DNA of 63,634 nt, counting the filler, from Vannella sp. (taxonomy: Eukaryota), in NCBI GenBank assembly GCA_023345925.1. It is 5 parts of 5 records of this genome, joined end to end, with 100 filler letters (N's around TTAATTAATTAA, not from the genome) between each part and the next. Parts side by side here need not be neighbours in the genome. Positions count along the whole stretch, not along the records: positions 31,127 to 53,000 come from JAJQQN010000678.1; 4 more parts are not named here. One strand, 5' to 3'. The notes under the pieces were generated by a model. That model worked only from the letters and a program-made list of their open reading frames with translations. It did no database searches and was not told the origin of the DNA. Both the position numbers and the translations under genes were made by a program. Positions 1 to 63,634 of the stretch are shown here, one piece after another. Within the stretch, counting starts at the first letter, position 1, and each line of letters begins with the position of its first letter.

Positions 1-441
1 GAAAATCTTTGTTCAATCACTGAATACGGCTACCCAAATAGAAATGGCCGCAACGTTATAAACATAATCCGCGCCACTCCAAGCAGCTTGTCACTCGCGA
101 GTGAGTTGGCTCGGTTCATGCAAACGAGCGAAACAAACATGTTTTATCTTATTACTGTTTATTCAGGGCTCCAGAGAGCACTCAACACCAAAGAGATGTT
201 CCCTAAATAATACAGAAACCTTTCTAAAAGGTGCTTCAAACAATTATGCGATTTGCCAGATTGCAAACTCCTTTAGGGATCCGTTTGATTGTTACCTCCA
301 TAAGATCTGAGGTAGAAAAGTCAGAGCTCTCTTCTCGGGATCAAAGAAAGGACGGTAAGATAAAGCGAGTTAGAGGGGAGAGCTTTAAAGCAGAAGTAAG
401 CGGACTTTGAGGCATTCGCCATGAGTTGAGAGTCTGAGTTC

Positions 442-1563
442 TCAAAGGTGTTGCCAGCGGGTATGGACTAAAGTGGGTCCAGCTTCATCATAATCTCCTT
501 TTGAGATGAAAAGGTTCTCTTTGGGAGAGGAAGCCAGAACAGAACCTCCAATCCAGACAGAAATCTTTCTCTCAGGGGGTGCCACGACCTTTGTAATAAC
601 GCTGGGAGGAACCAATGCCTCTAAGTCCTTCTGAAGGCGCTCAGAGAAGCCAGGGAGCATCGTATTTCCCCCTGAAACCAGCACATTGCTAAACAATTGA
701 CTCCTCAGGTCCATATCACAGCTCATGGTAGACTTTAGCACCAGTTCAGGGATACTTGGTAAGCTTATTTCGATCAATTCTGGTTGGAAGAGAGCTTCGG
801 CACAACGGAACCGCTCATCATTGATGGTGACGGTTTGCCCATCGGGAAGTTCGTAGGTCTTCTCCAGTTGAGAAAAGCAGCGAGAAACCTTTAGCTCAGC
901 TTCAAAGTCGAGGGCCACATAAGCGTGCTTCTCTTTCATCTCACGGACGATCTCCAAGTCACTCGAACTCTGGAGGTATTGGCCTCGCTCAGTGAGAAGC
1001 ACTGAAAGGTAGTTTGTGAGATCCCTGCCTCCCATATTGACTCTTTGTATGGCATGGCGGAGGACTTTACCCTCATGAATTGGGACAACATGAGTGACCC
1101 CACCGCCAGAACACAGACAGACGCCAGTTTTTCTTCCATTGGCGTAAAGAGCCAGTGCACCTTCATTCTCCATGGCCAATGCAGGCACTCCGAAGGTCTC
1201 CATCATCAACTCCAAGGTTTTCTCGCGGTCCCTACGTGGGGTCATCGGGGCATCAGTGAGAAGGAGAGCCTGTTCCTCCGGAGCGACCCGAAGCTCATTG
1301 TAAAAGGTGTTATGATAGAGCTTCTCCACGATTTCCCAGTCTTTCACAATGCCATGTTCAATGGGGTAGTGCAGGGACAACAAACCTCTCCTTTCTTGTA
1401 CCACGTCTCCAATGTTACTGGACACACCCATGCCCACCATTAACATTGGAAAGCGCTCTCTTCCCTCCACTGCACTGAATACTGCTCGGGGAGCATCATC
1501 TCCGGCGAACCCAGCCTTCCAAGAGCTGCTCCCCTTGTCGATGACCAACGCCGGATCTTCCAT
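442..1563 (-). CDS. Divergent actin / actin-like protein, intronless
   Basis: Actin signatures KAGFAGDDAPRAVF, YPIEHGIV, HNTFYNELRVAPEE, YELPDGQ, PPERKISVWIGGSVLAS. First ATG at 1563 (MEDPALVIDKGS). Confidence 0.93.
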   Translation of the reverse strand: MEDPALVIDKGSSSWKAGFAGDDAPRAVFSAVEGRERFPMLMVGMGVSSNIGDVVQERRGLLSLHYPIEHGIVKDWEIVEKLYHNTFYNELRVAPEEQALLLTDAPMTPRRDREKTLELMMETFGVPALAMENEGALALYANGRKTGVCLCSGGGVTHVVPIHEGKVLRHAIQRVNMGGRDLTNYLSVLLTERGQYLQSSSDLEIVREMKEKHAYVALDFEAELKVSRCFSQLEKTYELPDGQTVTINDERFRCAEALFQPELIEISLPSIPELVLKSTMSCDMDLRSQLFSNVLVSGGNTMLPGFSERLQKDLEALVPPSVITKVVAPPERKISVWIGGSVLASSPKENLFISKGDYDEAGPTLVHTRWQHL

Positions 1564-1906
1564 CTTCCAAAACAATGCGCAAAAGTGAATCCGAAAAATG
1601 CTTTGAATGAGAAATTGAATTTCTGTTTTAACGATACGAAAGAAATCAAGTGAATCCCACTAAACAAGCATTTTGAGTCACCTGCCAATGCGCACAAACA
1701 AAGATGACACAACGGCACTGTCCTCTGCAATGCAGTCAAGGAAGTAACGCATGCTGACGCTCTTTCCTGATTTATAGCGACTTGGCCGCTTACTTGGTCG
1801 ATTGGCAAAGTGCTGTCCCGCTCAAAGCATGTCACTGACTGGGCAGGAGGACAGAAAGGAGCTTCCCCTTCGTACAATGACATTCTGTTAGTTTTTGCAA
1901 ACATTA

Positions 1907-2294
1907 TGGAAGTGTTTGCACCCCTAATGCGCTCTCAACACACCGCCATCTCACTATACACCCTTCTACTCTCGCTTGAAGAGATAGAGCTTGGTCACTT
2001 GTTCCAGGCTTTCAGTCTCTGCTTAGTTGACGAAAAGGAAATTGCTATTTCTTGAAGAGCCTTCTTGGATGCATTGTGTACTACTCCCGCATCGCCTCCT
2101 GGGTGCCTCCCTCGAATGGTTCCACTCCGATGGTTCAGCTGTTCCACCGATTGGCACAAATTGATTTGGTCGCGTCCTTCCTTGAGAAACAAGATGATGC
2201 TGTGATTGATAACGAATTTATGCCCGAAATGTTCGGAATTTCAGTGGGACATCCCTCCTCCCTGAAGGGCTGGGTTTATACACGTCAGTGCTGA
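1907..2294 (+). pseudogene. Possible frameshifted SAM-like domain remnant
   Basis: Two abutting ORFs (1810-2055, 2052-2294) in different frames. LEEIELGHLFQAF and EMFGISVGH resemble SAM-domain motifs. Weak. Confidence 0.25.
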
Positions 2295-2624
2295 TTCACA
2301 GTATCAGCTCAAAGGAGGATACAAAGCGTTGGTAAGTGGCCCCTCCTGCCCGCCTTGGAGTCGACACTGGAATCGGATTTTTATATATGTTATTTAGGTT
2401 TTTTTCAACTTTTCGTCCCATGCGCGATCAGTCGCCCAGGCTCCCGTGGATTCTCTGCAAATGAGGGCATTTCCTCTCATTCTCACCCTTTGAATGCATC
2501 ATCAGAAGCTACCCAAGGTCCCAATTAGTTCCCAAGAATGGTGAAACACCATGAATAACCAAATTGAGGTTTTTAGTTGCAACACTTGATAACGGGAAAA
2601 AAGAGAAATGGAGGAAGTCAGAGG

Positions 2625-5279
2625 TTAGTGAATGATCCCAAAGATGCCACAGCAGTGGAGTCCTTCAGAATCGAGGCCAAGCTTGAAGTTGATTCGGTCT
2701 CCCAGTTGGATTTCTGGCAAGTTGCTCGTCACTGTCAAATGGACACCAAGTAGAGAGCAACGGATCCCTTCACCAGTCCAGATACCAGTGAACGTGTAGT
2801 AATCCGACATGAGCCCGACAATGTAAGGGCGAAGAACATTGGGATGGACTTGGAACCCAGAGAATGCCAGTCCAGGGACTTGTTGGTGGGATCTTACAAA
2901 GTATTGAAGAGACTTCTTCTGGGTTCGGAAGTTGGCAGACCAAGTCAGCACTTCTCTCAGTTGCTCATGGAATTGAGACTCTCCAGGATGATTGATGCAG
3001 TCCCACACACTCATCATTACCACAGAAAGGACAAAAGATCCATTCACATCCATTCCCAGCGGGGAATCAAGAATGCCTTGGCGAGTTTGAAGCAACTTGG
3101 AAAGACATTCCCCACCAATTGGCCGAGTAGCCATTCTCTTGGAAGAAGTGCTTTGGCGGATGATGTCCAGCAGTAAGGCATTGCGCTCAGAGGCCTTCTT
3201 GGAAGCAGTGAAATTGTCGAGAGCGCATTGGAGAGGGTCGAGTCTGTTCGATGAGGACAGGACTGGCTTCCGAACGCCACTTGGTTGGATGAGTTGGAGA
3301 ATCTGACTGCGAATGTTTCGGAGTCTTTGCGAGGACTCCAACATGCGACCGCGCTCCAAAGAGCTGGAGATGAATGGGCGGGACGCAATGAAGGAGTGAC
3401 AAGCGTTGTACAACAGAGTCACTCTACGGAGCATCTCTCCCACTTGCTGTCGGATAACATCGTCACGAGGATCTTGCACCTCGCTGCAATTGAGCACATT
3501 TGCGTCCTTCCCTCCGCAGCGGCTCGCTCGGAATGTCCAAATGTACATCATCGCCATTGCCATCTGAGCAATCAATGGAACAGTCAGATTTTGCTCCTGT
3601 CTAGAAGTACAAGAGTGGAGGTAGTGCTTTCCTCTGACAAGAATCTGTTGCATTTCAGCGCTCTTATCAAAGTAGGAAATTCCTCGGCATTCTCGGACAT
3701 TCCATGTGATGTAGTTTTCTAGTCTCAACTTCTCTAGCAATCCCCGTCGCAGTTGAACCTTGTAATGGTCGTCTCTTCCAATCTCATCCAGAACAGTGGA
3801 AGCCATGTTAAGCAATCGATTAGAGGCGAGGCCGTTAGCCTGCTCCTTCACTCTAGTACTGATGATTCTCGCGCAATTGGTGCCAAAGCTGACTTGAGTT
3901 TCACTGCATTCAGAATAGACTCGAGTCAGAGACCTGAGATAGGAAACAGATCTCTCGAAGGGCAAGAAGCTCTTCACCAGAAAGCAAATTGTGATAGGCA
4001 GAGAGTTGCTGTCCTCAGCGTCTCGGATTTGAATGGGATGGGCCGCTGAGAAATAGCAGAAGGAATGCAAAAAGATCTGTCTCAGATCATCTTGGCAGAA
4101 ATCACTGTCACCAGCAATGTGAATCAGGAGTTCAATAGTGCCTTGGAGAGAAGAAAGGTCCTCTGGTGCGTCGGAGAACATTCGGCGCTGTCCTAGCAAA
4201 GCATAAGCAATGTGAGGTGCCGGAATACACACGAATTCATCGTCACTGGCTGCCAGCAGGGTGCGGAGTGGCTTGCTGAGCCCAAGCACAGAGTCACAAT
4301 CCCCCAAAATGCGGCGAACAATGGCCAAAGAGACTCGCTCATGCGGAGAGAACATGGCCACAAACAGGCAAACCTTCACCAGAGAGATTTCAGCCTCATC
4401 CAGATTATCCAGAGTTCGAGAAACGATCTGACGGCGTTCCTCCATCGCCATTTCGGTCCAAAAGTAGAGAACCAGGCCTTGACAAGTCATGTTCTCCAGA
4501 GAACAACGGAAGGGACTGATTTCCAGGCCTGACTCAATGCAGCTCTTCACAGAATGGAATTCCTGAGGCCAAAAGCCTTCTTCAAGGAGCTGGGAGTCCT
4601 CTGACAGGCAGAATTGACTTCGCTCCGACTCGGACTTGATCCTGCTCCAGCTGAGCATGGAAGTGTTTGGGTCCAAGAAGCTTCCATGAGAGACCTTGCG
4701 AGTTCCATAAGCCTGGCGGAAGTCACGAAGCTTGGACTCGCGAGTGTACTGGAATTGGCTGGTGCAAGAGGGAGATTGACGAGCTTCGCGGACGACAAGC
4801 AGGACAGATGCACTGGCACACTCTCCCCTGATGATTGAAAGCATCTGTTGAATGGCAGCAGCAGTCAAGTCCGTCTCGATGTCGAGGAAGAAGAGAGGGC
4901 GGAGCCCGTTTGCCTTCACGGGCTCAAGCAGTTGGCGGATGTGGCCTGAGTTGAAGCACTCTGGAGGGTTAACGATGGAGAACACCGTTCTGAGAGTCTT
5001 CAGAGCGAGCAAAGCAATGGTAGAGCCTCCAGAAGAGGGAGGGGCAACCAATACGGTGGTATTGCCTTCAGGGCGAGTCTGCTGCAAGGAGATAACGAGC
5101 TTGGATACCACTGCAGGGCGGAACTGGCCCGGAGGGACCTTAGGACCGGGACGAGTAGGAGACTGGTTGCTCTTAGGCTTGTTAGGAGCGACCTTGAGAC
5201 AAGAAGAAGCGGGCGAGCGGTTGACAATTGGCTTGTTCGCTGGAGCGACATGTTGAGAAGACTTTCGTGTTCTAACCAT
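2625..5279 (-). CDS. SAMD9-like protein: degenerate STAND-type P-loop NTPase, helical region, C-terminal OB-fold-like end
   Basis: ~884-aa intronless ORF. VLVAPPSSGGSTIALLALKTLR resembles the SAMD9 P-loop (PGxGGTTLAxxxLWxLR). LFFLDIE is at the Walker-B position. C-terminal DRINFKLGLDSEGLHCCGI resembles the SAMD9 end (RVSFYLGFSxxGPLAYDI). Confidence 0.55.
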   Translation of the reverse strand: MVRTRKSSQHVAPANKPIVNRSPASSCLKVAPNKPKSNQSPTRPGPKVPPGQFRPAVVSKLVISLQQTRPEGNTTVLVAPPSSGGSTIALLALKTLRTVFSIVNPPECFNSGHIRQLLEPVKANGLRPLFFLDIETDLTAAAIQQMLSIIRGECASASVLLVVREARQSPSCTSQFQYTRESKLRDFRQAYGTRKVSHGSFLDPNTSMLSWSRIKSESERSQFCLSEDSQLLEEGFWPQEFHSVKSCIESGLEISPFRCSLENMTCQGLVLYFWTEMAMEERRQIVSRTLDNLDEAEISLVKVCLFVAMFSPHERVSLAIVRRILGDCDSVLGLSKPLRTLLAASDDEFVCIPAPHIAYALLGQRRMFSDAPEDLSSLQGTIELLIHIAGDSDFCQDDLRQIFLHSFCYFSAAHPIQIRDAEDSNSLPITICFLVKSFLPFERSVSYLRSLTRVYSECSETQVSFGTNCARIISTRVKEQANGLASNRLLNMASTVLDEIGRDDHYKVQLRRGLLEKLRLENYITWNVRECRGISYFDKSAEMQQILVRGKHYLHSCTSRQEQNLTVPLIAQMAMAMMYIWTFRASRCGGKDANVLNCSEVQDPRDDVIRQQVGEMLRRVTLLYNACHSFIASRPFISSSLERGRMLESSQRLRNIRSQILQLIQPSGVRKPVLSSSNRLDPLQCALDNFTASKKASERNALLLDIIRQSTSSKRMATRPIGGECLSKLLQTRQGILDSPLGMDVNGSFVLSVVMMSVWDCINHPGESQFHEQLREVLTWSANFRTQKKSLQYFVRSHQQVPGLAFSGFQVHPNVLRPYIVGLMSDYYTFTGIWTGEGIRCSLLGVHLTVTSNLPEIQLGDRINFKLGLDSEGLHCCGIFGIIH

Positions 5280-5505
5280 TGTAACCAAGAAGATATGAGC
5301 TCCTTTCCATCGTCCTTGTCTTAAATCACCTTCTCAGTTCCCGGCAAGCAGGGAAATGACCTCGAAAGGGAACTGAGAGGGTGAAATGAAAGGTGAAATG
5401 AAAGGTGAACCTTGTTTTATTGTTTGGAGTTTCACATTGCGACTACACAAATTGTTAGGAAGGTAGAATTCATTCACGAGAGTCTAGTTTATCATTTTTT
5501 TGGGA

Positions 5506-6789
5506 ATGTCGTGTCCTTACGCACGTGACGTTGAAAGAGGCCAATCGGAAGAAGCGGACGAGAAGTAGGTGGCTCCCTCTGGATGAGGGAATCAGGAGGA
5601 TTGAATCTGTTGGGTTAGGAGGGAGGCCGAGGAACTGGCTGCGGAGTTTCGCGCTGTGAAAGCACGAGGACCCCGAGAGGATGTGGATTACTCAACCTAC
5701 CTTCAGCTAGACAAGATACTCAACGCTCAAGACTTGGCAAGTGAGGCGGACGAGAGCACGCCCACAGCCCATACGGAGATGCTCTTCATCATCACTCACC
5801 AAACCTACGAGCTCTGGTTCAAGCAGATCCTACACGAGTTGGACTCTGTCATTCGCATCTTCACACAGGACTTTGTGAACGGCAACCAGCTGCTCCTCGC
5901 AGCCTCGCGCCTGGAACGAGTAACAGAGATCCAAAGAATCCTCATCGATCAGATCCGTGTGCTGGAGACGATGACTCCCATGGAGTTCTTAGACTTTAGG
6001 CACCTCCTCACACCTGCCTCTGGCTTCCAAAGCCTTCAATTCCGTCTGATTGAGAACAAGCTCGGTCTAGCATACCGTGTGAAGTACCAGAACAAGGACA
6101 TTGCAGAGAGCTTCACTCAGAAGGATGAGAAAGAGCTTACAGAGTCCATGCGGGAGACCCTCTTCGCCTCTATTGAGAAGTGGCTGGCTCGCATGCCGTT
6201 CGTGGAGGAAGAGAACTTCACCTTCTGGAGCGAGTACCGATCTGCTGTTGATCGCATGCTCGGTGCTGAGCTTGAGGCGATCAAGATGCACTCATCCGAG
6301 ACAGTGGAAGACGAGGAGACGGGCGAGGTCAAGCGAAACCCGATCTTCGTCCGGCATGAGAAGACAGAGCAGTTCTTCCATGACATGTTCGACGAGAAGA
6401 AGTACAACGAACTGGTAGAGCGAGGAGATCGTCGACTATCCTACCGAGCCTGCCAGTCTGCCCTCTTCATCTACGCCTATCGTGAGCAGCCCGCTTTGCA
6501 GCTTCCCTACCGCATTCTCAACACTCTCACGGAGATCGATGAAAGCCTGATCACATGGCGCTTCCGCCACGTCATGATGGTGCAGCGTATGATCGGAATG
6601 AAGACCGGAACGGGAGGATCCAGCGGATACTATTACCTCCGCAGCACCGTCTCCGATCGGTACAAGATCTTCCTGGACTTTATGACGCTTTCCACGTACA
6701 TCATCCCGCAAACGGCTCTTCCCAAATTACCAGAGGCCATGGAGAGGCGACTGGGATTTGCCTACATGAATTATCCTCTTTCTGTTTAA
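5506..6789 (+). CDS. TDO2: Tryptophan 2,3-dioxygenase
   Basis: Exon 1 MSCPY... at 5506-5564; intron 5565-5618 (gtaggt..ttag) restores frame. Motifs YLQLDKILNAQ, HTEMLFIITHQTYELWFKQI, PASGFQSLQFRLIENKLG, GTGGSSGYYYL. Confidence 0.97.
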
Positions 6790-7271
6790 CTTCCTGTGGA
6801 CAGAATTTGTGTGGACAATGGTGGTGTCATTGAGAACAACCACGTTTCCTTCAATTGGCGTAACATAAAGAAGAGCCATCTGGTCCAGATCACATTAATA
6901 CTTCTGAGGCACTGAGATTGGACTGCACCAGGGGTTGAGAGTGAAGAGTGATTGTTCGGCAGAGGAAAGAGTGACTTCCCGAAGGCTTCCCGCCCTTTTG
7001 ACCATATCCTCAGGAGACTTGATTGCAGGGCTCCCATATAAGTTATAGATTCGTTCATTTTAGCTCTTCTGGTTGCAATGGCCTGCAATGTAACTTTGAC
7101 TCCCAATGAAGATACATGTCAATGCCCCAGATTCAAGCTGGCCCTTCCCGGTCTTTCTTCTTTTTGTCACCTGAAATCAGCTTCAAGAGGAGCTAATGCA
7201 GCAAAGTCATTGGTGAATCTCTCAAATTGGGCACGGGCCAAGTGTCACCGTTATTTTATGGTAGAAGGGAG

Positions 7272-8747
7272 TTAGGAGCGGATAGAGAGAGTTCTGAAAG
7301 TATGTACAAGTGCTGCTACCATGTCGTCCATGATCTGGTCGGTGTGGAATGGTCCCGGTGTGAGCCGGAATCTTTCTGTGCCAACAGCCACAGTCGGATA
7401 GTTGATAGGCTGTACGTAGATGTTGAATTGGTTCATTAGGATATCACTCGCCTCCTTACAGAGCCTTGCATTCCCTATCAGAACCGGAATAATGTGAGAG
7501 GCGGTCTCCATTACTGGAAGTCCCGCCTGCATGAGCTTGCGTTTCATTGTTGTGTATCTCTCTTTGTGCTTGTCTCTCTCCTCTCTGGATTTCTTCAAAT
7601 GGCGAACACTGGCCAGAGCGCCAGCTACAACAACGGGAGGCAACGAGGTAGTGAAGATGAATCCAGCAGCGGTTGAGCGAATGGCGTCAATGAACCGTGA
7701 AGAGGCAGCAATGTAGCCTCCGTAGACTCCGTAGGCTTTACCGAGGGTACCAGAGACGATATCGAGCTCGAGAGCGACGCCTTCGCGCTCAGCGATTCCA
7801 GCTCCTCGAGGGCCATAAAGGCCGACTGCATGGACCTCATCGATGAAGGTGAGGGCATTGTACTTGCGGGCGAGTTGGCAGATCTCTTTGATAGGCGCCA
7901 CACTCCCGTCCATGGAGTAAACCGACTCGAAGATGATCAACTTGGGCGTTTCCAAAGCCTCCTTCTTCAGAAGCTCTTCCAAGTGTGTAAGAGAGTTGTG
8001 TTTGAAGATGTTCTTCTGCAGACCTGAGTGGCGGATGCCCTCGATGATGGAAGCGTGGTTAGACTGGTCCGAGTAGATCACGGCGTGGGGAAGCAGCTTG
8101 CCAAAGGTTGAGATGGTAGAGGAGTTGGCTACATAGCAGGAAGAGAAGAGCAGAGCGCCCTCTTGTTGATGTAAATCCGCCAGCTCCGTCTCCAAGAGCC
8201 CATGAAGATACGTGTTTCCTGAGATGTTCCGGGTTCCACCGCTCCCAGTTCCAACGTTATTGATGGTGTTGGTCATCGCCTCGATGATAAGAGGGTGTTG
8301 GCCCATGCCGAGGTAGTCATTGGAACACCACATGGTGACAGGCGCTGTGGTTTGATCTTGTTTGTGGCGAATAGCGTAAGGGAACTGTCCCACTTGTCGT
8401 TGTAAGGGAATGAACTCCCTGTATCTCCCTTCTTGCTTTATGTTGTCGATGACCTTGGTGAAGATCGACTCGTAGTAGCTTGAGGGGACCAAAGACAGCT
8501 CGTCTCTCTTCATAGGTGATGAAGAGGAATAGGAACTAGCGGTCACCGTGCATTGATCACTGGCCCGAGCCACCTCCAGTTGAGTCGCCGTAGAAAGCGT
8601 AGAAGCAAAAGGGCAATGCGTCTGGAACAGCGAGAGACCAGTCTTGGTCAGTGTTGCCTCCGACAAGACCCTCTTCGATCCACGCGACAAGCTGGTTAGA
8701 AACGGACAAGCCCGCACGGTAGCCGTGCGCAGGTGACCCGCACTCAT
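7272..8747 (-). CDS. ALAS: 5-aminolevulinate synthase, mitochondrial
   Basis: [44 protein letters not shown] (PLP lysine), [11 protein letters not shown]-terminal CPF heme-regulatory motifs in a transit-like presequence. Confidence 0.97.
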
Positions 8748-8819
8748 AAGGAATGAACCAACCAACCAATGAGCTCACGGTATCTACCAAAGGCGCTCTT
8801 TTGCGGAAATTCTTTTTAA

Positions 8820-9620
8820 TTAATTTTCGGGTTTGATTGATTTAACAGGAAGGCTGGGAGCATTGCTGGCAGAGCTTTCCAAAGGTGATTGAGGAGAGGG
8901 AAGAGAGCCGGTGGACGTTGTGAGGGAACGGGCGGAAGGCGGCAGCTGGACGAGGAGAAACTGGCCGTTTGTGAGAGCAAGGACTTCGGGGATGTTTTGT
9001 TTCCTTTTGGCTTGTATCTTCTTGCCGGTTTCGTACTTGTGGCCGGCGGAAAGGAGGGTTTGGCTGTAACTGACCGTTTGTTCGTCTTCCAGGAGAAAGG
9101 TGATGCGGAGGAGATGGGGGACTTTGGAGACTCGTTGTTTGGTCATTACGAGGTATACAGACACGTCCATGGGACGGTTGACTGTGAAGCGTATCATGGG
9201 ATGAGGTGGTGACCAGGACTTCTCGTCGAGGGCGTGGGTGGCGCAAGGGTAGATCGATTGGGACCCGGAGCACTCCACAACCACTTCAATAGATCTCACA
9301 CCTCCTTCATACACGTTCTTCATGAGAAGCTTCCTTCCTTTGCCCATAGCAGGGAAAGAGAAGAAGCTTGGTTCATATATCCCATGGCAGGAGGTCTTCT
9401 CCATACACCTCACCTGAGGGATACTCGCATCATCCAAGTCCACACGATCTTCCTCCTTCACCATAGCTTCCACTCCTTCTTCCACATACTCCAAGGAAGC
9501 CAAACTCGCCAATATCGCCAACTGAGCCATCAGGAGGAGGGAAAAATCCCAAAATTGAACCAATCCGCAAAGAAAGGTTACACATAATGGCGTAATTATC
9601 ACCATGGTGGTTTTCTTCAT
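8820..9620 (-). CDS. Hypothetical protein with hydrophobic N-terminus
   Basis: ~266-aa ORF filling the gap between two genes; hydrophobic N-terminal segments and S/P-rich tail. No family recognised; start uncertain. Confidence 0.5.
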   Translation of the reverse strand: MKKTTMVIITPLCVTFLCGLVQFWDFSLLLMAQLAILASLASLEYVEEGVEAMVKEEDRVDLDDASIPQVRCMEKTSCHGIYEPSFFSFPAMGKGRKLLMKNVYEGGVRSIEVVVECSGSQSIYPCATHALDEKSWSPPHPMIRFTVNRPMDVSVYLVMTKQRVSKVPHLLRITFLLEDEQTVSYSQTLLSAGHKYETGKKIQAKRKQNIPEVLALTNGQFLLVQLPPSARSLTTSTGSLPSPQSPLESSASNAPSLPVKSIKPEN

Positions 9621-9713
9621 CAAACCAACCACTCGGCTGTAAAAAGGTAAGGAAAGTACAATTCATTCGACAATGGGAAATTTGAGCGACGGAAGGTTTG
9701 GGATCATTGTTTG

Positions 9714-12700
9714 ATGAGCGCTCCCGCGCCCATCCCTCAGCGTGGATCCATCCTTGGTCCTCCGGCGCCTCCTAGAGATCGCCCAGTGCCTTCTGTGGAA
9801 GGGAGGCAGCAGCTGCGAGGTGGAGGAACCCCTCCTAATGGTAGCAGAGGTGCTCCAGGGAGAGGAAGAGGAACTCCGCCTGCTGGAAGAGGAGGGCAGA
9901 TGCTTCGAGGAGGGCAGCCTCCTCGAGGTGCACCGTCAGGACGTGCGCGACCTATTTCCACCAAAAGCTTGGCTCCTGTGCGCGAAGATGGGGCCCCAGG
10001 GCCAACTCCCCCGCCAGTTGCCCCCCGCCCGATGACGACCAACATTGTCACCTTGAAGCAAGCTCCTCCCCGTGCTCCTCCGCGCGCTCCTCCCCGAGGC
10101 CCAACGCGTGCTACACCTGAAAATGCCGATAGGAAGTCCCGTGCCCTCTCCATCGTCCATAATACCACCTGTTTTGCTAATGGCGCTATTGACGATGTCG
10201 GCATCATCTGCACAGACCAGGATGCGCTCTTACAGCAGATCAAACAGGAAGAGATGATGGATAGGCGAATGTCTATGGTTCGCCAGAGCGTTCCCTTGCC
10301 AATGTTGCCTCCTGGCCATGCCACTCCCGCCACCACTGAAGCCCCTCCTGTGAATTCTCCGCCCAAACCACCTTCATTGAGTGCAAAGAAGTGCCAACTA
10401 CGGAATCAAGCTAACATGGAACGGGTAGCCGCCTTCATGGAGCAGGAGAGAGTATATTTAGGACAATTGCAGCTTCTTGTGGAGAAGGCATTGAGTCCGG
10501 TCCGTTGTGAGAGGATTCTCAACAGCTTCCAGATTGTCTCTTTGTTCTCTAGCTTCGAGTTCATCTATCTCTTGACCACTACACTCGTAGAAGCGATGGA
10601 GAAGGTTTTTGAGAGGGTCGGATCGCCTCCCCCTGACCATGAGCTGCTTGCATCGCTTGCTGATCTTTTCGTGACAAAGGAAGAAGAGTTCTCTTGCTAT
10701 ATCAACTACTGCGCCAATCTCCCGTCCATCAGCCAACGCATAATCTCATTCAAGACTGTTCCTGGCTTCGATGCGATTAGCAAGGTAAGAGGGAATCTTC
10801 TGATGAACTTCTCTTTGACGCTTTATCGAAGAACTGGGAGAAAATGGCTGGAAAATCACTTCAAGACAGTCTTTACTTGCCAAAAGGGCGACTCTCTGCC
10901 TATCAGAGTTTCCTGAGGTTTATGAAGGAACAAGTGCCTGATTCGGGGTTGGAATCATTAGAGCAATTGACTATTAGTGTTTGGGGTAATGGGGAAGCTA
11001 TCTCTCGATTGCCGTGGACTCCAAAGGGTACAAACCTTGCCCAAGTGACCTGTGGAAGTACATTCTTTGCAGTTTTGACTGAGAACGGTGCTATCTGGAC
11101 GTGGGGTACATCCAAAGGAGGGGCACTGTGTCAAGGAAATGGAGTGACGCACTCGGACCATCCAAACCCTGTCATGATAGACCAAAAAATCGCATTTATC
11201 CACGCAGCTGGCGAAGCTTTAGCCCTTATCACTGAATCCAACCAGCTCAACCTTTGTGGATCTCTTAGTGGGACTCCCAACTTCCTACCGAAGCCCATTA
11301 CTTGGGAATACGAGGGAACCCTGCTCTCTGTTACTCTCTCAAGTAGCTTCGCCCTGGCCATCACAGAAAGTCGGGTACGGATCTGGCTCTTAGTGTGAGA
11401 ACCGCACTGACACTTTCTAGTTTGGAACCGAAGTGTGGTCTTGGGGAAGTGGTCCGTTAGGTCAATTGGGTCTTGGACCAGACCGCTTAGAAGTAGCAAC
11501 GCCTACTCTGTTGGAGGATCTCTCTGGATTTCAAGTAGGCTGTGTTGGGGTAAGTGAAACAAATGTGATTGCAGTCACTGGCGATGGACAAGTCTTCGTT
11601 TGGGGGAGCAACTCCAACGGAGCTCTCGGCACTGGATGGTCAGAAAGCTTTAGTGCATTTCCAGAGGTTCTGCTTCCTTTCCCAGGAGCAGTCGTTAGCG
11701 CCTGTTGTGGCAAAGACTACTTTATCGCTCTCACTCCAGAACATATTTATGGCTGGGGTGATCCTCGTCGTGATGGCATGCTTGGAAGTACAGAGCCGCA
11801 AGTAATCTCCTCTTTGGAAGCACTGGGCATTGCTTCTGTGATGTCCGGGGGACTGTTTTGTCTCGCGCTTGGATACAATGGAGAGGTCTACAGTTGGGGG
11901 AATGGAAAAGCCTTCCAAACAGGTCACCCCCGGCCGGCCACCATCACCAGCCCTACATTGGTCAAATCACTATCTACTCTTGAGAGCATCCAGCTGGCTT
12001 GTTCCTCTAACCTGGGAATGGCACTCCACATGGAGCCTCCTCCACAAACCCCAGCTAAACGAATATCACAAGCGCTAGAGACCATGGAAACCACAGTATG
12101 AACACCCCTATCATAATCTGCCTACTAATCCGCTCCAGATTACTGTTGTAGAAGAGCAAATCCAACAAGTAGAGAACATTTCTAAGCTTCTTGAAATCGA
12201 AAAGTCACTGACAAACGCCAAAGAGTTCAACATTGTCAGCCAAACTCGCATCTTTGTGATGAAAGCCAACGTGAAAGTGAATGGATCGGAAGGGTTGGTG
12301 TACATGTTCGAAGACGCCATCCTTTTGTGCAAAAAGAAGGACAAAAAGCGCTCAGAAGCCATGCACATGTTTACATTCGAATTATGCCAGATTGGAAAGC
12401 AATTTGAGATCGCTCAAAAGGCTGGATTCGAGCTCAGGGAAGCGCACACCAAATCTGCTTTCGTTCCCATCGAGTTCGCTTCTCGGGGAGAGAAAGAACT
12501 TTGGCTCGAGAGAGTGCAGCAGCAAATAAGCCCATTCACTCGTGATTCGCCACCTGCAAATAGTGGAAGACCCCCTTCTTACGTTCCTCCCAGGCCAGAA
12601 AGTGGAAATGGTACGAAGGAGAGTAGCGGGCCCAAGGGTCTAGCAGCCAAGGTCACACGAATGTCTTCCAGGTCATTCTCATTTTCCAAGGTCTCCAAAG

Positions 12701-13527
12701 TCTCCTCTGAAGTTCTTCGCCCTCCTATTGAAGGGGTTCAGTCACCCTCCAAACCAGTCACCCAACCACTCTCTCCTCAGTTGCCAACTATTCCTCCCAA
12801 AGCGCCTAATTCTCAGACCCAGACGCGGACTACACCACCAACGCGCCCTGCCCGGCCAAATTCTGAAAGGCCATCTGAAGTACCGCCAATCAGCCCAAGA
12901 CGCCCTGACAGGTCTCTTCCTGACGCACTACCTATCAGTCCAAGGCGCCCGGAAAGACCTCCGTCTGAGGCACTGCCAATCAGTCCAAGGCGCACTGAAA
13001 GATCTCCTTCCGAGGCAATGCCAATCAGTCCAAGACGCCCTGAAAGACTTGTTTTTGAAACAGTCATTATCAGTCCCAGACGCTCTGATCGTTCTGCCTC
13101 GGATGCAATGCCAATCAGTCCAAGGCGGCCGGACCGAATCCCCCCAACTCCTTCTTGCACCGAAAGTGGGCCATTGAGTCCAAGACGAGAACCTCCAGCG
13201 GTTCCAAAACGCCACTTGGTTGCTCCTATAATTCCCCCTGTCGCGATACCACCTCCTGAAGAGGAACGAAAGGAGGAAGAACAAGTAGAGTCGACAAGTG
13301 CAATACCACCAGAAGTTCCAACTGCTACGCCTCTTCCAGATCTTCCAAGTGGGGATGAAGTGGAAGCTTACGGCCCACTCGAAGATCCAGTGGACATGAG
13401 CGAACTCATTGAAGCCATCCGCGCCGAGCTCGGACTCTCACCTGGAGAAGGTCTTCTCCAAAGGATATCTGAAATGAATAAGCTGCTAAAAGATGGACAT
13501 CTCCAGCAAGACAACTCAGCAAAGTAA
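9714..13527 (+). CDS. RhoGEF (DH-PH) with RCC1 repeats inserted in the DH domain; proline-rich termini; multi-exon
   Basis: DH motifs FMEQERVYLGQL, YINYCAN, LYLPKGRLSAY; RCC1 repeats (WTWG, WSWGSGPLGQLGLG, FVWGSNSNGALG, YSWGNG); then LLEIEKSL and a PH-like region (LVYMFEDAILLC...EKELWLERV). Short GT-AG introns near 10785, 11375 and 12096. Confidence 0.85.
12886..13155 (+). repeat. Six 45-nt coding tandem repeats (PISPRRxxRxxxxAx)
   Basis: Units start at 12886, 12931, 12976, 13021, 13066 and 13111, each with atc agY ccN agR. Confidence 0.9.
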
Positions 13528-13580
13528 CAGCCGATAAAGAAGCTCCATCCGTGAGTGATTTACATTTACATTCCATTCCT

Positions 13581-14973
13581 CTATTTGGACCCAAACAGCC
13601 AGCGGTTAACTCTAGAAAGATTGACGCCCGCGAAACCGTAAGGCCTCTCTCCAAGAACCTCGCCAGTCTGCAACTTGTCAGTACAGTAGCAAAACGCAAC
13701 GCTCCCAAGAGAAAGTGACTCACACGACCGGATACGGCAAAGTGATACGTCCGACCTTGATACTCGTACGAGGATAAGTAGAAAGGGTGATAAAATATTG
13801 AGTATTCAACGTCTGATATGGCCGGGCTGATCGTCACCAATGAGAAGTAAGAAGTCTCCTTGCGTTCCTCTCTGATGGACTGACAAGCCACCTGCCGTAT
13901 GCGTTGGTCCATGTTCTAGCCCCCTATCAGCGAATTGGGGAAAATAATCAAGTAGTGATTACCTGAGTCCGCCAAGAAACAAACCAGGGAAGGGCAGAGT
14001 CAGGGGCGAAGGGAGAGCAAGACCAACTCAGGTCCTCTTCTCTTCCAAGACTGACCAGAGGCTCCAGTAGCTTGCACACTAATGAGGAAGAGCTGGCACA
14101 GAGTATATGACTCTGTTCCCCGTCGTACAAGCGAGAGACATTGCGAATGGTGACCATTTCCTCCGCTGTTGTGAAGCGGGTTTGGAATCGGTCCTGGCGA
14201 GCAACCTCAGCCTGATACTCGGCTCTTACTCTACACTTCAAGCGATAGAAGGGCACCAGATGGGTGATCATTACTGTGGAGCTGAAGGCATTCCCCACTT
14301 CAAGGAGCTCAGAGGGCTTAAACCACAGCGATCTTTGGTAGACATGAGATAGTACCGCATAAGGATAGTGTAGGAGCGTACCTGATCCAGTCTTGGAAGA
14401 GTTTGGTGGCTTTGCGATGGTCGATCAGAGTTGGAGCTATCTCGTACAGCTAGAGAGAGTGAGAACCCTTATGAAGATAGCCAGAGATAAAGCTTACCTC
14501 GTTTATGTCGTGAGGAGGGTGGCTGAGGCGCGGGCCGCCTTCCATCTCGAGAAAGCTAAAGTCCGTACCCGGACCTGCAGGAGGGAAGCTTTGGAGGAAG
14601 GCGTGGCGGCTTTCTGTGAGTTCAGGACAGATGATTCTTAAGATCTCTTCTGTCTGAAGGTGTGAAATGATGTTGGCCAACGAGATATTGACCGGAAGAG
14701 CCTCCACTAAGTCATCCTGCGGCCCCTTTCGACCCAAAGCAGTGATACGACGGCACATTGGACAGCATATCTCCTCTGCACTACTCATGTTCCCTCGAAC
14801 TAGACCCATCAGCGAGCTACCACACGCAGAGACAAGACAAACTCACCCAACAAGCGCAAACACTCCGTACAGAAAGTGTGCTGACAGGCGAGCACTCGTG
14901 GCTTATGGAAGATCTCCAAACACAGTGGACACGTCACTTCATCTGCCAAGAGCCGCAACTGCTCCTCATCCAT
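13581..14973 (-). CDS. RING finger (C3HC4, TRIM-type) protein with C-terminal YxYxGxxYxFxVxGxTGxVxGxRPY domain; multi-exon
   Basis: Exon 1 MDEEQLRLLADEVTCPLCLEIFHKPRVLACQHTFCTECL, gtgagt intron, then ICCPMCR. Later LVPFYR and HPFYLSSYEYQGRTYHFAVSGR|TGEVLGERPYG...; stop at 13581. Internal exon boundaries approximate. Confidence 0.8.
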
Positions 14974-15651
14974 GACACAGACAGGAAAGAAGCGAAGAAG
15001 GGAAGAGCGCCAAACAATGAAGAAATCCTCTCCTCTTTTCGCTCTGGCCGCTCGAGCCGGATCAAAGCGGTGCCTAGTTTACTTGAAAGTTACATCAGGA
15101 GAGGAGAAGAAGGTTCTTGGTGGCACCAGAAGCGGTAGAAGAGGAGAACGCAGACTCTCGGTCCCGGCCAATCAGAATCAAGGGCTCCTGCCAGAGGACT
15201 ACTCATCAATTCTTGGGTCTACATAAGGTGTATGTCGGCTGGGCGCTTCAACGTCCTGCTCGGTTAAGAACTGTTGGAAACATCTTCGTGAACTAATCAG
15301 CCGCCGAAGGGGTGAACTGAACCGGTTGATATCCCTTGTTATCAAGAGTGAACCTGGTGGAACACTAGTGAACTCAAGAACGCCACCATTGCCATGGACC
15401 TTTTGCACTCCGCATATCTCTCCCTTGTTCACGCAGATTCTCGATACGGGTTTGTGCCTGAATAACCCGCATCTTCTGTAACGACCGCCTCCGTCTGAGA
15501 GAAGTAGCCTACAAGGGTTAAATCTCGTCCCTTCAGGAATTGGATTGACGAAGATTCCATTGAGAATCGAACGAAGCTAGTTCCTTGTCGCAGCATGGTG
15601 GGAATTAGCTTTATGGAAGTGCATTTGCTACTTCCCATGTCCGTTCGGTCG

Positions 15652-16395
15652 TCAACGCTTTCCCTTTTCCTTTGGGGTTGTGGAGGGAGGCTTGAGTGGG
15701 GAAGCTGCCAGGGCTCTCACACCTTCAGGGCTGCTCAGTAATGGGCAGAGAAGATCAGAGACGGTCTCGTCTCCAGAGCTGACACTGAACGCGTGATTCC
15801 ATGGGCCATCACTGTTAATAGTATCTTCATTGGTACTGCAGAACTCCCAGCATTCCTCAGTGGAGCCCTCGAGAATGTATTGGTTGGACTCACTTCCAGG
15901 AGGATTAAAGGCCCAAAGAGCAACCAGACGAGGTTCCTCAGGAAGGGTGACATCAACCATAGTCCCCATCACCACATTCGATTCCTCACAAAAGAAGCAG
16001 AAAGGCCACGCGTTTGTGGAACTCTCGTAGTCCGTGGGGTCAACTTGAATGCCATGCAAGAGGAACCGCCTTCCTGATGCAGAGAGGAACTCAACCACGA
16101 AAGTCTCTTGAATGAAGGTGGCCAGAATGTCCGCTGCGTTCTCCTTTTGGTGCTTCTCAGCTGCCTTCACTTTGACGAAGCCAGACTCTGACTCTGAATC
16201 AGATGAATCTTCCCCATCTCCTGGAGATTGGCCAACGCAAGAAGAGCTCTCTCTCAGGGGAGGCTCTTTACCGCGTTTGGCGTCCACCTTGTGGGGGGGC
16301 TTCTCAACATACGACTTCGCCACTGGTATCTCTTCTCCTTTGACCTTTTTCGCATCCGGAGACTCGCACCAAAGCTCAGGAGCGCGCTTCGACAT
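15652..16395 (-). CDS. Hypothetical protein (basic/acidic N-terminus, possible NLS)
   Basis: 247-aa ATG-initiated ORF with coding-like composition; no family recognised. Confidence 0.6.
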   Translation of the reverse strand: MSKRAPELWCESPDAKKVKGEEIPVAKSYVEKPPHKVDAKRGKEPPLRESSSCVGQSPGDGEDSSDSESESGFVKVKAAEKHQKENAADILATFIQETFVVEFLSASGRRFLLHGIQVDPTDYESSTNAWPFCFFCEESNVVMGTMVDVTLPEEPRLVALWAFNPPGSESNQYILEGSTEECWEFCSTNEDTINSDGPWNHAFSVSSGDETVSDLLCPLLSSPEGVRALAASPLKPPSTTPKEKGKR

Positions 16396-16644
16396 GGACG
16401 AACAAAAAATGCAACAAACCGAAAATTTGTCGTAATCGCGATCCTTCCCTGAAATCTGGAGAACGCTGGTTGGTTACCCAAAATGGGCAGGGAAAGCCAT
16501 CAAAAAATCGCAACAAATTGGCAAGCTTGTGGGAAGGCTGTTATGTGGATTTTTATATTGTAATTGGCAGCAAAGGAAAAGGGGGCTTGGTTTTGAGGAA
16601 TTTTAAGACACAACCGTTGCTCTTGGACAAGGAAGGGGGTGGAG

Positions 16645-19624
16645 ATGAAGCGGGTCGCCTCTTCTAATGTGAGTGATGCTGCAGTTGCAAGTGGTAAGCT
16701 TGTGGGGGCTAACTGGTGGCTGTAGGAAGTCTTTCGAGTCACGCAGGGCTATGTTGCTTGGCTGGACGTTGGGGTGGACGACACAGAGGAGGGTTGGAAG
16801 GCCTGCTGGGCTCATCTTTCCACAGAAGGTCTCATCTGTTACCCACACCAATACGTAAGAAGGAGCTCTCTTCGCTCTGGTTAGCCCACAACTCACCAAA
16901 CCTCATGTCGGCTCTTCAGTCAAAGACGCCTATCAAGAAGTACGACGTCAACTCCCTCACCACTGTGAAGGCTCTCAAGGACGGCACTGTCCCCAACAAG
17001 ATCCAAATCAGCTTTCCCAGCTTACAGCCTGAACAGGCCGAGTGTGTGGCTCCCTTTCTCCAGTTTGCCTTGCAGAGCCGCATTGATAGTAACCGGTGGT
17101 GCTCTGGTGTCTCGGTAAGAGCGCCTCCCTCTCTTCTCTTCCAGTAGAGAATGGTTCTCGAGCAGAACTGACAGAATCGTTGCAGAACCTCGTCAAGTGG
17201 CAAGTAGAAGACACATTGATCAACAAGGACGTTACAGAGGAGCCAAGGCATGCTCCTACAGCAGACGAAATCCACGCTTCATCCACATGCTCCTCCATCG
17301 AAGAAGGCGATGCCCCTCCCGATGGGACAGCAGAGAGGAGCAAGGAGGAGATAGAACCCGTCGATCTCATCAACACTACTCCACCTCCTGAGGAGAGCAG
17401 CGAGGGAGCCTCTCAGGAGGACCAAACAGAGTCTGAAATACCGTTGGACGAGGACTCCGAGCGCGACCCCGCTGATGGGCTGAATCGCAAGGGAAGAGAG
17501 CTTTTCCTCTCCAAGAAGAAGAAGGAGCGAAGCGCCCGCATCAAGAACGAGCCTGGCTCAGAGGACGAGGAGGAGGAAGAGAAGCCTGGGAGCTCCATCC
17601 GCGACTCAATTATGCGGGACGTGGAAGGTACATCACGGAAGAGGTCCTCAGAGTCCCCGAAAGCACCCGCAGTCGATAGCGTAACGAGTCCCCCGACTCC
17701 ACCACGTGCAGCCCCTGATTTTGAGGAGTCTACTCCCACTACAGAGGCGGAGGAGAGTGGAAAAGCGGATGAAGATTCCCCAGATGATGCAGGAGCAAGG
17801 GATAGCGACAACGGACTGTCCCCGAGGCTTCATCTACCGGACGGGAAACTCTCCGACGATGAATCTCTCCTCTCCGACGTCCCACGCTCGGCTCGCTCTC
17901 GCATTCGCAAGTCGAAATCAGCTATCATTGAACCACAACGCGTCAAGCTTGTCAAGCGAAGCGTCTCCTTCTCGACCGAACCGCCCCTCGGACAACCCCC
18001 CACGCTTCGTACACCCAACTTACGAGCCGCCAAGCCGAAGAAGGGGATCCTGAAGAAGGCTAGCGGCATGGCGCAGACAAAGAAGAAGCCTCCGAAGATC
18101 TTCTTGACCGATCGCCCTCCGATCCACTGGAAGATGGGTGCTACCTCCTTTGAGAGCACCAATAGGGGTGGTGTGATCACTGTAGTCAACCCTCTACACA
18201 ATCCCCAAGACGTAGAGCTCCGCCAGTTCCTCTTAGAGCTCCAACGGACTCATTTGGAGACTGGGGACCGCGCTGTGCTGGATTTGAGCTCCCGGGAGCT
18301 GACTTCCATCCCTCCTGTAGTGCTCAAACAGAAGTACTTGCAAGTACTTAACCTCTACATGAACCAGTTCCAACGGCTTCCTTCGGACATTGGCTCACTC
18401 ACCAGTCTGGAGCAGTTTGGGGCCAATGAGAACGCCATCATCGAGCTCCCACCTTCCATTGGACAGCTAAGCAACCTACGTGTGCTAGACCTTCGACACA
18501 ACCGGCTCCAAGAGCTTCCTCAAGAGATAGGACAGCTGACTTCTCTCCAGCGCCTCTTCCTCCGCTTCAACCGGCTCGTTTCACTTCCTGATTCGATTGG
18601 AAAGCTTGCCAACTTGGACATGCTTAGTCTACGCAACAACAGTCTCGCTGTCCTTCCCGATAGCATCCGGAAGCTCTCAAAACTTCGAGTTTTGGATGTC
18701 CACCACAACCAGCTTAGCCGGCTACCTTCCCTTCGTGGACTAACACAACTAGTAGACCTCGATGCACAGTACAATCAGCTGTCACGGCTCCCCAAGGACA
18801 TCTCGAAGCTGATAAGCCTCACCAAACTCCACCTTGGACGCAATCGGCTCAAGTCCTTCCCAGTTGAGATCTGCCAGCTAGCTAACCTTGAAGAGCTTGA
18901 CTTGGAAGGAAACATGATCAAGGGGCTGCCCGATGACATCAAGAATCTCAACCACTTGCAGCAGTTATACATCAGCAGGAACCACATATCTGAGTTGCCA
19001 GCTACTTTCGGCCACTTGGTTCGCTTAAGACAGCTATCAGCTCGCTACAACCGCCTTAAGGAACTCCCTCTATCATTTGGGAAGCTTCGGGAGCTGAAAG
19101 AAGTCGATTTATCTTCCAATAACTTTAGTATGTTCCCTGACCCGGCCCTGCTACGCTTCGTGAGCAATCTGGATATTCACGACAATATGATCATCGCACT
19201 GCCAGAGGGAATGGCCAAGATGAAGTCTGTCAAGACACTGAATCTGGGAGAGAACTGTTTGCGGGCATTGCCCGACGGATTCTGCTATCTGACTTCATTG
19301 CACCATCTCCGCTTGAACTGTAACGAACTAGAAGAGCTTCCTATCCCCCTAGATAACCTGGTTTCACTGCGCAGTCTCCAACTGGACAATAACCTCTTCC
19401 GAGAATTGCCGCCTCAAGTGGGTTTCCTGGGTAACTTGACGACGCTGAGTCTCTTGGACAACGATCTTAACGATCTACCAAACGAATTGATCAACCTACA
19501 CAAGCTCAAACAGCTCAAAGTGGACGGCAATCCTCTGGAATGCTTCCCGCCAAACATCTCTGGAGGCGGCCAAGTCTTCTCCTTCATCAGCCTGCGAGTC
19601 AAAGAGTCTGAATTTGGTCTCTGA
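16645..19624 (+). CDS. PH-domain + SHOC2-like leucine-rich repeat protein
   Basis: Spliced N-terminus MKRVASSN|EVFRVTQGYVAWLD...WKACWAHLSTEGLICY is PH-like. Acidic linker, then many 23-aa LRRs (LxxLDLxxNxLxxLPxxIGxL). Confidence 0.85.
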
Positions 19625-19708
19625 ATCTCAAGTTCCTCGTTCTATATACACAGAACAGCCCTGCTCTCTTGTACCCTTCTTTTAGTGACTATTTGTTGCC
19701 GCCCGCAG

Positions 19709-21451
19709 ATGAGAGTGGGTCTATCCGTAGTTCTGGCGCTTTGCTTGGGGTTGCTTGTGGTGGGGAATGAGATAGGGGAGGGAAGTGAAGACTCTACAAT
19801 GGACATCGCTGTGGATGGGATCGTTGGAGGGCATCCTCACGAGAGAGAGGATGAAAAGACGGCGCTTCCTCCATCAGAGGAGGCTTCCAGCACACCAGAG
19901 GAAGCCAATGATCTACCACTGATTGAGATCAACGCAGGGAGCTATATCATGCCTTGGGAAGGCCTCACTACAGAGGAGAAGCTCAAGAGAAGAGAGCGCT
20001 TCTTCGGTTGGTTGAACGAAGAAGGCGTCCGGGCGGCTGCTGGCCTGGACATCGAAGAGATACCAGAGATGGAAGGGCAACGAGGGCTCCGCGCAGGAGA
20101 ACCCATCCCCAAGCAATCAACTGTCCTCCATATTCCTCAACATGTGTTGATTAGCTCGCTCCCTCCTGTAGAAGGTGCCCCTGATGATACGCCATACTGT
20201 GACCTGACTAGGAGATGGCCGATTGGGCTTATCAAGAAGGTCTTTGAGACCGCTCCCTTCCTGGAGGAGGGAAAGGCGGACTTGAGGCATCGCATTCAAC
20301 CAGGTCGCGTTTCGCGCGTGTTCCTCGCTCTCTGCTTGATCCATGAGACCAAGAAGATGGGTGGGAGCTTCTACCAACCATACTTGGACCTCCTTCCTCA
20401 ACAGTTCCGCCAGCCCCTCACTTGGAGGCGTTCTGCTGTCGAACAGTTGCGGGGTTCTCCTATGTACGATGCTGTTCTTGCAGCAAAGAAGCAACTAGAA
20501 GACGATTACCACCTTATGGCAGAGATCTTATTCACTGTAGGGCCTCCTCTCTCTCTCTAAAGGTGTCAATGCAACTGACTTGGAACAGCATCCTGACCAA
20601 GGGTTCACTCCCGGCCACTACAACTGGGCCATGCTCATTGTCTCATCACGAGCAAGAGAGATACGCTTCCCAGGTCGTAGTTCCAAGGTCGTAGCTCTCG
20701 TCCCAGTCCTAGACATGGCCAATGATGGCCTGGGAATGGACTCTCCCCTGACTGACTTGATCGACTCCACTCTTGAAGCCGGCTGGATTCGCTTCTCTAA
20801 CACAGATCCTATCCATGCAGGGGATCAGGTTCTCCTTCGGGATGGGCCATGCACTACGAGTGTATGTCTTATGCTCAATCACGGTGTTCTTCCCCCTTCC
20901 ATGCCTTTGGACTTTATCACTCTCAACGTTCTCGCCCCGGATGACTTGTCTGTTCTGTATCTGGACTTGATAGGGGAAGTATCTCTTGAAGAGTCTCAAA
21001 ACGAAGAGCTGTTGAAGAAGAAGGCGTCCATCCTGTCCCAAAACCATTTGAATGTGGCCCAACTGGGTCCCGCCTTTGTGGAAGGCACTGTGAGTGTCTT
21101 CCGAATCCTGTGTGCTACTGAAGAGGACATTCAGCGTCTGATTGACAGTCAATCCTTTGCGTTAACTCACAAGCCAATGTCTGATGCGGTGGAGACTTGT
21201 GCAGAGTATGTTCTGACTGAACTCATCCGAGAGACCCTTCGCGCCTTCCCAACGTCCCTGCAGGTGTGTGAGCCCTTTCTTTTCCACAATCTGACTGACA
21301 TGTTATGCCTTACTTGCAGTATGACCAAATGATGCTCAAACACATCCCCAAAGAGGAATTCGAGCTCCGCTTGGCTGTCCAATTCCGCACAAGAGAGAAA
21401 GAACTTCTCACAAGAACCCTTCAAAACGTCAAATCTTACTTTGAGATCTAA
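19709..21451 (+). CDS. SET-domain protein of the Rubisco-LSMT/SETD3 class with predicted signal peptide
   Basis: GQRGLRAGEPI, YQPYLDLLP, WAMLIVSSRA, LVPVLDMAND, LSMT substrate-binding tail ..LAVQFRTREKELL. Two introns; N-terminal hydrophobic stretch VGLSVVLALCLGLLVVG. Confidence 0.85.
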
Positions 21452-21600
21452 TAAATAATAATGAGAAAGGGACATCAAGTTTACAAACTGTCCACAGAAC
21501 TGTTTGGACATCTAGCGGTTCAAATGAAGTTTAACTTTTAGTGTACAAAAAATGATCAAAGAGGTAAAATACACAAATAACAAGTCCTGCATCACCTTCG

Positions 21601-21700
21601 NNNNNNNNNNNNNNNNNNNNNNNNNNNNNNNNNNNNNNNNNNNNTTAATTAATTAANNNNNNNNNNNNNNNNNNNNNNNNNNNNNNNNNNNNNNNNNNNN
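21601..21700. other. Artificial contig spacer
   Basis: N run with central TTAATTAATTAA (stops in all frames). Confidence 0.98.
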
Positions 21701-23008
21701 GCTGCAGCTTCTCCAGCAGGAACTAACTCAGCCTTCCGGAAAGAAGGCCATTCTCATTCCCTGGCAGCCCGGGGAAGGAGACAAAGCTGTGATCGCTCAA
21801 CACGCAAGTCCGTATACAGTTCCACCGCATCTAGTGGGACTGAGGGGGCTGATCAACCTTGGAAGCACCTGCTTCATGAACAGCATTCTCCAATCCTTCC
21901 TCGTGAACCCAATGCTGAGGAACTTCTTCCTCTCCGACATCCACAACCGGTTCCTCTGTCCTCGAAAGCGGACGGGAGTGTGCTTAGCGTGTGAAATGGA
22001 AGGTCTTTTCGAGGAAGCGTTTTCCGGCACGCGGGCGCCTTTCTCTCCTGCCCGGATGCTTTACTCGGTTTGGAAGCATTCGGAATATCTGGCGGGTTAT
22101 GAGCAGCAGGATGCTCATGAGTTCTTTATTTCCTTGTTGAATGGGATTCATGTCCACGGCGAGGGAGCTGGAGAGAGCTGCACGTGTATAATTCATCAAG
22201 TTTTTAGCGGTTTGCTCCGCTCTGATGTGACTTGCTCTCAATGCGAGTACCGCTCGAGTGCATTTGATCCTTTCTTTGACATTTCTATTGATATTCCCCG
22301 TGGTAAGACTCCTCTCCCTCTGCGGAAGTTCCGAGGATCTCGAATTGACTTGGATTTAGACTCGGCTTCTACCTTGCAAGAGTGCCTTTCTCGTTTTACT
22401 TCACCAGAGCGGTTAGAAAGTGGAGATAGGCATCAATGCAGCCATTGCAGAGCCTATCAAGAGCCAGTCAAGCAGCTCTCCATCCACTCTTTACCGCCTG
22501 TATTGTGTTGTCACCTTAAGGTGAGTCTCTTTTGAATGGAATTGATCGCTCTTTAACCTTCCGAAAGCGCTTTGAGCAAAAGATGTCAAAGAAGACCAAC
22601 GGATCCTCCAAGATTGATTCTCGTGTACAGTTTCCCTTGGAGTTAGATATGGAGCCTTATACCTATGCTGCTGTCCATAGGTAGGTCCATGAAAGGTCAT
22701 GGGATGGCGGAATACTGAAGCACTGTAGAACACCGGGTGAACCGGTGCAAACCGAAGAGTATGAGCTGTTCGCGGTCGTGAATCATTTGGGAGGTATCGA
22801 TAATGGGCACTACGTGTCTTACGTGCGCCATCCAAGGGCCATGTGGGTCAAATGCGATGATGCATTCATTACCAAAGCCTCATCTGAAACTGTTCTGGAG
22901 ACCCAAGGGTAAGACCACATCGCCCTCGAACACTTCGCCGGACCCACTCTCCTCAGATATCTCCTTTTTTACATTCGCAAGCACTTTGATGCCTCTGGGA
23001 GCCTATGA
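21701..23008 (+). CDS. Ubiquitin-specific protease, USP22/UBP8-like (5' truncated by gap)
   Basis: Cys box GLRGLINLGSTCFMNSILQ, LAGYEQQDAHEF, CIIHQVFSGLLRSDVTC; His box in YELFAVVNHLGGIDNGHYVSY; final exon YLLFYIRK. Confidence 0.92.
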
Positions 23009-23185
23009 AGCTCGCTTCCACCACTATAAATAAAATCAAGCCGCAAATCACCTGATTCAGTTCATTGGAGAATGATTGATTCGATTCGATGCCTTTGGCG
23101 GGAAACTAACATTTCCCCCAATCAAAATGCATTTCACCCGTACGTTGAATGCATTTCATTTCCTGATCCCTCCTGAGGCTTGGTT

Positions 23186-24159
23186 ATGTCGCAACGGCGG
23201 AGTCCCCGGGTTGCTAAAGCAGAGGTCCAGATCAAAGCGCAGCCCAAGACCAAACTCAAGGCGAAGGGCAAGAAGGCAGAGAAGTTGGACACTCCAAAGA
23301 AGGGCACTCCAAAGAAGGATACTCCAAAGAAGGCGACTCCAAAGAAGGACTCCAAAAAGGAGAAAGGTAGTTCGGGGACGAAGGAGGAAGCACGAAAGCA
23401 GAAGGAAAGTGTGCCAAAGGAAAGTGTTTCAAAGAAGGCGAAAGAAAGTGCGGGGAAGAAGGCCGAAGTGCGGAAGGTGAAGGAAAGTGTGCCCAAAGAG
23501 AAGAGCGAGGATGACTTGGACGCGCTCTTTGCCGACGACGACGACACCTTTGCAGAAATGAAGAGTTACGGGGCAGCCACCAAGAAGAAAGCCCGAGAGG
23601 CACCAAACTCTTCTTCAAAGAGCAAGCTGAAAGCTTCCTTGGAGAAGACTGCGCAGAGAGAGCGTCGAAGATCACGATTCTCGGCATCTCAAATCAGTGC
23701 CAGCGGCAGGAAACGGAGCCGCTCTTCTCAAGCCAAGGATGATGATTCAAGTGACAATCAGGTGAGGCCATTCTCTTTCTTGTTGTTCGGTCCTCATAGG
23801 TGTGGGGTTGGAACTAGTCTCCAGTGAGAAAGAAGATTCGGGAACCGCGGAGGTCGACTGAATTGGTCGAGGAAATTGACTTTTGGAAGAACCTGGATGA
23901 CCAGCCGCTCTCTGTGAAGAGGCAAGCGGCTAGTCCTGCCAAGATGGTCATGTGCCAGCCTCGAGAGTTACATTTGGAGAGCCCAGAGGCCGACAGTCCC
24001 CAGAATAGTCCCGAATGGAGTGTTGGACAGGATGATTCACTGGACTTGGCCAGAAGCCTCGAGCACTCCCCTATTGATACCACATCGCGACAAGATCCAT
24101 CCAAGATCAACTCCTCTTCTCCAGACTTGTTCGAACGCAGCGACGAAGAAGACTTCTAA
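23186..24159 (+). CDS. Lys-rich low-complexity protein with TPKK repeats, probably nuclear
   Basis: ATG at 23186; intron 23762-23817 joins the 23180 and 23824 ORFs in frame. Four 15-nt ACTCCAAAGAAGGnn units at 23291-23350. Confidence 0.7.
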
Positions 24160-24362
24160 AGAACCCTCTTCCAGTGGATCCGCCGCTAATGTAACCCAGC
24201 AGAAGAGTAATTAAAGGCCAACCAAAGCCTCCACATGGGAAGCAGACCCGCATTCGCTACAAAGGGAATTCTGTGCGGCACTCGGCACCAAGGCGCACAG
24301 AATTCTGGCTGAAAGGGAAATAGGAGGAATGATTGCTTTCATTTCATTTGGAGGTTGCCAGC

Positions 24363-25652
24363 ATGCAAGTGGGCGGCTTCTTTGCAGTGGAGCCGAAGGA
24401 GGATTGCCCTCACGTCGATCCTCTTCTGGTGTGGTTGGATGTGCCTGGGGCGAAACGGGTGGTTTCTTCTTCGTGTTGTGATTGTGAGGAGTGCGAGGAG
24501 AACTGGATGTGTTTGGGATGCGGAAGTGTGGCGTGTTCTCGGTACAAGAACGGTCACATGTCTTCTCATAATGAGTCTTACCCACTGCATGCCCTGGCCT
24601 TCTCTCTTGCTGATCTCTCTTGTTGGTGCTATCAATGCGAGTCCTACATTGTTTCTCCTTCCCTCCGCTCGCTCCATTCAGCTCTTTACGAGGCCAAGTT
24701 TGGAGAGAAGCCTCCTACTCGTGAGCGCTCGGCATCCTCCATCGTTCCATCACAGTACGAAAGGTACCCTGACCCATTGCCTGTGGACCACAATCTTCCT
24801 GAAGGCACCAGCATCCCTGAATGGGGGCATCCACAGCCAGAAAACCCTGACCCGGAGTATCTCGACACTCCCGCAGTTCTTGAAGCTAAGCTCGACGAGT
24901 TAGCACAGCTCATCAAAGGCTCTAATCGTGTGGTTTCCTTCACAGGAGCTGGAATCAGCACATCAGCCGATATTGCGGGAGCGAATTCGAAAGTGTGGAC
25001 CTTGAAAGAGCGAAGTCTTCCGGCTCCCACAAGCAAATGTTTTGCCGCAGCAAAGCCTACTTTCACTCATTTAGCCCTCAAGTCACTCTGTGACCGTCAG
25101 GGACTGTCTCACACAATCGTTTCCACGAATGTTGATGGGCTGCATCTCGAGTCAGGCGTTCCTTCGACCTCTTTGGTGGAGCTGCACGGGAATGTCTTTA
25201 AAGAAGAGTGCTTCTCTTGCCAGAAAGAGTTTATCCGCGACTTTGTTGTGACACAGTCTCGTGTGGCACTTCCAGAAGAAGAAATTCTCAACGCTTCTGG
25301 ATTCAGGAACTCTTCTCGGCTTTCGCATGCTACTGGAAGATTGTGTGATGATTGCGGGGCACCTCTTTGCGATAACATCGTTCACTTTGGCGAGAAGCTT
25401 TCTCCTTTGGTGCTGGAGAGGGCCGAACTTTGTTTCTCAGCTGACCTTTCTCTGGTCTTGGGAACGAGCATGAGACTCTCCCCGGCCAATCTCCTTCCTT
25501 CTTTGGCTTTGAAAAACGGGGGAAAGATGGTCATTATCAGCCTCCAGATGACTCCATTCGACCACTCCTGTGCCCTTCGTATCTTCGCCCCATCAGATCT
25601 CGTTCTTTCGGGCCTTCTTCAACGTCTGGGAGACATCCAGCCTCAAGAATAG
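24363..25652 (+). CDS. zf-UBP + class IV-like sirtuin
   Basis: zf-UBP (CPH...CCDC..ENWMCLGC..VACSRYKNGHM..H...WCYQCESY), then FTGAGISTS, NVDGLH, ELHGN, CxxC..CxxC, IVHFGE, LVLGTS. Confidence 0.92.
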   Translation: MQVGGFFAVEPKEDCPHVDPLLVWLDVPGAKRVVSSSCCDCEECEENWMCLGCGSVACSRYKNGHMSSHNESYPLHALAFSLADLSCWCYQCESYIVSPSLRSLHSALYEAKFGEKPPTRERSASSIVPSQYERYPDPLPVDHNLPEGTSIPEWGHPQPENPDPEYLDTPAVLEAKLDELAQLIKGSNRVVSFTGAGISTSADIAGANSKVWTLKERSLPAPTSKCFAAAKPTFTHLALKSLCDRQGLSHTIVSTNVDGLHLESGVPSTSLVELHGNVFKEECFSCQKEFIRDFVVTQSRVALPEEEILNASGFRNSSRLSHATGRLCDDCGAPLCDNIVHFGEKLSPLVLERAELCFSADLSLVLGTSMRLSPANLLPSLALKNGGKMVIISLQMTPFDHSCALRIFAPSDLVLSGLLQRLGDIQPQE

Positions 25653-25976
25653 CCTAAATGCCTTCGATTTCACTTACTTCATTGTTCGATGGAAGCAGAA
25701 AACACAATCTTACTTGCTTCTCAGTAACTCAGAGAAAGAACGGGAAAGGGTGCCAGAAGGGTATTCTGTGAAGAACTTGGAGTTGGTTTTGAGTGACATT
25801 GCATCATATTCTGGCATTCACTCTCACTCATACGCTTCATGGAAGGAACCCAAATTACACCATTTATCCATGACCGCGCTTCTTTTCTCCTGAGAGCAGA
25901 TCAAGATAAAGAGTCCTTCTTGTCTTTCTCGTCCTTCTTGTGCTTCTTGTCTTTCTCATCCTTCTTTCGAAAGCTC

Positions 25977-27080
25977 TCAAAGGAAGCGGGCACTCTTCTT
26001 TCTACTGTGGGATGAATGAGGGGGAGCGGGCTGGAGAGGAGAAAGTGTGGGAGTGAGTTGATAGGTAGGGCGGTTGAGTCCAAGTTGTTTGTACTCGTTG
26101 TCTCCGAAGACCAGCAGGGCGCCTTCCTGTGAGAATGCCAAAGAATGGAGTCCTCCCGCGACCAGGGCGCTCATTTTTTTCAATGTTGGCACCAGAGCAG
26201 GCTCCGGCGGATTCGGAGTGTTACCATTCCCCAATTGCCCACATCCACCGAATCCCCAGGACCAGACGCTGCCGTTCTCATCCAGAGAGAGAGTGTGCCC
26301 CCATCCACAGGAAGCTGCAAGCATGGGAGGGATGTTCATGATTCGCTCAAACTTCGTAACATCCCCAGAAGTGCGCCCCAGTTGGCAAAGGAGGTTTTCT
26401 CCCGCGGAGAAGACGCCTCCTTGCGAGTCGATGAGAATCACTCCATTTTCAAGGGCAGCCAGGCATCGGAGAGGTCCTTCAGAACGGCCCTCTACCTGGA
26501 GAAGGGTTGGTTGGAGAGCGCTGTTGGTGTGGCCGAGGCCCAGTTGCCCGAAGAAGTTGTTTCCTAACACCCAGAGGCCTTCTTCGGCCTCTGCCACGAG
26601 GAACTTGTATCCGCAAGCCACTTTGAGGAGTGGAGGGAGGCCTTCCACTCGTTGGGGAAGAGAACGCGCCCAAGAGAGATCTTCCTCGCGCGTCCACACC
26701 CAAAGGCCGCCTTCGGTGTCGAGGGCAGCGCTGTGAGAGTCTCCAGAAGCCACCAGAGCAATGCAAGGCAGTTCTGGAATGTGCTGAAAAGCGAGAATAG
26801 GAGAGAAGGAGCGGGAGAGACCAGCCTCCTCATCAAGGACGAGGGAGTGTTGGCCTCCCCAGTCCACCTGCACCGGCTGCGGGCCATTCCAGGGGACCTG
26901 TACTGGTTGCCTTTGATGTTTCGTATGACCAAGACCGAGTTGGCCCTCTTCATTGTATCCAAAAGCCAAAAGGTCCCCTTCGAGGGAGAGGAGGAGCGTG
27001 TGAGAGCCAAACGGCATTCCAACAATGAATGGCAAAGAAGGGGCAAGTTTGGGCTCCTTCAGGAAGGACACTTCACCCAT
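25977..27080 (-). CDS. RCC1/BLIP-II repeat protein, intronless
   Basis: Repeated GxNxxGQLGLG / VxxGxxHSxxL motifs. Confidence 0.9.
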   Translation of the reverse strand: MGEVSFLKEPKLAPSLPFIVGMPFGSHTLLLSLEGDLLAFGYNEEGQLGLGHTKHQRQPVQVPWNGPQPVQVDWGGQHSLVLDEEAGLSRSFSPILAFQHIPELPCIALVASGDSHSAALDTEGGLWVWTREEDLSWARSLPQRVEGLPPLLKVACGYKFLVAEAEEGLWVLGNNFFGQLGLGHTNSALQPTLLQVEGRSEGPLRCLAALENGVILIDSQGGVFSAGENLLCQLGRTSGDVTKFERIMNIPPMLAASCGWGHTLSLDENGSVWSWGFGGCGQLGNGNTPNPPEPALVPTLKKMSALVAGGLHSLAFSQEGALLVFGDNEYKQLGLNRPTYQLTPTLSPLQPAPPHSSHSRKKSARFL

Positions 27081-27099
27081 TCACTTGGAAGCGGGCGGG

Positions 27100-28120
27100 A
27101 TGGCGACTTATGAGGAGACTTTCTGCTTGTTGGACCCTTGCTTTGTCTATCGCATTCCCCCGCGAGCAACGACAGAAGGTTACAAGTAAGGGGGTTGGGG
27201 TCGTGTCCCAGCTTGCTAATGGACGGTGATAGGGCTGCAGACTGGAACTTAGAGGCTCCCGTGTGGCAAGGCCGCACGCGAGTCAAAGGCAACGGCGCGG
27301 ACAAGCTTACCATCCAACTAGAGGACTCTACATCGGGTACTGTCTTTGCCACTTGCCGCGTGGATCCCCACAAGATGGCGGAAACTCTGGAAGCAGTTTT
27401 AGACAGCTCTCGGTACGTCCAGCCTCCCCACCCCTCCTCCCGTCTAACCAGGGCTTCCTGGTTAGCTACTATGTGCTCCGTATCGAAGATGAGCAGACGC
27501 AGCGACACGCCTTCATCGGAATGGGCTTCCATGAGCGCGACCAATCCTTCGAGTTCAAAGCAGCTTTGCAGGACTTCCAGCGCCGTGCTGAGAACGAGAG
27601 ACGCTTAGCCACTGAGCCTCGCAAAGAGTTACCCAAGCTCAACCTCACTCTCAGGGAGGGGGAAACCATCAAGGTCGACCTGAAGACCGGAAACTTCAAT
27701 GATGATGATGTCGAGGAGGATGAGGATGATGGTGGCTCCTTCCTCCCACCCCCTCCTAGTGGAAACAAGAAGATCTCTTCGCTCTCCACCAAAGGCGCGC
27801 GGGTTCGGCCTTCCTCCTCACCAAAAGTGAGCCCCCAGACTGCCAGTGCACCTGTAAGCGCTCCTGTTGGCGCTCCTCTCGGTCTGTTGGAGTCTCTGTC
27901 AACTTCTACCCCGCTCTCGTTCACTCCACTCACCCCTGAACCCATCCATCCCTCCAGGAATCCTCCCGTTGGCTTTGGAACCGCTCAACCCGCACCCTGG
28001 GCTCAACAACGCCCCGATGGCCGCGTCCCTCTCTCCCAGATGACTCCAGGGAGCTACCAACCACCTCCAGCAAGCCCCAGCAAACCCGCAGATCCCTTTG
28101 CCTCTTTAATGCCCTTCTAA
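27100..28120 (+). CDS. NECAP: Adaptin ear-binding coat-associated protein
   Basis: MATYEETFCLLDPCFVYRIPPRATTEGY|..AADWNLEAPVWQGR..LEAVLDSSR|YYVLRIED..HAFIGMGFHER..FEFKAALQD; two introns. Confidence 0.95.
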
Positions 28121-28273
28121 ACCGGCAATCCCCCCTCAGACCCCTCCAACCCCTTCCAAACGGGCCAAAAGTGAAAGAATCTTCTTTTAGTAGCCAAATA
28201 GGATTGATTGAGTGCGATTTGGTCGCTTCCGGACAAAGCAACACGAAACGCCATTCTTGGAGGGCTTTGGGTC

Positions 28274-29593
28274 ATGAGCGGGCTCTTTGTGGACGCTGAG
28301 AAGGAGTTGGTGGAGCAGTACATGGTAACTTGTCGTAGTTTGAAGGTGGTACCGGATGCGGGCTTGTTGGCGGCGTTGGCAACGAAAGCGAACCATTTCA
28401 AGTCGTCCGTGGGCTACTCGGAAGGACATGTCGTGGCGCTGGTGGAGTTGCTCCTTGCTGCTCACGACCGATCAATCCGTCTACCATTTCGCAAGCTACA
28501 GTTCCAGCAAGGGACCATCGGATCCAACGGAGTTCTTCTTTTAGCGCGCTTCCTTCAAGCGGACAAGAATATCTCTCATCTGAGCTTAGCTAACAGCCAC
28601 GTGGGTCCTCGAGGGGTGGAAGCTCTGTCAGAGGTCCTCAAGAGTGGACAGAATACGACTCTGCGGCACTTGGACCTCCATGGGAACCGAATGTTCCATC
28701 GAGGTGCTGTTGCCTTGGCCGACGCCCTTTCCTCTCCCAAGCATGGGCTCATTCACCTGAAAGCCTCCAACAATCACATTGGCTTTGCTGGTGTCACTCT
28801 GTTAGAGGAAGCTGCCGTACAACTCAACAAGCAACGAAACGCAAAGTCCGTCAAGCCAGTGACTTTGGAGAGCGTTAACCCGTTTACTGCGGACACGGTC
28901 GCCAATTTCGTATTTGAGGAGACTTGGAATGGTATCAGCCATGGCGTGGGCTTCATTGGTGCCGTTTTGGCTACTTTGTTGACTTACTATCGATGTTGGT
29001 CTTTGGACGTGAGCGAGACCAAGTTCTGGGCGGCAACTGTTTATTGCCTCTCCTTGATGACTCTTTACGCTTGCTCTTGCCTGTACCATTCCTTCTTCAA
29101 GCTAGGCTTGGCAAAAGATATCTTCCGGCGATTGGACCACGCCGCCATCTTCCTGGTGATTGCAGGTTCGTACACGCCTGTGATTTGGGGCGGCCCTTTT
29201 GATGGCTTCTATGGACGAATTCTCCTGGGCGTGGTTTGGGCCATTGCGGCGTTGGGTATGATCCTTTGCTGCTTCTTCTTTGACCGCTTCCCCATTTTGG
29301 AGTTGTGCATGTATCTCCTTCAAGGCTGGGTGGCTGCAGCTATCATACCCGTGGCTTATGAGCATTGGGAAGAACTAACCAGCGGTGAAGTTTTCCACGT
29401 GAACGGCATTTTGTGGTTCGTTGCGGGCGGATTGGTCTTTTCTGTGGGAGTCATTTACTTCCTCAAAGGCAGCCGCATTCCTATCTATCATGCTGTTTGG
29501 CATGGATTTGTCGTTGTGGGATCCCTCTGTCATTGGATTGGCTTCTTCTTCTACGTTTTGCCAACCCCCTCTCCTACTGTTCCTTATTGGTAA
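28274..29593 (+). CDS. RNI-like LRR fused to hemolysin III/PAQR 7-TM domain
   Basis: LRRs LSLANSHVGPRGVEAL and LDLHGNRMFHRGAVALA, then EETWNGISHG, SCLYHS, RRLDHAAIFLVIAGSYTP, HAVWHGFV in one ORF. Confidence 0.9.
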   Translation: MSGLFVDAEKELVEQYMVTCRSLKVVPDAGLLAALATKANHFKSSVGYSEGHVVALVELLLAAHDRSIRLPFRKLQFQQGTIGSNGVLLLARFLQADKNISHLSLANSHVGPRGVEALSEVLKSGQNTTLRHLDLHGNRMFHRGAVALADALSSPKHGLIHLKASNNHIGFAGVTLLEEAAVQLNKQRNAKSVKPVTLESVNPFTADTVANFVFEETWNGISHGVGFIGAVLATLLTYYRCWSLDVSETKFWAATVYCLSLMTLYACSCLYHSFFKLGLAKDIFRRLDHAAIFLVIAGSYTPVIWGGPFDGFYGRILLGVVWAIAALGMILCCFFFDRFPILELCMYLLQGWVAAAIIPVAYEHWEELTSGEVFHVNGILWFVAGGLVFSVGVIYFLKGSRIPIYHAVWHGFVVVGSLCHWIGFFFYVLPTPSPTVPYW

Positions 29594-29744
29594 ACGTCCC
29601 GTTGGCTAGTGACCTATCAGAGCTCAGCTTCTACCCCTTTGCTCAATAATAATCCATTCAAACAGACGCGTCTCCTTTGCTCTTCTCTCTTCTAGGCCTG
29701 AAAACCGATGGCCGCCTTTTGGTAGTATTAGATCCGTCAAAACG

Positions 29745-30864
29745 TTATTGATTGGCAGCCAAAAAGGCATCTGGGTCAAACACCCAAGAGCCACCAAAGT
29801 CTTTGGGAAGGTTTTGGGGTTCGATGGCCTCGCTGAGTTGCTGGAGGTTGACAAAATTGACTTTCTTCTGCGAGACTGGATCGATCCAACCTTTGAGCAT
29901 GGCCCAGCAACCAGAGAATAACCAAGGCGAGTTCACCACATAAGCCACTCCCAAAGTGTCCGGATAGTAGTTCTGAAGCATGTGGATCATAAACTTCATG
30001 AATTGGTAATCCATGTTGCCCAATCCAAAGCCGGCCAAGTCAAACACAATGCACATTCGCGAGACTCCCACATCTGCCAGTCGGAAGAGCTGTTCCAGAT
30101 GCCACACGCACGACTTTTGGACTTCTTCGAGAGCGCGAGTGGAGTTGTTGTGAAGCCGAGCGATCACGTACACGATAGGTCGTCCATGCTTGTCTACTCC
30201 ATGATAGAAGGCCTTCCCACTGTGCTGTGTGAGGATCTGGAGATCTTGGAAAGCAAGAGATCTTACGTGCGAATCTCATTCACTGCGTCGATGGCTTTGA
30301 TGTGAGGGACCCCAACTCCCAGGAAGATGCGGCGCCACATGATAGCGTTAATCATCAACTCCCCAGCTTGAACAAGATCCCATCGCCTGGAAGAGAGTTA
30401 GCTGAGGGTGTGAACCCCCATCAAATGAGCTCACCTTGCCCGGAGGAAGCGTACGCGATTGATAGGGCAATCGATCCACTCCTGTGCTTCTGCTTCTTCA
30501 GATGAAATCCACTTCCAGGGTCTCTGCTCCCCGTTGGAAGGGTCTTTTCCTCCATCTGAGGCGCCACAAACTTCTTCCTTTGAGGGGAGACCCTCGCAAG
30601 AAGACACCTGATCCTTCAAATGCTGGGTCATGGCCTCGTGGAATTCAACTAAGAGAGGTTGCTGCCAGATCGCCATTAGCCCCGCAAACCCAACTCTGAA
30701 AGCACTGCTCTTACCCGCGCCTCGCTCACAGGGCGATACTCATCCGAAGCAGTATCTTTCGGAACAGCAAACACATGGCTGACTACGCGAGCGCTCGCCT
30801 CTCTCTGTGGAACCTCAGTTGAGCCCGCCACCTCAGCCCCAATCGCTCCGTCTCCGCCTTCCAT
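29745..30864 (-). CDS. CRAL-TRIO (Sec14-like) lipid-binding protein; multi-exon
   Basis: RFLRAR, DKHGRPIVYVIARLH, IVFDLAGFGLGNMD, LQNYYPDTLG..VNSPWLF, LPKDFGG. 5' exons inferred. Confidence 0.9.
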
Positions 30865-31026
30865 CCGAAACTGCCCAAGATAAACTGATCATAAATTTTG
30901 GTCCTCAAATCTTTATGAGGTATTAATCTTTATGTTCAACTGGAATTAACCGATGTCCAGAATTCCTGGCCAATCATTCGTCACGTACCATTCTGTGAAT
31001 CCTCCGCGGTTCAGCGAATTATGTTC

Positions 31027-31126
31027 NNNNNNNNNNNNNNNNNNNNNNNNNNNNNNNNNNNNNNNNNNNNTTAATTAATTAANNNNNNNNNNNNNNNNNN
31101 NNNNNNNNNNNNNNNNNNNNNNNNNN
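31027..31126. other. Artificial contig spacer
   Basis: N run with central TTAATTAATTAA. Confidence 0.98.
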
Positions 31127-31143
31127 GTGTTTGGATGGTCCAA

Positions 31144-31385
31144 TTAGACTTCTGGGTTGGCTTGAGAGTCCTCTTTTAAAAGAGACTTCAATTTGGAACG
31201 CAGTTTGGAGGCGGTTGGGCGGTTCAGAGGGTTACAGGACGTGCATCTCTGAAAGAGAGCCACCAATGGCTGATATTGAGCAGACTGAGCGTGAGGAGGC
31301 AGCTCAGGAGAGATGCCATTTCTCATACCAGCTGTTATGTTGGATCCTTTGTGTCCCAGTCCATCAGAAGCAGAGAAAGAATGTC
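31144..31385 (-). pseudogene. Protein kinase C-terminal fragment (subdomains X-XI only)
   Basis: GISPELP...LVALFQRCTSCNPLNRPTASKL fits the kinase subdomain XI pattern; no HRD/DFG-bearing exons seen upstream. Confidence 0.5.
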
Positions 31386-31864
31386 TATGCAAAGGAAGCG
31401 GTGAGGGCGTTGCCCCCACCTGCCACTCGGAGACCGATTTTCCACAAAAAAAAATCTCTGTCCCTCCTTCCTTTGGATTTGGAAGAATCAGATGAAGGCA
31501 CCATTGCCTGCCAAAGAGCAACATTCAATAGTTGTTACCCTGATTTCATCAGCACACTAAAAGGAGGGAACAGGGGAATAAATCAGTCACTCACCTTTGA
31601 GGAGCATCCCCATTGCGAGAAGAAGTTCTTCTCCTCTCTTGTTCCTCTTCCCATTCCCGAAAGACACATCCAAGGGAAGTGTTGATGCTCGGCCACTTAC
31701 CCACTAAAAGCAACTAAGATATCAAAGGTGAAGAACTGAAGGTCCCACCGCAGAGCAGTGCGGCCCAAAGCAATTGGATCTCCCGCAAAGAAAGGTCCAA
31801 TACGACTAATAGCGCAGCGCATTGCTGCTCTGTTTGAGTTTTGTTGTTGAGAACAATCTGATTC

Positions 31865-34843
31865 TTATTCACCATGGATTTTTGATGCCGCTGTTCCAAT
31901 GGGATCATTGGGTAGAGCCGCTTCAGTTGGTCCGCACTCGGATGCGCAATCTGATGAGGATGAGGCACATTTTGATGGCGGGAACTTGGGGGCAACACAG
32001 CTCTTTTGGTGAATGCCTCGCACTTTCAGAAGAGCCTTCAAGTCAGCATTGCCCAATTGAAGGTCCTGAGCAGAGAGGAACAGCAACGCCCCTCGCCCTG
32101 AAGCTCCCGTCCCCCGAATGATATCGGCAGTTACCTTTGAGAGCTCGTTCTCACTCAACAAGTTGGCCATTTCCTCTGCTGTTTCGCACTTGCAAACACT
32201 GCACTCTTGGTCGGAGTAAGGAAGCGCTCCCTTTTCAAGGCGCTCCCGAGTGTAAAGCACAACGATTTGCTGGTCCTTTGGCAGTGCAGAGACCATCGAT
32301 TTCACATCTCTCTCTCTTCGCAAGATCAAGTCTTTGGCGGCGATGTTTTGAAGCACTTTGATAGTTCTCGCATCAGCACCGAAGCAGTTGAGCAACAAAC
32401 CGAGCTTCGGACTGCCTTCCTCATTGAGATCGAAAAGGCCTTCTGGGTCTTTTCTAAGCTGGTCCTCGAGAGCAAGGATCAGGCGTCTCTCCACCTCCGC
32501 GGCCGATTGGACAAAGCGTTTCAAGGCTTCAATATCAAGCTGTTGAAGCTCCTCCATGCGGCTTTCAGCGCTGTTGATCAGGCTTAGACGATCAAATTGA
32601 GCCAGGACTGGCTCCAGGCTGAGACGATCCAATTGAGTCAGGACTGGCTCCCAAAGGAGCTTGGTTGAGAAAGAGCACGGCAATCGCCCATCCTCGAACC
32701 ACTGCTGCATATCCTCTTTGTCCGGTTGGGTCGCTGAAGACATGATAGCTGCCATGCGGGAAGATACACCCAACTCCTTCTGCAGGATGACCTGCAGGCC
32801 CAGCGCTAGTGGGTTGTTCGCTTTGAAAAGCGCCAATTTAGCTTGTTGCTACCCCTTAGTGAGTCCCACGGTTCATCTCGTTTCCAACTCACCTTAAGGC
32901 ACTCGCCTCCCTTCTGAACAAGCAATTTGGTGATTTCGTCGTGTCCTTGGTGGAGAGCTAAGTCCAAAGCCGTCTTCCCAAAAGGTGAGTTCTCAAATTT
33001 TCTTGTTTCTCATCAAAGAAAGAGTAATGACAAGAAAGGGGATGGGGTCATTCACTCACAAACTAAAAAACAATCCCAGAAAGATGAGCGGAGTGCTTGA
33101 TCACAAGGTAGGTCCCATGTCACTCACTTGCTAAGAGCGGAAGGTGAGTTCTTGCCCTGTTTCTTTCTTCTTTGAAATTCTTTGTCCGTTAAGGGATCAG
33201 TCACTTACTCTCTAATCCCAAAAGGTGAGCGTTTGGAACCTCCCCCACTTCAGAGTAATCTAGCCCAAGAGGCTTGATTTGGAATGATACAGATCAGTCA
33301 CTCACATCCTAAATGCACCCTCAAGGTGAGCTTTTCTGCTCTTGAGCCCTCTTTCCTTCCCATAAAGGAAAGAGGCGTAAACAGGGGTGAAGGGGGCCTA
33401 TCTCTTACTTCCTAAAGCAATCCCAAATGTCAGGTCATCTATAAATGCGTATCTATCTTCCATATGGCATATTATGAGGAGGTGAGGATCAGTTACTTAC
33501 TGCCTAAAAGCAATCCCAAAAGGTGAATATTTTCATCTTCTCCTCTTCTTCAAAGAAAGAGAGATCATTGGGTGATAAGAAATCAGCTACTTACTCTCTA
33601 AAAGCAACCCCAAAAGGTTAGTTAACTATTACTCCCCTTCCTCTCTCTATCATTGATAAAGGACCAATCGATAGAAGCTAAAGAGGAAGGAAGAGAGAGA
33701 GGGGAAACTAGTGCCTTACAGCCTGGAGATGAGAGCCTAGGTGAGAATGAGGATCGCTTTAAGAGAGGAACCCACCTTGTTGAGCTCGATTCCGTCCAGA
33801 GAAAGCAAGTATTCGACGATGTCAAGTTGCCCTTTGTCGGAAGCAAAAGTCAGGAAGGTCTGTGGTGAGTTAGATTTTTGTCACAAGCCTCTCCCATTAG
33901 AACGGGTAGCGAGAAAGGGGGCCCCTATTCTAGGGTGATGCGGCCAAACCACTCCAAAACAAAGGCTTTCACTGAACCGAGCACGTGACCGCATCCTGAC
34001 ACCCCACTCCTTTCTGCCACACTTGAGACTTACCCACTAAAGGAAATCGCAAAAGGTGAGTTTCGTTCTCCTATCTTTCATAAAGAGAGGGAGGGGCTGA
34101 TGGATCAGTCACTCACATACTAAAAGCACCCCCATTGCGGTGAGTTCTTCTCCTTCTGCTTCTCCTCTTCTTCATCATCATCAAGAAGTATCAACGAGAG
34201 GAGATCTCCAAGACACTTACTCCCTAAAGCATCCCCAAAAGGTTAGTTCTCCTTTCCTCCTCTCCTCCTCTTCTCCCTTGTTCCCCCTTCCCCGTCCCTG
34301 GAGAAAGAGAATCAAAGGGAGAGAGGGAGAGTTTGATGGATAAGGAAGTCACTTACTCCCTAAAGCATCCCCATAGCGGTGAGTTCTTCTCCTTCTCCTC
34401 TTCCTTCTCTCATCCCCAGAGAAAGAGACACCAAAGAGAGGGAGTGGCAGATGGATCATTCTCTTACTTTCTAAAAGCATCCCCATTATGGTGAGTTCTT
34501 CTCCTTCTCCTCTTTCTCCTCCTTCTTCTCTTCTTTCCTCCTTCTCTTCATCTCTTTACCATCCCCAAGAGATATAACAGAGGAGAGGCGGACGCTCGTT
34601 CACTTACCCACTAAAGGTATCCAAGATGGTGAGACCCACGCCCAAAGGGAGGGAAGGCATGGACCAGTCACTTACCCACTAAAAGCAGCCCAAAGGTGAG
34701 TCCTCCTGCTCCTTCTCCTCTTCCGAGAGTTGCTTGACAGTTCTCACCATGTTCAGCCTCTCTGGGTGATCCTCTAGAAAGGCTTGAACCCTGCTCAAAC
34801 TCCCAGACTTCATGGCGGCCAGGTGCTCTTCGTTCACTCCCAT
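31865..34843 (-). CDS. Ankyrin-repeat protein with 15 single-codon micro-exons and a C-terminal helical/SAM-like region
   Basis: Exon 34843-34748 MGVNEEHLAAMKSGSLSRVQAFLEDHPERLNM; seven 3-nt exons (W,W,K,G,G,Y,W); exon 33859-33776 TFLTFASDKGQLDIVEYLLSLDGIELNK; eight 3-nt exons (A,R,A,E,D,R,Q,F); exon 32973-32893 TALDLALHQGHDEITKLLVQKGGECLK; final exon 32848-31865 in frame with the 323-aa ORF. All 18 introns are GT..AG and phase 0. Confidence 0.82.
32580..32651 (-). repeat. 36-nt in-frame tandem duplication (EPVLTQLDRLSL / EPVLAQFDRLSL)
   Basis: Two near-identical adjacent copies in the last exon. Confidence 0.85.
32974..33775 (-). repeat. Micro-exon array B: eight intron/3-nt-exon units
   Basis: AG|NNN|GT units in transcript order: GCT 33722-33720, AGA 33597-33595, GCA 33503-33501, GAA 33411-33409, GAT 33308-33306, AGA 33211-33209, CAA 33130-33128, TTT 33062-33060. 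Confidence 0.88.
33860..34747 (-). repeat. Micro-exon array A: seven intron/3-nt-exon units
   Basis: TTTAG|NNN|GTRAG units in transcript order: TGG 34678-34676, TGG 34610-34608, AAA 34470-34468, GGA 34359-34357, GGA 34223-34221, TAT 34119-34117, TGG 34036-34034. Each is preceded by a CTCAC/CTAAC branch-like motif ~20 nt upstream. Confidence 0.9.
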
Positions 34844-35180
34844 CCCAAACGAATGATTCATTCCCACCGTCGATTTGATTCATTTTCCATTTGATTGTCG
34901 AATTCCAAAAGCCATCCGAAAGGGGAAGAAGAAGAATGATGAGAACGAGGCCAATCAGTGTTCTTCCTCTTCCTTCACTTCCCTCGACCACCAAAAGGAG
35001 GTTGTTTAGAGGATTGAATGCACTGGTTCGCTGGCTGAGGGTGTCTGAGTGCCAGGAATCCATAAAGGAAGGCTCCAAAGGCTCTTTGCTGTCCAACAGG
35101 GAGGCTCAGGAGGCTTTATTTGCGGTTTGAAGTGAAGACCATGGAAAATTCTACTCATTAGAACCGGATTCAGTCATTTG

Positions 35181-35753
35181 ATGGCAGAAGGAAGCGCGAC
35201 GCCTTCGGGACTGGAAGAGGGGACGGGCAAGGAAGAGGTGGAGCAGTTTTTGGTCGATCTAGAGGACTTTGAGCCGATTGTATGTCTTCTTTCGACCATT
35301 TGCAGCTGCCTTCGCTTGCTCACTGATCTTTGCGTGTTGGATTCTAGATCCCTGATGAGGTGGCTTCCTACTACCTCACTCGGTCGGGCTTTGTGTGTCC
35401 TGACGTTCGCATGTAAGAGAAGAAGTCATGTTGGGAAGTGCCTCCTCACAAGCGCACCAGACAAAGAGCCATCTCTCTTGCCGCACAGAAGTTCATTGCA
35501 GACATCGCTGAGACGACGCTCCAGTTCAATCAAGTGAACAACAAGAACAAGGTTCGTTACAAGTACCCCCCACCCATTCTTCCATCTCAGGGGGCGAGGC
35601 TAGGCTGAGAAGAAGAAGGTTCTTCGAATGGAAGACCTTTCCGAGAGCCTCAAGGAGTACGGCATCAACATCAACAAGCCAGCCTACTTTGCGGATAGCC
35701 TGACATCCGGAAAGGCCAAAATAACAGGCAAGCGCAAGCGAACAGACAAGTAA
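35181..35753 (+). CDS. TAF10: TFIID subunit 10
   Basis: FLVDLEDFEPI|IPDEVASYYLTRSGF.CPDVR|..ISLAAQKFIADIA..VLRMEDLSESLKEYGININKPAYF; three short introns. Confidence 0.93.
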
Positions 35754-35822
35754 CTCCGAGAAGCGGGAGCTTTAGAGAACAAAAGTGTATTGCCAGCCTC
35801 CCAGGATGACACAGATGAGGGC

Positions 35823-37622
35823 TTAGTTCGTCTTAGCCTTAGTCTTGTTGAGGAAATGAGCTTTGGTGTCCTGAACCATCGTCTGGAATGCAGTTCGGAT
35901 GCCAGACTTTTCGCGCACCTCGCTTCCATACAAACGGCGCATGTGAGGCTTCTCAATGAGCCTCTCAAAGGCCACGTTGCAGAGCTGAGAGATCACTGCT
36001 AGACCCAGCATTGTCCAGCTCCCACTCATCAAGGCGAACCCGTAGAACCCAGCGCAGCCGGTGACGCTCTCTGGGTTGTTCAAGAACCGGTAGATTCCCG
36101 TGTAGTACAGTCGAGAGGGCACCTCGTCGATGAAGAAGTCACCGTAGAACCATCCAAACTCACCTAAAGTCTCAAAGGTCGAAACAGAACTCCAAATGTT
36201 GAGGGAGACGAAGATGGCGCCAATCACTTGTCGCATGACCCACTGTTGGATGTCTTTCCAGAGCCAGGTAGAGTCAGGGAGGCTCATAAACTTGGCAGCA
36301 CAGACAATGAAGACTGTCCAAGACATGATGAGGCCCATGTTGCGGATGCGCTTCCAGTTCTCGAAGGCGTCCTTCTTAGTCGCTCCACGGGAGAGGAAGG
36401 CACGGACGTAGTCTTGATCATGGTCTTGCTGGTGGAGAATGTAACCCAATCCACCCGTGTAAAATAGGCGCCAAACCACCACTTGCACCACAAAGAACCA
36501 AAAAGGCAGGTCAAACAGGCATTGGAGGCACGTGTAAGAGATCAGGACGACTAAGCACAAGTCTGAAGAGCGAGCGATGTTGATGTTCTTGAAGACGATC
36601 AGATCACGACGGAAGTAGCCGTTGGTTGTGTTGTAAAGAACTTCTTCGACCTCCGGATCCATCACCCTCGAAGACTCGTCGCCTCCGTACGTCTTATCGA
36701 TGTGAGGGTTCTCTACAATAGTGAGGAAGATCAATTGACAGGCATGAGCAACGATGCTGACGTAGAGCACGGTGTAGGACTGCGTGATCATGCTCGCCCC
36801 ATAGAAGAACGCATAGCCGATGGTGTACATGGGATGAGGGAACATGGCAAAGACTCGATCAAAGGTAAGGTTCTGCTCAATGAGGAAGAAGAAGTCGCCC
36901 CAGTACCAGGCAAAGTCTCTCACGACGCGGTACGCATCAGTCTTCGACCAAAGGGTGAAAGCGATGAGGACTAAGCCAACCAAGTATCCCAGAAGATCGA
37001 GAATACCAAAGGACTCGGGAAACTCGAAGTACTTGAGGCAGAAGACGATGTAGGCCATCAAGTCGTTGCCCAAGATGACGTCCACAATCATACGGAAGAC
37101 CACCCAAGCGTTGAACTCGTTGGGGAGCTTTGATGCATCAAAGTGAGAGCGAGAGATGGCCGCGTAGACCTTCTTGGCGATGTGTGATTCGGGGAGGTCG
37201 GCCCACAAGCTTGAGAACCAACGATCTTGCGACTGCTTTTGGAGGATCAGGCCTAACCCAAGGTTGTACCAGAGTCTCCAAAAGAGAAACCACGCAATGA
37301 AGAAGTAGCCTGGGAGCGGTAACAGCAAGAGGAAGAAGTTGAGGAGACAAGTCGCTTGGAGCCAGTCCAACGGGCCAAAGGTGCCAACGTTCAAGTTGAG
37401 AGTACCCCGAACCTTGGGCACGGGAAAACCTGCAACAGATCCCCTGGTGAGTGAGGACCAGAGAAGGAGGACGGGAGATCACCCACGAACTCCGTCTGGG
37501 CAGATCCCTTCCAGCACGTCCGATCGAGATGACGAAGGAGCGGGAGACTGGCTCCCAGCGGGAGGAGTAGCAGAGCTACCCTGTGAACTATCTACTGAGG
37601 GTGAGGCGACACCCTCGCTCAT
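35823..37622 (-). CDS. CHO2: Phosphatidylethanolamine N-methyltransferase, CHO2/PEM1 type (two PEMT domains)
   Basis: FWRLWYNLGLG, PNEFNAWVVFRMIVD, KTDAYRVVRDFAWYWGDFFF, PHPMYTIGY, LGEFGWFYGDFF, YTGIYRFLNNPE, EKPHM. Ser-rich first exon from ATG 37622. Confidence 0.93.
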
Positions 37623-37818
37623 AGGAGCGGAGACAAAAGACTAACACAACAATCAAGCCGATTGGACGCAATCAAAGATTGTTAATAAGAGATAACTTTA
37701 ACTTGATTTATCCGGAACCAACGGGCGGGTCTACAATACAATGAACCATGAAAGGGGTCAATAAATGGGGTGAGAAGATTGCAAGTCTTTCCACAACCAC
37801 ATGGTAAACAGGTCTTCG

Positions 37819-38790
37819 CTACTCATCATGTTTCGCTCTCTTGGGGCTTCCTTGGGTTTCATCCATTGTTTCGAAGGCTCTTGCTCGCTTAGCGAGAAGA
37901 GGTTCCTCATCACTTTCGATTTCTCGAGCTCCACTGTCTTCGTTGTCTTCTTCTTCTTCGTCGTCTTCTTCTGTCCCATCTAGTACCAGAAGTTAGTACT
38001 CTGTGATCTTCTCTTCCTTGTTGGACGTACCATCTGCAAGATCAAGCAAGGCATTGTACTGCACCACAAAGTTATTCGCTTCCTGGTCCATCGTCACTAA
38101 GAGGACGTGGTCGTAGTCCTCATTAGCTTTTGAGGCCAAGAAAGAGAGATCCAGGAGAGAGAGACTCTGCAAACATGTTAGCTGTTTCCGAGAAGAAGAT
38201 CGAACACTTACCTCAGAGAAGGGCATGTGTGTGTGGAACTTCAGTTGAAGTTGGGGAAAGAAGAGAGCGATGTCGTTAACGATACCCCAGTGAGATTGCA
38301 AGGTTTCCATGAAGACGTTCAGTGGCCCAGAGAAGAGAGTCAGTTGTTCCCCAAAGAGAGCGGGCGTGGTACCATCCGAGGGAGAGTAGAAAAGATCGTA
38401 GTTGCTTGAGTGAAATGTTAGTCTTACGCAGATGGGTGTGTTGCCTTGCTCGTCTTCTTCATCCTCACACTCTTCGAATTCGCAGTCTTGCTCCACGTTG
38501 GACTCACCTTCAAGATCGTCGTCTTTTTTGCTGTCTACTTCCTCGGGTTGACTTGGGGGGGAACTGTCCAGATTGACCACCACATCAGTTGTAAACCCTA
38601 TCTCAGGATCCACTTCAATACAGTCCCCTGACAAACAAATGGCCTCCGTCACTGTCGCATGTGGGGCGTCACTGCCATAGGTTGACTCCAGAGGAGGAAA
38701 GGAAGAGCTCAATGGTTCTGTGCTTACGAAAGAGAGATTCAATGGCGAGTGGATACCAGCCGGCTGTGCTCGAAGCTCAAATGAGGTCAT
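37819..38790 (-). CDS. Acidic protein with DUF2420/RMR1-like domain
   Basis: PICVRLTF..YDLF, LFFPQLQL, SLSLLDL, FVVQYNALL recall DUF2420; two introns; acidic last exon stops at 37819. Confidence 0.55.
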
Positions 38791-38887
38791 GGGAAGGGAA
38801 GCAACTCGCAGACGGACAAGAGAAAATGGTTTTTAGTCCCCGACCGGATCCATTTATTTCCTTCCATATTCCACCAAATTATTGTTT

Positions 38888-41800
38888 TTATTCCATGGTA
38901 AAGGGGATGAATTGGGGAGCGGAAGGGCCTTGCGGGGTGAGGGGAACTCGACGAACGCTTCGGCGAGAAGAGGATTGAAGGAAAGGAGCAAATGATGAGG
39001 TCCCGACGGTCTGGCGGATGCGGCTGGCGGGGGTGTTTGGGATCACGAAAGGCGTGAACGGGGCGCTCTTCTTGGTTCCGGGTTGCATCGAAGGAGCTTC
39101 GGAGTTGCTGACAGCCAGGACTCTTTGAGGAGGTGCCCTTTGCGTGCGAGGAGTCTGCTTCAGAATGGCAAATGCGGCGGGCGATTGCTGCTGGATGTTG
39201 GATTGCTGTTCCACCTTCCGTTCCCGGTGAAGCTGGGAGTAGTGGAGGATGGAAGGGGGAAGTACGGACTTGTAGTTACTGACTAAGTGTGAGTAGCTAT
39301 CAGGGGCTTGTGAATGACTATGAGCATCGATAGCCTTCGCAAACTGGGATCGCTGGAGATAAAAGAGCACCCGTTTGTCGTAACGGAGAGTGTGACTGAG
39401 AGACTCCAGGTACTTGACAAGGAGCTGCTCCTCTTCTTCCATTAAAGAAAGAAGGAACAGAGACTCGAGTCTGTCAGACTCGGCACAGAATTGGAACAGA
39501 ATGTTCATCAGTTTGTGAAAATGGGCCTCATTGAATTCCAGTGTCGCTTTGGATTGCTTTCTGATGAATTGAAGTGAAAGAAGGAGGTTCCTTGGCAGTA
39601 AAAGATGAAGAAGATCTTCTTGAGCTTCTTTCTGAATAGTTAGGTCGTCTCGCTGAGACAACTGTACAGCCAACGTCAGCTCTTTTGTTTTCACCAGGGT
39701 TTGGAATACTTCAGTGGGCCACTGCAGTGGTACATCTGGAGATGTGAACAAGTAGTAGGCCCCTGAAGAGGTGATGCTTTGTCGAACGTATTGGGAAGCG
39801 TTTTCTCTCACCGAATACGGCGCGTCCAGGTTATCAAGTATCCAGTATCCCATCACTTGCGATTGCAGGGGGGCTGTGAGAAGCTGGGAAAAGGTAAGGG
39901 CAAAAGAACGGATAGTTTCTTGGTTCTTCTCCATGTCTCCATCTTGAGATTTGATGCTGGAGTCCAGTAAAAAGTAGAAGAGAACTTTAAGCTTGTAAAC
40001 AAGTCCTTGAGCATCAGTCAAGTGGCCATCAGCTGGCCAGATGGCATTCAGAGTGTCGAGTATATTCTCTTGTTGATAAGTTCCACTCCCTTGGGCTTCA
40101 CCCCACAGTAGTTCAATAAATGGTTTGTCGTCCTGGACCATCTCAGACGTTTCCATCTGGAGAAGATCATGGGTGAATATCCAGTGCCAGATCTCCATAT
40201 ACTCAGAATCTAGTACAGCTTGAGCATCAGCCTTCCGTATTGCTGTAGCTTTAGGGTCATCTGGAGAGAGTCTATGAAGCTCTGCATGAAGCAAGTTCAA
40301 CAACACACTCAAATTGCTGAGGATCGAGAAGTAATCGACCTGGATCCCTTCGGTTCCCTGCTGGAGTCTCAGTACATGACCGTGAGCAACTCCAAACTTT
40401 CTCAGGGTCCACTCTGCAATTGGTTCCAGGCGGTCAGTCGAGCTAATATACTTGCACAAAGAACAAAGCTGCTCGTGATTCAACAGAAGGTCAAACAGAT
40501 CGAAAAGGGCCTCGTTTTCAGTTACAGAGGAGATGAGTCCACATTGTCGGCAGTCTTCCAAGACACTCTTTAGCTGAGACTGAGTGGAAAAAGGCTTCTC
40601 AGCGGCAACTTTTTGCGCAATGTCTCGAATAATCTCATTTGGCTTACTGAGGAAGGTGTGGACATTCACATTGCTTGAGGTGCCAATGAACAGTTGGAAT
40701 GAAGTGGTGTTAACCCTTTTCAAAACGGATAACTCCATCTTAGGGGAAGTAGACTGGAGGAAATCCTCAACGCTTGAGGGGAGCACCAAAGCAGCAATGG
40801 TTGGAAGACCGACTGGGACATCAAAAGAGTGAAACCAAGACTTAATATCTTGCTTACTGCCACTGATACGGTCCAAAGGGAGCATCTGCATTCGTATCTC
40901 TGTTGATTTGGATCTTTGGACCTGCCAGACAAAGAAGCAGTATCTGGAATTGATGTTGGCAATGGCAGGCATAGAGCAATGAAGGACCCGAGCTGCAGTG
41001 GCCTTCTGCCCACCTGCAATCCCATCCACCGCGAACTCCAGAGGGGAGACAATGGGGCTGAGAGATTTGGATTCCTCATCAGTAAGATCAAGGAGGAAGG
41101 TTATCACGGAAGGATTAGCTCTCGAAGCACTAGCAGTGCTCGAACGCATCAGATCAAGAGGGCTGAAGACCGCAATCAAGGTGGCCTCCCGGAGGTCGTA
41201 CATCAGTGAGTACACAGGACACTTTTGACGTGAGTTCGTGTCACTGACGAGTGAGAGAGTTTCGAGGGACCACACTTGAATGGAGGAATCGTCCCCTCCA
41301 ACAAGGAGAAAGCGACTTTGGTCGATCTCGTCATCGGTAACCTCCCGAACACACGTGATGCATGTGGCCTTCGTGTTTTCCCTGGAGAGAACGAGGAATG
41401 GAACGAGATCAGAGTCTAGTAATCCCTGGGATCTCTCGTATCCATATTGGACCCTTCTCGCATTGAGCGGGATTGCGGAGGCTAAATCCTCCTCAGACTC
41501 CAAGTCCATGACTAGGATCTGACCACTACTGGTACCTATTGCTACAGGGCACCCAAAGTAGTACTCAGATGAAGGGCTAGACTGGAAACAGCGGTGAGAC
41601 AGGTCCAACTCTCAAAAAGAAAGACTTACCTTCCTACCCAGAGGGAGCCCCTTGCATTGAGAGATCATGCAAGCAGAAGAGGCTGTAAACTTGGGCAGAT
41701 TGATAATGCGGAGCGTCGTAGAGTTAAAGGGATCGAGAAGTCGAAGTTGAGAGCCGCCTCGGAGCTTCAGTCCAACTAAAAGGCAGCGCCTTCGGTTTGA

Positions 41801-42057
41801 AACGACTTCCTCCACGAAAGTAACGAGAATCTACAAAAGTGAGTGAATTACAACACCAAACTCGACTCTCCCACCTCATCTCCCGTCGAGAAGGACCAAC
41901 GCCCCGAACGTGTTCCAGCTGGAAGGCGATAGATCTCAAGCTCACTTCCCATCACCATCCAATAGAACTTGCCACTCGCTGAGAGTCCCCCGCTACCACC
42001 AAAGCAGTGGTCCAACTGCAGGACCTCACTCGAGCCGGGCTGAGTCGCCTTCGACAT
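38888..42057 (-). CDS. ELYS/AHCTF1-like nucleoporin (beta-propeller + helical ELYS domain)
   Basis: FYFLLD, FALTF..VMGYWILD, LFLLSLMEEEEQLLVKYL, VLFYLQRSQFAKAI; WD40-like N-terminal part; small 5' exons up to ATG 42057. Confidence 0.8.
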
Positions 42058-42139
42058 GAAGCAGTCAAAAAATAATCAAATAACTTCAATTTGATAAAGT
42101 GAGCTCAACGAATCATTGTTTTGCCACGTGTCGGGAGCC

Positions 42140-43064
42140 ATGTCGGAAGAGGACGTTCTTTATGGTCTGCGAAACAGCTTCTACACTGGGAACTATCAAG
42201 CAGCTATTACTGAGGCGGATAGCACACCTGATTCTGAAGCAAAGTCGGTGTTTGTGTACCGGAGCTACATCGGATTGGGGAACTTTGACCTCGTTCTGGA
42301 CGAGATCAAGGAGGAGGATGACGTTGCGCCTGCTTTATTGGCAACTCGTTACCTTGCAGAGTATTTGCAGGACCGTGGCTCTTTGAGTGAGGTGCAGCAG
42401 AAGCTCGCAGGCCTTTCTGGATCTGAGATGTCTGCAGTTGTGTCTGCCCTCATCTTCTTCCATGAGAACCGCGTTGATGATGGCCTCCGTGCCATTGCAT
42501 CCGTTGGTACCATGGAATCGCGTGCGTTGATGGTTCATGGCTTGCTGATGCTCAACCGCCTGGACAAGGCAGAGGAGATTTACAAACAAATGCAGGTTGC
42601 TGATGAAGACCACACTCTAACTGCTCTGGCTACAACCTGGTTGACAATCGCCAAGGGGGATGCTAGCATGAAGGACGCTTTCTATCAGTTCCAGGAGCTG
42701 ATGGACAAGTTTTCGCCTTCTCCCCTGCTCCTCAATGGCCTTGCAGTGTACAACTTGAAGACTGATAAGCTTGAAGAAGCCACTTCTGCCCTACAAGAGT
42801 CCTTAGAGAAGAACCCCACGCATCCTGAAACGATTGCCAACCTCCTCGCATGCTCCGCCTTCGCCACTGACAAGACTCCCAAGCAAATCAGCCAAGCCTC
42901 AGCCCGCCAAGTGAGGTAAGAACACCCCTCCCTCCTCCATCCCTTCTGACCACAAAGAAAGGCAACTCAAAGCGAACGATCCCTCTCATATTTGGCTCCG
43001 CAAACTCGAGTCCTTCGACCAACTCTTCGACACCCAAGCAGCTCGTTTCCAAGCCGCTAAATAA
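42140..43064 (+). CDS. COPE: Coatomer subunit epsilon
   Basis: LYGLRNSFYTGNYQAAI, VYRSYIGLG, EDHTLTALATTW, DAFYQFQEL, LLLNGLAV; final exon QLKANDPSHIWL. Confidence 0.95.
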
Positions 43065-43148
43065 ACCCGCCCAGCACGTGCAATCCTTGGACACGATATG
43101 ATAATGATCACCAAATAGTGAAGCATCAACGTTGGCAGTTTTTCGGGG

Positions 43149-44100
43149 ATGGGTGTGTGTTCATGCAGACGACGCGCGGAGCTCTTCTGCTACGTTCATA
43201 GGAAAGCAGTTTGTTCTTCTTGTATTTTAGATCATCCTACGGTAGGTGGGGTGTTGGGGGTAGCTTGTGGGGAGCGCTCTTTCTTGGACGACGTTCTGGT
43301 GCTGATGTCTTCCTTCTAGTGCGTGGTGGGGTTGTATTTGGATTGGCTACGAGACTCAGATTACCAACAACCAGCATGTGCCGTATGCTCTGGTGGTTTT
43401 GATGAAACCTCTCCAGTTGTTCGTCTGACCTGCCTTCGTCCGTGTTGCCCTGCCTCTCTCAACCGTCACTCACTCGCTTTGGTTTAGACATTATCCACCC
43501 GGCTTGCTTACAACATCTCGCCTCCCAACTCCCTCCTCACACTGCACAAGCCGGCTATGCATGTCCATTTTGCACCGTGAGTCCCTCTCTGGGCGATTGC
43601 AGGAGCTAACGCCATCCATTCGTCCTAGAAACCGATCATTCCTTCTGAAGACGATAAGACTGATCTCGCTAATACCCTCCGAGATGTGCTTGGAACTCAA
43701 GCGTGGGCCAAGTCCTTCCTCCAAGGAGGGGCTGGCAAGAATACGATAGAAGTGGGTGGCCTTGAGCAGAGTGGAGATGGTCGGGAACAAATCGCCATCT
43801 CCCGCAAGAGTGGCGCCCGCGACAGTGACGCAGAGTTTTCAGAGTATGACAGCGATACCACCGAGAACAAGTACCGCCGCAGAGGTGTGATGCAACTTCT
43901 TGTTGCTCTTGGTGTCTTGTACGTGCTTGAGGTGAGATCGTCGTGTGGACTGGTACTGATCGCCTTCTAGAACGCCAGGTCAGGGCGGACATGTGCTGAA
44001 TAGCCGAAGGCTGGTTGTCATGTTCCTCGTCTTATCCCTCATCCTATTGATATGGGTTCTATTCGTCTCTTCAAAGCCTGCCATCCCGGACACTCCCTGA
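43149..44100 (+). CDS. ZFPL1: Zinc finger protein-like 1 (Golgi B-box/RING + C-terminal TM)
   Basis: Spliced reading MGVCSCRRRAELFCYVHRKAVCSSCILDHPT|CVVGLYLDWLRDSDYQQPACAVC..VRLTCL|DIIHPACL..LPPHTAQAGYACPFC..ENKYRRR..hydrophobic tail. Not captured by the ORF track. Confidence 0.9.
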
Positions 44101-44519
44101 GGCTCCCATTCGTTCTCCTCTCTTCGAGCCACAAGTGCTTTGCTCACTTAATAAACAGACAGGCGGGACGATTTCGCCTACTTTCCATTGGACTTCCAGA
44201 CCGGTTACCGGGTCTCGTTTTGCCGCACTCTCGCAGTCACGGTGTCAAGCTCCTCAGAGATCAGAAAACAGGTGCAAGAGACGATTTCATTCTTCCTTCA
44301 GGGAGATGGAGGCTCCCTTTCATCACCCAACAAGAGAGCTGGTGTGGGACATTGCCTTTCTGAGTATAATTCCCTTTTTCGTACTCGGAAATTTCTTCAC
44401 CACACTGGACGAACCGGGGAATCACCAAAAATGGGTACAGAGCTTCGGAGTAGTACCTCGGATTGGCACTGAGCTTTTGTGGGTGTTCTTGAGGCCGGGA
44501 GACTGATTTTTTAGCAGCA

Positions 44520-45035
44520 ATGGACACCCCCACATGCCCAAAGGTCGTACGCCTTGTCATGGATCCGAACTGTAATCAAGACAAGTTGGAAGGATACAGG
44601 AATAGGTTTGGATACGTATCTCATTCAGGCTCGACACTTCTGCATTTCGCCACTCTTGGTGATAAAGTGGAAACGATTGAGCGTTTGCTTGATCACGGCC
44701 TCTCCCTTACAGCAACCAACCACTACGGGGAGTCTCCTTTACATTGGTCCTGCCGACAAGCCAGTCCTGAAGTGGTCCAGCTGCTCTTGGAGCGAAACGC
44801 TGACGTCAATCTTGCTGATAATGACGGCAATACTCCTCTCCACTGGGCTGCAAGCGAGGATAACATCCCAGTCATACAACTCCTCCTCGCAGCAGGCGGT
44901 TCCTCAGGAACGAGGAACCGAGATTTCTTGCTGCCAGTTGATGTTGCTTCTCCCGAAGGGGCCGTCCTCATCGATCCCCATTCCATCCAACCACTTCGAA
45001 GGCTACTTCGCAGGGTCAGAAGGAGCCTTCACTAA
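44520..45035 (+). CDS. Small ankyrin-repeat protein, intronless
   Basis: GSTLLHFA, GESPLHWSC, GNTPLHWAA at 33-aa spacing. Confidence 0.92.
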   Translation: MDTPTCPKVVRLVMDPNCNQDKLEGYRNRFGYVSHSGSTLLHFATLGDKVETIERLLDHGLSLTATNHYGESPLHWSCRQASPEVVQLLLERNADVNLADNDGNTPLHWAASEDNIPVIQLLLAAGGSSGTRNRDFLLPVDVASPEGAVLIDPHSIQPLRRLLRRVRRSLH

Positions 45036-45605
45036 CAATAGGTTCCGGTTTTGTGTCCAGAAGAAAGCAAGCAGGTTGATAAAGTCCACTTTCAGGAACA
45101 CATGTTTGGATTCGGAAAGTTCTTGACGGAACCATCCAGCATTCCCTTGTTGGGCCTTCCTAACGGTCCGAATACTTATTCTCTGACATCCTTCGAACCA
45201 TTAGGAGCATAGCTGATCTTGAAGGTCCTGATTCGACGTAAACGTAAACGTCAACACCAAGACCACCTCCTGCAAGGTGGCGAACCATTCTCCCCCTTTG
45301 GGAACCTTCAAAGCTGTCCATTAAAGTTACCTTTGATACGTTGCGGGGTCTTTCAGTCCGACGAAGGCGGAGGTCGCGTGAACCATTCACCGACCTGAAA
45401 GGAAGTGGTCAATCATTGCCATAATGCTTTCATTTATAATAATCTAGTAAAGATATAATCACACAACACGGTTGGAGAATTTGCGGATCGATCCGAAAGT
45501 TTGGGTGAAAAGGAGTATAAATACAAACCCCTTCCCCTTGAACATGCTCCCTGTTGTGTAACCCGTTTGGGTGGTAGCGCTAACCACCGTTCTTGTGATC
45601 ATCTT

Positions 45606-48600
45606 ATGTCTACGAAGACTAGATTAGATCGGCTTCTCTCGTTGTTAGATGGTAAGAGAACATCAGAACTCTGCTGAGGCTGATGACGTGATAGCGGGGA
45701 CCTCGGCCGCTACGAGAAGTGCTGCTGCGCAGCAGATTGGAGAGATCCAAAAGCACCATCCTTATGACCTACAGAAGCTCCTCTTACGGGTAACTTGCCA
45801 CCTCATCCACGACTTATGTCGCAGGGAAGAGCTAATCGGGTGTAGGTTCACAAGTATTTGCGTAGTGAGAAGTGGGAAACACGTATCGCAGCTGGACAGG
45901 CCATCGCAGCTATCGTGGGTCAAGTTCCTGCATGGGATCCCACCTACGATCCCTCCAAGGCTTCTGAAGAGGTTTCTACAAACACAGGCAATCTACGATT
46001 CGACACAATAGACTTTGGTGCTGTCTTGGAGTCCGGAACGGTCCTTCTTGCCTCAGGAGGGACAGAGTTTGAGGAGGACCCCGCCGATCTCGACCCAGAC
46101 ACCCTCCTTGCACGGCAGAAGGCTCAACTGGAGCAGAGAATGGGTGTGAACTCTCATTTCATGAGCTTCGACGACATGGTGGACCCACAAGACTATCAAC
46201 CACACGTAACAGACGCAAAAGTGTACGTCTCACTCATTCCCACAGCGCTTGACTCAAGGACGTCCTCACCTGCTACGTAGAATCAAGACAGAGGACGCTC
46301 AGAAGCCCTCAGAGATCGACAACATCTTGGCAGGGTCTGAAGGCAGTGCGAGAGAGCGGAACCGACTCAAACGCCTGACCAAAGAGCAAGCCAAGAGTAA
46401 AGAACAAGAAAGGAAGCTCCTTGCAAGTTCTGGAGGCCTCCGAGGCTCCATGGCCCGTACGTATCAGACCCATATGAGCCAAATCGCTTCTAAGAACCTC
46501 TCAGAGGAGCGCAAAAAGGAGTTTAAGAACGTCATTACCGAGCAGCCGCAGACAAGTGACAAGTTAGTGATCGAGTCCGTCGCTGACAAGAACGCAACGC
46601 TCCATAACGAATGCGTTTGGCCTTTTCATATGCTCTCTGCCATATTCCTTAACGAGCTGTTCGAGTGAGTGAAACCTTTAGTTCTCCAGATTGAGCTGAC
46701 ATCCTTGGTTCAGTCCTTGTTGGGAGGTTCGCCATGGCGCAGCTGTGGGATTGAGGGAGGTTATCAAATTGCAAGGATCTGGAGCTGGCATTCGAGGTGA
46801 GGTTTCCGGGTGTTGGAAGTAATCTGGCTCATTGTGGTTGTTAGCCGATGTTCCTCCCGAGGAGCAAGCATTGCAACATAATCTCTGGGTGCAGGATTGC
46901 TGTATTCGCCTGCTTTGCGTATTTGCCTTGGACCGCTTTGGAGACTATGTTTCTGGGGACCAAGTGGTCGTTCCTGTTCGAGAGACCTGTGCCCAGGTCC
47001 TGGGAGCACTCTGCTCTCACCTCAATAGGGAGGATGTTCTACGCGCTTATGACACGTTAATCAACTTTCAGCGTTCTGATAAGTGGGAAGTACGCCACGG
47101 AAGCCTCTTAGGACTCAAATACCTGGTTGCTGTTCGGGTCGATCTGATGGAAGAGATCTTACCATCTGCAATCGACTTTATCATCAAAGGGTTCGTTGTG
47201 AACATGTCCAAGCGGCAATGTATTAACGATGAGTAGACTTACGGACAAAATGGATGATGTTCGCTCTGTGGCAGCGGAAACAATATTACCGGTCGCCTCC
47301 CACGTTGTTCGGGTCTGCTCCGACAAATTACCGGAGATTCTGGGAATACTGTGGGACACTCTTATGGAATTGGACGATCTTACTGCATCTACCAACAGTG
47401 TGATGAGTCTACTGGCTCAGTTCTATTCTCTGCCAGGAACCGCTGAGGCTTCAAGGGTTATGCTGGAGAAGAAGGTTTTGCAGGGCTCTGAAAGCCCTAT
47501 CGTAACCCTAATCCCTCGGTTATGGCCATTCCTTCAGCATAACATCGCAAGTGTTCGGAGTGCCACACTAGAAACGCTGCACAAGCTGTTTAACATTCCA
47601 GATTTATCACCCGACCCTTCCTGGATCATCTGCATTGCGCCACAGGGTCTCAGGCATCTCTTTCAAGCTATTTTGATGGAAGAGAGATCAGAGATAGTCC
47701 GCATTGCCCTTGACTTCTGGCGAATCTTTCTTGCCCAGATCGGCGAATACTACACTGCTAAAATCGCAGAGCAAATCATGCCTATTTGGATGCATCTGAT
47801 AAGCACACCGTGCGGGCAACCGCTCAATCGAGAGTATCTTTTGGAGTCCTTTTACAGCTCTTCTTTGGAAGAAGATAATGACAGCACCCCTTTCAAAGGG
47901 ACAAAGAGGAAAAAGTTACTCCCCAAAAGCGAGCCAGAGTCCAAACGTCCTCGTTCTGGCACAACCCCAAACGCCCCTTCTTCCTCTTCCCAAGTTTATA
48001 GCACAACAATGATGCGAGATAACGGGTGTGAAGCAATTGGGTTCCTCTTCAGCAAAATCCCCGTAGAGATGATACCAAAGTCTTATGCACTTCTGAGCGA
48101 GTATCTTTCTTCTATTGGTGCAAGTTATCGCTTGGTGGCATCTCTTGTTCTTGATGATATCATGTGCAATACCTCTTCTCCTCCTGACTTGGTTCTTGCT
48201 CCAACATTAGAATCCAAGCTGCTGTTGAGTCTCAACGAGAACGTCAAGTTCATTGAATTGAATCCATTTATTGCAGAGATGAAGAAAGAGTATTGCACAC
48301 TTACTACCAGCATGATTGCCTTTGGCGCACCGGCAAGTGCTTTCGAAGTTGTTGCCAAAGTTGACACAAACTATTGCCAACACACTGCCACCACTCAATT
48401 CGAACAGTTTATCAGCCAAATTCAAGATCGTCTCGACGAGCCCACCATTGGACAACTTCGTGCAAGGCAGCAAGCATTGTTGAATGCCATAGAAATAACC
48501 CAATCTACAGAAGGCCGATTGGCACTATCTGTGAAAGGAATGGCAGCAACTGTCCTTGTACGCTGGTCCCGACTCCCAGCCAAGCTGAATTCAGTCATCC

Positions 48601-51295
48601 GCTCTTTGATGAATAGTCTAAAGAAGGAGGTTGACTCTTCTCTTCAAATGCGAACAGCAAGAGCTTTGGCTACTTTAACTCGCCAAGTGAGAGAGCGAGC
48701 AGCTAACCCGAATGCTAAGATCATTCAGAATGTCTGTAAATGCTTGAGCATTGAATCGGACACTGAGAAGGAGTCGGAGACAACGAACGTTGCCGCTCGA
48801 GGAGCGAAGTTTGTGCTGCAGTCAGCGGCCCAAATATACGGGCCTCTTCTAATCGAACAGCTGCCATCAATCAAGACACTACTGGAAGCTATCCTCGCCC
48901 CAAGCCCGCCTCCCAAAACTGTGGTTGAAACAATGCAGCTCTTTCAAGTTCTCCTTCCAGCGGTGTCTCCGGATCTACATTCCTACTTTCTCCAACTTTT
49001 TAGGACCCTCTTCCAACTTGTCCAGTCTCCAGAACCCTTCGTGCGCACGTGGGTGTCCAAGGCTATTGCGGTGTTCTGTCAGGTATCAACGTTGCCTTGT
49101 ATGAAGTTGGTGATAGAAGTACTTCTCCCATTCCTTGGCCGGTCAGAAGATGAGTCATCTCGCCTAGGAGTGGCAGAAGCTGTCCAGTACATCATCGAGT
49201 ACTTGGAAATCCAAGTCATCCCCTATTTAGTCTTCCTGATTGTCCCAACACTTGGTCGCATGAGTGACCAAAGCATTGAAGTTCGCAAGATTGTCACTCG
49301 TTCCTTTGCAACCCTGGTTCGGTTAATGCCCCTGGAAAGTGGCGTGGAAGACCCTGAAGGATTCACTCCGGAGATGAAACAGCAGAAGGTGGTTGAGCGG
49401 AAGTTCCTCGAACAGTTGCTGGACGCTTCTAAGCTTGAGCCATTCGAGCTTCCCATTCCCGTTAACGCACAGTTGCGAAAATACCAACAGGATGGATTGA
49501 ATTGGCTCGCATTCTTACAAAAGTACAAGTTACATGGGATTCTGTGTGATGACATGGGCTTAGGGAAGACTTTGCAAACGCTCTGTATCGTTGTCAGTTC
49601 CAATTTCGCCCGTAAGCGGCATTTTGGACTTACTAAGGACCCATCAAGCGCTGTACTCCCTTCCATGGTAGTTTGTCCTCCTACTGTCACTGGTCACTGG
49701 TACCACGAGATCAAAAAGTTCTTCTCTGACTATGCTAAGCCAATTCAGTATACCGGAAACCCCTCAGAACGTTCTGCCCTCTTCAACACTCTCTCTGAGT
49801 ATGACATTGTCGTCCTCTCGTACGACATCCTCCGCAACGACATTGAACTCTTGAAAAAGATCTCTTGGAACTATTGTGTCCTTGATGAGGGCCACATCAT
49901 TCGCAATGCAAAGGCTCGTATCACCCAAGCAGCCAAGATGGTTCCCGCCAACTACCGGCTCATTCTTTCAGGCACTCCAATCCAAAACAATGTTTTGGAG
50001 CTTTGGTCTATGTTTGACTTCCTAATGCCTGGGTTCCTGGGGAGCGAGAAGCAGTTCAAGACGTTGTATGGGAAGCCGATTCTCGCTTCTAAAGATCCAA
50101 AGTGCTCTCAGTCTGATCAGGAGCGCGGAATTTTGGCATTGGAGGCTTTGCATCGTCAGGTGCTCCCGTTCCTACTTCGCCGAGTGAAAGAGGATGTCCT
50201 TCACGATCTCCCACCAAAGATCATTCAAGATTACTACTGTGAATTGAGCCCTCTTCAGAAGAGACTTTATGAGGACTTTGCCCATTCACCAACATACCAA
50301 TCCATCCAAGCGAACATTGCGCTTAATGGAGACACTCCAGTCTCCGTGGAATCTTCTAAACCAGAGAAGAAGGGTCCTGGTGTCTTCCAAGCGCTTCAGT
50401 ATCTTCGAAAGCTTGTCAATCACCCCATGCTGGTGTTGAATCCCAATCACCCGGAGTATGCGTCTATCGTAGACGACTTACAAAAGTCAGGAGACTCTAT
50501 ACACGGTCTCCACCATGCTCCAAAGCTCGTCGCTTTGGAAGCGCTTTTGAAGGAGTGTGGGACTGGTTCTGGAAGTCACGAAGAAGATTTAGAAGCTCCC
50601 GTGATTCGCCATCGTGTGCTCATATTTGCACAACTCAAGACGATGTTAGACCTTGTGGAGAGTGATCTCCTCAAGACCAAATTCCCAAAAGCTAGTTATT
50701 TGAGGTTAGATGGGTCGGTTCCTGCCAACAAGCGCCATGATCTTGTCACCAAGTTCAACGATGATCCTACCATTGACCTTCTCCTTCTGACAACTCATGT
50801 GGGCGGGCTTGGATTGAATCTGACAGGAGCTGACACGGTTATCTTTATCGAACATGACTGGAATCCGATGAAAGATCTCCAAGCAATGGATCGAGCCCAC
50901 CGTCTCGGTCAAACCAAAGTCGTCAACGTCTATCGTCTCATCACTCGTGGAACTCTCGAGGAAAAGATCATGGGGTTCGTAGTCTTGGTATAGTTGAGGC
51001 TTCAGAGGTGACTTACTGCTGGGGCAAACTCAGATTACAAAAGTTCAAGATGAATATTGCCAACTCTGTGGTTAATCAAGACAACAGTTCTTTGAGATCC
51101 ATGGACACCAACCAACTTTTGGATCTTTTTGACTTGCAGTCAGACCAATCCACAGAAAAGGCTGGAAAAGACTTCACTAACCCCAATCAGCCACTTCATA
51201 GCCAAGACACAGAGGAGTTCATTTCTCTCTGGGATGATACTCAGTACACCGAAGAGTACAATCTTGATCAATTCGTTTCTTCCCTCCGTAAATAA
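45606..51295 (+). CDS. BTAF1: TBP-associated SNF2 ATPase MOT1/BTAF1
   Basis: [86 protein letters not shown]; several short introns. Confidence 0.97.
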
Positions 51296-51347
51296 ACGAT
51301 TATGGTTGCAAATGATCTTTTAGGGTTTTATGAATTGACTATACATA

Positions 51348-51395
51348 GGAAAGAACCAGATACAGCTTTTTGGAAAGAACCAGATACAGCTTTTT
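51348..51395 (+). repeat. 24-nt direct tandem repeat x2
   Basis: ggaaagaaccagatacagcttttt occurs twice, just downstream of BTAF1. Confidence 0.85.
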
Positions 51396-53000
51396 GGGAC
51401 TGGATTCTTCAAAGGTCACAGTCTTCTCTGTCACAGAAGATCCCTCTGAGTACGAATCGACATCGGCGAGATAAATCCTTTGTTGCCCGGTGGATGCCGG
51501 GTCTAACTCGACCTTGAGCGTTACAATGTCTCCATCGAGGAATCTAGATAACGTGACGGTTCGGTGACTCCCCATCTTCCGAAAAGGAGAGAGGCGTAAC
51601 ACCCATGGAACAGAAGCTAAGCATCTCACTCTCTCGTGGCGGCCGCTCGTTTCTGTTCACATTGCCGATTTGCTCGGCTAGCCACAAGCACGAAAGCTCC
51701 TCCGGAGCAAAAAGAGCGCGTCGAGAAGCGCACCCAGAATACCTTTTCTTCCATGACGGAGATTGGGAGGTTCGGACGGTGAATCAAGATGTCCAGCAAC
51801 CTATTCTTGACTAAACCTGACTTCGACCTAAGAAACACTCTCTTCTGGAAGGTATTCTGTGGCTCTGAGAGAGGATGTCAATCTCTTTCCACTTCTGCAA
51901 CTCCTTCTCCTTGGGGGATGGAGGGGGTTGTGAAGGGGTCCCTGAAGGCTTGGGAGGGCGTGGGGGACGGAGAGGAGCTCCATGGATTAGGGGCTGGGCA
52001 GTGAAAGGGACCCTGAGGGTTTGAAGAGGCTTGGAAGGGCTGAGAAGGGCGTGGAACGGACTCAAGAGGCCTTGGTCGGGACTCCTAGTGTCGTGGAGGG
52101 GGATTCAGCGAGTTTAAATAGGCATGAATGGGACTCTGAAGCTTGAAAGGGAACTAAGGCCGTCGTGGACTCAGGAGGGCGTAGGATGGACTATGGAGGG
52201 GAAGCACTTTTCAATGGAGGCCAGCCAACGTTGACTGGGGCGGTGAATTCTCTTGAAGATGGGGGCAGAACTCCTATTTGCGTAACATGCCCTGATGGCC
52301 TCCATCTCTTCAGAATAAGCTTTTGGACTGATTTCGTTCTCTTCACTTGGTACTTTCTTGTTCCTCTCTGGATTATCATCATCACCGTGGCCTGTTGGTC
52401 CGCATTCATCCAATGGATTCTTCATTCGCCAGAACAAGAAGAACAAGAAATCCAATGCTGCCCTCCCTGCTGAAGAAGAAGAAGACAGCTGGTCCGATGG
52501 CGAATAGACCTCAAGAAATCTATTCCCTCTTCTTTCTCATCACTGAACAGACGACTTAGCTATTGAAGTGGCACTTCCTTAACCGCACAGATAAGAGGCC
52601 TCTTCTACCCAAATGAGCCTTCTTGTGAGGGACTAGTCATCCTCAATGAATGATGGGGAAACTCTACCAAGAGCTTCTTCTGAAGGTGAAGCATCAGAAT
52701 ACTCAAGAATCATTGTATTTCGATGCTCTCCCCAAGAATCAGTCTTCCGAGAAGCCAGTTCGTAGGTTGGGAAACAGTTTGGGATCATTGGGAGGCTGGG
52801 TGGGGAGTTGGATGGTCGATCTTTTCAGTGTGGCCAAGTCCCAGCTGGCGATCTGTTGAAGACGAAAGCTACAACCGTTAGGGATGCACCTAACACTAGA
52901 GAATGGAAGGCCTCACAGCAAACTGCCAGGTTTCCTCCTCCAAGCTCTTCAATCTTTTGAAGAGTTTGAACATCTCCTGATCGTCCAGTGCAGGGTTTCA

Positions 53001-53100
53001 NNNNNNNNNNNNNNNNNNNNNNNNNNNNNNNNNNNNNNNNNNNNTTAATTAATTAANNNNNNNNNNNNNNNNNNNNNNNNNNNNNNNNNNNNNNNNNNNN
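53001..53100. other. Artificial contig spacer
   Basis: N run with central TTAATTAATTAA. Confidence 0.98.
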
Positions 53101-53104
53101 TCAC

Positions 53105-54988
53105 ATGAACGAGAATGGCCCTGAGAGGGCTGAAGTTCCTTCAGGCATAGGTCGACGCCCCCCACCACCTTCCACACCTCCTCCTGATGGTCCAAGCCAG
53201 AGGGGCCGGGGAGCGGGCAGAGGATTGGGCGTTCGTCCACCTCCACCTCGAGGTGCTCCTTCAACTGTGGCTGTCAATCCACGCGTTCCACAGGCACCTC
53301 CTCCTCGTCCAACCGCAAGGCCAGGTGCTCCTCCCCGTCGTCTACCACCTTCGCGAACAACCAGCGAGGGGGCAGCCAACGAGGAGCCTTCTGAGGAGAC
53401 TCCTTCTGTTCCTACCCCATTAATACCCCAAGTCCTTCGAACAGGCTCGGAGAAAGCCCTCGTACCACCCCGTGCTTTGCCCCGGGCTGCAAACTCGATG
53501 GTCGTTGACGGAAACCAAGTTGCCTTGGAAGGAAGCTCAACATCGGACGCTATCCCTCCACCTGTGGCCACTCGTGGTCGCGGGGTAGGTAGGGGGAGAC
53601 CCATTCCAAACCCTCGCAACATCCCCCCTCCTCAGACTCCTCCTCCTCCCACTACCACTCCAGAGGTTTCTGTAGCTCCAGTCCCAAGAAGTATGGAGGT
53701 GAGTGTTGCACCACCTCCAGTTCGACCCCGCCCTCCTGCTTCAGATCCTTCCCCGGTGATTGCAACCTCTGGAGAAGCTCCTCTTGTAGCTTTGGAGTCC
53801 CCCAAAGGTTCTGTCACTACCTTTGAGAAGGCCAAGCCACGTGTCTCGGGAGTTCAGCAAAACAAGATCTCTCCTCAACGCTCGGCATCGATTGAGGGCG
53901 ATACGAAACCACAACAACCGCCAATTCGCTCTCAGTTGTCTCAAGAGCGGATGGCTGTTCCTCAATCATCGAGCGCCAGTCCCATCTCTGGCCCAGTGGT
54001 CTCAAATCCTGTGGTAACTACAACTGCTGCGCCCCCTGTTCGTCGGAGGGCAGCTTTGATGACCTTGCCAGCACCAATGGCTCCAAGTGAAAACGCCACG
54101 GCCACTGTGAAGGAGTCCCTCATTGCTCTCGAGCAAGGATTCACCCAATTCATTCTTTGGGGATTGGACGCGTACGGGAGTGACCCTTCATTGCAATCAG
54201 ATGAAGAGCGAGCGGCTGTTTTTGGTAATCTTCACCAAATTGCGGCTGTTCACACTGCTTCGATGTCGGGCGGTCCAGCCCATGAGGTCTTATTCTCGTT
54301 GATTAAGAGTCTCTCTTTGTATCTTTTTTATGTGGCTCATCTTGGAGGTGCTCTCGCTACTACTGCCCGTTTGAAGCAATCAGGAGATCTTTCTACGCAA
54401 TCAGGAGTACCTATTGAGGCTATTCTTGAGCGGCCCAAGCAGCATCTTGAAGCCTATCCCTTAGTTATCGCCTCCTGGGCAGAAAGGGCAGACTCTCCCG
54501 AGGAGTGCGATCGCTTGAACGAAGCGGCGCTAGCCTTTGAGAGCATTGTTCGACAGGTTCGGAAGAGAGATGCTCTTCCAAAGCACCTTATCAGACTCTG
54601 GGATATCGAGCAGAGTTTCCAAATTGTGCCATCTTCTCTGGGGGAAACCCGAGAACTATTTCTGGAAGGATCTGCTCGCTTAAAGGTTGATAGCAAGAAT
54701 CTTCTGAGTCCAGCTACTTTCATGAAGGTATTCATGCTCAAAGGTCTGGTGATTGTTGCAAGCTTAGCAGCTGCAGCAAGTGGCGGTCACCTGTGCAGCC
54801 AAGTGTGGATTAATCCTGAAGAACTGATCGTCACAGACCTCCCTGGCTCTTATTTACAGTTTGAAGCACAAGGGCGACAACTCTCTCTGGAGTTGCCTTC
54901 TCGAAATGACAAGGCTCGTTGGATGAGTTACCTCCCCGTGCAATATCCTGGTGGGCGGCGTCCTCTTACACTCTCTGTGCAGCTCTGA
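53105..54988 (+). CDS. Proline-rich protein with divergent DH-PH (RhoGEF-like) module
   Basis: LIALEQGF, AVFGNLHQIAAVH, ILERPKQHLEAYPL, RLWDIEQSF, PH-like end DKARWM. Begins at the contig edge. Confidence 0.75.
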   Translation: MNENGPERAEVPSGIGRRPPPPSTPPPDGPSQRGRGAGRGLGVRPPPPRGAPSTVAVNPRVPQAPPPRPTARPGAPPRRLPPSRTTSEGAANEEPSEETPSVPTPLIPQVLRTGSEKALVPPRALPRAANSMVVDGNQVALEGSSTSDAIPPPVATRGRGVGRGRPIPNPRNIPPPQTPPPPTTTPEVSVAPVPRSMEVSVAPPPVRPRPPASDPSPVIATSGEAPLVALESPKGSVTTFEKAKPRVSGVQQNKISPQRSASIEGDTKPQQPPIRSQLSQERMAVPQSSSASPISGPVVSNPVVTTTAAPPVRRRAALMTLPAPMAPSENATATVKESLIALEQGFTQFILWGLDAYGSDPSLQSDEERAAVFGNLHQIAAVHTASMSGGPAHEVLFSLIKSLSLYLFYVAHLGGALATTARLKQSGDLSTQSGVPIEAILERPKQHLEAYPLVIASWAERADSPEECDRLNEAALAFESIVRQVRKRDALPKHLIRLWDIEQSFQIVPSSLGETRELFLEGSARLKVDSKNLLSPATFMKVFMLKGLVIVASLAAAASGGHLCSQVWINPEELIVTDLPGSYLQFEAQGRQLSLELPSRNDKARWMSYLPVQYPGGRRPLTLSVQL

Positions 54989-55276
54989 ATAAACAGAGAT
55001 GACCGTCAGACAGGCCCAAGTTGGCAAGATCATTTCATTATGGCAAACAATCCTGATCAAACATAAAAGATGTTCTCAAGTCAGGATTAGTTGTCTATTA
55101 TGATATCGGACGCTCTAAACTTGGAATTCAAGAGAACTTTGAGGACTCGGTTCAAGGGCCAATCAAAATCGATGATTCGCCCCGTTTGGGCCTTTCGATT
55201 GGTCAAAGCCCGCTTCTCTTACGTTCATTCTTTGGGACCTCGCGAAGACACCGGTGGTTGGTTGGAAGCGACCAAG

Positions 55277-58200
55277 ATGGAGACAGAAGTGTGCTTTGCA
55301 GACTTCCAATGTGAGGATCCGGAGTGCCCTCTTCGCCATTGGACTTGTCTTTGTGATGATCTCGTCAACTGTGAAGACTTTTTCTGCTCCCTGCGCCATG
55401 CGGGAGGTCGTTGTCTGCCATGTACAATGGAGGTACAATGTGTCCCGTGCTTTAACAAAGGTTGTGAGCACCTCCATGTTCCTCGCGAAGGCGCTTTGCA
55501 GGTCCTTTTACCTTTCGCCTTGTCTCAGAAGATCGTTCTCTTCTTGCTGAACACCCTCCCTGAATCTTTGTGTCATCTACAAGACCTGAATGTTGTTTCA
55601 AAGGCTAACAGGACGATGACCTTGCTCACCGTCGGCGAGGAGGAGGCCAAACCCCTTTTGACGTACCTGAAGAGTGCCATTGGGTCCTCCAATACCTTCT
55701 TTCAACGTGATTTGATCATCTCCTGTCCTCCTCCGGTTCAAGAGATCGACCAGTGGAAGGCCAAGCATAACGCACATCAAGAGGTGGTTCTCTCCTTTGA
55801 GGAAGGACTGGAGGACCAGCACCGCGTGATCTTCTTTACAACCAATCGGTGGAAGTGCGAGCCGCTGTGGCATCTGATAGCTCAATGGTGCCAACTTCAG
55901 GCGAGAAAGCCTTCATCACGTGAGGAGCGTGCAAGGCGCGTCAGAGAGAGACAAGCATCTGCTTCGATTGCTGATCAAGGCAAAGATGAGAGAGCAACTC
56001 AGCAAATGGAACGCTCACTCCCAACCTCACTTGCAGAAGTGGGTTTTAACTGGACTCCCAGGGCAGATTGCCCTCCTTACGAAACAAGAAGAGGGAAATG
56101 CGTCGCGTCAAGGTTTTCCGCCAATGGAAACCCAGATCTATTCAAGGGGGAAGAGAAAGACGTTGTCAGGATCGATTCCATCCAAAACAAATTCTTAAGG
56201 ATCAAGTACCCTTCCCTTCTGGAAGGCACTTCGTACAACAAAAAGGAGGGTTCACTTTTGTTCCCATCAAGACCTGAAACGGATGAGAGGATCCGTCGCA
56301 CTTGCCAGATCTTCAGCTCCCTTGCTTGTGAAGAATTCGGTCTCAACTCAAACGTTGGACTGGAGAAAGCTGCAAATTTGGCTTTGGTGCAAATTCCTTG
56401 CATTGCTATCCACCAAGCGAGCAAATGTTGGCTCGTTGGTGCAGAGGAGGATATCCAGGAGGCTTTGAAAACTCTCCAACACAATCTCCTTCAATCTCAG
56501 GTCCTTCTCCCTGATTGGGAAGACATAGGTGATTCAAAAATTGCTGCAAAATTACTGAAGAGCTTCTTCAGAATAGGCGATGCTGTCCACCTTCAGGTAG
56601 AAGAAAATCCTCGAAAGTTGAAGATTACCTCTTTCAGTCAACCCCATTTCCAGGAGGCACTTCAGGTGATCTCCACTCATGGAAACTACTCTGAAGTTGA
56701 TGAGAATCGTTTCTATTCCGGGGAGAGTAACATCATTAAGGTGACCTGTGCTGAAGAGATGTTTCTCAAAAGCGCTTTCGGCTCCTTTCTTGAAGGAGCG
56801 AAGTATGACGAAAAAACCGCTCTGCTTTCATTCCAATTACCGGCGGACAAATCCACTCTCCGTATTGACAAGATCTGCCATATTCTGCTCTCCGTAGAGC
56901 TTCACCCCATCCCAGAAAGAGAACACCCGCACCTTTTTCGCAGGTGCTGCCACGCGATCCTGAGGAGGAACTACTGCACGCTCATTTCAAAAAGAATAAT
57001 GGGGAGACACGATGATGTAGCCGCCTGTTTGAAGGACTTGACAGAGGTCCCACTCATCCAATCACGAGTTCCCGTTCCAGATCATTTGAAGATCGAGAGA
57101 AAAGGGTTGCGAAGTCGATTTGCACGGGCGATTCCTGTCCATATTAAGGTGGAAAAGGGACATCCTGACGTCATAATAATCAGCTCTTATGAAAAGAACT
57201 TGGTCAAACAGGCTGAAGAAGAGATAACGGAACAACTGAAATCCCTTCTCCCTCTGGCATCGCCGGTACAAGATAATTTATCAGAACCCGCCTTGAAAAT
57301 GATTCCGAGATCCTTTTGCCATGTCCCCTCTTTCACTCAGGAGAGAATAGAGCTGCTTTCTGCGACTCAACTTCAAGCCATCCAAGCACATCCGCATTCT
57401 TTGGTAGAATTCTTCGGTGGAGACAAGGCGCACTCGGAGATAATGCTCGACTCAAAAGCGTCTCTCCTTACGTTTAGATCGATCGCTGAAGTGCAACAAA
57501 CCCAAATCCTGCAGGCCTTTTGGTGGTGGGCTGAAAACTTTCGTCCCCTTCCGATTCCAAAAATCATCAATCCAAGCCCATCCCCGCATTCATGTTTCTC
57601 GATGGAGAAAAGAGAGAAGATCACTCCAGATCAACTCAACACTTTAAGTGCTTGCCCTTCACCGCTAGTGATATTCTTTGGAGGAGACACTGCTCGCTCT
57701 GAGATAACTTTGGATATGAAAGATTCCTTCTTAATTGTCAAAACAATTACTGTTGCTCAGCAGACTCATCTTTTTCATTCCATTCAAAGGTGGATTGCGC
57801 GCTTTCCTCAGGCATCAGTCTCTTCGATTGTGCCCCTTAAAGACCCTAATTTCCCTCATGAGATGAAGGAAAAGCTGTCTCCAATTCAAGTCAAAACTCT
57901 TATGGACTATCCTCATTCGTTAGCACGATTCTTTGGTGGAGACACTGTCGGATCGGAGATCACCGTCAACTCAGAGGATTCCCTCCTTGTTGTAAGGACT
58001 AACTCGATTGCTCAGCAAACACATCTTTTTCATGCCATTCAAAGGTGGATTACCAGCTTTAATGAGCTAGCATCAAGTGTGCCTCTGAAGAATTCTTTCT
58101 TTCCTCATGAGAGGAAGGAGAAGCTTTCTCAAATCCAAGTCAAAACTCTTTTCGCTCATTCTCATTCATTAGTACAATTCTTTGGAGGAGATAAGGCTCG

Positions 58201-58609
58201 GTCCACCATCATATTAGATGCAAAAGCTTCCCGTCTGATTGTCAAGACAAAATCAATTGCCCAGCAAACCCATCTTATGAAGGCTATCCTGCCATGGATC
58301 GCCAGCTCTCCCAATCCATCGGCACCAAAAGCCTCCAATGCATCCTTCTGTGCACCTGCAGTGTCTGAGGACAGAATGAAGAAAACGTCCTCTTTCTCTG
58401 AAGAGAGAAAGGAGAAGCTCTCTCCAACCCAAGTCAAAACTCTTTTAGCTTATCCATATTCGCTTGCGCGATTCTTTGGAGGAGACACCGTCGGGTCGGA
58501 GATCACTGTCAACTCAGAAGAGCTTCTTCTCATTGTAAGGACTAACTCGATAGCTCAGCAAATCCATCTCTTCCGGTCCATCAAGATGTGGACCAAAAGG
58601 GTGAAGTAG
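55277..58609 (+). CDS. Large intronless protein: N-terminal Cys/His zinc-finger cluster, KH-like central repeats, five C-terminal ~80-aa repeats
   Basis: METEVCFADFQCEDPECPLRH..CEDFFCSLRH..CFNKGCEHLH; WLVGAEEDIQEAL and IMGRHDDVAACL are KH-like; repeated FFGGD units. Confidence 0.75.
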   Translation: METEVCFADFQCEDPECPLRHWTCLCDDLVNCEDFFCSLRHAGGRCLPCTMEVQCVPCFNKGCEHLHVPREGALQVLLPFALSQKIVLFLLNTLPESLCHLQDLNVVSKANRTMTLLTVGEEEAKPLLTYLKSAIGSSNTFFQRDLIISCPPPVQEIDQWKAKHNAHQEVVLSFEEGLEDQHRVIFFTTNRWKCEPLWHLIAQWCQLQARKPSSREERARRVRERQASASIADQGKDERATQQMERSLPTSLAEVGFNWTPRADCPPYETRRGKCVASRFSANGNPDLFKGEEKDVVRIDSIQNKFLRIKYPSLLEGTSYNKKEGSLLFPSRPETDERIRRTCQIFSSLACEEFGLNSNVGLEKAANLALVQIPCIAIHQASKCWLVGAEEDIQEALKTLQHNLLQSQVLLPDWEDIGDSKIAAKLLKSFFRIGDAVHLQVEENPRKLKITSFSQPHFQEALQVISTHGNYSEVDENRFYSGESNIIKVTCAEEMFLKSAFGSFLEGAKYDEKTALLSFQLPADKSTLRIDKICHILLSVELHPIPEREHPHLFRRCCHAILRRNYCTLISKRIMGRHDDVAACLKDLTEVPLIQSRVPVPDHLKIERKGLRSRFARAIPVHIKVEKGHPDVIIISSYEKNLVKQAEEEITEQLKSLLPLASPVQDNLSEPALKMIPRSFCHVPSFTQERIELLSATQLQAIQAHPHSLVEFFGGDKAHSEIMLDSKASLLTFRSIAEVQQTQILQAFWWWAENFRPLPIPKIINPSPSPHSCFSMEKREKITPDQLNTLSACPSPLVIFFGGDTARSEITLDMKDSFLIVKTITVAQQTHLFHSIQRWIARFPQASVSSIVPLKDPNFPHEMKEKLSPIQVKTLMDYPHSLARFFGGDTVGSEITVNSEDSLLVVRTNSIAQQTHLFHAIQRWITSFNELASSVPLKNSFFPHERKEKLSQIQVKTLFAHSHSLVQFFGGDKARSTIILDAKASRLIVKTKSIAQQTHLMKAILPWIASSPNPSAPKASNASFCAPAVSEDRMKKTSSFSEERKEKLSPTQVKTLLAYPYSLARFFGGDTVGSEITVNSEELLLIVRTNSIAQQIHLFRSIKMWTKRVK
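57340..58600 (+). repeat. Five ~80-90-aa coding repeats (EKLSxxQVKTL..PHSL.xFFGGD...I...S.L.V.T.SIAQQTHL...W)
   Basis: FFGGD occurs five times at ~250-290 nt spacing, with nucleotide-level similarity between copies. Confidence 0.9.
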
Positions 58610-59093
58610 AAACAAATCGGTTGCCTTTCAACTTCCCAGAAGTCCTCCGTTTATCCACTAATCTATGGCGTGCATCCGCTGTATTAAAAGAGATCAAACA
58701 AAGCTTCTTCTTCTTCGTCTTCTGGCAGACCATTGATTTCGGTAGGGTGCTAGATTTTGGGTGCACTTGTTTGCACCCTGAGGGATTTTGGGTGCACTTT
58801 GAAGTGAACCCTTTTTTCTTTAAGTATAATAGTAAATCTTTTAAGTGTACCCGACCCATCAATCAATATCAGCGTTTCATGAGCTTTCGAATTCTATATT
58901 TGGATATTTTATTTGAATAAGCATTAAGGATCTAGATTATGGGTAAACTTGGTACCTTTAGTTAATTTCCCAGATTGAAGTTTACAGGTTTTAGAGGTTC
59001 TAAGGCACTCAGGAGAGGTTAAGAGAGGTTAAGAGCTTTCGAGATAACTATTAGGCTATTGCTTCGATGAAATTCATTTTTTCACCATTATAT

Positions 59094-59193
59094 NNNNNNN
59101 NNNNNNNNNNNNNNNNNNNNNNNNNNNNNNNNNNNNNTTAATTAATTAANNNNNNNNNNNNNNNNNNNNNNNNNNNNNNNNNNNNNNNNNNNN
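59094..59193. other. Artificial contig spacer
   Basis: N run with central TTAATTAATTAA. Confidence 0.98.
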
Positions 59194-61847
59194 AATTCCT
59201 TAGTTCAAGGACTGAGGGGAAGCTGACACGAAATCAGAGAGAGACTTTGCGCTTGCTGGAGGTGAACGAGATTGATGGTAAGATCCTTTCTCCCTCTTTT
59301 GTCTCTTCTCATCCTTGATGTTGCAGGAAAACTCCTTTGGAGGTTCAATTCGGCAGATGCCCTGGCTAACGCATTGAAACACGACTTTGGGTTTCCCTAC
59401 GCCCAGGCATTGTCAATTGCTGATGATGTGGAAGTCCTCAAGAAGGATAGCGAGAGTGAGTGAAGCATATCTTTGAATCACACGTTTCACATCATTTGAC
59501 AGATCCCACATGCAAATCACCTGAGCATTTCCTCGAACTGATGTCGAGGTTGCGAAATGAGAAAGGACCTGCTCTCCATCCCTTCCAACATTCTATCTTG
59601 GCATCGAAAAATTCTCGCAGTGCTGCGATCTCCTATGCAGAGGAACACGGCACTATCAGTGGCGTCCCAACTGAAAAGCGAGAACTCGCAAAGATGGTGT
59701 TCGATGAGTGGGTGAAAGAATTACCGACTACCAGCCGCGGTATCAACGCTCTTCTCTCTACATATGGTGTGAGAGGAGCTGGAAAGACTGTGCAACAGGC
59801 CTTCAACATGCTGTGGTTCGTCCAAAGGGAAAAGATCAAGGACCGCAAAGGATTCGCAGTGGAGGTGACCTTTAATGACGACTATTACAGCCTCTGTCAT
59901 GAAACTGAAGAATATGATGTTACAAAGTCCACAGTCAGAGTCATCTTACTGCGCGTGGTGGAAGCTCTGGCGGGGGCTCATTACAGCAAAGGACCAGTCA
60001 CACCAGTAATGACTGCGTGCTACAATACGGATTTCTCAAAATGGGCCAATTTCACTATCTCGGATGCACTAGCCCTCGCTCGAAGAGCACTGCAACTTCC
60101 ACCCGAAACACCAGTTTTGTTGGCTATCGATGAGATCGCAAAGCTCCACAAAATCTCAACAAAGATCTCGGAAGAAGAAAAGAAACAGAAAGTCCCCAAA
60201 ACAGAAAGTCTCCGAAAAAAAGAAGCCACAGTGGCTGCTCTTAGCAAAGTATGCCGCATCATGGACGATACGTGCGTGAAAGGCACGCGAACTACTTGGG
60301 TGTGCGCGACTACTTACGGAGTGGACACGCTTCAAAAATTTATGACTGATTCCGGAAGACCTGTGGCAGTACAGCCATTGCCTCCGATCTTCCCAATCAG
60401 CGTTGAAAGTACCCAGTTTCGGCACCTCCCACCAATCTTGCAGATCCTGCAGAACAACGAAGACATCGATTTCAGCCCAACCAAGAAAACGGTTTTGCAC
60501 ACTATTTCCATGCTGATGATGGAAACTGGAGGCCATCCGCGTCGAGTGGAGGCATTGTTCCACTCCTTGTCAGATCTTCCCAACCACCTCAAAGAAAAGA
60601 GCAGTCAGATCAAAGAGATTCCTGGCAAGTCCGACAAGGATCTGCTGAAATGGGTGATGAACCAAACAGACTACCACAAGGAACTCAAAAGGGTACTTCT
60701 GGGCACTTTTGTTACCGAAGCCATCGCTTTGATGCAAAGGCCATTCTCCTTTGTAGGAAATTTTGACCTTGAGGACCTGGAGCATCCTCAAACATCTGTG
60801 GATATGATCCATCCCTTTGAATTTCCTGATAGTGACAAGAAGCTTGAGAAACACGTCGCTTCGAATGCGATGGTTGAAGCGGGCGTGGCGAGCTACTTGG
60901 CTGATCCGCCCCCACAATGCCGAATCTTCCTGCCATTTCCCATATTGAAAAAGTGGTCATCTCTCAAGAAATCATCATCCCTCGCTTGGAGTGTTGTCAA
61001 CTACATCGAGGCAGCTGGGAAACCTGGTCGTTTTAAAGGGATACATCTAGAATCTGTCATGTTTGAGACCATGAAATTCTACGCCACACACCAACCGAAA
61101 ACTTCATTCTTGCTGCGTGACGTCTGCCGTCTGACTGGACAATCAAGTGATGGACTCTCTGTGTTTGACTTCAAGTTGAAACCTTTCAGACTCGCAGAGT
61201 CTGTCCCACATGTGGAGATACTCCCGTACAGCATCGACAAGAAACAGAATGACCATTTGATAACCTTCGGGGATGCAAGCATGTTCACCTCCCTTCCCGC
61301 TGGGATGTACAAACCAGCCAGTGAGGGCAACAGCGCCGATTTAATCGGGATCTTTGATGTCTGCGATGGTCCCTACGAGCGCTTGGTCGTCGATTTCCAA
61401 TGCAAGGACTATTACAATATCAAACCAGAGATGCATCCTGTGGGCAAATGGCGCTGGTCCCGACAGGGTCTCACTCATGATGTTCTTCCTGTGAGACGGA
61501 ACAACTTCACCGGAGTGGTGGGGATGGATGATCCAAACTTCTTCAAATTCAAGGAGCAACTGAAAGAATGCCAGAAGGAGAAAGAGGGGAAGAAAAGAGT
61601 CGCCTTTGCTTTCATTTTGATAACATCCAATCCCATCCCAATGGACGGTCATCATTTCGGGGAGATTCAACATGATCCCACAACCCCACCTGACCTCCGA
61701 GGAGCGACTCTCAGCGCCAATGAGGCGCTGATGGATCTCATTCACATGAGAAATTGGATCCCCACGGTGGCTTACAACGTGCAAACAGCCAACAGACTCA
61801 GGAGTCTTTACGCGGCAGATTCCGAAGAAACAATCGCTGATGAGTAA
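59194..61847 (+). CDS. Crinkler/RHS (CR)-type effector: SAM-like header, P-loop NTPase, restriction-endonuclease-like domain (5' truncated)
   Basis: Upstream exons NEIDG|KLLWRF..FGFPYAQALSI are SAM-like. Walker A GVRGAGKT, VEVTFN, Walker B LLAIDE, TGGHPR. C-terminal GIHLE...N.ADLIG...VDFQCK fits a PD-(D/E/Q)xK fold. Confidence 0.72.
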
Positions 61848-63634
61848 CAGGTCGGTTCGCTCACTCTCTCCATTTCATTCGCACAATCTCTAAAACCAAC
61901 TTTTCTTCTTTCCTCTCGACTGGAGTGACGCCTTCTTTTGGCATTGGTTGGGAGTACTGTGTGCTATTGGTTGTCAATCTCTTTTGTTGCCCCCAGGGAG
62001 ATGCGGGAAAACTGGTGTATGACAGATTTGCGCACTTTCCATGTGATGGAGAACGAGTGGCGTGCCTAAGGAACCCCCATTTGCTTCGCCTCTGAGCCTC
62101 ATTGTCAGTAGTTTGGTTGCTTGATCAGGCTTGAATGCTTGGTCCAAGAGCGTGTGGTTGTAGAGGAGTGGTGGACAATGAGGAGATGTGATGATCCGAC
62201 ATTTCACCTGTTGTAGGGCGAGAGCAAAGGTTGAAAGAGAGGGGTGCACGTACAAAGCTACATGGCTTGTAGAATCAGTGAGAGCTCATATGTCTGGTAG
62301 CCAAGAGGTTAGAGGATCACTAGCGACCCGTCTTGAGATAATCATTGCGGATGGTCATGGATTACATGTGCGTGTCCCTACATTACAAGACGAGGGCATG
62401 AAATGACATGGGAAATGCCCCATTGGCCAGCCTCCGCCATCGAACTGACTTTTTTACTTGAAAGTGAACAAACTGATAGGAGTTCATTGAATCGATCGCG
62501 GCTTGTATCCGGAAATAAGCAGGCAACAAGGCTGGTGAGTGATGAAATGACTAGAAAGAAAGAGTTCAAAAATTGGTTTAGAAACCTCTCTCGCACCCAA
62601 AAATGGCGAAAATGGGCTCCAAACCCAAAACTTTTTTTCTTTTTCGGAAACTCGGTCTGAACGAGTAATATTGCATGGGTGGCGGGTAATCATAATGTGG
62701 AGCCTCGTTGTGAAGGGTTGTTCCATGCGACTTCCGAGGAGCTTGTATGGTGAGTCACATGTACTGAACAGCGATCGAGGTCATGGTATGAGGCGTCCCA
62801 AGTCTTCAGGCCAGCCCCACATGCGCGCAAGCCTTTGCTTGAGGGTCGGGTGCTTGGTGAACACCACTGGACCAAGATGAAATCAATGAAACAAGGTTAA
62901 AATATTATGAAAGGGACAGTTATTTATTTGTGGTGCCCGCAGCTTGCTGGTGGGGACGCTCATTGCGGAAATCGGTGCCTTCCTGTCGAGTTCATGGGGG
63001 AACAATCGTTTTACATGAAAACTGTCACCCGGGAATTTTCTTAAATAGCATAAACTCCCCTTTCACGTTGAGGACATCTTCAAAAACGAATTTTCTTCGG
63101 GACCCAGGAAATGCAAGATCATGATCATGCCTCCCTTTCAGTGGCTATTGTTAAATACATGGCTGATTTCTCCTACCGAAAACTCAAGGGACCAGAGAAG
63201 AGCGTTTGTTGGGAACGAGGTTTATCAAAGATCTGAAGACATCCGTTTTGGTAGTGTTTTGGTGCTGACATACTTACCAAAACAGATGTTCTTCATGCAT
63301 GTCGACTACTTCTCCATTTTCGGCAGTATTCAAATGAGAAAGAGGCTCTTTCAAAACGCGACGAAGCTCCAGGAACTTTTCGGATGCAGAAGCATCCCTC
63401 CTGACAAACTTTCTCCAGAGTTTGGTCCAGTAGTCTAGGTTGGGGGTACATTCAGAGTCGAGCGTGACTTTGCGATGAGTTGATCGCGAATGGAATGAGC
63501 TGCTTATTGTTCGACATTTGAAAAGCATGGCGACGCCCCGGGTCGCCATAAGGGTTTTCCACTTTTTCGCAATTAATTAATTAATTCTTCATTTTGGGCA
63601 GTTCTAGCGATCTGATTGGCTGCTAGCCCTGAAA

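Follow-up and report, generated by a model that had tools for sequence, protein, structure and literature searches.

Arrays of candidate one-codon exons in the ankyrin loops of a predicted Vannella gene family

The micro-exon genes (MEGs) of Schistosoma encode secreted proteins and are made up mostly of micro-exons, small frame-preserving exons whose skipping gives rise to variation. In Dscam, one of many large mutually exclusive exons is chosen, and competing RNA pairings steer the choice. Closest to the locus described here are the nank genes of the truffle Tuber, for which the primary paper is reportedly that of Iotti and co-workers (Iotti et al. 2012). Passages in two later papers state that the expanded nank (NACHT-ANK) family of Tuber melanosporum is diversified through codon-sized microexons, multiple or in the tens, that are alternatively spliced (PMC4986451, PMC3689799), and similar passages elsewhere place these 3-bp microexons in the ANK or C-terminal sensor domain (PMC13449251, PMC10197012, PMC9815663). 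An earlier note on the present DNA had known of no described system like the one it proposed, a claim that has to be withdrawn, as these passages cite the Tuber nank genes for the mechanism in ankyrin sensor domains. Published codon-exon arrays from protists or amoebae were not found in a literature search that covered few subscription papers.

The Vannella gene resembles the nank genes, as far as the cited passages describe them, in having many candidate 3-bp exons in the ankyrin recognition domain of a gene family, expanded in the fungus and possibly so in Vannella, for which sensor diversification has been proposed, and the multiple 3-bp exons are found here at the DNA level as 15 units with full splice signals. 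The differences are equally plain. The fungal proteins have a NACHT domain, whereas the Vannella gene would encode N-terminal ankyrin repeats, a coiled coil and a SAM-like domain, with no NACHT domain in exon 4 (Pfam, E<=1) or among the best five families listed for each of 50 relatives. The same passages speak of "tens" or "dozens" of units in the fungus, compared with 7-8 per loop in Vannella, and report alternative splicing there, while in Vannella the splicing of the units is predicted from DNA. Since the NACHT domain is absent, the predicted gene is nank-like in layout and not a member of that family; new are the arrays in both loops of a protist family outside the NLRs, and the support that relatives give at the protein level. 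The Schistosoma MEGs likewise have runs of small exons that preserve the frame, but are coded mostly by micro-exons; in the predicted Vannella gene these contribute only 45 of 1,290 coding nt, and every one is 3 nt. Duplicated cassettes varying a binding surface recall Dscam, but the cassettes here are single codons of which several must be included together; a one-of-many choice among 3-nt exons cannot build loops of 5-12 aa such as the relatives have.

The window, by which is meant the whole stretch of DNA analysed (63,634 nt), is made up of eukaryotic contigs linked by N's and carries this gene, within the piece at 31127-53000, on its minus strand, with 19 predicted exons, all in phase 0, and a product of about 429 aa. 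The exons follow in the order exon 1 (96 nt), seven units, exon 2, eight units, exon 3 and exon 4 (984 nt), and their positions are collected in Table 1 along with the corresponding loops of relatives. The codons of the first array read W,W,K,G,G,Y,W, with introns of 65-137 nt between units, and those of the second A,R,A,E,D,R,Q,F, with introns of 65-122 nt. The bounds previously given for the first three large exons, and the phase 0 of the junctions, were borne out. Exon 1 has no Pfam match, and it was aligned with the N-termini of P0172 (56%) and of the Vannella protein P0262 (45%, residues 1-31 to 1-31). The Ank_2 alignment of exon 2 begins at the T of a TPL-type motif, and exon 3 is 67% identical to the paralog P0002. 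The flanking exons match Ank profiles weakly, and the ankyrin assignment draws in addition on relatives that match Ank_2, Ank and ankyrin structures. An ordinary ankyrin gene without micro-exon units lies on the same contig (window 44493-45035).

Table 1. Positions of the predicted exons, unit arrays and orphan units in the window, and of the corresponding loops in related proteins.
Feature	Position	Strand	Remarks
Exon 1	34748..34843	(-)	32 aa, ankyrin N-cap-like, begins with ATG
Array 1	34034..34678	(-)	seven 3-nt units; first bases 34678, 34610, 34470, 34359, 34223, 34119, 34036
Exon 2	33776..33859	(-)	84 nt; encodes an ankyrin helix-turn-helix of 28 aa; Pfam Ank_2 below cut-off (E 0.0078)
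Array 2	33060..33722	(-)	eight 3-nt units; first bases 33722, 33597, 33503, 33411, 33308, 33211, 33130, 33062
Exon 3	32893..32973	(-)	81 nt, last ankyrin repeat, AAG acceptor; Pfam Ank E 0.00066
Exon 4	31865..32848	(-)	327 aa: coiled coil, helical linker with conserved Cys/His, SAM-like domain
Orphan unit, intact	31701..31703 (first base 31703)	(-)	TGG, behind stop codon; resembles array introns
Orphan unit, decayed	31578..31643 (unit near 31595)	(-)	behind stop codon; acceptor AG lost, donor kept; repeat family D1 member
P0172 loops	residues 44-51, 80-91		8 aa, 12 aa
P0262 loops	residues 33-43, 72-81		11 aa, 10 aa
P0237 loop			9 aa; middle repeat absent altogether
P0268 loop			5 aa
P0205 loop			about 9 aa

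Between positions 32893 and 34843, all 15 of the minus-strand YAG-NNN-GTRAG units that the earlier note had reported are present, each with a spacer of exactly 3 nt, compared with a mean of 0.13 and a maximum of 3 AG-NNN-GTRAG units in 5,000 first-order Markov resamples of the same segment. An AG stands exactly 3 nt upstream at 15 of the 16 GTRAG sites in the segment, the sixteenth being the donor of exon 1, and a pattern scan within the array found no spacers of 1, 2, 4, 5, 6 or 9 nt. The companion statement that the spacer is never a stop codon holds for all 15 units but is weak evidence when taken alone, as 15 random codons would lack a stop with P = 0.49. Tandem Repeats Finder did not call the array as a satellite. 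A "stop" unit suggested by a relaxed donor pattern overlaps a donor and was rejected as spurious. Mis-assembly of the array region is unlikely, because in three DNA runs there are Logan contigs that agree with long parts of the stretch at 99-100%, although no contig covers it entirely.

The splice signals of the units were compared with those of seven ordinary introns of 42-58 nt, located by eye in neighbouring genes, the first three of which, in Mot1, join exons without stops over 301 codons. A protein search with Mot1 was uninformative on taxonomy, its named matches being from fungi and animals at 65% or less. The distance from the nearest branch-like A to the intron end is 14-22 nt before 14 of the 15 units (the fifteenth has candidates at 7, 19 and 25), as against 8-14 nt in the seven ordinary introns and 6-12 nt before three large exons, a significantly longer spacer at the units (P = 3e-4). 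Every unit has a GTRAG donor, which is found in only three of the seven ordinary introns. An AAG acceptor like that of exon 3 also closes one of the ordinary introns (42916-42957). Beyond the splice signals, the units share a core (repeat families D1-D4) while the intron middles have diverged, a combination that fits old tandem duplication as their probable origin. The codons themselves are less alike than their surroundings, with a pairwise identity of 0.31 versus 0.49 in the non-splice flank at donor +7..+14.

The ankyrin region is unbroken, in part or whole, in five relatives known as protein sequences (P0172, P0262, P0237, P0268 and P0205). Of these, P0262 is a Vannella robusta transcript, and P0172 and P0237 carry the source label "merc", which we take to be a metatranscriptome catalogue. 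Exons 1-3 have counterparts in P0172 and P0262, namely the N-cap, a middle repeat of 28 aa and the last repeat, respectively. A textbook ankyrin repeat has 5-6 loop residues, and it had been argued that only about five are needed here while 7-8 are on offer; the relatives do not bear this out, with loops that span 5-12 aa and measure 8-12 aa in six of seven cases. Starting with the last repeat, P0172 is 87% identical to P0237, yet the two have dissimilar loops, and among the relatives generally the loops diverge much faster than the scaffold. Loops at the array positions therefore appear to be hypervariable. The reading in the earlier note is upheld in that the units look like real one-codon exons and fall in the loops that join ankyrin repeats. 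Relatives carry variable loops at precisely these positions. The predicted gene model, with unit codons between ankyrin exons, is well supported, because the ankyrin-unbroken relatives have unalike loops of 5-12 residues at the positions of the arrays.

A structure model of P0172 (pLDDT 89) has its best matches among ankyrin and DARPin structures; its loop 2 is irregular and of lower confidence, and loop 1 is partly helical and not a clear hairpin. DARPins and LoopDARPins share with the predicted protein an ankyrin scaffold and a variable or extended inter-repeat loop, but they are made in vitro; the Vannella gene would be a natural analogue only, with putative binding loops. Named members of the gene family number two, both of them Vannella robusta proteins (Amoebozoa); over exon 4, one shows 29% identity. 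A further protein search for relatives returned just two proteins, both already known. Most close homologs found begin only at or beyond the last ankyrin exon.

Exon 4 has 36 homologs at 38-99% identity and 114 profile matches, and belongs to no Pfam family (nothing at E<=1). Its structure model (pLDDT 81) comprises a coiled coil and a C-terminal domain, the latter SAM-like at about residues 214-285. SAM domains head the fold list, at middling Z scores of 5.0-6.4 (rmsd 2.4-3.1, 59-74 aligned), the best chain reaching a likewise middling Z of 6.4 (rmsd 2.5, 64 aligned); a Pfam SAM match is absent, and SAM_KIDINS220 matches weakly in one relative (E 0.007). Foldseek gave no match at E<=0.001 for the model of exon 4 or of P0172, and the ESM Atlas no usable match. 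The same module occurs in other architectures (P0223, P0228, P0232, P0253), with longer ordinary ankyrin arrays or an unannotated N-terminal region as partners, and with an NBR1-type Ig domain after the module, and the coiled-coil/SAM-like part is thereby suggested to be a modular signalling unit outside the Pfam families. At window 32579-32651 a 36-nt tandem duplication stands where about 40 coiled-coil residues of the paralogs are missing, and at window 31865-31990 the C-terminus extends about 40 aa beyond the paralogs' stop, a tail shared by the 99% identical P0001. Because exon 4 has lost those residues and overruns that stop, this copy of the gene may be drifting.

Sequencing depth bears on the size of the family. 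Runs X1-X3, which are DNA from biofilm metagenomes, covered the stretch best (shares of 0.69, 0.40 and 0.31). Summed contig depth, which is not copy number and may include related organisms, was 5,808, 5,050 and 3,139 for the core of unit 6 in these runs (4,600-6,700 with a narrower mapping), 255, 135 and 148 for a conserved segment of exon 4, and about 4-5 for single-copy pieces, which places the unit core about 800-1,300 times deeper than the last. By depth ratio, each family-gene equivalent has about 21-37 unit cores, which is what one would expect were arrays present in most copies. In run X4 the depths were only about 26 (unit core) and 5 (exon-4 segment). The depths suggest a large array-bearing gene family, and multi-copy depth and the 36 homologs together hint at its expansion, although they may mix paralogs with copies from other species. 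One paralogous unit, with a Pro codon, was seen among the contigs.

It seems on balance somewhat probable that the 15 spacers are one-codon exons, that they are mostly included, and that variety lies chiefly between gene copies. Most or all of the units would be spliced in, so that loops of seven and eight residues separate the ankyrin repeats in what is likely a sensor protein composed of ankyrin, coiled-coil and SAM-like domains. The long spacer and strong donor probably allow the spliceosome to hold the branch point and the next donor together across 3 nt. A cassette of "intron plus one codon" would have multiplied by tandem duplication, and because the cassettes are phase 0, the gain or loss of one, or a change in its codon, would alter a single loop residue and keep the frame. 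Loop variety would then lie mainly in differences among the many copies of the gene, to which skipping would add further in-frame variants. Against this reading, the cited Tuber precedent involves alternative and not constitutive splicing. Judging from the type of domains, the loops may bind ligands and signalling may proceed via coiled-coil/SAM oligomers.

Combinatorial skipping could instead be the main source of variety, with each gene making hundreds to thousands of loop isoforms, a reading that we regard as doubtful though a real possibility. The phase 0 of all junctions would allow it, the relatives tolerate the whole span of loop lengths and P0237 even does without the middle repeat, and there is the cited precedent, as far as those passages go, in the ankyrin sensor domains of the Tuber nank genes. 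The numbers on offer are smaller than the 32,768 isoforms (all subsets) and 1,176 (exactly five units per loop) first calculated; because residues repeat among the unit codons, the distinct loop pairs come to 15,120 (70 x 216) and 612 (12 x 51), respectively. Nor is skipping required by loop length, since including all 7 + 8 codons already gives natural loop sizes. In addition, one identical loop 2 occurs in the three records of the Vannella-like P0262 cluster that span it wholly, which speaks against extensive skipping, although these may be one data set and assemblies keep the major form only. Many introns in 33131-34607 are rich in pyrimidines in their 5' half and in purines in their 3' half, and these halves can pair with each other in the same intron or in different ones. 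Pairings between different introns equal in strength those in the same intron, the cognate pair being best in only 2 of 17, and such interchangeable pairings could loop units out. Yet intron folding is not above that of shuffles (mean z -0.3), and the pairings, also as a parallel to Dscam, are to be taken as a lead only.

A bolder, and in our estimation unlikely, extension is that free-living amoebae have, independently of truffles, an anticipatory receptor repertoire, in which dozens of ankyrin/coiled-coil/SAM genes with on the order of a thousand one-codon cassettes, spliced combinatorially per cell and possibly steered by the pyrimidine-purine pairings, would randomise loops residue by residue against prey, symbionts or giant viruses.

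Quite improbable is the proposal that the units are absent from the mRNA, whether as recursive-like stepping-stone sites, as repeat remnants in two long introns or as parts of a dying pseudogene. The orphan units behind the stop codon and the alterations of exon 4 relative to its paralogs would suit it, but skipping every unit would leave loops of 0 residues where all seven loops of the relatives have at least five, the spacer is exactly one codon in 15 of 15 units that differ from each other, and none of the splice signals or of the four large exons is disrupted. The orphan units could derive from a paralog since lost, or have arisen as ectopic copies. A more diverged version of their site (31578-31720) is present in X1-X3 contigs. 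That a self-spreading intron-like element, or neutral tandem duplication of introns in a tolerant loop, produced included codons and a variable surface that is unselected is highly improbable, for although the unit core is shared beyond the splice signals, reaches very high depth and also occurs outside the reading frame, units in the window are confined to the two ankyrin loops and the orphan pair while other genes have plain 42-58-nt introns, the relatives' loops diverge much faster than the scaffold, the array has no Rfam match, and no terminal inverted repeats at intron ends were found among the 21 pairs listed.

Similar layouts were sought in other DNA. A generic three-unit pattern was found at no fewer than 210 loci (1 viral, at least 111 metagenome, from 11 of 64 parts scanned, and 98 genome loci), most of which are microsatellites or coding repeats, and none was identifiable as the present family. 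Twenty-seven chains passed a fixed rule, with 8 stops among 204 units versus 16 expected, and the eight intron-like arrays picked by eye from these 27 (L030, L083, L091, L092, L157, L168, L205 and L210) hold 111 units with a single stop versus 9.7 expected (P = 6.5e-4). The one-codon layout thus appears to recur, with spacers that avoid stops, in other organisms and other genes, a recurrence that says nothing on splicing in the Vannella gene. The Vannella unit-core pattern was found in none of the genome or viral contigs searched, and loci encoding the C-terminal family in none of the metagenome, genome or viral contigs searched.

The eight arrays are of several kinds. L157, L168 and L205 (contigs C171, C114 and C69 of G001), with 27, 31 and 17 strict units, respectively, have introns of about 30 nt and one codon each and belong to a GTDB genome titled "Mycoplasma sp.", whose very AT-rich, eukaryote-like contigs are likely contamination; a RING-finger-like stretch lies downstream of the array in L157. 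L030 (92-1262), L091 and L092 are GC-rich, with intron-like units of about 89-95 nt and variable codons, and in L030 and L091 the array is followed by an exon that is rich in proline and glycine and has a PP..GW motif. L083 and L210 are very AT-rich, with 80-90-nt introns and single codons, and L210, in a record titled Candidatus Glomeribacter gigasporarum, may be fungal-host DNA.

Splice-site recognition is pushed to its limits by 3-nt exons in direct succession, and since aligners and gene finders miss exons of this size, whole families are mis-annotated. Vannella robusta is a named organism that shares the architecture and has a publicly available transcriptome. Should the arrays work as proposed, with one-codon exons mostly included, a mechanism cited from a single truffle paper would recur in a distant lineage and in an unrelated architecture, and codon-by-codon diversification of loops, if true, would be a convergent strategy of recognition in microbial eukaryotes.

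Follow-up and report, generated by a model that had tools for sequence, protein, structure and literature searches.

The question raised by this locus is whether exons of a single codon, strung together in arrays, contribute to a protein, and if so to which part of it. The window analyzed (63,634 nt from Vannella sp., GenBank assembly GCA_023345925.1) consists of five joined contigs, in which N runs at 21601–21700, 31027–31126, 53001–53100 and 59094–59193 enclose a 12-nt linker with stops in all frames; genes on opposite sides of these runs are therefore not real neighbours. On the minus strand, from 32974 to 34747, a motif scan identifies 15 units of the form YAG-NNN-GTRAG (AG-NNN-GT) between 17 GT-AG introns, disposed as two arrays of seven and eight units on either side of an 84-nt exon (Table 1). 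All 17 array introns are in phase 0, so that each cassette adds exactly one amino acid, as the original prediction held; the span it gave for the family, 33063..34747, leaves out the 17th intron (32974–33059). The scan finds no units with an exon size of 1, 2, 4, 5 or 6 in this region, for which 1000 mononucleotide shuffles yield a mean of 0.2 and a maximum of 3 units compared with the 15 of the real sequence, and the remainder of the window contains eight YAG-NNN-GTRAG motifs. AG, GT and the +5 G are present in all 15 units, whereas the enclosed triplet varies, taking upon recount the same 11 values as first reported; no stop codon occurs among the 15 triplets, an absence that is not significant (P=0.07). 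Contigs from four runs (two studies) agree across the units with 0–2 differences, and thus the arrays are not an assembly artefact; the layout of 15 one-codon units is confirmed as real. Joints that appear to skip cassettes were considered as alleles with another cassette number and rejected, their sides extending over only 20–34 letters with 80% likeness. Elsewhere the window carries a divergent intronless actin-like ORF (442–1659, minus strand) and an RCC1-repeat-like ORF (25977–27080, minus strand), both named by eye from their translations, as well as an intronless ankyrin ORF with ordinary loops (44493–45035, plus strand; Ank_2 E=1e-27) that serves as an internal control without arrays.

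Table 1. Features of the array gene and its 3' flank, in window coordinates.
Feature	Position	Strand	Remarks
Exon 1 (ATG start, 32 codons), helix pair resembling an ankyrin N-cap	34748..34843	-	12–14 end-anchored identities, five homologues
Array 1, seven 3-nt units, predicted hairpin loop 1	34034..34678	-	
Array 1 units, lowest coordinates	34676, 34608, 34468, 34357, 34221, 34117, 34034	-	
Introns 1–8 (69, 65, 137, 108, 133, 101, 80, 174 nt)	33860..34747	-	
84-nt exon, 28 codons, ankyrin repeat core	33776..33859	-	Pfam Ank_2 E=0.008 (sub-threshold)
Array 2, eight 3-nt units, predicted hairpin loop 2	33060..33722	-	
Array 2 units, lowest coordinates	33720, 33595, 33501, 33409, 33306, 33209, 33128, 33060	-	
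Introns 9–17 (53, 122, 91, 89, 100, 94, 78, 65, 86 nt)	32974..33775	-	
81-nt exon, last ankyrin repeat	32893..32973	-	Pfam Ank E=7e-4 (sub-threshold); ORF 32806–33009
Ordinary 44-nt phase-0 intron (putative)	32849..32892	-	GT..AG; homologues read through insertion here
Last exon, 327 codons, open	31865..32848	-	
Two decayed cassettes 3' of stop codon	31579..31732	-	nhmmer E=3.6e-4 and 0.085

From their sequences, exon 1, the 84-nt exon and the 81-nt exon encode the helix pairs of a three-repeat ankyrin protein, and in the complete gene product the repeats are followed by a coiled coil and predicted tandem SAM domains. The exon borders set by the splice signals coincide with the framework blocks seen in five full-length homologues, where the motif closing exon 1 recurs, the middle block has 28 residues (11–18 of 28 identical to the product of the 84-nt exon), and the last block begins with T/S. 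An alternative in-frame acceptor for the 81-nt exon could lie 18 nt further upstream, although a good branch site is missing there. Among the nine homologues reaching the loops that were examined, six have both loops (5–11 and 6–14 residues) around the 28-residue block, in two (P0240 and P0285) nine residues connect the first block directly with the last repeat, and one was only partly parsed. Without its units the window gene would have loops of zero residues, compared to 5–14 in the homologues, and the model with all units included scores 83.7 bits versus 62.2 with all units skipped. In PDB the family profile finds DARPins as its closest sequences, and the DARPin alignment puts the arrays on the hairpin between a conserved Asn and the TPL motif, the stretch that is randomised in DARPin libraries. 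Neither this position on the loops, which is the central result, nor the host gene was named in the original prediction.

These loops are hypervariable. Three close paralogues from a marine catalogue, which is presumably transcript-derived, show 71–90% identity in the frameworks and C-terminus versus 14–50% in the loops, a variability seen at the level of the protein sequences; the loop residues show no conserved order (compared with shuffles, the real one ranks 4th of 21). Several full-length homologues come from transcript collections; one of the loop-bearing homologues is a Vannella robusta transcript, as is another family member, and the family also includes one ciliate-labelled transcript. 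The host, an uncultured protist, is probably an amoebozoan; a tryptophan dioxygenase search turned up no close relative bearing a name. P0240 and P0285 are close relatives of P0177 that have no middle ankyrin repeat and carry a different nine-residue loop, and they represent either exon skipping or two-repeat paralogues. A single-sequence fold of P0267, from V. robusta, was poor (pLDDT 44) and gave no Foldseek match at E≤0.001.

The last exon contains a small helical domain, a shortened coiled coil, two predicted SAM-like domains and ~45 extra C-terminal residues. Used as a query it retrieves 35 other proteins at 38–58% identity (36 matches in all), and its family numbers 114 cluster representatives. 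Its structure model (pLDDT 85) has SAM-type domains as its top ten structural matches (best Z 7.4, rmsd 2.5, 68 residues), which cover both 134–209 and 216–287, the best Z lying below the tool's caution level; Foldseek with the same model returned no match at E≤0.001, and Pfam SAM_3 reaches a best E of 0.006 in 5 of 26 aligned members (among 25 of 61 families listed). The assignment of SAM domains to the C-terminus is thus made with moderate confidence. No NACHT domain was found in the 26 aligned members (among 25 of 61 Pfam families listed) or in 29 further homologues, and with full-length homologues of 426–458 aa, and only ~340 nt between exon 1 and the divergent neighbouring gene, there is no room for one. 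The micro-exons supply 15 of the ~430 codons of the gene.

Some features set the window copy apart from its relatives. The reading frame extends ~45 codons beyond the usual stop of the family, and at 32572–32655 (minus strand) lies a 36-nt tandem duplication (12 residues), where the coiled coil of the paralogues is ~40 residues longer. The shortened coil and extended C-terminus may indicate that this copy is decaying. An attempt to read 31700–31865 as a dead exon 1 was abandoned, the signal being weak (best of nine tests: 14 of 500 shuffles). The aberrant C-terminus, together with the fact that most metagenome matches to the unit pattern are plain satellites, would fit a pseudogene, or a locus whose arrays are non-coding repeats within a pair of long introns. 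This explanation is very unlikely: AG, GT and the G at +5 are kept throughout while the triplet varies, removal of the units deletes both loops, which are present in every full-length homologue, and the exon of 327 codons is open. That the units are coding exons, whichever way they are spliced, is by comparison very probable.

The introns of the arrays form a family of their own, which was evaluated against 22 putative introns hand-picked from the window, most from 116 candidates and some by eye. The array introns are longer in the median, as had been proposed (91 nt, n=17, versus 47 nt, n=22), with ranges that overlap (53–174 versus 39–68 nt). A TTTAG 3' end is found in 12 of 17 array introns and in 0 of 22 controls, the distance from branch site to AG is mostly ~20 nt rather than ~12, and the array introns resemble each other at both their 3' and their 5' ends more than the controls do (permutation p=2e-4 for each end). 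The prediction of homologous intron ends is borne out by these values, with exceptions at the array boundaries, where two or three introns lie outside the family: the family 3' end is present in introns 1–7 and missing from the introns on either side of the 84-nt exon, 8 and 9 (intron 9 being an ordinary short intron); intron 17 ends in AAG and keeps only the branch-side half; and intron 1 is without the family 5' end. The extended consensus is special to the arrays inasmuch as the family is absent from the 22 control introns. Donors that follow the units read GTRAGT in 12 of 15 cases versus 5 of 22 controls, and have G at –1 in 3 of 15 versus 15 of 22; a full intron-side consensus with seldom a G at –1 fits splice signals that have moved off the exon. 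Homology is confined to the ends, the interiors aligning poorly (mean column identity 28%) and running from pyrimidine-rich to purine-rich (polarity p=2e-4). Intron hairpins are no more stable than those of shuffles or controls, with 0 of 17 fold z-scores below –2.

A search of the window with a model of the junctions, covering ~63 kb in five contigs and hence a small sample of the genome, finds the locus itself and the two decayed cassettes beyond the stop codon, the next match having E≥0.55. One of the decayed cassettes has AG-NNN-GT intact and the other has lost AG; they align locally to the intron 6/7 junction and look like the decay of a neighbouring copy. Copies outside genes, which bear on a refuting condition of the original prediction, thus do occur, in these two instances, and none is found in other genes of the window. 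Introners, or introner-like elements, are families of homologous spliceosomal introns, and the array introns are likewise such a family; an element of this kind, inserted repeatedly into loop-coding DNA with one-codon exons as a neutral by-product, would account for the homologous intron ends, for the high summed depth described below and for the two copies outside the reading frame. However, unlike introners, the window copies are clustered, with all 15 spacings exactly 3 nt and all introns in one phase, their ends are conserved and their interiors divergent, the codon diverges faster than its flanks, and no copy lies in other genes of the five contigs, including the intronless ankyrin ORF at 44493–45035. 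The introner option that the original prediction had left open thus fits poorly, and we consider it highly improbable.

The behaviour of the codon differs from that of the splice signals around it. Information content is 1.3–2 bits at positions –5 to –1 and 1.1–2 bits at +1 to +6, and only 0.2–0.5 bits in the triplet; codon identity (mean 0.31) does not track flank similarity (r=0.08, p=0.20). Units 3, 4 and 6 are 90–92% identical over the 40 upstream letters, while their codons differ at two or three positions; the most alike cassettes have 3–4 mismatches in 39–40 flank nucleotides, and their codons differ at 2, 2 and 3 of 3 positions (binomial 0.017, 0.028 and 0.0005, for pairs chosen post hoc). 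Units 4 and 5 have the same codon. The comparison of triplet and flank divergence thus agrees with the proposal of a diversifying codon, which changes faster than its flanks. Growth of the arrays by strict tandem duplication, the other half of that proposal, was not detected: neighbouring cassettes are not detectably more alike (Mantel r=0.09, p=0.20), clustering by array is weak (p=0.08), and no linkage of flank similarity across the exon was detected (p=0.21). With likeness not tracking position in the array, simple tandem growth is not established, and later exchange among copies is the likelier history.

The explanation that we consider probable is serial inclusion of one-codon exons combined with diversification at the level of DNA. 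The 15 triplets would be true exons whose serial splicing forms the two hairpin loops of an ankyrin–coiled-coil–SAM protein, a predicted variable binder from an expanded protist gene family. With the splice signals on the intron side (GTRAGT donor, branch site ~20 nt from AG, TTTAG), the codon would be free to change, and the homologous intron ends would allow cassettes to be gained, lost and exchanged through unequal crossing-over or conversion, always in frame. Most transcripts would carry most units, skipping being a second layer. Judging from the architecture only, the protein may serve in target recognition and signalling: the likely function would be to recognise foreign proteins, whether from prey, endosymbionts or giant viruses, and the output may be SAM-driven clustering, which is the weakest step of the scheme.

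Alternatively, the units are real but serve mainly for combinatorial alternative splicing, in which a transcript would take one subset from up to 128 x 256 choices. With every intron in phase 0 any subset is in frame; in the DARPin alignments a canonical loop needs six units where the arrays offer seven and eight; and in P0240 and P0285 only the nine-residue loop separates the first block from the last repeat, as if the middle exon had been skipped. There is also a precedent in the NACHT-ankyrin (nank) genes of Tuber, which are reported to have codon-sized, alternatively spliced mini-exons (PMC4986451, PMC9815663, PMC3689799, PMC13449251). However, no subset variants occur among the homologues (P0177 and P0275 have the same loops, as do P0240 and P0285), homologue loops are equal to or longer than the full arrays here, and the two-repeat forms may be separate genes. 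Combinatorial splicing as the main use is thus rather unlikely, and serial inclusion is preferred.

How often such cassettes occur was approached through contig depth. In run X1, which may be the sample of origin, the depth is ~5 for unique DNA, 255 for a conserved coding stretch and ~5,800 for the cassette at 34091–34147 (summed over up to 48 records), with the limitation that summed contig depth is not copy number and that other organisms may contribute; run X4 gives only 20–30 versus 3–4, with patchy cover. Divergent copies occur in the same runs, and the read depth suggests many copies of the gene or its cassettes, as do, for an expanded family, the 36 and 114 matches above, which are pooled over organisms. 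Read naively, the X1 depth corresponds to ~50 genes and ~1,000 cassettes, two figures that agree with each other. A bolder possibility, which we hold only tentatively, is a natural DARPin library in an amoeba. Combinatorial splicing, together with exchange at the DNA level, would then draw on about fifty ankyrin–SAM genes with up to about a thousand cassettes to generate a very large repertoire of binding loops for intracellular defence, and the system would have evolved separately from that of the fungi.

Beyond this genome, a metagenome scan with a three-unit pattern gives at least 111 loci, mostly plain satellites, and none of the 124 loci listed matches the cassette model or, by tblastn, the protein family. 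Fifteen loci with varied triplets were picked and, after two duplicates of L051 were dropped, comprise 202 triplets with 0 stops where 7.6 are expected, a count that is partly circular because stop-rich loci had been set aside beforehand. As these arrays match neither the cassette nor the protein family, the one-codon layout recurs in unrelated genes. L047:879–4752 (plus strand) has 55 or more one-codon units with 25 triplet values, no stop and introns of ~67 nt; unrelated to the window cassette, it sits between GTPase-like genes of basidiomycete look (by eye). On the minus strand of L051 (the same locus as L037 and L052) at least 35 one-codon units without a stop follow exons that weakly match a Pfam GTPase family (MMR_HSR1, E=5e-4); this looks like a fungal GTPase-like gene carrying a one-codon array. 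Shorter arrays (3–21 units), in which triplets vary and the spacers of 55–95 nt are intron-like, are found in L040, L042, L055, L078, L104, L043, L113, L025, L098, L121, L100 and L112. Neither the 151 pattern matches in viral contigs nor the 41 in prokaryote genomes include a confirmed family locus; a match to the family motif in viral contigs was rejected, being at chance level and without a match to the cassette model.

Several known systems resemble this gene in part. Schistosoma micro-exon genes encode secreted proteins mostly by micro-exons, which are longer than 3 nt; the tiny in-frame exons are alike, but in the window gene only a minor fraction of the codons comes from micro-exons, and those of Schistosoma are not known to lie in ankyrin loops. 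DARPins share the ankyrin layout of N-cap, internal repeat and C-cap, but the window gene is natural and its loops vary in length as well as sequence. Coprinopsis is reported to have 27 exons of 3 nt in 26 genes (PMC12230235), isolated micro-exons which show that tiny in-frame exons like those described here can be spliced, but which occur essentially one per gene. The brown algal NB-ARC-TPR and ROCO-LRR genes are reported to have one repeat per exon (PMC13449251); there too the exon layout of candidate immune receptors follows whatever varies in a repeat domain, and paralogues exchange, but the unit is a whole repeat rather than one codon. The closest likeness is to Tuber nank genes, which share arrays of 3-bp exons between canonical introns in the ankyrin region, an expanded family and diversification of a recognition domain. 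Unlike these, the window gene has no NACHT domain, its ankyrin repeats come first and are followed by the coiled coil and predicted SAM pair, its host is likely an amoebozoan and not a fungus, and it has 15 units, seen at the DNA level, not dozens; alternative splicing is reported for Tuber and is hypothetical here. It works like the Tuber system but is not a member, having neither a NACHT domain nor room for one.

In the literature covered, which includes few subscription papers, one-codon exon arrays were found only for the Tuber NLR genes; the present gene, from a non-NLR ankyrin family in what is probably an amoeba, adds a second case that seems to be independent. It is a compact test of how the spliceosome handles eight adjacent 3-nt exons. 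Gene callers fail on such genes (P0001, the database entry for the window gene, consists of the last exon only), and families of this kind are therefore probably undercounted. By analogy with the truffle immune-receptor genes, the arrays likely let the gene family alter the binding surface predicted for its products in steps of one amino acid. A second case of such arrays, lying on loops that vary among relatives, points to a repeatedly used route towards variable receptors in microbial eukaryotes.
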